A stretch of DNA of 32,000 nt from Sinorhizobium meliloti (GTDB lineage: Bacteria > Pseudomonadota > Alphaproteobacteria > Rhizobiales > Rhizobiaceae): positions 1 through 32,000 of the forward strand of contig NZ_JAGIOS010000002.1 of NCBI RefSeq assembly GCF_017876815.1, read 5' to 3'. The position numbers and the translations under genes are program-made. Positions 1 through 32,000 of the stretch are shown piece after piece; the first letter of the stretch is position 1; every line of letters begins with the position of its first letter. The notes under the pieces are model-generated. The model worked only from the letters and a program-made list of their open reading frames with translations. It did no database searches and was not told the origin of the DNA.

Positions 1-447
1 AATATCGACCCGGCTCTCAATGCCGATGTGCTGCACGCGCTGAGATCGATGGGCCATGGCGACACGCTGGTGATTTCCGATACCAATTTCCCATCGGATG
101 CCATCGCCCGGCAGACCACGCTCGGCAAACTGCTGCACATCGACAATGTTTCTTCGGCGCGCGCGGCAAGGGCGATCCTTTCGGTCCTACCGCTCGACAC
201 GCCGCTTCAGCCCTCGGCCGGGCGCATGGAAGTCATGGGGGCGCCGGACGAGGTCCCGGCGGTGCAGCGCGAGGTGCAGGCCGAGATCGACCGCGCCGAA
301 GGGAAGCCCGCTCCGATGTACGGGATCGAGCGCTTTGCCTTCTACGAGGAAGCAAAGAAGGCCTACTGCGTCATCACAACAGGCGAGACACGCTTCTACG
401 GCTGCTTTCTTTTCACCAAGGGCGTCATTCCCCCGGAAAACGCCTGA
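1..447 (+). CDS. RbsD/FucU-family sugar mutarotase (5'-partial, frame open from base 1)
   Basis: Frame 1 is open from the window edge (NIDPALNADVLHALRSMGHGDTLVISDTNFP...). The GHGD...D.NFP motif and roughly 140-aa size are typical of the RbsD/FucU family. Stop TGA at 445-447. Confidence 0.7.
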   Translation, partial: NIDPALNADVLHALRSMGHGDTLVISDTNFPSDAIARQTTLGKLLHIDNVSSARAARAILSVLPLDTPLQPSAGRMEVMGAPDEVPAVQREVQAEIDRAEGKPAPMYGIERFAFYEEAKKAYCVITTGETRFYGCFLFTKGVIPPENA

Positions 448-467
448 GCCGCGCGAGGTTACGCCCC

Positions 468-896
468 ATGGCCGAGCTCAAAGTGAGGACGCGGGAAACT
501 GGCGCGACCGCCGTAGTCGGCCGCACCGGCTTTCCGCATGTGACATCGCTGACCGGCGGCGAACTCGATATCGTCACCAGTCCTTCGCAGCCGGGATTCG
601 GGCCGCTCGACCTTCTTTACGCATCGCTCGCGAGCTGTCTGGTGCTCAGCGCACGCATCGCCGCGAGCCGTTTCGGCGTGCTCGACCGGCTCACGGAAGT
701 TACGGTCAAGGTCACCGGTGAGAAGGCCCATGACGAGCCGTCGCGCGTCGCGCGGTTCGATATCGCCTTCGTTATCAAGGGCGATTTCGACGACACCGTG
801 CGCCACGCCATCATGGAGGCGGCGGAGGAGGAGATCTGCACAGTCAGCAACACGTTGCGCGGCAGTCCGGATTTCGTAAGCACCGTGTCCGCTTAA
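468..896 (+). CDS. OsmC/Ohr-family protein
   Basis: 142-aa ORF starting 20 nt after the previous stop. Size and pattern (GFGPLDLLYASLASCL ... EEEICTVSNTL) fit the two-Cys OsmC fold. Confidence 0.7.
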   Translation: MAELKVRTRETGATAVVGRTGFPHVTSLTGGELDIVTSPSQPGFGPLDLLYASLASCLVLSARIAASRFGVLDRLTEVTVKVTGEKAHDEPSRVARFDIAFVIKGDFDDTVRHAIMEAAEEEICTVSNTLRGSPDFVSTVSA

Positions 897-929
897 ATAA
901 AAAACCAACCAGAGGGAGAAGAGTCCGCG

Positions 930-1724
930 ATGACGCGTCCGGCCCATCAATTCAATTCCATCATCGTGCGCTCGCCGTCACGATCGGTCGTTAACGGCTT
1001 GCGCGCGGAGGATCGCGGCAGCCCCACCTACGAGGGAGTGAAGGCCGAGCACGACGCCTATGTCGAGGCGATGCGCGATGCCGGCGTGAAGGTCACGGTC
1101 CTGCCGGCGCTCGAAGCCTTTCCGGACTCGATTTTCGTGGAGGACCCCGCTCTGGTCTTCACAGAGGGGGCGGTCCTGCTTCGGCCGGGAGCGGCCACGC
1201 GCGTCAAGGAAGTCGAGGAAATCGCGCCGACGCTGCGTGACATGTTCGAGACGGTGCTCGACCTGCCGCAAGGCTATGCCGACGGCGGCGACGTGCTGAC
1301 AACGCGCGAAAGCGTGATGATCGGCCTGTCGGCGAGAACCGACACGGCGGGCGCGGCGGCGCTGCAGGCCTGCCTCGAAAAACTCGGGCGCAAGAGCGAG
1401 GTCGTCGCGACCCCGGAGGGCGTCCTGCATTTCAAGACCGACTGCTCGCTCCTCGACGACGAGACGATCCTTTCCACCGATCGTCTTGCACGATCCGGCG
1501 TCTTCGGGGAGTTCAGGCAGATGATCATTCCCGAGGGAGAAGAGCCGGCCGCGAACGCACTGCGCGTCAACGACGTGGTCTTGGTCGGTTCCGATTTTCC
1601 CAGGACGATCGAGATGCTCGACAAGGCCGGCTATGGGGTCGTCCCGCTGAAGACCACGGAGATAGGCAAGATCGACGCGGGGCTTTCCTGCATGTCGCTG
1701 AGGTGGTTCAGCGAAAAGGTTTGA
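930..1724 (+). CDS. Dimethylarginine dimethylaminohydrolase-like (amidinotransferase/guanidino-modifying fold) enzyme
   Basis: 264-aa ORF with RBS AGGGAGAAG upstream. DSIFVEDPALV, GGDVL, HFKT and a C-terminal GLSCMSLR (catalytic Cys context) match the DDAH/arginine deiminase superfamily. Confidence 0.7.
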   Translation: MTRPAHQFNSIIVRSPSRSVVNGLRAEDRGSPTYEGVKAEHDAYVEAMRDAGVKVTVLPALEAFPDSIFVEDPALVFTEGAVLLRPGAATRVKEVEEIAPTLRDMFETVLDLPQGYADGGDVLTTRESVMIGLSARTDTAGAAALQACLEKLGRKSEVVATPEGVLHFKTDCSLLDDETILSTDRLARSGVFGEFRQMIIPEGEEPAANALRVNDVVLVGSDFPRTIEMLDKAGYGVVPLKTTEIGKIDAGLSCMSLRWFSEKV

Positions 1725-1769
1725 CGGGAGCCTGCGCAGGAAGGCGTTCTGCATGAGCCCAACAGGCCG

Positions 1770-1915
1770 GATCCCCGTCCGAGACGGGGAGAAGGGACAA
1801 GCGGCGCGGCCACAGTTCTCCAGCGGAGGCTGGAGCATGAGGAGGGACCCAGGGGTCCCCTTCGCCCCGCTTGCGGGGAGAAGGTGCCGGCAGGCGGATG
1901 AGGGGCAATCCCCCC
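1770..1915. repeat. REP/RIME-like intergenic palindromic repeat cluster
   Basis: Three stacked GC-rich hairpins: CCCCGTC-cga-GACGGGG (1773-1789), GGGACC..GGTCCC (about 1845-1860), and CCTTCGCCCCGC-tt-GCGGGGAGAAGG followed by GTGCCGGCAGGCGGATGAGGGGC (1859-1905). From memory, the last motif is a widespread rhizobial intergenic repeat. Confidence 0.5.
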
Positions 1916-1919
1916 GACC

Positions 1920-3293
1920 CTACGCCGACGACAGATCTCCGAACACCGTCGGGATGAGTTCCGACACGGTCGGGTGGATGTGCACCGCGCGGGCGATCAT
2001 CGTGTAGGGTTTCTTCGCATACATCACGTCAAGGATGCTCTGGATCGCCTCGTCACCACCTGTGCCCAGGATGGATGCGCCGAGAATCTCGTCGGTGTCC
2101 GCATCGACGATGACTTTCATGAAACCCTGCGTCTCGCCCTTTTCGACCGCGCGGCCGACCCTTGTCATGGGACGCGTCCCGATCAGCAGCTTGTGTCCTT
2201 TCTTGCGGGCCTCGGTCTCGGTCATGCCGGCGCGGCCGAGCGGCGGGTCGATATAGAGGGCGTAGGTCTGGATGCGGTCGCTCACCCGGCGCGGATCGTC
2301 GTCGATGAGATTGGCGGCGACGATCTCGAAGTCGTTATAGGAGGTGTGCGTGAAGGCGCCGCGGCCGTTGCAGTCTCCCATTGCGAAAATATGCGGAACA
2401 TTGGTGCGCAGGCTGTCGTCGACCTCGATATAGCCCCGTTCGTCGGTCTTCACGCCCGCCTTGTCCAGGCCGAGATCATCCGTATTGGGGTGGCGGCCGG
2501 TCGCAAGCAGCACATGAGAACCGCTCACCTCCGGCTCGCCCGATGTGCAATCCACGCCCACGGCTACGCTGTCCGCATGGTTCGAGAAGCGGATGCATTC
2601 CGCATTCGTGCGTATTCGAACGCCTTCGTTCTCGAGGATCTCACGGATCGCGTCGGAGACCTCCGGATCCTCCCGCCCGATCAGCCGCGCGCCCTTTTCG
2701 ATGACGGTGACGTCGGAGCCGAAGCGGCGGAACATCTGGGCGAATTCAAGCCCGATATAGCTGCCGCCCACCACGACGAGATGTTCCGGCAGCTCGGCAA
2801 GGTCCATGATCGAACTGTTGGTGAGATAAGGGACGTCGTTCACGCCGGGCAGATCGGCAACTGCGGCGCGGCCCCCCACATTGACGAAGATCCGCTCCCC
2901 CGAAATCAGTTCGTCGCCGATGCGGACCTCACGCGGACCTTCGAAACGGGCGTGGCCCTCGAAGACGGTGCAGTTCTTCATACCCTTGAGCCACTTCTCG
3001 ACGCCTGAGCGGGCATCGAGCCGGACCTTTTCCTTTCGCGCCATGACGCGACCAAAATCGACCGAGACAGGCCCTGTCGTCATGCCGTATTCGGCTCCGC
3101 GTCGGGCGGTGTGGATCGCATAGGCGCTCGCGACCATCGCCTTGGTCGGCATGCAGCCGGTATTGACGCAGGTGCCGCCGAAAAGCTTGCGCTCGATCAG
3201 TGCAACGGTCTTGCCCGCATCCGACAACCGTCCGGCGAGTGAAGGTCCCGCCTGGCCGGCACCGATGACGATCGCATCGAAATGCTTGTTCAT
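1920..3293 (-). CDS. Class-I FAD-dependent pyridine nucleotide-disulfide oxidoreductase (RclA/MerA-like, no C-terminal Cys pair)
   Basis: Start chosen at MNKHFDAIVIGAGQAG (ATG 3293-3291), preceded by GGAGG. Has the GxGxxG FAD motif, redox-active GGTCVNTGCMPTK, a second dinucleotide fold VVVGGSYIGLE and a dimerisation domain HPTVSE. The 36-aa upstream extension in the ORF track lacks an RBS. Confidence 0.85.
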   Translation of the reverse strand: MNKHFDAIVIGAGQAGPSLAGRLSDAGKTVALIERKLFGGTCVNTGCMPTKAMVASAYAIHTARRGAEYGMTTGPVSVDFGRVMARKEKVRLDARSGVEKWLKGMKNCTVFEGHARFEGPREVRIGDELISGERIFVNVGGRAAVADLPGVNDVPYLTNSSIMDLAELPEHLVVVGGSYIGLEFAQMFRRFGSDVTVIEKGARLIGREDPEVSDAIREILENEGVRIRTNAECIRFSNHADSVAVGVDCTSGEPEVSGSHVLLATGRHPNTDDLGLDKAGVKTDERGYIEVDDSLRTNVPHIFAMGDCNGRGAFTHTSYNDFEIVAANLIDDDPRRVSDRIQTYALYIDPPLGRAGMTETEARKKGHKLLIGTRPMTRVGRAVEKGETQGFMKVIVDADTDEILGASILGTGGDEAIQSILDVMYAKKPYTMIARAVHIHPTVSELIPTVFGDLSSA

Positions 3294-3531
3294 GACAACC
3301 TCCGGAGAGATGCTGGCGCCGGGCGGAAGAGTGGTCCACATTACGTCCGATTGCAATGCGCATCGACGGCAACGTTTGCCGCCCGGTCCGGACGGCGCCA
3401 TGGAACGGATATCAAGTGCAGACAGCTTAAGCTCGATTTTTTCCGGAAAGCTGACATATATGGAACGTCTTGGCCGGACGCAGCGCGGAAAGCGTGATCA
3501 AAATTCGAGATCAAAACCGAGGGAGACAATC

Positions 3532-4449
3532 ATGCGACTGAACTTCACCAGGACACTGATCGGTGCCGCCATTGCGCTTGCACTCACCACCGCGGCTGCC
3601 GAAGCCGAGGTCGTCGTTTCCTCGAAGATCGACACGGAGGGCGGCGTTCTCGGCAACATCATCCTCTCGGTCCTGAACGCCAACGACATCAAGACGACGG
3701 ATCGCGTGCAACTCGGCGCGACCCCTGTCGTGCGCAAGGCGATCATCGCCGGCGAGATCGACATCTATCCCGAATATACCGGCAACGCCGCCTTCTTCTT
3801 CGAGAAGGCCAACGATCCGGCCTGGAAGGATGCGGCGAAAGCCTATGAAGAGGCGAAGAAGCTCGACTATGACGCCAACAAGATCGTCTGGCTGACGCCG
3901 TCTCCGGCCAATAACACCTGGGCGATCGCGCTGCGCAAGGACATTGCCGAGAAGAACAACCTCAAGACGCTATCGGATTTCGGCAAATTCGTTTCTGGCG
4001 GCGGCGAGGTCGTGCTCGCGGCTTCGTCGGAATTCGTCAACTCCGCCGCTGCCTTGCCTGCGTTCCAGACGACCTATTCCTTCAAGCTGAAACCGGAACA
4101 GCTCATCACGCTCTCCGGAGGCGATACCGCCGCGACGATCGCGGCTGCGGCAAACCAGACGAATGGCGCCAATGCGGCAATGGTCTACGGCACCGATGGA
4201 GGCATTGCGCCCTCCGGTCTCGTGGTTCTCGAGGACGACAAGGCCGTCCAGCCGGTCTATCAGCCGGCGCCGATCATCCGCGAAGCGGTTCTCAAGGAAA
4301 ATCCGGCGATCGAAGAGATCCTGAAGCCCGTCTTCGAAAAGCTCGACCTCACCACCCTGCAGGAGCTCAATGGCCGCGTGCAGGTCGGCGGCGAGTCGGC
4401 CAAGGCCGTTGCCGAGGACTTTCTGAAGGCAAACGGCTTCCTGAAATAG
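3532..4449 (+). CDS. Osmoprotectant (glycine betaine/choline-type) ABC transporter substrate-binding protein, YehZ/OsmF-like
   Basis: Start at MRLNFTRTLIGAAIALALTTAAAEA (signal peptide), preceded by GAGGGAGA. The YPEYTG motif is typical of the OpuAC/ProX-type SBP family. First gene of an SBP-permease-ATPase-permease operon. Confidence 0.85.
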   Translation: MRLNFTRTLIGAAIALALTTAAAEAEVVVSSKIDTEGGVLGNIILSVLNANDIKTTDRVQLGATPVVRKAIIAGEIDIYPEYTGNAAFFFEKANDPAWKDAAKAYEEAKKLDYDANKIVWLTPSPANNTWAIALRKDIAEKNNLKTLSDFGKFVSGGGEVVLAASSEFVNSAAALPAFQTTYSFKLKPEQLITLSGGDTAATIAAAANQTNGANAAMVYGTDGGIAPSGLVVLEDDKAVQPVYQPAPIIREAVLKENPAIEEILKPVFEKLDLTTLQELNGRVQVGGESAKAVAEDFLKANGFLK

Positions 4450-4526
4450 CTTGACGTCGGGGGAGGGCGCTGGTCCGATAAGATTCGACCGCGCTCTTCC
4501 TTCACCTGCCTCGAACGGACCGCTGA

Positions 4527-5726
4527 ATGGCGACTGGCATCATCCAGACAAGGGAACGCTTGGCCTTTCGTTTCGACAAGCTCGGCCTGATCATCGCGAT
4601 CCTCGTCCTCTATGGCGCTCTCCTTGCGCCTTTCGCGACGTTTCGTGCAAACCGGATCATTCAGGGCGAAGCACGGGCAATCCTGGAGGCACTTCCGCCG
4701 CCGCTCGGCTACGGGCTCCTCGCCCTCGTGATTGCCGGCGCCGGCGTCGCGTTTCTCAGGACCCCGCGCCTCTTGCGGATGGCCGTGGCACTGGCTGCGC
4801 TGGCAGCTCTCGCCCTTCTGATCGGGGTGGCGGCCGATCACCTGACGCCGCCGGACAACAGCTTTGCACGCGTGTCTCCGGCTTCCGGCTTCTGGGTTCT
4901 GGTCTTCGCCTTCTCCCTGTTGGTCGCGGACGCCTTGACCCGCCTCAATCCGGGGCCTGGTCTGCGGCTTCTCGTTTTCGCGGGCGTCCTCGTCCTCGCT
5001 GGAGGAATGCTCGTCACCGGCCGCTGGGACGACCTTTCGATCATGAAGGAATATGCCAACCGCTCCGACCTGTTCTGGACCGAGGCGGGCCGTCACGTGA
5101 CGCTGGCGCTCGGCTCGCTGGTCGCAGCGACCGTCGTCGGATTGCCGCTCGGCATTCTCTGTCACCGCGTCGAACGGCTTCGGGCCGGCGTGCTCAATGT
5201 CCTGAACGCCATCCAGACGATCCCTTCCATTGCACTTTTCGGCATTCTGATCGCGCCGCTCGGCTGGGTCGCGGCGAATATTCCCGGCGCTGCGGCGATC
5301 GGCATCCGCGGCATCGGTGCCGCCCCTGCCTTCGTCGCCCTCTTCCTCTACTCCCTGCTGCCTGTCGTCGCCAACACAGTCGTCGGGCTTGCCGGCGTGC
5401 CGCACGCGGCCAACGACGCGGCGCGGGGCATCGGCATGACGGACCGCCAGCGCCTCGTCGCGATCGAGTTTCCGCTGGCCTTTCCGGTGATCCTGACCGG
5501 CATCCGCATCGTGCTGGTGCAGAACATCGGGCTTGCGACGATCGCCGCCCTTATTGGCGGCGGGGGTTTCGGCGTCTTCGTCTTCCAGGGGGTGGGTCAG
5601 ACGGCGATGGACCTGGTGCTGCTCGGCGCAATTCCGACTGTCGTGCTGGCCTTTACCGCGGCGATCGTGCTCGACGCGCTGATCGAGATGACCATGCCGA
5701 ACCGCAGCCGAGGCAACGCCGCATGA
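4527..5726 (+). CDS. Osmoprotectant ABC transporter permease (long YehY-like form)
   Basis: 399-aa hydrophobic ORF. The C-terminal half carries the BPD-transporter EAA-like loop (AARGIGMTDRQRLVAIEFPLAFPVILTGIR). The N-terminal extra TM block resembles E. coli YehY. Confidence 0.85.
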   Translation: MATGIIQTRERLAFRFDKLGLIIAILVLYGALLAPFATFRANRIIQGEARAILEALPPPLGYGLLALVIAGAGVAFLRTPRLLRMAVALAALAALALLIGVAADHLTPPDNSFARVSPASGFWVLVFAFSLLVADALTRLNPGPGLRLLVFAGVLVLAGGMLVTGRWDDLSIMKEYANRSDLFWTEAGRHVTLALGSLVAATVVGLPLGILCHRVERLRAGVLNVLNAIQTIPSIALFGILIAPLGWVAANIPGAAAIGIRGIGAAPAFVALFLYSLLPVVANTVVGLAGVPHAANDAARGIGMTDRQRLVAIEFPLAFPVILTGIRIVLVQNIGLATIAALIGGGGFGVFVFQGVGQTAMDLVLLGAIPTVVLAFTAAIVLDALIEMTMPNRSRGNAA

Positions 5727-6661
5727 TCGAAATCGAGGAAATATCCAAGCGCTATGGCGACACGACGGTCGTGAGCGACGTGTCGCTGACGGTCGCGCCG
5801 CATACGGTCACCGTCGTCGTCGGAACCTCCGGCTCCGGCAAGACGACGCTCCTCAGAATGATCAATCGCCTCGTCGAGCCGACGGCAGGGACGATCAAGA
5901 TAGACGGCGAGGACAATCGATCGATTCCGGGTTTCGAGCTGCGCCGGCGTATCGGCTACGCCATTCAAGGCCATGGCCTCTTCCCGCACAGGACAGTCGC
6001 GCAGAACATCGCGACCGTGCCGACGCTGCTCGGCTGGGAGAAAGCCCGCATCGATGCCAAGGTGGAGGAGCTGCTGAAGCTGTTCCAGCTCGATCCCTCG
6101 GAATTCGGACCGCGCTACCCTCACGAGCTTTCCGGCGGGCAGCAGCAGCGCGTGGGCGTTGCAAGGGCACTTGCGGCGGAGCCCAACGTACTCCTGATGG
6201 ACGAGCCCTTCGGCGCGCTCGATCCGATCATCCGCGCCAAGGCGCAGGACGACCTCGCCGCCATCCAGAAACATTTCGGCACCACGATCATCCTCGTCAC
6301 CCACGACATGGAAGAGGCCTTCCACCTTGCCGACAGGATCGCGGTGATGGACAAGGGCGAGGTGGTGCAATATGCGACGCCGGCCGAAATGCTCGTCAGG
6401 CCCGCCACGCCCTTCGTCGAGACGCTGGTCGGCGCCAGCGAGCGTCCATTCCGGCTGCTCGACATCGAAACGGTCGGCGAGGCGGTCGAGCCCGGCTCGG
6501 CCGAGGGCCGGCCGGTTCCGGAAGTTCTCAGCCAGCGTGACGCGCTGTCGGAGCTTCTGTGGACGGGCCGTTCGGCACTGCCGGTCGCGGCGGCGGACGG
6601 CGCGATCCTGGGCAAGATCACGCTCGAAGCGATCGTGAAGCGTGCGGCGAGGCGGCAGTGA
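5723..6661 (+). CDS. Osmoprotectant ABC transporter ATP-binding protein (YehX/OpuCA-like)
   Basis: Internal start MIEIEEISKRYG. The ATG at 5723 overlaps the upstream stop (ATGA). Has Walker A GTSGSGKTT, signature LSGGQQQR and Walker B LLMDEPFGALD. Confidence 0.9.
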   Translation: MIEIEEISKRYGDTTVVSDVSLTVAPHTVTVVVGTSGSGKTTLLRMINRLVEPTAGTIKIDGEDNRSIPGFELRRRIGYAIQGHGLFPHRTVAQNIATVPTLLGWEKARIDAKVEELLKLFQLDPSEFGPRYPHELSGGQQQRVGVARALAAEPNVLLMDEPFGALDPIIRAKAQDDLAAIQKHFGTTIILVTHDMEEAFHLADRIAVMDKGEVVQYATPAEMLVRPATPFVETLVGASERPFRLLDIETVGEAVEPGSAEGRPVPEVLSQRDALSELLWTGRSALPVAAADGAILGKITLEAIVKRAARRQ

Positions 6662-7398
6662 TGGCCACGCTGCCCAATCTGTTTCGGCTGACCGTGCTCG
6701 CCGTGTTGCTGGCTTTCCTGGTGCAGCCCGCCTTGTTCGAGCCGCTGTTGAAACCTCTGGTGCAAGAGAACGCGCCGGCCGTCTACAACCAGGGCAGCCT
6801 GTTCTGGCTGACGGTCCTGCACTTGCGGACCGTGTTCGTCGCGACGGTGGCCGCGACCATCGTCGCCGTATCACTGGCGATCATCGTTACGCGGAAGGCC
6901 GGCGCCGAGTTTCTGCCGCTCTCGCGCAGTCTGGTCAACATCGGCCAGACTTTCCCGCCGGTGGCGGTCCTCGCGCTTGCGGTACCGATTTACGGCTTCG
7001 GCGAGAAGCCGACCCTGATCGCCCTTTTCCTCTATGGCCTTCTGCCGATCTTCGAAAATGCCCTGACCGGACTGACCACTCTGCCGCCGACGGTGATGGA
7101 GGCTGCACGCGGCGCGGGAATGACCGGCCGCCAGCGGCTCTTCAGGATCGAGCTTCCGCTGGCGCTGCCGGTGATCCTGACAGGCATCCGCCTTTCCGTC
7201 GTGATCAGTCTCGCGACGGCGACGATCGGCTCGACGGTCGCGGCCAGGACGCTCGGCGAGGTGATCATCGCCGGACTTCAGTCCAACAATCTCGCTTTTG
7301 TCCTCCAGGGCGGCTTGATCGTTGGAGCGCTTGCCGTCCTCATTCACGATGCGCTCCAGGGGCTTGAACGGGCATTCGCGGGTCGAGCGCACATCTGA
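6661..7398 (+). CDS. Osmoprotectant ABC transporter permease (YehW-like)
   Basis: Start MATLPNLFRL. The ATG at 6661 overlaps the ATPase stop (GTGATG). Carries an EAA loop AARGAGMTGRQRLFRIELPLALPVILTGIR, paralogous to the 4527-5726 permease. Confidence 0.85.
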   Translation: MATLPNLFRLTVLAVLLAFLVQPALFEPLLKPLVQENAPAVYNQGSLFWLTVLHLRTVFVATVAATIVAVSLAIIVTRKAGAEFLPLSRSLVNIGQTFPPVAVLALAVPIYGFGEKPTLIALFLYGLLPIFENALTGLTTLPPTVMEAARGAGMTGRQRLFRIELPLALPVILTGIRLSVVISLATATIGSTVAARTLGEVIIAGLQSNNLAFVLQGGLIVGALAVLIHDALQGLERAFAGRAHI

Positions 7399-7508
7399 AG
7401 CGCCTCGCGTCCAATCGAATTGATGCGATGCGTCAGGCCGCCAGCTTGGGCGTGAGCTAAACTTAACGCCAGGAATGAAAATGAATTTCACAATCTGGCG
7501 CATTTTCC

Positions 7509-7535
7509 GATTTTTCATTGACGCAATGAAAAATC
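7509..7535. promoter_or_regulatory. Perfect 12-3-12 inverted repeat, candidate operator of the oxidoreductase/sugar-ABC operon
   Basis: GATTTTTCATTG-acg-CAATGAAAAATC lies in an AT-rich island about 50 nt upstream of the 7587 start. A related TGAAAA-tgaa-TTTCA sits at 7476-7490. Confidence 0.45.
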
Positions 7536-7586
7536 TGTCCCAGTCTACGAAAAATAATTACGCCGAGACAAGGGAACAGCGCGAGC

Positions 7587-8747
7587 ATGAAAGTCGGGAT
7601 AATCGGACTCGGATTCCGTCTGGGATACCTGGGCTATGTCTTCAAGGCGATCGACGAAGCCTTCGAGGTCGCGGGATATGTGGATCCCGAGCCGGCCGGC
7701 CTTGCCACGCTTACCGAGAAAGGCATTTCCGCCGGCAGGGCCTACGCCACGCCTGAAGAGCTCATCGCCGGCGAAAAGCTCGATCTCCTGATGATCGGCT
7801 CGCCGAACCACATGCATCTCGATCATATCCGTATCGGCCTCGAGGCGGGGCTCAAGATCTTCTGCGAGAAGCCCATCGTCAGCACGATCGAGCAGAGCCT
7901 GGAACTTGCGGCGCTGCTTTCGAAACACGGGCCCGACCGGCTGATGGTCGGCCTCGTGCTGCGTTATGCGCCGCTCTATCGTGACCTGCGCGCCGCGCAA
8001 GCCGCAGGAACGCTCGGCCATGTGGTTTCGATCGAGGCCGCCGAGCACATAGAGCCCTATCATGGCGCGTTCTTCATGCGCGATTGGCGCCGCTATGGAC
8101 GCTATGCCGGAAGCTTCATGCTCGAGAAATGCTGCCACGACCTCGATCTCTACAACGGCGTGGTCGGCGCGCGCCCGGAACGCGTCGCCAGTTTCGGCGG
8201 CCGCAAGAGCTTCATCCCGGCCAATGATCCCAGCCGCGACGGCGTAAACGACCTGCAGCTTTTCCACCGCAAGCCGAGCGGCTGGCTCGGCTCCGACAAG
8301 GTCTTCGACAGTGATGGCGACATCATCGACTATCAGGTCGCCATCGTCGAATATGCCAACGGCGTCGCGATGAACTTCCACACCAACCTCAACGTGCCGG
8401 ACCAGTTCCGTCGCTTTTGCGTCATCGGATCGCGCGGCATGGCGGAGGGCGACTTCATCCGCGGCTATCTGGACGTGCACGAGGTGCTGTCGGGCCGGAA
8501 GGTGGTGGAGAAGCGCTACGCCAAAGAGACGGCACTTTCGCAACACTACGGCGCCGACGAGCAGATGGCGGCCGAGATCATCGCGCATGTGCGGGATGGC
8601 GGTCCCCTGCCGGTCTCGCCGCTCGATGCGCTGGAAGCGGGCATTCTGGCGCTGTCCATGGACGAGGCGCGGATGAAGAGGACGGTCGTCGATCTTCGGC
8701 CGCTCTGGGACCGCTTCGACGAAGCCCTGCATGCCCGTGCGGCTTGA
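7587..8747 (+). CDS. Gfo/Idh/MocA-family NAD(P)-dependent oxidoreductase
   Basis: N-terminal Rossmann MKVGIIGLG plus the EKP motif (IFCEKPIV). 386 aa. First gene of the operon with the downstream CUT1 ABC transporter. Confidence 0.85.
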   Translation: MKVGIIGLGFRLGYLGYVFKAIDEAFEVAGYVDPEPAGLATLTEKGISAGRAYATPEELIAGEKLDLLMIGSPNHMHLDHIRIGLEAGLKIFCEKPIVSTIEQSLELAALLSKHGPDRLMVGLVLRYAPLYRDLRAAQAAGTLGHVVSIEAAEHIEPYHGAFFMRDWRRYGRYAGSFMLEKCCHDLDLYNGVVGARPERVASFGGRKSFIPANDPSRDGVNDLQLFHRKPSGWLGSDKVFDSDGDIIDYQVAIVEYANGVAMNFHTNLNVPDQFRRFCVIGSRGMAEGDFIRGYLDVHEVLSGRKVVEKRYAKETALSQHYGADEQMAAEIIAHVRDGGPLPVSPLDALEAGILALSMDEARMKRTVVDLRPLWDRFDEALHARAA

Positions 8748-8759
8748 GAGGGGGAGGGG

Positions 8760-9644
8760 ATGAGCGTTCGGCGCAGCACGATCATCTTCGCCTGGGTCCT
8801 GCTTCTTCCGGCCGTCTTCTACGTGACGGTTATCGTCGCCTATCCGCTGGTCGATACCTTCGTCCTGTCCTTCACCGACGCCTCGCTGAAGAAGACGACC
8901 AAATGGGTCGGCACGGCCAATTACGACAAGATCTTCAACGCCACCTTCGCGGAAGTGATCCTCCGCACCTTCGTCTGGACCGCCTTCTCGGTGACGATCA
9001 AGATGATCATCGGCACATTCGGAGCGGTGATGCTGAACGCCGCAGTGCCGGGGCGGGCGCTTTTTCGCGTGCTCACCATGCCGCCGTGGATCGTGCCCAT
9101 GGCGATCGGCATCTTCATGTGGGGCTGGATGTATAACGGCCAGTTCGGAATGATCTCCGGGACGCTCCAGAACTGGGGGCTGGTGGACGGTCCGGTCGCC
9201 TTCCTGGCGCATGGCTCCACCGCTTTCTGGGCGACCATCGTCACCGACGTCTGGATCGGCGTGCCTCTGGTGACGCTTTACATGCTCGCCTCGATGCAGG
9301 CGATCCCGCAGGATCTCTACGAGGCCGCCTGGACTGACGGAGCAGGGCGCTTCTACCGCTTCCGCCGCATCACCCTGCCGCTTCTGGTGCCGTCGATGAT
9401 CACCATGTCGATGCTGTCGCTGATCGCCACCTTCAACTCGTTCGACATCATCTGGATCTTGACCCAGGGCGGGCCGAACGGCGACACGACGACGATGATC
9501 ATCGACACCTACCGGACCGCGATCGGCTCGAAGAAATACGGGGAGGGCGCGGCGCGCGCCGTGCTGATCTGTATCTTCCTGTCGATCTTCTGCATCGCCT
9601 ATTTCCGCGTCACGCACCGCCTTGCCACGGGAGAAAGCCGATGA
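8760..9644 (+). CDS. Carbohydrate ABC transporter permease (MalF/UgpA type)
   Basis: 294-aa polytopic ORF with RBS GGGGAGGGG. EAA loop: LYEAAWTDGAGRFYRFRRITLPLL. Confidence 0.9.
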   Translation: MSVRRSTIIFAWVLLLPAVFYVTVIVAYPLVDTFVLSFTDASLKKTTKWVGTANYDKIFNATFAEVILRTFVWTAFSVTIKMIIGTFGAVMLNAAVPGRALFRVLTMPPWIVPMAIGIFMWGWMYNGQFGMISGTLQNWGLVDGPVAFLAHGSTAFWATIVTDVWIGVPLVTLYMLASMQAIPQDLYEAAWTDGAGRFYRFRRITLPLLVPSMITMSMLSLIATFNSFDIIWILTQGGPNGDTTTMIIDTYRTAIGSKKYGEGAARAVLICIFLSIFCIAYFRVTHRLATGESR

Positions 9645-10498
9645 GCCAGCCCGCAATGATCAACCGCTACCGCTGGTACGAGCTCGTCGGCATCTATGGG
9701 GGCATCTTCGTCTTCCTCACTTTCATCCTCGCGCCTTTCGTCGAAGGCTTCCTCGTATCTCTGAAGCCGCTGGGCCGCCTCTTTTCCTCTCCCTACCGCT
9801 TCTGGCCGGAGAACGGTTCCTTCGAGGCCTATCGCACCATGTGGGTAAGCGTGCCGGGCTTCGCCCGCTATATCTTCAACTCCTTCTTCATCTCCATCAT
9901 CGTGACAGCCGTCGTGCTGGCGCTGGTGGTGCCGGCGGCCTATGCCTTTGCGCGCTTCAAGTTCCGCGGCAGCGGGGCGCTGCTTGCCGCTTTCCTGGCG
10001 GTCAACATGTTCTCGGGCGCCGTGCTGCTCATCCCTCTCTTTCGGCTGATGCGCAGCTTCGGCGTACTGAACACCTATTTCGCCATGATCGTGCCGGGTG
10101 TCGCCTTCCTGATCCCCTCCGCTATCTGGCTTCTGCGCACCTACATGATGCGCATCCCGCGCGAGCTGGACGAGGCAGCCTTCGTCGACGGTGCAAGCCA
10201 TTTCTACACGCTACGCCGGGTGATCCTGCCGATCGCCATGCCGGGCATCACCGTAGTGGCGATCACCACCTTCATCGGCTCCTATGCCCAGCAGTTCATT
10301 TTCGCGCTGACCTTCAACTCGAAGAGCGAGTACATGCCGCTGCCCGTGGGCCTTTTCGCCTATTTCGGCCGGCAGGAGGTGGTCTGGAACGAGCTGATGG
10401 CGGCAAGTTTCGTCGGCATCGCCCCGGCCGTGATCGTGATCTTCTTCCTTCAACGCTATCTCGTCAGCGGCCTGACCGCCGGCGCGGTGAAACAATAA
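9641..10498 (+). CDS. Carbohydrate ABC transporter permease (MalG/UgpE type)
   Basis: The ATG overlaps the upstream stop (ATGA). EAA loop: LDEAAFVDGASHFYTLRRVILPIAMPG. Confidence 0.9.
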   Translation: MSQPAMINRYRWYELVGIYGGIFVFLTFILAPFVEGFLVSLKPLGRLFSSPYRFWPENGSFEAYRTMWVSVPGFARYIFNSFFISIIVTAVVLALVVPAAYAFARFKFRGSGALLAAFLAVNMFSGAVLLIPLFRLMRSFGVLNTYFAMIVPGVAFLIPSAIWLLRTYMMRIPRELDEAAFVDGASHFYTLRRVILPIAMPGITVVAITTFIGSYAQQFIFALTFNSKSEYMPLPVGLFAYFGRQEVVWNELMAASFVGIAPAVIVIFFLQRYLVSGLTAGAVKQ

Positions 10499-10527
10499 GC
10501 AACCATTAAAACAGGGGAGTTTCATCA

Positions 10528-11757
10528 GTGACTATTGCCTACAAAGCTACCTTTCTCACGCTTGCGCTGCTCGGATCGACCGCTCTCGGCAGCGTCGCCG
10601 CACAGGCCGCGGACCAGGAAATCAGCTGGATCTATTGCGGCGACACGATCGATCCTATCCACGAGAAATACATCAAGGAATGGGAGGGGAAGAATCCCGG
10701 CTGGAAGGTGACGCCCGAAGTCGTCGGCTGGGCCCAGTGTCAGGACAAGGCGACGACGCTTGCCGTGGCCGGGACTCCGGTCGGCATGGCCTATGTCGGA
10801 TCGCGCGCGCTCAAGGAGTTCGCCGAGAACGAATTGATCGTTCCGGTCCCGATGACCGAGGACGAGAAAAAGGGCTACTATCCGAATATCGTCGACACGG
10901 TGACGTTCGAGGGAACGCAGTGGGGCGTGCCTATCGCATTTTCCACCAAGGCACTCTACTGGAACAAGGACCTTTTCAAGCAGGCCGGTCTCGACCCGGA
11001 AGTCCCGCCCAAAACCTGGGCCGAGGAGATCGCCTTCGCCAAGCAGATCAAGGAAAAGACCGGCATTGCGGGCTACGGACTTCCGGCCAAGACCTTCGAC
11101 AACACGATGCACCAGTTCATGCACTGGGTTTATACCAATAACGGCAAGGTCATCGACGGCGACAATATCGTCATCGACAGCCCGGAAGTCCTTGCCGCCC
11201 TGCAGGCCTACAAGGACATCACTCCCTTTTCTGTCGAGGGGGCGACGGCTTACGAGCAGAACGAAATCCGCGCCATCTTCCTTGACGGGAAAGTCGGCAT
11301 GATCCAATCGGGCTCCGGAGCTGCCGCCCGGCTGAAGGAAACGAAGGTCAATTGGGGTGTAGCGCCGCTGCCGCTCGGCCCTTCGGCCAAGGGCGAAGGC
11401 ACGCTGCTGATCACCGACAGCCTTGTGGTGTTCAAGGATACGGGTGTCGAAGAAAAGGCGATCGAGTTCGCCAAGTTCATCACCTCTCCCGGCCCGCAGG
11501 GCGAGTACGAGTTGCAGGGCGGTGCAGGTTTGACGCCGCTTCGGCCGTCTCCGAAGGTGGACGAATTCGTCAAGGCCGATCCGTCCTGGAAGCCGTTTAT
11601 CGACGGGATAGCCTATGGTGGCCCGGAGCCGCTCTTCAAGGACTTCAAAGGTTTTCAGAACACGATGATCGAGATGGTCCAGTCGGTGGTGACCGGCAAG
11701 GCCGAGCCGGCGGATGCCTTGAAGAAGGCGGCCGCCGACCTCGAACAGTACAAGTAA
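10528..11757 (+). CDS. Extracellular solute-binding protein family 1 (sugar/oligosaccharide SBP)
   Basis: GTG start preceded by AGGGGAG. Has a signal peptide ([20 protein letters not shown]). 409 aa, typical of CUT1 SBPs. Confidence 0.88.
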
Positions 11758-11827
11758 ACGCGCCGGGACCGCGGGGCTTCGGCTCGGCGGTTCCGCCTTC
11801 AATATTGGCGGAAATGCCGCTGCGCCG

Positions 11828-12979
<1,152 letters not shown>

Positions 12980-12981
12980 TC

Positions 12982-13482
12982 GTGAGCGCGACGATCAGGC
13001 TGCTTGGTATCGACGAAGCCGAGGCCTTCCGCAGCATTCGGCTGGAAGCGCTGCGGACGGAGCCTGCCTTCTTTGCCAGCAGCGCCGAAGATTGGGAAAA
13101 GCTGCCGGACGAGGAGTGGCGGCGCAGAACCGTCGGCAACCCCGTCTTCGTTGCCTTCCAGGACGATGTTCCAGTCGGGATCATGGGCCTGATGCGTCAG
13201 AGCGCAAGCAAGATGGCGCATCGTGCGACGCTCGTCATGGTCTATCTGCGCCGGGAACTGCGCGGAACCGGGCTTGCGAAGCGGCTTCTGGATGCTGTCG
13301 CGGATTACGCACGAAACGAGGGCATCAAACAGCTGGAGCTTGCCGTCAGCGCCGACAACCCGGCGGCGATCCGATTTTACCATCGCGAGGGGTTTTCTGT
13401 AGCCGGCCGCATACCAAGCGGTTTTCTTCACGAGGGTCGGGAGATCGACGATGTCATCATGGTGAAACGCATCGCAGATTGA
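12982..13482 (+). CDS. GNAT-family N-acetyltransferase
   Basis: GTG start 3 nt after the ATPase stop. The acetyl-CoA motif RRELRGTGLAKRLL and NPAAIRFYHREGF are typical of GNAT motifs A/B. Confidence 0.8.
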   Translation: MSATIRLLGIDEAEAFRSIRLEALRTEPAFFASSAEDWEKLPDEEWRRRTVGNPVFVAFQDDVPVGIMGLMRQSASKMAHRATLVMVYLRRELRGTGLAKRLLDAVADYARNEGIKQLELAVSADNPAAIRFYHREGFSVAGRIPSGFLHEGREIDDVIMVKRIAD

Positions 13483-13494
13483 GTGCCGGCCCGT

Positions 13495-13538
13495 CCCACA
13501 TGCGGCCACCCTCGCCGCACGTGGGAGCGAGGGTGGCC
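13495..13538 (+). terminator. GC-rich stem-loop(s) downstream of the GNAT gene (no T-tract)
   Basis: GGCCACCCTCGC-N11-GCGAGGGTGGCC (13504-13538) is a 12-bp perfect stem. It overlaps an alternative stem CCCACATGCGG/CCGCACGTGGG (13495-13525). Confidence 0.35.
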
Positions 13539-13632
13539 AGCAGTTGCGAAAGGACATTGACGTCACGAGCAATCGCGCGAAAATCGGTGGCGCATTCAGG
13601 TTGCTTTGGTGAACTCGGATCGGGAGGCGGGA

Positions 13633-14016
13633 ATGTCGGAAACAACCGTCAACGTGCGTTACATGGTCGACGACGTCGATTCTGCGGTCGAATGGTACAC
13701 GAAGCATCTCGGCTTTTCGCTTCTCTCCAACCACGCTCCCGCTTTCGCGGATGTCAGGCGGGGAGCCCTGCGGCTATTGCTGAGCGGCCCATTGAGCTCA
13801 GCGGGCCGGCCAATGCCGGACGGCGAACGTCCTTCGCCGGGCGGCTGGAACCGGATTCATCTCATCGTCGACGACCTGGCTGTCGAGGTCGAGCGCCTGC
13901 GCGCCGCCGGCGTCAGGTTTCGCAACGACGTCGTGACCGGGCCCGGCGGATCGCAGATACTGCTGATTGATCCTTCCGGCAACATTGTAGAGCTGTTTCA
14001 GCCGGCGGTTCGCTGA
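13633..14016 (+). CDS. VOC (glyoxalase/bleomycin-resistance/dioxygenase) family protein
   Basis: Start MSETTVNVRY, preceded by GGGAGG. The roughly 127-aa beta-alpha-beta-beta-beta module pattern (VDDVDSAVEWYTKHLGF ... LIDPSGNIVELFQ) fits the family. Confidence 0.8.
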   Translation: MSETTVNVRYMVDDVDSAVEWYTKHLGFSLLSNHAPAFADVRRGALRLLLSGPLSSAGRPMPDGERPSPGGWNRIHLIVDDLAVEVERLRAAGVRFRNDVVTGPGGSQILLIDPSGNIVELFQPAVR

Positions 14017-14096
14017 CGACGCAGGTCCCCAGATCAGCTCGGAAAGTTCCGACTTGTCGGCTCGCTTGGTTCAGCCGGCGAGCGCGCCTAGGAGGT

Positions 14097-15590
14097 TCAC
14101 AAGCCTCCCGCCAACCCGTGCGGGTCGGTCGTCATCGGCCAGATGTCGCGCCTTGCGCGCCGATAGGGAGTCCGCGCCGGGTCGTTGGGGTAGGGCGTCC
14201 CGGCAGAGCAATAGAGGATCTCGGACGCGATCTTGGAGAATGACGCGAAGAAGTGGTTCGTGGATTTGATCACGAGGATCTTTTTCGACGTGGGATCGAT
14301 GCCCATCACCGAGAAAAGGCTCGGGTCGAAGCTCTGGGCGCGCGTCGTGTTCAGGATGATGTCGATGCCATGCAAGCGGATATGAACGGCGTCGCCGAAG
14401 GGGGCGAAGCTCTCTCCGAAGCGCATTTCCGCATTGCGCACCAGCTTGACGACCTTGACGATGCCATCGATCGGCCGCCCCGTGCCGGGCCCGGATTTCG
14501 CGCCGAAGCGCAAGGGGATCTCGGCGTCTTCGCCGGCCGCCATGCAGATCTGCACGGCCATGGGATCCCAGATCGTGCCGATCGCCGTGTCGGTCGCGTT
14601 CCTCGCAATGAGTTCCTCCAACACGACCGTCGCATCGCCCGCCGTGCCGCCGCCTGGATTATCCCACATATCGGCAATCACCACGGGACCGGCCGGAGCC
14701 GCCAGCGCCTGTGCCACTGCCTGGCGTTCGTCGATCTCCGGCATGCGATACGTGCCGCGGCGGGAGAAGAGCTCGAGACCCAGCTCACGGGCGAGAGCCT
14801 CGCCTTTCTCCGCCTTGCCGTTGGTGACGACCAGCATCTTGGTGCCCATTTCCGCAACGTCGCCGGCCATGAATCCATGCACGACGGACAATGACAGCAC
14901 ATCGGCATCGTCCCGCTCGATCTGCATCAGCTTGTCCACGAAGCTGCGCATGGGGTCGCGCGAGGTGGGGAAGACGTCTATCATCCGGCAGTCGAAAATG
15001 GACATCACCGGCGTTACGCGGCCCTCGAGCGTATCGATCGCGATCCGCCAGAGGTCTTCGGCGCGTTCGACGAAATCGGTGTGCGGGAACTCCTTGAAGA
15101 AGACGAAGAAATCCGCGGCCGCCGCTCTCCTTGCGGTGAGGTGGCTGTGCGGGTCGAGTTCGGCGCAGACGAGCACGTCCGCACCTACGATTTCGCGCAC
15201 GCGCTGAAGCAGGTCGCCTTCGGTATCCTCGCAGCCGTCGGCGACCATTGCCCCATGCAGGCCCAGAACGACGGCATCGACGGGCAGGGCGGAACGCAAT
15301 TGGCCGAGAATTTCGTCACGCAGATCCTCATAGGTCTGGCGATTGACGAGACCGGCAGGATCCGCCCAGGCTGCGGTGCCTTCGATCAGTTCCCAGCCTT
15401 TTTGCGCGGTCACGCGGCGGCCGACGGTGATCGGCGCGGTGCAGAGCGTCGGCGTTTCGGGGTGCTTTCCGGGCGGAGCATAAAGCGATGCCTCGAATGC
15501 GCGCCTGTCTATGCAGATAGGAGAAAAGGTGTTCGTCTCGGTCGCGAGCGCCGCCGTGAAGATGCGCAATGGCTTCGCCTTGTCCGTCAA
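14097..15590 (-). CDS. M81-family metallopeptidase (MlrC / microcystinase-C-like), paralog 1
   Basis: 497 aa. The N-terminal ATETNTFSP, LHGAMV and DPHSH segments and the C-terminal MlrC_C-like region (NPGGGTAGD) fit the family. Its start sits 1 nt after the upstream gene's stop. Confidence 0.8.
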   Translation of the reverse strand: MTDKAKPLRIFTAALATETNTFSPICIDRRAFEASLYAPPGKHPETPTLCTAPITVGRRVTAQKGWELIEGTAAWADPAGLVNRQTYEDLRDEILGQLRSALPVDAVVLGLHGAMVADGCEDTEGDLLQRVREIVGADVLVCAELDPHSHLTARRAAAADFFVFFKEFPHTDFVERAEDLWRIAIDTLEGRVTPVMSIFDCRMIDVFPTSRDPMRSFVDKLMQIERDDADVLSLSVVHGFMAGDVAEMGTKMLVVTNGKAEKGEALARELGLELFSRRGTYRMPEIDERQAVAQALAAPAGPVVIADMWDNPGGGTAGDATVVLEELIARNATDTAIGTIWDPMAVQICMAAGEDAEIPLRFGAKSGPGTGRPIDGIVKVVKLVRNAEMRFGESFAPFGDAVHIRLHGIDIILNTTRAQSFDPSLFSVMGIDPTSKKILVIKSTNHFFASFSKIASEILYCSAGTPYPNDPARTPYRRARRDIWPMTTDPHGLAGGL

Positions 15591-15591
15591 C

Positions 15592-16083
15592 TCAGTTCGA
15601 CCCCATCGGATTGGGGAGATAGCCGGTGAAGCCGCAGATTTTCCACCGGCCCCGGTGGAGGCGGCAATAGTAAACCGTCTGCCACTTCATCACGTCGAAC
15701 GTGCCGTCCGCTTTCTTCAGCCCGCCGTCGAATTTCTTGCGCGCAAGGGCAAGCTCTCCGTCGACCTCGATGTCTTCCAGGGTCGTGGTGGTGAAGATCG
15801 CTTCCCGCGGATCCTCGGCAAAGGACTGCCCGGCGAAGTCCCGCGCCTGGCGCAGCCATTCGTCGCGATAGACGGCGAGCGAGGGAAAGGTGAGCCGCCA
15901 TTTGTCCGGGTTCGTCTCCCGCCGTCCGTCGATGCCGATGAAGCTCTCCTCGACGAAATCGTCGGCTACCATCGACCAGTCGGCGGCCAGGAACGCGTCG
16001 ATATCGCGGCTAACCAACATCTCCCATATGGAATGGCGCGCCGTGTCGCTTTCTGGAAACGGATTCTGGAAGGGATTCCGCAT
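15592..16083 (-). CDS. NTF2-like / SnoaL-like superfamily protein (function unknown)
   Basis: The ORF is open to 16158. However, the first 25 codons are AT-rich with atypical third positions for this genome, so ATG 16083 (MRNPFQNPF...) is preferred. About 163 aa, consistent in size with the NTF2 fold. Forms an operon with MlrC paralog 1. Confidence 0.55.
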   Translation of the reverse strand: MRNPFQNPFPESDTARHSIWEMLVSRDIDAFLAADWSMVADDFVEESFIGIDGRRETNPDKWRLTFPSLAVYRDEWLRQARDFAGQSFAEDPREAIFTTTTLEDIEVDGELALARKKFDGGLKKADGTFDVMKWQTVYYCRLHRGRWKICGFTGYLPNPMGSN

Positions 16084-16200
16084 GCATTTTTGCCCGGTAT
16101 TGAAATTCTTTTCATAAATGTCGATTTTCACTGGCCAAATTCCGTGTTCTATGGTCATTTGTCAACGGATAAAGAAAATAATTTGCAGAACGGGTCCTCG

Positions 16201-16590
16201 ATGTCGATCAAGCGCTATGGTGCCGAACAGGTGGGCGCAGGCGGAAAAACATTGCCTTTCGCACGTGCCGTGGAGGCGGGCGGCTGGCTTCACGTCTCCG
16301 GTCAGGTCGCGATGGAAAACGGCGAGATCATCGGCGGCAACATCGTCGCCCAGACGCACAAGGCGATCGGCAATCTTCTGGCCATCTTGAAAGAGGCCGG
16401 CTACGGTGTCGAGCACGTGGTGAGAGTTGGCGTCTGGCTGGACGATCCGCGCGATTTCTGGAGCTTCAACCGGATCTATCAGGATTATTTCGGAGCTCAT
16501 CCGCCGGCGCGCGCCTGCGTACAGTCCTCCATGATGGTCGATTGCAAGGTGGAGATCGATTGCGTCGCCTATAAGCCGAAGGACGCCTGA
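16201..16590 (+). CDS. RidA/YjgF/UK114-family reactive-intermediate (enamine/imine) deaminase
   Basis: Internal start MSIKRYGAEQ. 129 aa. ARAVEAGGWLHVSGQV, VRVGVWL and PARACVQ are typical of the RidA family. Confidence 0.85.
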   Translation: MSIKRYGAEQVGAGGKTLPFARAVEAGGWLHVSGQVAMENGEIIGGNIVAQTHKAIGNLLAILKEAGYGVEHVVRVGVWLDDPRDFWSFNRIYQDYFGAHPPARACVQSSMMVDCKVEIDCVAYKPKDA

Positions 16591-16610
16591 AGGGGGAAGG
16601 GCGCCGTTCG

Positions 16611-17474
16611 ATGGATATTTTCGCGACACTGCAGGAGGAGAGGGGGCGGTTATCCCAATCGGAGAACCGCATCGCCGATATCCTGCTCAACGATTTCGAG
16701 TTTGCGGTGAACGCTTCGATCATTGAGCTTGCCGGCAAGGCCGACGTTTCGCCGCCGACGGTCACGCGCTTCTGCCGGCGCCTCGGCTGCGAGAGCTTTT
16801 CCGATTTCAAGGTGCAGCTGGCACGCACACCCTATGTCGGCATGCGCTACCTGAAGCCCGAGCCGAAGAGCCAGGAGCCCGGGGATGTGGCACAGGATAT
16901 CATCACCAAGGCGCAGAATGCGCTCTTCCTGCTGCACCGTTCGCTCGACCTTGTAGCGATCGAGCGGGCAGCCGACCGGCTTGCGCAAGCGGAAATGATC
17001 TATGCCTTCGGTTCCGGAGGCAACTCCTCGATGATCGCCGGGGAGTTCCAGAACCGTCTCTTCCGCCTGGGATTGCGCATCACCGCAAGTTCCGATCACA
17101 GCATGCAGATGATGATGGCGGCGGCCGCACGGCCGGCCGACGTTATTGTCGGCTCCTCCTTTTCGGGACGCAATGCGGAGATCGTGCGCGCCTTCACGCT
17201 TGCGCGCGAGGCCAAGGTGCCGACGATCGCGCTTACCCAGAGCGGCAGTCCGGTCGCGCAGGCCGCCGATATCACCGTGCCGGTCGACCTGCCGGAAGGA
17301 AACAACATCTATCGTCCGACCTCCACCCGTATCGCCTACATCGCACTGCTCGATATCGTCGCGAGCCTCGTCGCCTACCGCGTCCAGCCGCAGGCGACGG
17401 TGACGCTCAGGCGCATCAAGCAGCAGCTGGTGGTGCACAGGGATGGCGACGACCGACAGCTTCTCGGAGACTGA
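16611..17474 (+). CDS. MurR/RpiR-family transcriptional regulator (HTH_6 + SIS domain)
   Basis: N-terminal LSQSENRIADILL...SIIELAGKADVSPPTVTRFCRRLGCESFSDFK HTH, plus a C-terminal SIS phosphosugar-binding module (IYAFGSGGNS). Confidence 0.9.
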   Translation: MDIFATLQEERGRLSQSENRIADILLNDFEFAVNASIIELAGKADVSPPTVTRFCRRLGCESFSDFKVQLARTPYVGMRYLKPEPKSQEPGDVAQDIITKAQNALFLLHRSLDLVAIERAADRLAQAEMIYAFGSGGNSSMIAGEFQNRLFRLGLRITASSDHSMQMMMAAAARPADVIVGSSFSGRNAEIVRAFTLAREAKVPTIALTQSGSPVAQAADITVPVDLPEGNNIYRPTSTRIAYIALLDIVASLVAYRVQPQATVTLRRIKQQLVVHRDGDDRQLLGD

Positions 17475-17493
17475 CGTGCCAGAAGGAACGCCG

Positions 17494-18270
17494 ATGCCGA
17501 AATCCGTAGCGATCGTCACAGGAGCTGCCGGCGACATCGGCCGCGCTATCGCCGCGCGCCTGGGCGACGGACACGACACCGTTCTCGTAGCCGACATCAA
17601 CACTGAGGCGGCGGAGAGGACGGCGCGTGAACTCGGCGGAACGGAGCGCTTCCTGGCCGTCCCCTGCGATGTGACGGACGTCGCAAGCGTGGCCGCAATG
17701 GCGCAGGCTGCCGCCTCCGTCGGCACCGTGCGCACCCTCGTGAACAATGCGGGTGCCGCCCGCGCGGTCAGCCTGCACGACACCACGCAGGACATTTGGC
17801 GCATGGACAATGCACTCAACCTCGAAGCGGCCTTTCTCTGTTTCCGGGCTGTCGAAGAAATGCTGAAAGAGAGCCGGGGCTCGGTCGTCAACATCGCCTC
17901 GGTGAACGGCATGAATGTTTTCGGCCATCCGGCCTATAGCGCCGCCAAGGCGGGCCTTCTGCACCTGACGCGACTGATCGCCGTCGAATACGGCAAGTTC
18001 GGCATCCGCGCGAATGCGGTGGCGCCGGCCACGGTGCGCACGCAGGCCTGGGAGGCACGCGCAGCCGCCAATCCGCAGGTCTTCGAGGAGGCGAAGCGCT
18101 GGTATCCCCTGCAGCGTATCGTCGACCCGAAGGACGTCGCCGAAGCGGTGCATTTCCTTGCCAGCCCCGCCGCCGGAGCCATCTCCGGCATCTGCCTGCC
18201 GGTCGACTGCGGGCTGACCGCCGGACAGGCGGAAGTCGCGCGGACCTTCTCGCAATCGATCCATTACTGA
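17494..18270 (+). CDS. SDR-family (short-chain dehydrogenase/reductase) oxidoreductase
   Basis: Start MPKSVAIVTGAAGDIGRA (TGxxxGIG). NNAG motif, and catalytic YSAAK after S (ASV). The start is 20 nt after the rpiR-like stop. Confidence 0.9.
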   Translation: MPKSVAIVTGAAGDIGRAIAARLGDGHDTVLVADINTEAAERTARELGGTERFLAVPCDVTDVASVAAMAQAAASVGTVRTLVNNAGAARAVSLHDTTQDIWRMDNALNLEAAFLCFRAVEEMLKESRGSVVNIASVNGMNVFGHPAYSAAKAGLLHLTRLIAVEYGKFGIRANAVAPATVRTQAWEARAAANPQVFEEAKRWYPLQRIVDPKDVAEAVHFLASPAAGAISGICLPVDCGLTAGQAEVARTFSQSIHY

Positions 18271-18294
18271 CAATTCCACCTTGGGAGGATGTTC

Positions 18295-20214
18295 ATGCTG
18301 CCGGTTCTCTATCGCCTCGAATCTGCCTGGCAACCGGATGGCGGTCCGTTCGGGCGCTTCACCTTCAGCCTCTTCAATCTATCGGGCGGGCCGCTCAGCG
18401 CCTTCCGGCTGGTCTACACCTCGCTCACCCGCGTCATTGAAGGGGCCGCTTGCGAAAACGCGGTTTTCCTGCGCCGCAACGCCAATTTCCATGAATTCGC
18501 GCCGCCCGAAGGACTGACGCTCGCCCATGGCGAACACTGGACGTTCACCGTCAATGGTCTGCACCGCGAGGCGAAGCATTGCACCGACGGGGCGAAGTCG
18601 GCCTATCTGACGCTCGCCGATGGCAGTCATGTTCCCGTGGCGGTCTCCGACCTTCGTCTCGAAGGCGCCGTGAGCGAGCTGCCGCCGGTACGTCTTCCCA
18701 AAGGCCGGCTCGAGCTTCCTTTCGCGCTGCAGCCCTGGCCTGCCGAGATCGACGCGGCGCCTGGAGAAGCGGTACCGGACGTCCTCTATCCCGCAGCGGA
18801 AAGCAATGCGGACGAGGTCGATGCCGTCTCCAACGTCCTCGCTCTATTCCATCGGCTGTTTTCGGCCGGACACGCTCCCTTCAGTCTTGCGCCGTCCCCG
18901 CAAGGGCTGCCGATCGTCTTCAAGAAAAAAGCGGAGCTCGAAGGCGAAGCCTACAGGCTTGCCTTTTCCGATCGGGAGATCCGGCTTGATTATGGAGCGG
19001 CGGCCGGCAGGCAATATGCCCTGACGACGCTCGCGCAGTTGATCGACGGCGCGCGAAACCACGGAGGCGATTTCAGGTTTCCCGCCTCCGGCGAAATCGC
19101 GGACCGGCCACGCTATGGCTGGCGCGGCTGTCACCTCGATGTCTCGCGGCAATTCTACCCGACGGCCGACATCGTGCGGCTCATCGATATTCTCGCCTGG
19201 TTCAAGCTCAACATCTTCCACTGGCACCTGACCGACGACGAAGCCTGGCGGCTGGAGATCAAGGCCTATCCGACGCTGACGACGCTCGGCGTCATGCGCG
19301 GCCCGGACGAGCCTATGCTGCCTCAACTCGGCAACGGCGCCGAACCGGTCGGCGGCTTCTACAGCCACGCGGACGTGAAGGCGATCGTCGCGCATGCTGC
19401 GGCGCTCAGCATCGAAGTCGTCCCGGAGATCGACATACCCGGCCACAGCACTGCCGCGCTCGTGGCGCTTCCCGAACTCTCCGATGGCCAGGAGGCGCCG
19501 GAAAGCTACCACTCGGTCCAGGGCTATCCGAACAATGCCCTGAACCCGGCCATCCCGCTCACCTATGAATTCCTAGAGAAGGTGTTCGACGAAATGGTCG
19601 AGCTCTTTCCCAGCCGGTATATCCATGTCGGCGGGGACGAGGTGGCCGACGGCTCATGGCTCGCGTCACCGCTGGCGCGAAAGCTCATGGAGCAGGAAGG
19701 GATTTCCGGCACCTTCGCGCTGCAGTCCTATTTCCTCAAGAAGGTGAAACAGATGCTGACGGCGCGCGGGCGCAAACTCGTTGGCTGGAACGAGGTCGCG
19801 CATGGCGGCGGCGTTGGAACCGAGGGCACGCTGCTGATGGCCTGGGAGAACCCGAAAGTTGGCATCGAGCTTGCGCGCGAAGGCTACGACGTCGTGATGA
19901 CCCCGGGTCAGGCCTATTATCTCGACATGGCCCAGGCGGATGCGTGGCAGGAGCCCGGCGCGAGCTGGGCCGGCACGGCGACGCCGGCGCACACCTATGC
20001 CTATGAGGCGGAAGGAGAGTTCCCGGAAGAGCTGAAGAGCCGGATGAAGGGAGTCCAGGCCTGCATCTGGTCCGAGCATTTCCTGTCGCGCGGTTATTTC
20101 AACCGCCTCGTCTTTCCCCGGCTGCCGGCAATCGCCGAGGCGGCCTGGACCCCGAAGGACGACAAGGATTGGCTGCGCTTTGCCGCGATCGCGCCCTTGA
20201 GCCCCATTCTGTGA
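18295..20214 (+). CDS. GH20 beta-N-acetylhexosaminidase
   Basis: RYGWRGCHLDVSRQF, FHWHLTDDEAWR and the catalytic HVGGDE motif are GH20 hallmarks. Has an N-terminal carbohydrate-binding-like domain. ATG 18295 is preferred over 18289 because GGGAGG ends at 18288. Confidence 0.9.
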   Translation: MLPVLYRLESAWQPDGGPFGRFTFSLFNLSGGPLSAFRLVYTSLTRVIEGAACENAVFLRRNANFHEFAPPEGLTLAHGEHWTFTVNGLHREAKHCTDGAKSAYLTLADGSHVPVAVSDLRLEGAVSELPPVRLPKGRLELPFALQPWPAEIDAAPGEAVPDVLYPAAESNADEVDAVSNVLALFHRLFSAGHAPFSLAPSPQGLPIVFKKKAELEGEAYRLAFSDREIRLDYGAAAGRQYALTTLAQLIDGARNHGGDFRFPASGEIADRPRYGWRGCHLDVSRQFYPTADIVRLIDILAWFKLNIFHWHLTDDEAWRLEIKAYPTLTTLGVMRGPDEPMLPQLGNGAEPVGGFYSHADVKAIVAHAAALSIEVVPEIDIPGHSTAALVALPELSDGQEAPESYHSVQGYPNNALNPAIPLTYEFLEKVFDEMVELFPSRYIHVGGDEVADGSWLASPLARKLMEQEGISGTFALQSYFLKKVKQMLTARGRKLVGWNEVAHGGGVGTEGTLLMAWENPKVGIELAREGYDVVMTPGQAYYLDMAQADAWQEPGASWAGTATPAHTYAYEAEGEFPEELKSRMKGVQACIWSEHFLSRGYFNRLVFPRLPAIAEAAWTPKDDKDWLRFAAIAPLSPIL

Positions 20215-20222
20215 GTTGAGCC

Positions 20223-21656
20223 ATGCGGATCGCCGTCGGTGGAATCCATACGGAATGCAGCACCTATTCGCCCGTATTGATGACGGTCGAAGATTTCCGG
20301 GTGCTGAGGGGAGAGGACCTCTTGCGGTCTGATTATTTCGGCTTCCTGCGCGCTGAAGGGATAAACCACCTTCCGCTCCTGCATGCGCGGGCCGTCCCCG
20401 GCGGGCCGGTTTCGCGCCCGGCCTATGACGCCTTCAAGACCGAGTTCCTGGCGCGGCTGAAAGCCGCGCTCCCTCTCGACGGGCTCTATCTCGCCATGCA
20501 CGGCGCGATCAAGGTCGACGGGATGGACGACGCCGAGGGCGACTGGATCACCGCCGCCCGCGCCGTCATCGGCCCCGATTGCCCGCTTGCCGTCAGCTAC
20601 GATCTCCATGGCAATGTCAGTCAGCGGATCATCGATCAGATCGATATCTTTGCGGCCTACCGGACCGCGCCGCATATCGATACGCGCGAGACCATGGTTC
20701 GGGCATGGTCGATGCTGGTGGAGGCGCTTCGTTCCGGCAAGCGGCCCGGTGTCGCCTGGGCACGGGTGCCGCTTCTCCTTCCCGGAGAACGCACTTCGAC
20801 GGAGGGCGAGCCGGCGGCGAGCCTCTATCGCGTCCTGCCTGAATTCGACAAGCGGCCCGGCATCCTCGACGCCAATCTGATGGTGGGCTACGTCTGGGCC
20901 GACGAGCCGAGAGCGACCGCCTGCTCCGTCGTCACTGGCTCGGACAAGGGCGCCGCCTCGAAGGCGGCTGAGGAAATCGCCGCAAACTACTGGCAGCAAA
21001 GGGACAACTTTCATTTCGGATCGCTCACCGGATCGCTGGCCGACATGCTCGGCATCGCCGAGCGGGCGACCACGGCGCCCGTAATCCTTGCCGATTCCGG
21101 CGACAACCCCACGGGTGGCGGCGTCGGCGACCGGGCGGATGTGTTGATCGCGCTTCTCGAGCGCGGCTGGCGCGATGCGTTGATCGCCGGCATTGCCGAT
21201 CGGCCGGCCGTCGAAGCCTGTTTCGTGACCGGCGCGGGCGGAACGCTGACGTTGCGGATCGGCGGCAGTCTCGACCCGTCGAGCCCGTCCGCAGAGGTCG
21301 AGGCCAAAGTGGTGCATCTGGATGATCCGGGACCGGTTGCCGAGCGGCAGGCGGTGGTTCAGGCCGGAGGCATAGTGGTCGTGTTGTCGGCGCGACGCCG
21401 CCCCTATCATAACATCGAGGACTTTGCCCGCCTCGGTCTCCACCCGGGGACCGCGCGGCTGCTCGTCGTCAAGTCCGGTTACCTCTCGCCGGAGCTTGCG
21501 CCGATCGCCAATCCGAACCTGATGGCGCTGACGAACGGCGTCGTCAATCAGGATATCGAGAAGCTGGAAAGCCTGCACCGGCAGCGGCCGATCTTCCCCT
21601 TCGACCGCGATTTCGAGTTTCACCCCAGCGCCAGCCTGTCCGCTCGCTGGACCTGA
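20223..21656 (+). CDS. M81-family metallopeptidase (MlrC-like), paralog 2
   Basis: 477 aa. HTECSTYSP, MHGAI, YDLHGN and NPTGGGVGD correspond to the same conserved blocks as the 14097-15590 paralog. Starts 8 nt after the GH20 stop. Confidence 0.8.
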   Translation: MRIAVGGIHTECSTYSPVLMTVEDFRVLRGEDLLRSDYFGFLRAEGINHLPLLHARAVPGGPVSRPAYDAFKTEFLARLKAALPLDGLYLAMHGAIKVDGMDDAEGDWITAARAVIGPDCPLAVSYDLHGNVSQRIIDQIDIFAAYRTAPHIDTRETMVRAWSMLVEALRSGKRPGVAWARVPLLLPGERTSTEGEPAASLYRVLPEFDKRPGILDANLMVGYVWADEPRATACSVVTGSDKGAASKAAEEIAANYWQQRDNFHFGSLTGSLADMLGIAERATTAPVILADSGDNPTGGGVGDRADVLIALLERGWRDALIAGIADRPAVEACFVTGAGGTLTLRIGGSLDPSSPSAEVEAKVVHLDDPGPVAERQAVVQAGGIVVVLSARRRPYHNIEDFARLGLHPGTARLLVVKSGYLSPELAPIANPNLMALTNGVVNQDIEKLESLHRQRPIFPFDRDFEFHPSASLSARWT

Positions 21657-21664
21657 GATTGTAG

Positions 21665-21696
21665 ACCCGCCCCCGAGTCTCCGGGCGGGTTTCGTC
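21665..21696 (+). terminator. Putative intrinsic terminator of the RidA-to-MlrC2 operon
   Basis: ACCCGCCC-N10-GGGCGGGT is an 8-bp GC stem followed by TTCGTC (weak T-tract), 9 nt after the stop. Confidence 0.45.
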
Positions 21697-21729
21697 AAGA
21701 CGTTCCCCTTCCGCGGACTTTGCCCCCTC

Positions 21730-22944
21730 ATGTCTTCCCCGCTGTTGATCGCCATGCGCAATCCGGTCATCCGGACGAGCATGATCGCCATCGTCCTGTT
21801 CGGTTTTTCGGGGGCCGCGACGTCGCCCTACCAATCGGTCGTCGGCATCACCGAACTGGGATTGAGCGACGGGTTCTATTCGGCGCTGATCTTCGCAGCG
21901 GCACTGGTCAATGTTGCGGTCAGCGTGACGATCGGCATCGTCGCCGACCGCGTCGGCAATTACCGGACACTGATGCTGGCGGTCATTCTCTGCGGGGTTG
22001 TCGGTTACGGGGCGGTTTATCTGCTGCCGACTAAGGGGAGCTTCGTACTTGCGGCCCTCATGCTGTTGCCCGTTCACGGCGCACTCAATCCGCTGCTCTT
22101 CGCCTATGTCCGCACGGCTGCGAAAGAGATGGGCGGCAGGCATGCGGCTGCCGTCAATTCCGGCATTCGTGCGGCCATATCGCTCTCCTGGGTATTGGTT
22201 CCCGGACTGGTCGGATTGGTGCTGTCGGCGCGCGGCAGCATGCTGCCGGCCTATCTTCTGGCAAGCCTCGGCTGTCTCGCCAATTTCGTGCTCGTCTTGC
22301 GGCTGCTGCCGGAAAAGGCGAGCGTGGACGGTGCTTTGGGCAAACGCCTCTCGTTTCTCGCGTCCTTCGGCGAGATATTATCGCTGCGCGTTCTGGCACG
22401 GCTTCTCGCCATCGCCCTGATCTCGTCAATGCTGCACGTCACTGCGGCGGTGCTGCCGCTGATCGTCACCGGTGCAGCCGGCGGCAAGGTGAGCGACATC
22501 GGCATCATCGTCGGTATCGTCGCTTTTCTGGAGGTGGTGTTCATCGTGGTCTGGGGACGTATCCAGTACCGGCTCAGCCATATCGATGCGCTCGCGCTCG
22601 GCACGGCAATCTATGTCCTGAACATGGCCCTGCTCGGGCTTTCGACCGAGCGCTGGCACATTTATGCGTTGACGCTCATCAGCGCTTTCGGCGCAGCGGC
22701 GCTGATCAGCATCCCGATCACCTATCTGCAGGAACTGATCGCGGACCGGCCCGGTCTGGGCAGTTCGCTGATCTCGGTGAACGTCTTCCTGGGGGCAGGA
22801 TTCGGCGCCGCTCTTTTTGCGCTCGGAACGCGCATCAGCGACTATTCGGGAGCCGCGCTTCTAAGCTCCCTTGCAGGCATCGCCGGGCTCTTGCTGCTGC
22901 TTTTCCTGGATGGCGACCGCCGAGGAAAAGCGTCTGCGTCCTGA
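21730..22944 (+). CDS. MFS transporter (12-TM, sugar-efflux-like)
   Basis: 404-aa hydrophobic ORF with an MFS-type loop motif (IVADRVGNYR) between TM2 and TM3. Confidence 0.8.
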   Translation: MSSPLLIAMRNPVIRTSMIAIVLFGFSGAATSPYQSVVGITELGLSDGFYSALIFAAALVNVAVSVTIGIVADRVGNYRTLMLAVILCGVVGYGAVYLLPTKGSFVLAALMLLPVHGALNPLLFAYVRTAAKEMGGRHAAAVNSGIRAAISLSWVLVPGLVGLVLSARGSMLPAYLLASLGCLANFVLVLRLLPEKASVDGALGKRLSFLASFGEILSLRVLARLLAIALISSMLHVTAAVLPLIVTGAAGGKVSDIGIIVGIVAFLEVVFIVVWGRIQYRLSHIDALALGTAIYVLNMALLGLSTERWHIYALTLISAFGAAALISIPITYLQELIADRPGLGSSLISVNVFLGAGFGAALFALGTRISDYSGAALLSSLAGIAGLLLLLFLDGDRRGKASAS

Positions 22945-22984
22945 AGAAGACAGAGGCTGCCCGGCCTCACCTTCAACCACCCCT

Positions 22985-23105
22985 CATTCCTGTGCCTGTC
23001 ACAGGAGTCCAGCCAGCCCAAGTCCTTGGGCTGAAAAGACCCTTCCGCGCCGCAGACGCGGCGCCGCTCTCATCCCTGTGACGAGCACAGGGATGAGAGT
23101 GGAGG
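22985..23105. repeat. REP-like palindromic repeat cluster (three hairpins)
   Basis: CCTGTG-cctgt-CACAGG (22989-23005), GCGCCGC-agac-GCGGCGC (23047-23064), and CTCATCCCTGTG-acgag-CACAGGGATGAG with extension (23067-23099). Probably served as the bidirectional terminator between the MFS gene and hutU before IS insertion. Confidence 0.5.
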
Positions 23106-23137
23106 GTACGGTCCTGACCGTGTTCACTGAGCGACTA

Positions 23138-24190
23138 GAGCGGGATGCATTTAGGCGGAATCGGAAAGGGGATTCCTTTTTCTGCGCAAATCAGATTCAC
23201 CATTCAGGCCGGTGAAGGAGGCCGGCCTTTATGGCGAGACCTTTTTCGAATGATCTTCGGGAACGCGTTGTCGATGCGGTGACGGGCGAGGGCCTATCGT
23301 GCCGGGCAGCGGCCAAGCGCTTCGGCATCGGCATCAGCACCGCGATCGATTGGGTGCGGCGGTTTCGCGAGACGGGCAGCGCCGCACCCGGCCAGATGGG
23401 TGGGCACAAGCCCCGCAAGCTTTCCGGTCCGCACCGGGCTTGGCTGCTTTGCCGCTGCCGCGAGCGCGACTTCACGCTGCACGGACTTGTCGCCGAGTTG
23501 AGCGAGCGCGGCCTGAAGGTGGATTATCGCGCCGTCTGGACCTTCGTGCACGAAGAGGGGTTGAGTTATAAAAAAAGACGCTGGTCGCCAGCGAACGGGA
23601 GCGGCCCGACGTCGCCCGCCACCGGGCACGATGGCTGAAGCACTGCCCCGGAATTGATCCCGCCCGCCTCGTTTTCATCGATGAGACCTGGACGAAGACG
23701 AACATGGCGCCGCTGCGGGGCTGGGCGCCTCGCGGCGAACGACTGGTGGGCTACGCCCCCTTCGGCCATTGGAACACCATGACCTTTGTCGCCGCACTCA
23801 GGGCCGACCGCGTCAGCGCTCCCTTTATCCTCGATGGCCCGATCAATGGCGAACGCTTCCGCATCTATGTCCAGCAAGTTCTGGTGCCGGAACTCAAAGC
23901 CGGCGACATCGTCATCCTGGACAATCTCGGCTCCCATAAGGGTCAGGAGATCCGCGCCGCCATCCGTAAGGCCGGCGCCCGCCTGTTCTTTCTGCCGAAA
24001 TATTCCCCCGATCTCAATCCGATCGAAAAGCTCTTCGCCAAAATCAAGCACTGGTTGCGTGAGGCACAGGCCAGATCACGCGATGCAATCCATGACGAAC
24101 TGCGCCACATTCTCCAAGCCGTCACCCCACAGGAATGCGCAGCCTACTTCAAAGAGGCGGGATATGAACGGGCTTAAATACATACCGCTC
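23138..24190 (+). mobile_element. IS630/Tc1-family insertion sequence (ISRm2011-2-like), 1053 bp, flanked by duplicated TA
   Basis: Imperfect terminal inverted repeats: GAGCGGGATGCATTTAGGC (left) versus the reverse complement of the right end, GAGCGGTATGTATTTAAGC (16/19 identical). TA lies on both sides (23136-37 and 24191-92). The internal transposase is in two frames. Confidence 0.85.
23231..24177 (+). CDS. IS630-family DDE transposase, two frames joined by -1 slippage in an A7 run (about 23570-23576)
   Basis: OrfA (HTH: [24 protein letters not shown]-like) is open to 23638. The -1 frame opens right after TAA at 23569-71 and continues [20 protein letters not shown]...[10 protein letters not shown]...ILDNLGSHK...[12 protein letters not shown] (DDE motif). 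The fusion reads ...GLSYKKKTLVAS.... Confidence 0.85.
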
Positions 24191-24195
24191 TAAGA

Positions 24196-25871
<1,676 letters not shown>

Positions 25872-25875
<4 letters not shown>

Positions 25876-26687
25876 GCCTCGCTCCCTGTCCTTTTGAGCT
25901 CTTTAGCGACTGTTTCGATGCGTTCCAGAATGGCTTTCAGCGGACGGCGAAGCCTGTCGGCTTTCGCCCGGTCCAAAGCGAAGGGCGGTGCTTCCGTCGC
26001 CAGATGCGTCGATTGCGCCAGTTCCATCTGGATCGCGTGCACGCCCTGTTCCGGGCGGCCATAGTGACGGGTCGTCCACCCACCCTTGAAACGGCCATTG
26101 AGGATATGGCTGTAACACTCTGCTCCGGCTGCGATTTCTGCGGCTGCCCGTTCAATTTCAGTGGCGCAGGTCTTTCCCATATCGGTGCCGATATTGAAGT
26201 CCGGCAGCCGGCCTTCGAAGAGGAAGGGAATATGCGAGCGGATAGAATGGCAATCGTAAAGCACGACGACGCCATGGATCGCCTTGACGCGGGCGATCTC
26301 TGCGGAGAGCGCCGCGTGATAGGGCGCGTGAAAATCGCGCAGGCGCTCTGTTATGTCGACCTCCGTCGGACCTTCGCCTTCTTTCCAGATAGGCAGACCA
26401 TCGAAATCAGTTTCGGGCACGAGCCCGGTTGTGTTCTGGCCGGGATAGAGGCTGACGCCTGCAGGATCGCGATTGGCATCTATGACGTAGCGGTGAAAGG
26501 TCGCGCGAACCGCGGTCGCGTCCGGCAGAAGACCTTGGTAGAGATCGTGGATATGCCAGTCCGTATCGGCGAGGATGCGGCCATTGTCGTTGAGCCGTTC
26601 CCGGATCGAGGCAGGCACGTCGGTGCCCGTGTGCGGAAAGCCGAGGATGACGGGCGAGCTGCCCTGCCTGACTTCGAAGACGGCCAT
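25872..26687 (-). CDS. hutG: N-formylglutamate amidohydrolase (deformylase)
   Basis: 271 aa. FPHTGTDVP...DTDWH...RYVIDANRD...YDCHS blocks match the FGase family. Lies between hutH and hutU. Confidence 0.88.
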
Positions 26688-26688
26688 G

Positions 26689-28224
26689 TCAGTTCTCCAG
26701 TTTCGGAAGAATGCCCGCGGAGACGGCGGCGGCCAATCGGCCCGACGCGACGAGATCGCCCGCGGCCTTGAGGTCGTCGGCCATGTAGCGGTCTTCCTCG
26801 ATACTCGAGGAGACGCTGCGCACGGCTGCGGCAGCCTTTTGAAGTTCCGGGCTGGTGGTGAGCGGCGCGCGGAACTCGATGCCCTGCACCGCGGCGAGCG
26901 CCTCGATGCCGATGATCGAAAAGAGGTTTTCCGTCATCTGCAAAAGCCGGCGCGCACCGTGGCAGGCCATGGACACGTGGTCTTCCTGGTTCGCCGAGGT
27001 CGGCGTCGAGTCGACGGAGGCCGGATGGGAGAGCTGCTTGTTTTCCGACATCAGCGCCGCCGAAGTGACCTCAGCGATCATCAGTCCGGAGTTGAGGCCC
27101 GGCTTCTTGGCCAGAAAGGCCGGCAGGCCGTAGCTGAGCGCAGGGTCGACCAGAAGGGCGATGCGGCGCTGGGAAATGGCGCCGATTTCGCACACCGCGA
27201 GCGCGATCTGGTCGGCGGCAAATGCGACCGGTTCGGCATGGAAGTTGCCTCCGGAAACGACGGAATTGTCCGAAAGCACCAGCGGATTGTCGGTGACGGC
27301 ATTGGCTTCGATCGTCAACGTGGCTGCGACGGAGCGCAGGAGATCGAGGCAAGCGCCATCCACCTGCGGCTGGCAGCGGATGCAATAGGGGTCCTGAACC
27401 CGCTCGTCGCCCTCGATATGGCTCTGCCGAATTGGGGAGCCGGTCAGCAGCTGCCGTAAGGCGGCGGCCGTGTCGATCTGGCCCTTATGGCCGCGCAGCG
27501 TGTGAATATCCGGATGGAAGGGGGCGGAAGAGCCCATGGCCGCATCGGTCGAAAGGGCGCCGGTGATGAGGGCGGCCTGGCCGGCGCGGTGTGCGCGGAA
27601 GAGCCCGGCAAGGGCGAGAGCCGTGGAGACCTGCGTGCCGTTGATCAGCGCCAGGCCTTCCTTGGCGGCAAGCGTTACCGGCGAGAGCCCCGCCGCCTTC
27701 AATGCAGCGTCGCCTTTCATGCGTTCGCCGGCAAAGAAGGCTTCGCCATGACCCATCATCACGGCGGCCATATGGGCAAGGGGCGCCAGGTCGCCGGAAG
27801 CGCCGACCGAGCCTTTTTCGGGAATGAGCGGGATCACGCCCTTGTCCAGCATCGCTTCGATCAGCCGGACGAGCTCCAGCCGAACGCCGGAGGCGCCGCG
27901 GCCGAGCGAGATCAGCTTGAGCGCCATGATCAGGCGCACGATGTCTTCCGTGAGCGGCTGGCCTACGCCGCAGCAGTGCGAGAGGATCAGATTGCGCTGC
28001 AACGTCGCCACGTCGGAGCTGTCGATCTTGATCGAGGCCAGTTTGCCGAAGCCCGTGTTGATGCCGTAGACCGGCGCATTGCCCGCCACGATCTCGGCGA
28101 TCCGCGCTGCGGCCTTGGCAATGCCGGCATCGAAGGCGGCATCGAGGCGCGCCGGTGCGCCGGTCCAGTAGATCGTTTCGAGGTCACTGAGCGGAACGGA
28201 GCCGGGCCTGAGAATGACGGTCAT
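26689..28224 (-). CDS. hutH: Histidine ammonia-lyase
   Basis: 511 aa. Has the [14 protein letters not shown] motif (MIO-forming Ala-Ser-Gly) and QEDHVSM. The ATG overlaps the hutI stop. Confidence 0.95.
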
Positions 28225-29468
28225 CGGAGAATCCTTTCACCCTTGAAGATCCGCTCCCGAAGGGGATTGAAACCGATACGGTAGATCAATTCCGCCGGTT
28301 GATCGATGTTCCAGATGGCAAGATCCGCAGACTTGCCGGCTTCGATCGTGCCGGTCTCTCCGAGGATCCCGAGCGCACGGGCGGCCTCACGGGTAACGCC
28401 TGCGAGGCATTCCTCCAGCGTCAGGCGGAAAAGCGTCGCGGACATGTTCAAGGTGAGGAGCAGCGAGGTCAGCGGCGAAGTGCCGGGGTTGCAATCGGTA
28501 GCGATGGCGATGCGCGTTCCAGCTTCTCGGAGTGCTTCGACAGGCGGAAGCTGCTTTTCCCGGAGGGTGTAGAAAGCCCCAGGCAGGAGGACGGCGACCG
28601 TGCCGGCCTTCGCCATGGCGGCGGCTCCCGCAGCGTCGAGATATTCGAGGTGGTCGGCCGAGAGAGCGCCGTAGGAAGCAGCGAGCTTCGCGCCGCCGAG
28701 ATCCGAAAGCTGTTCGGCGTGAAGCTTCACGGGCAGGCCGAGCGACTTCGCCCTGTCGAAGACCGAAGCGATTTCCGCCGGCGAAAAGGCTATGCCTTCA
28801 CAGAAGCCGTCGACGGCGTCGGCGAGCCCTTCGGCGTGAGCTGCGGTGAGGCCTGGCAGGACGACTTCGGCGATGTAGTCGCCGTTGCGTCCGCGAAATT
28901 CCGGCGGGGTCGCATGGGCTGCGAGATAACTGGTGACGATGCGCACCGGGCGCAGGCTTTCCAGCCGGCGGGCGGCGCGCAGCATCTTGAGTTCGGCCTC
29001 GACGTTGAGACCGTAGCCCGACTTAACCTCGACGGTGGACACGCCTTCGGCGAGAAGGGTGTCGAGCCGTGGAAGTGCGGCCTCCACGAGTGCCTCGACG
29101 GAAAGGGCGTTGGTTGCCTCGACGGTCGAAGCGATGCCGCCTCCGGCACGCGCGATCTCCTCATAGGTCGCGCCTTCGAGGCGGAGCTGGAACTCCCGGG
29201 CGCGGTTGCCGCCATGGACGATATGCGTGTGGCAGTCGATCAGCGCCGGGGTGACCCAGCGGCCTTCGCAATCGAAGACCTGGTCGGCGCGAGCAAGCTC
29301 CGAAGGCAGACCGGCTTCGGGACCGGCATAGACGATCCGCTCGCCGCGAACGGCGATAACGCCGTCTTCGATGATCCCGAGTGGGCCCAGCTCCTCACGA
29401 AGTGTGGCAAGGCGTGCATTGCGCCAGAGGCTGGTTCTGGCAGGATTTGGGTTTTCGTTTCCGTCCAT
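28221..29468 (-). CDS. hutI: Imidazolonepropionase
   Basis: Start chosen at [18 protein letters not shown] (ATG 29468). Amidohydrolase signature [24 protein letters not shown] and [10 protein letters not shown]. The 77-aa upstream extension in the ORF track runs through the AT-rich promoter and into the intron 3' end. Confidence 0.9.
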
Positions 29469-29492
29469 AGGTACCGCCCTTCTTCGCCAATA

Positions 29493-29504
29493 ATGTATAT
29501 ACAT
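29493..29504. promoter_or_regulatory. HutC-type (GntR/HutC subfamily) operator candidate overlapping a putative hut promoter -10
   Basis: Perfect 12-bp palindrome ATGTATATACAT, containing GT-N-TA-N-AC, 25 nt upstream of the hutI ATG. On the minus strand, CTTGTC (29522-29517)-N17-TATACA (29499-29494) resembles the rhizobial sigma-70 consensus. Confidence 0.45.
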
Positions 29505-29586
29505 AATACCGGCGATGACAAGTGAGAAATATGATCGGTGAGATAACGCGATGGGAGCTGCCGGCCAGAAGCACGGAAACAGGATC

Positions 29587-29656
29587 GGCATAGGGGGCGG
29601 CCGTTGTGACCGCGCCCCTGCCACACCACCCGGCATGCGGGTCCGCACCGGGCGGT
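29587..29656 (-). ncRNA. Group II intron ribozyme domains V and VI (3'-terminal catalytic/branch-site hairpins)
   Basis: DV: CCGCCCGG-UGCG-GACC-CGCA-ug-CCGGGUGG, a two-part stem with a 4-nt loop and a 2-nt 3' bulge. DVI: GGCAGGGGCG...CGCCCCCU-A-UGCC with an unpaired A, then GAU at the 3' end. Confidence 0.7.
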
Positions 29657-29670
29657 TCGAAGAGTTGAGG

Positions 29671-31034
29671 TCAGGCGAGGCGGGGGATACGGAGGGCATC
29701 CATCCACCTGAGGGTTAGGACCGAATTGAGCAACATGCCGCTGTTGCGCCACCATCTGCGGCTGTTGACCGCGATCTGCCGTGCCACTTCGGGCTTGGCG
29801 CCCTTGGCAAGCAGGGCCTTGTAGGTGGTCTTGCCACGCTTCCAGTGCTTGAGCTGGATCGCGCGCACCCGGTGACGCATCCACTCCTCCAGCTCCTTGA
29901 AGAGCCTTGGAGTTTGTGCCAGCCGGAAGTAGGCTTTCCAACCCAGAACATAGACGCGCAGGCGCTCGGCCACTTCCGCCATGCTGCGCCCGCCCGAACG
30001 GCGGGTCAGTTGCCGGACGCGGCGCTTGAACGCCTTGAGCGGCTTGTCGGCCACCCGCCGCTTGACCGCGCCATCCCGGCCCCGCCAGAAGCTGAAGCCG
30101 AGGAACTTGCGGCCAAACACACTGGTAACCGCGCTCTTGCCCTCGTTGATCGTCAGGTGCAGCCGTCCGTAAAGCCGCCGCAGAAGCGCCATGACCCGTT
30201 CGCCCGCCTTGCGACTGCCAACGTAAACGTTGCAGTCGTCCGCATAGCGCACGAAGCAATGGCCCCGGCGTTCCAGTTCCTTATCCACCTCATCGAGCAG
30301 CACATTGGCCAGAAGCGGCGACAGCGGCCCGCCTTGCGGCGTGCCCATCACCCGCTCCTGGACCACGCCATGGTCCATGATGCCGCTGTTCAGATAGGCC
30401 CGGATCCGGCGGATAACCCGCTTGTCCGATATCCGTTTGCTGAGGCGGTCGATCAGGATGTCGTGGTTGACCCGGTCGAAGAACTTCTCAGGTCGACGTC
30501 CACGACAATCCGCCGGCCCGACTGCACAAGGGATTGCGCCGCAAGCACGGCCCCATGCGCACTACGGCCCGGACGGAAGCCGTGGCTGTGCTCGCTGAAA
30601 GCGGGATCAAGGAGCGGCTGCAGCACTTGCAGCAGCGCCTGCTGGATCAAGCGATCCGTCACCGTCGGGATGCCGAGCTCGCGCTCGCCGCCATCCGGTT
30701 TCGGGATCGTCACCCGTCGCACCGGCATCGGCCGGTACGTTCCCGCCAGAACCCGTTCGCGGATGTCAGGCCACGACGTGCGCAGATGAGCCGCGGTCGC
30801 CTCGATGGACAGACCGTCCGCACCAGCCGCGCCCTTGTTGGCCTTCACCCGTTTCCAGGCTCTTTGCAGGTTCTCGCGCGCCAGGGCCGCTTCCAGCAGC
30901 CCCGGCCCTGTGCTCTGCGCGTCACAGCGCGGGCAGGTCGCTTCATCGCTGCCCGGTTCAGACAGGGCTTCACCCTGTCTCCCCCCGGACCGCCCCGCTC
31001 TCGCGGGCATCTGATGCCTGGCTTCCTGCATCAC
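29671..31034 (-). pseudogene. Group II intron-encoded reverse transcriptase/maturase, disrupted by a 1-nt deletion (no En/HNH domain)
   Basis: The N-terminal ORF (30453-31034) holds RT domains 0-2 (NLQRAWKRVKANKGAAGADG, RRVTIPKPDGGERELGIPTVTDRLIQQA, HGFRPGRS). It stops soon after VVDVDL. The next frame continues EKFFDRVNHDILIDRL...GTPQGGPLSPLLANV...RYADDCNVYV...maturase X. The frames join if one G is restored in CTG(G)AGAAG, near 30489/30490. Confidence 0.85.
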
Positions 31035-31126
31035 TATGCCTCAAGCCCTCCTCTTCGTTCGGTCCTTCGCCGCGGATACGGCTACTACAACCTCTGCTGA
31101 CTTCTCGCTCCGCCGGCGCACCACAG

Positions 31127-31151
31127 AAAAACCCCGAACTTCCGTCCGGGG
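31127..31151 (-). terminator. Rho-independent terminator of the upstream MFS gene
   Basis: Minus strand: CCCCGGAC-GGAA-GTTCGGGG (8-bp stem, GNRA-like tetraloop) followed by TTTTT, 55 nt after the MFS stop codon. Confidence 0.8.
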
Positions 31152-31206
31152 CTTATGGAGAGAACTGAGGTCTGGCCTGCGTCGGCGACTATGCGGAAGC
31201 GGGAAG

Positions 31207-32000
31207 CTATTCCGCCGCCGCAGTCGCCAGGCGCCGCCGATGGGATCGCAGTCCTGCATAAAGGACGGCGAGTGAAGCCACCGGAAACAGTGCCGCGAAG
31301 AAGCCGAGATCCGCGGCAGCCGTATTCTCGAGCACCCGTCCGCCGATCGCCGTGCCGGTCGCGATGCCGAGATAGATCGCCGAGGCGTTGAGCGACAGGG
31401 TCAAATGGGCAACCTCCGGCGCGAAGCCGACTATGCGGCTCGCCTGGGCCGGCGGAAACGCCCAACCGACGATTCCCCATGGCACCATTATGCCGATCAG
31501 CAGCAAGCCGGCGAGATCGCGCGTGAGGAAGTGCAGGCCGAAGGCGATCATCAGCGAGACCGCGAGCGCGGAGATCAGCGAAGCTGTCACCACGCGCGTG
31601 GCGCCGAGCCGGTCGGCCAGATAGCCGCTGGAGAGATTGCCGATCACCGCGCCGACCCCGAAGGCGAGCAACAGCCCCGGCAGCGCCAGTTGCGAAAGCC
31701 CGGCTCCGTCGATCGCCAGCGGGGCGAGATAAGAGATGATCATGAAGCCGCCGGTGAGATACAGAAACGTCACCATGAGCGACGAGGCCACGCCCGGACG
31801 GCCGATGGCGCCGAAGCGCTCGGACATTGTCAGCTTCGTTCCACTGAGGCCCCGCGGCAGGCGCAGCCAGAGCACGGCAGCGCAGGTGAGCCCAAGCAGA
31901 GCGACCGCCCCGAACGTGCCGCGCCATCCCCAGAAGGCGGCAATCAGCGCGCCGAGAGGCGCGCCCAGCGCCACGGCGAATGTGGTGCCGCCCACCACGA
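31207..32000 (-). CDS. MFS transporter (3'-partial view; N-terminus lies beyond the window end)
   Basis: The frame is open to the window edge. Continuous hydrophobic TM segments (GAPLGALIAAFWGWRGTFG..., LADRLGATR loop motif) are typical of MFS_1 efflux/sugar permeases. Stop TAG at 31209-31207. Confidence 0.8.
   Translation of the reverse strand, partial: VVGGTTFAVALGAPLGALIAAFWGWRGTFGAVALLGLTCAAVLWLRLPRGLSGTKLTMSERFGAIGRPGVASSLMVTFLYLTGGFMIISYLAPLAIDGAGLSQLALPGLLLAFGVGAVIGNLSSGYLADRLGATRVVTASLISALAVSLMIAFGLHFLTRDLAGLLLIGIMVPWGIVGWAFPPAQASRIVGFAPEVAHLTLSLNASAIYLGIATGTAIGGRVLENTAAADLGFFAALFPVASLAVLYAGLRSHRRRLATAAAE

What the first reader, a model, noticed from the sequence alone, without database searches (positions are those of the whole stretch)
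29584..31121. RmInt1-like group II intron remnant lacking DI-DIII, wedged between an MFS terminator and the hut promoter
On the minus strand there is an RT/maturase ORF followed by clear domain V and VI hairpins and a 3' end (...CCGAU) with a bulged branch-site A 8 nt upstream. This is an intron 3' half, not a free-standing RT gene. Only about 90 nt lie upstream of the ORF before the host terminator and the MFS coding region begin. A functional intron needs roughly 500 nt or more of DI-DIII there, so the ribozyme cannot fold or splice. The first 3' exon bases (CCTG) are the same as those following the site I recall as the RmInt1 homing site in ISRm2011-2 (GATGAGA|CCTGG). That suggests EBS3/IBS3-guided ectopic retrotransposition followed by incomplete cDNA synthesis (5' truncation). 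The remnant sits 115 nt upstream of hutI in the same orientation, so it now forms the upstream context of the hut promoter.
Basis: partly seen in the sequence, partly recalled or inferred. Interest (0 to 1): 0.7.

Follow-up and report, generated by a model that had tools for sequence, protein, structure and literature searches.

The report
Decayed terminator-targeting group II intron copy
This is a dead copy of a known class C (IIC) group II intron of Sinorhizobium meliloti, sitting in that class's usual spot just behind a transcription terminator; it lost most of its ribozyme through an internal 292-base deletion and its reverse-transcriptase gene through a frameshift, so it is an ordinary decaying mobile element and not a 5'-truncated RmInt1 relative.

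Summary
The window is S. meliloti pSymB (100% match to strain USDA1157).
- an RT/maturase ORF;
- domain V and VI hairpins supported by covariation;
- a 3' end ...CCGAU with a bulged A;
- only 90 nt ahead of the ORF;
- 115 nt to hutI.

- **Class.** The element is class C (IIC), not RmInt1-like. Its protein matches solved IIC reverse transcriptases far better than IIA or IIB ones. Domain V has the IIC CGC triad and a short distal stem. 50 of 62 related introns sit 8-10 nt behind a terminator-like hairpin, as this one does.
- **5' end.** It is not truncated. GUGCG lies directly after the MFS terminator.
- **Alleles.** 22 of 47 pSymB records carry a full 1832-nt intron at this exact site. The other 25 share one internal 292-nt deletion (intron nt 11-302) that removes domains I and II and the exon-binding site EBS1. 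Domain III remains.
- **Further decay.** The window's ORF has a -1 frameshift, and other strains carry different inactivating lesions.

A full-length copy with an intact ORF lies elsewhere on the same replicon. This is an ordinary decaying retroelement.

The parts
31207..32000 (-). 3' part of the MFS transporter gene (5' exon context); runs off the window
   Evidence: Pfam MFS_1, E = 5e-19. Annotated as MFS transporter in CP140944.1.
31127..31151 (-). Rho-independent terminator of the MFS gene: stem-loop CCCCGGAC-GGAA-GUUCGGGG (31151-31132) followed by U5 (31131-27). This is the DNA/RNA hairpin that class C introns target.
   Evidence: Fold -18 kcal/mol, z = -3.7. My terminator test gives 8 pairs, 6 of them G:C, and 10 nt from the last G:C pair to the intron. 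Conserved in empty-site relatives.
31122..31125 (-). IBS1 (UGUG), the last bases of the 5' exon
   Evidence: The copy at the second locus follows ...CCUGUG as well. EBS1 at intron nt 180-185 covaries with these bases across relatives.
29584..31121 (-). Whole intron remnant, 1538 nt. It is a derivative of an 1832-nt class C (IIC) intron.
   Evidence: Alignment with the full-length allele in ml66 and GR4. Empty site in LMB1.
31113..31121 (-). Retained intron 5' end GUGCGCCGG. It lacks one C compared with GUGCGCCCGG in every other allele examined.
31111..31113 (-). Junction of the internal 292-nt deletion. Intron nt 11-302 are missing: domains I and II, including EBS1 and the AGGAA motif.
   Evidence: The missing segment scores 109.7 bits against Rfam group-II-D1D4-3 in the full-length allele.
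31062..31105 (-). J2/3 and domain III (AGAAGUCAGCAGAGG...GAAGGAC), retained
   Evidence: Rfam RF01998 group-II-D1D4-1: 34.2 bits in the window and 40.2 bits in the full-length allele.
29671..31031 (-). Intron-encoded RT/maturase gene in domain IV, a pseudogene here. A -1 frameshift at 30488/30489 causes a premature stop at 30453-30455. The original stop is at 29671-29673.
   Evidence: The intact 453-aa form best matches GsI-IIC RT (6AR1, 437.7 bits).
29625..29656 (-). Domain V: 10-bp basal helix with a CGC triad (29654-29652), a 2-nt bulge, a 3-bp distal helix and a GACC loop
   Evidence: RNAalifold and pair counts, with compensatory changes at 2 pairs. The CGC triad and shortened distal stem are stated IIC hallmarks (PMC1702495).
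29586..29623 (-). Domain VI with a bulged UA. The putative branch A is at 29591, the 8th base from the 3' end. The intron ends ...CCGAU at 29584.
   Evidence: The CG-to-GC compensatory change appears in 23 sequences. 64 distinct distal stems occur, and 60 of 65 fold the same way.
29469..29583 (-). 3' exon: the 115-nt hutI upstream region. It holds a promoter-like site (29521 to 29492) and the 12-nt palindrome ATGTATATACAT (29504-29493). The intron leaves it untouched.
   Evidence: The sequence is conserved in the empty-site strains LMB1 and S. medicae.
28221..29468 (-). hutI (imidazolonepropionase)
   Evidence: Pfam Amidohydro_1/3. Annotated as hutI in CP140944.1.

Best explanation
The feature is a degenerate copy of the S. 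meliloti class C (IIC) group II intron, the family published as S.me.I3.

**Insertion (inferred from the family's known behaviour).** An intact 1832-nt intron ribonucleoprotein reverse-spliced into DNA just downstream of the MFS gene's Rho-independent terminator. It recognised the hairpin plus a short IBS1 (UGUG) through EBS1 (CAUG, intron nt 180-183). It was then copied into DNA by its endonuclease-less reverse transcriptase. This is the normal 'safe' target of the class: intergenic, behind a terminator and ahead of the hut promoter.

**Decay in place (shown by comparing alleles).**
- A single internal 292-nt deletion (intron nt 11-302) removed domains I and II.
- A -1 frameshift broke the RT gene.
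- In this strain one further C was lost from the 5' stub.

**Present state (inferred).** The remnant cannot fold a catalytic core, cannot bind its exons, cannot splice or move, and makes no full-length protein. It is inert DNA between the two genes. The MFS terminator and the hut promoter-like region on either side are intact. A full-length copy with an intact ORF at a second pSymB site in the same strain is the likely active member.
For: **Identity of the replicon.** 100% match to S. meliloti USDA1157 pSymB.

**Class C**
- The protein scores 437.7, 330.7 and 275 bits against the IIC RTs GsI-IIC, E. rectale and R. intestinalis. It scores 134.7 against IIB T.el4h and 131.7 against IIA LtrA.
- Pfam finds only RVT_1 and GIIM, with no endonuclease domain.
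- Domain V has a CGC triad and a 3-bp distal stem, which are the IIC hallmarks stated in PMC1702495.
- The full form is only 1832 nt, with 383 nt ahead of the ORF.
- Among relatives with 67-76% protein identity, 50 of 62 distinct upstream contexts are terminator-like, against 22 of 1233 control 60-mers. Spacing is 8-10 nt, and 10 nt in the window.
- EBS1 was found by covariation. In 43 of 61 introns it pairs with the last 4 exon bases, using 23 different 4-mers. The next best column reaches 23%.
- PMC5894124 reports a class C intron on pSymB. PMC1702495 reports that the S. meliloti class C intron S.me.I3 self-splices.

**Internal deletion, not truncation**
- GTGCG is retained directly after the terminator. 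ml66 and GR4 have 292 extra nt at the same site, scoring 109.7 bits against Rfam group-II-D1D4-3.
- 25 of 47 pSymB records carry the deletion allele and 22 the full allele.
- The empty site in LMB1 fixes both boundaries.

**Continuing decay.** Sampled deletion alleles have ORFs of 453, 341, 192 and 88 codons. ml56 has an extra 3' deletion running into the exon.

**Second copy.** L087, from the same replicon, holds a 1831-nt intron with a 456-codon ORF, also behind a terminator ending ...CCTGTG.
Against: - I made no direct alignment to RmInt1 or to a curated class C/D reference set. Class assignment rests on similarity to solved IIC RTs, RNA hallmarks, target-site behaviour and published statements.
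- Identity with the database entry 'S.me.I3' and with WP_015243078.1 is inferred, not verified.
- Rfam's Intron_gpII model (RF00029) does not detect this DV/DVI even at E <= 10. The DV/DVI call therefore rests on my own alignment.
- EBS3 could not be located by covariation.
- IBS1-EBS1 at this site is weak: 2 Watson-Crick pairs and 2 G-U pairs.
- Nothing here tests transcription, splicing or mobility.
Confidence: 0.93

Rival explanations
1. An RmInt1-like (class D) intron retrotransposed ectopically, guided by EBS3/IBS3, and was 5'-truncated because cDNA synthesis was incomplete, leaving only the 3' half.
For: Only 90 nt precede the ORF. The 3' exon begins with C, which is also RmInt1's wild-type IBS3 base (PMC4075523). 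S. meliloti carries many RmInt1 copies (PMC5894124).
Against: - The 5' end GUGCGCC(C)GG is retained at the exon junction.
- The full-length intron occupies the identical site in 22 of 47 records.
- The missing block is internal, nt 11-302.
- The protein is about 300 bits closer to IIC RTs than to IIA or IIB ones.
- Domain V has CGC and a short distal stem.
- The target is a terminator, as for 50 of 62 relatives, not an ISRm2011-2-like IBS2/IBS1 site.
Confidence: 0.02
2. The deletion allele is kept because it is useful. It could be a stand-alone RT/maturase gene serving the full-length copy in trans, or intron-derived sequence that modulates read-through or expression of the hut operon downstream.
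For: The deletion allele is common, at 25 of 47 records. Some carriers (Rm1021, RMO17, SM11) keep an intact 453-codon ORF. A review suggests that some S. meliloti intron fragments may persist as cis elements (PMC5894124). Internal outward promoters are known in IIC-attC introns (PMC3001079, abstract only).
Against: - At least three different ORF-inactivating lesions (88-, 192- and 341-codon truncations), plus a large 3' deletion, occur among deletion alleles. The coding sequence is therefore not under evident constraint.
- The only promoter-like site in the region lies outside the intron, in sequence shared with empty-site strains.
- The MFS terminator upstream is intact.
Confidence: 0.04
3. 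The short allele did not arise by simple deletion. It came from recombination or gene conversion between the two pSymB copies or with a pre-existing defective copy.
For: A dense patch of 11 differences at intron nt 862-887 is swapped between the two loci in different strains, which implies sequence exchange between copies.
Against: The junction is a clean 292-nt loss with 1 nt of microhomology, and the flanks are identical in all deletion alleles sampled. All second-locus copies examined have an intact domain I. This changes only the route, not what the element is.
Confidence: 0.05

Closest known systems
S.me.I3, the S. meliloti bacterial class C (IIC) group II intron (Zimmerly nomenclature; PMC1702495). 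PMC5894124 reports a class C intron on pSymB.
   Same: Same species and replicon. The protein is IIC-type, domain V has the CGC triad, and the insertion lies behind a terminator. The window's element is 98-99% identical to the full-length pSymB copies over the shared 1538 nt.
   Different: The window copy lacks intron nt 11-302 (domains I and II) and has a frameshifted ORF. S.me.I3 is reported to self-splice in vitro, and this copy cannot. That the name applies to this exact sequence family is my inference.
Other IIC introns: B.h.I1 (Bacillus halodurans), GBSi1, O.i.I1, A.v.I2 (Azotobacter vinelandii), GsI-IIC
   Same: Terminator stem-loop plus a short IBS1 as target, no EBS2, an abbreviated ribozyme, CGC in domain V and an RT without an endonuclease domain. 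An A. vinelandii contig (L062) carries a relative with 73% protein identity. GsI-IIC RT is the best solved-structure match.
   Different: Those are intact, studied introns. In this lineage the covarying EBS1 loop can pair with up to 6 exon bases in some members, against the 3-4 bp quoted for B.h.I1.
RmInt1 (class D, IIB3) of S. meliloti
   Same: Same host. Both are group II introns whose protein lacks an endonuclease domain, and both have C at +1 of the 3' exon.
   Different: RmInt1 recognises about 20 nt of 5' exon through IBS2 and IBS1 within ISRm2011-2 (PMC5894124, PMC4075523). This element sits behind a terminator, has IIC domain V features and an IIC-type protein. No direct alignment was made.
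FRE652 and other bacterial group II intron fragments (PMC5894124)
   Same: Non-functional intron remnants that persist across many S. meliloti strains.
   Different: The usual pattern, including FRE652, keeps DI-DIII and loses the 3' end with the ORF. Here the 5' ribozyme is lost internally, while both intron ends, DIII, the ORF, DV and DVI remain.

Membership tests
Group IIC (bacterial class C) introns | Intron-encoded protein of the class C lineage, with RT and maturase (X) domains and no endonuclease domain | tested here: met
   Best solved-structure matches are IIC RTs (6AR1 at 437.7 bits, 7UIM at 330.7, 5HHJ at 275), against 134.7 for IIB and 131.7 for IIA. Pfam finds RVT_1 and GIIM only. 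No formal phylogeny was made.
Group IIC (bacterial class C) introns | Domain V with CGC in place of the AGC triad and a distal stem 2 bp shorter (PMC1702495) | tested here: met
   C7-G8-C9 pair with G34, U33 and G32. The distal helix is 3 bp. DV is 32 nt long and invariant or compensated in 65 sequences.
Group IIC (bacterial class C) introns | Insertion just downstream of a Rho-independent terminator or other stem-loop, in the orientation of the terminated gene | tested here: met
   In the window the hairpin is at 31151-31132, followed by U5, and the intron starts 10 nt after the last G:C pair. 50 of 62 relatives pass the same test against 22 of 1233 controls. The second pSymB copy is likewise behind a terminator.
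Group IIC (bacterial class C) introns | Short IBS1-EBS1 pairing and no EBS2 | tested here: met
   This holds for the family and the full-length allele. EBS1 at nt 180-185 covaries with the exon end in 43 of 61 introns. No second covarying block was found. In the window itself EBS1 is deleted.
Group IIC (bacterial class C) introns | Abbreviated ribozyme, with an AGGAA motif in the epsilon-prime region of domain I | tested here: met
   The full allele is 1832 nt, with 383 nt before the ORF. GGGGAGGAAGCG is present in L001 at about intron nt 100-111. This region is deleted in the window.
Group IIC (bacterial class C) introns | EBS3-IBS3 single base pair for the 3' exon | tested here: inconclusive
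   No column covaried convincingly with the +1 base. 41 of 61 sites have T at +1, so many invariant A columns tie.
Functional (splicing-competent) group II intron | Complete domain I scaffold with the exon-binding sites, plus domains II-VI | tested here: not met
   Intron nt 11-302 are absent. Rfam group-II-D1D4-3 scores 109.7 bits in the full allele and is absent from the window.
Functional (splicing-competent) group II intron | Intact maturase/RT reading frame | tested here: not met
   A -1 frameshift at 30488/30489 leaves 192 codons from the ATG.
RmInt1-like (class D, IIB3) introns | Class D protein and IIB-type domain V (AGC triad, 34 nt) | tested here: not met
   Domain V has CGC and is 32 nt long. 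The protein is IIC-like. A direct comparison with the RmInt1 sequence was not possible because no RmInt1 sequence was at hand.
RmInt1-like (class D, IIB3) introns | Target recognised through IBS2 plus IBS1 (about 13 nt) and IBS3, naturally within ISRm2011-2 | tested here: not met
The 5' exon is an MFS terminator hairpin, not an insertion sequence.

The most novel reading that the evidence does not exclude
The domain I/II-deleted allele, found in about half of complete pSymB sequences and still carrying an intact RT/maturase ORF in strains such as Rm1021, is not merely neutral debris. It would act as a ribozyme-less trans-acting maturase/RT donor for the full-length copy elsewhere on pSymB, or its DIII-DVI RNA would influence read-through into the hut operon.
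Probability: 0.04. Interest if true: 0.35.

Novelty: already known. Interest (0 to 1): 0.12.

Why it matters
Scientifically it matters little.
- It is one more decaying copy of a described intron family, in a replicon sequenced since 2001.
- It is a clear worked example of how class C introns colonise the space behind terminators and then erode in place. Empty, full-length, internally deleted and doubly deleted alleles all survive at one locus within a species.
- The erosion here runs opposite to the usual pattern, which loses the 3' end and the ORF first.

For the scan it gives two practical lessons.
- A short stretch ahead of an intron ORF does not mean 5' truncation. Check for GUGYG next to a terminator.
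- Rfam's Intron_gpII model does not detect IIC DV/DVI.

Tried and rejected
- **Rfam.** The whole window at gathering thresholds gave no hits. At E <= 10 only a sub-threshold group-II-D1D4-1 hit appeared, and there was no Intron_gpII hit for DV/DVI in either the window or the full-length allele.
- **Terminator detectors.** My first two were too strict, because A-run/T-run pairing consumed the T tail. They gave 36-37 of 62. The third trims non-G:C base pairs and gave 50 of 62 against 1.8% of controls. The built-in terminator scan also missed the MFS terminator for the same reason.
- **EBS3.** Covariation gave no clear column.
- **Candidate EBS1.** I first considered CACAG at intron nt 54-58, a perfect complement of CUGUG. 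I rejected it for the covarying loop at nt 180-185.
- **Linking to WP_015243078.1.** PLSDB has no gene table for the RefSeq records, and the cluster look-up did not list that accession.
- **RmInt1 target site.**
- **RmInt1 alignment.** I could not obtain an RmInt1 sequence for direct alignment.
- **Domesticated RT.** I rejected this reading after finding several independent ORF lesions among deletion alleles.

Full report
**Where the window comes from.** The 1.9 kb around the finding is 100% identical to S. meliloti USDA1157 pSymB. It is 98-99.8% identical to pSymB of many other strains, including Rm1021, GR4 and SM11. All features lie on the minus strand, in this order:
- the 3' part of an MFS transporter gene (stop at 31207);
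- its terminator;
- the element (31121 to 29584);
- a 115-nt spacer;
- hutI (ATG at 29468) and then hutH.

**Checking the observation.**
- The RT/maturase reading frame is real. Pfam finds RVT_1 and GIIM. In this window it is split by a missing G at 30488/30489 ('gacctgagaag' against 'gacctggagaag' in strain ml66), which leaves 192 codons from the ATG at 31031.
- To test the 3' hairpins I collected 80 loci from other bacteria that encode relatives with 67-76% protein identity. I aligned the 77-81 nt after their stop codons.
- RNAalifold predicts two hairpins. On 65 distinct sequences, 99.7% of cells pair. There are 34 double-change cells against 9.3 +/- 2.1 in shuffles (0 of 500 reach that number), and partners slid by 1-3 columns pair at only 43-52%.
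- The distal stem of domain VI has 64 different sequences. Even so, 60 of 65 fold to the same shape with a bulged UA whose A is the 8th base from the end.
- Homology among all relatives stops exactly after ...CCGAU.
- An intron-less spacer in the divergent strain LMB1 is the same length as the window's two flanks joined (29 nt from GGGG to CTGG in both).

**What class of intron it is.**
- The intact protein (453 aa in ml66, GR4 and Rm1021) matches the solved IIC reverse transcriptases far better than the others. Scores are 437.7 bits for GsI-IIC (6AR1), 330.7 for the E. rectale intron RT (7UIM) and about 275 for 5HHJ/5HHL. The IIB T.el4h protein scores 134.7 and IIA LtrA scores 131.7.
- Domain V has a 10-bp basal helix containing C-G, G-U, C-G (a CGC triad), a 2-nt bulge and only a 3-bp distal helix. 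Toor et al. (PMC1702495) give exactly these two features as IIC hallmarks.
- The full-length form is short: 1832 nt, with 383 nt before the ORF. It contains the AGGAA motif.
- Nearly every relative begins GUGCGCCC(A/G)GCA... a few bases after a G+C-rich hairpin and a T run. By an explicit test, 50 of 62 distinct upstream contexts are terminator-like against 22 of 1233 control 60-mers from the same loci. The last G:C pair lies 8-10 nt from the intron in most cases, and 10 nt in the window. The window's hairpin folds at -18 kcal/mol, z = -3.7.
- A loop at intron nt 180-185 covaries with the last bases of the 5' exon. In 43 of 61 introns it pairs with the last four exon bases, using 23 different 4-mers, and the next best column reaches 23%. 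Several members pair over 6 bases. This is EBS1.
- Published work agrees. A review of S. meliloti introns lists RmInt1 and RmInt2 as class D and a separate class C intron on pSymB (PMC5894124). The S. meliloti class C intron S.me.I3 is reported to self-splice in vitro (PMC1702495).
- The position 'wedged' behind the MFS terminator is therefore this class's normal target, not an ectopic accident, and 'RmInt1-like' is not supported.

**Truncated or deleted?**
- The first bases after the terminator's T run are GUGCGCCGG, the intron's own 5' end.
- In ml66 and GR4 the same site reads GUGCGCCCGG followed by 292 further bases and then the sequence found in the window.
- Those 292 bases plus their surroundings score 109.7 bits against Rfam group-II-D1D4-3 and 40.2 bits against D1D4-1. 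The window keeps only the second motif (34.2 bits), which covers J2/3 and domain III.
- The loss is exactly intron nt 11-302, with 1 nt of microhomology.
- Among 47 pSymB records that span the junction, 25 carry the deletion and 22 the full domain I.
The intron arrived whole and lost domains I and II later, in place. Domain III was not lost.

**Further decay.**
- The window's frameshift is shared with M270, M162, L6-AK89 and HM006.
- BL225C stops after 88 codons and RCAM1115 after 341.
- Rm1021, RMO17 and SM11 still have 453 codons. This sample was chosen by length differences, so it does not give allele frequencies.
- Strain ml56 and two others carry an additional deletion from the RT region through the intron's 3' end into the exon, with GTGC microhomology.
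- The loss of one C in the 5' stub was seen only in the window's strain.
- Several independent lesions argue that the ORF in the deleted allele is not under constraint.

**Other copies.**
- The deleted 293-nt segment is present elsewhere in almost all S. meliloti pSymB records and on other replicons.
- In the window's own replicon a second locus (about 629 kb) holds a 1831-nt copy that is 99.5% identical to the ml66 intron. It has a 456-codon open frame and also lies behind a terminator whose tail ends ...CCUGUG.
- Rm1021 has an 1822-nt copy there with a 450-codon frame.
- A patch of 11 differences at nt 862-887 is swapped between the two loci in different strains, which suggests gene conversion between copies.

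**Surroundings.**
- The only sigma-70-like promoter match in the region (TTGTCA, 18-nt spacer, TACATT; 29521 to 29492) and a 12-nt palindrome ATGTATATACAT lie in the 115 nt between the intron and hutI.
- That stretch is conserved in the intron-less LMB1 and S. medicae.
- The intron therefore lies upstream of the hut control region without disrupting it, and the terminator upstream is intact.

**Verdict.** This is a degenerate, immobile copy of a known class C intron family at its canonical kind of site. The class assignment, the truncation mechanism and the targeting story are wrong. Nothing suggests a new kind of element.

**Remaining gaps.** I made no direct alignment to RmInt1 or to curated class references. 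I did not verify the identity with the database entry S.me.I3. No experimental data were available.

Noticed in passing
Outside the window: L087 2491-4321 (NZ_CP021795.1, about 627.9-629.8 kb, same replicon as the window): A second, full-length (1831 nt) copy of the same class C intron. It has an intact 456-codon ORF and lies behind a different terminator (...GGGGCCTTTTCCTGTG|GTGCG). It is probably the active copy in this strain.
   Followed up: partly
Window about 30525-30560 (intron nt 862-887); compare L001, L087, L088 and L002: A dense patch of 11 substitutions is shared by the window's copy and ml66's second-locus copy. ml66's first-locus copy, the window strain's second-locus copy and Rm1021 share the other version. 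This looks like gene conversion between the two intron loci.
   Followed up: partly
L004 1100-1170 (CP140921.1, strain ml56; also CP140883.1 and NZ_CP123006.1): A fourth allele at this locus. It has the 292-nt deletion plus a second deletion running from the RT region through DV/DVI and 10 nt into the 3' exon (junction ...GGCCGTAGTGC|CGTGCTTCTGG).
   Followed up: partly
Window 29493-29504 (minus strand): A perfect 12-nt palindrome, ATGTATATACAT, overlaps the -10 region of the promoter-like site upstream of hutI. It is conserved in S. medicae and LMB1. From general knowledge of GntR-family sites it is plausibly a HutC operator; this was not tested.
   Followed up: no
L084 1417-1520 and L071 about 1878-1910: In two relatives another copy of the intron starts directly after ...CCCGAT, or within a few bases of it. 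Introns may therefore insert in tandem behind one another.
   Followed up: no
Window 28221-29699 (mechanical 492-aa ORF); protein cluster: The 90%-identity protein cluster of the intron RT also contains many imidazolonepropionase (HutI) sequences. This is probably a clustering artefact caused by gene calls that run across the intron end and hutI.
   Followed up: no
(plasmid collection): 20-33 Escherichia plasmid records, and some from Ralstonia, Cupriavidus and Azospirillum, match this intron's DNA at 60-90% identity. Close relatives of this IIC lineage therefore travel on enterobacterial plasmids.
   Followed up: no
Window 29584-29660 and L001 3435-3511: Rfam RF00029 (Intron_gpII) gives no hit, even at E <= 10, to a DV/DVI that is strongly supported by covariation. 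The model appears not to detect this IIC lineage.
   Followed up: partly
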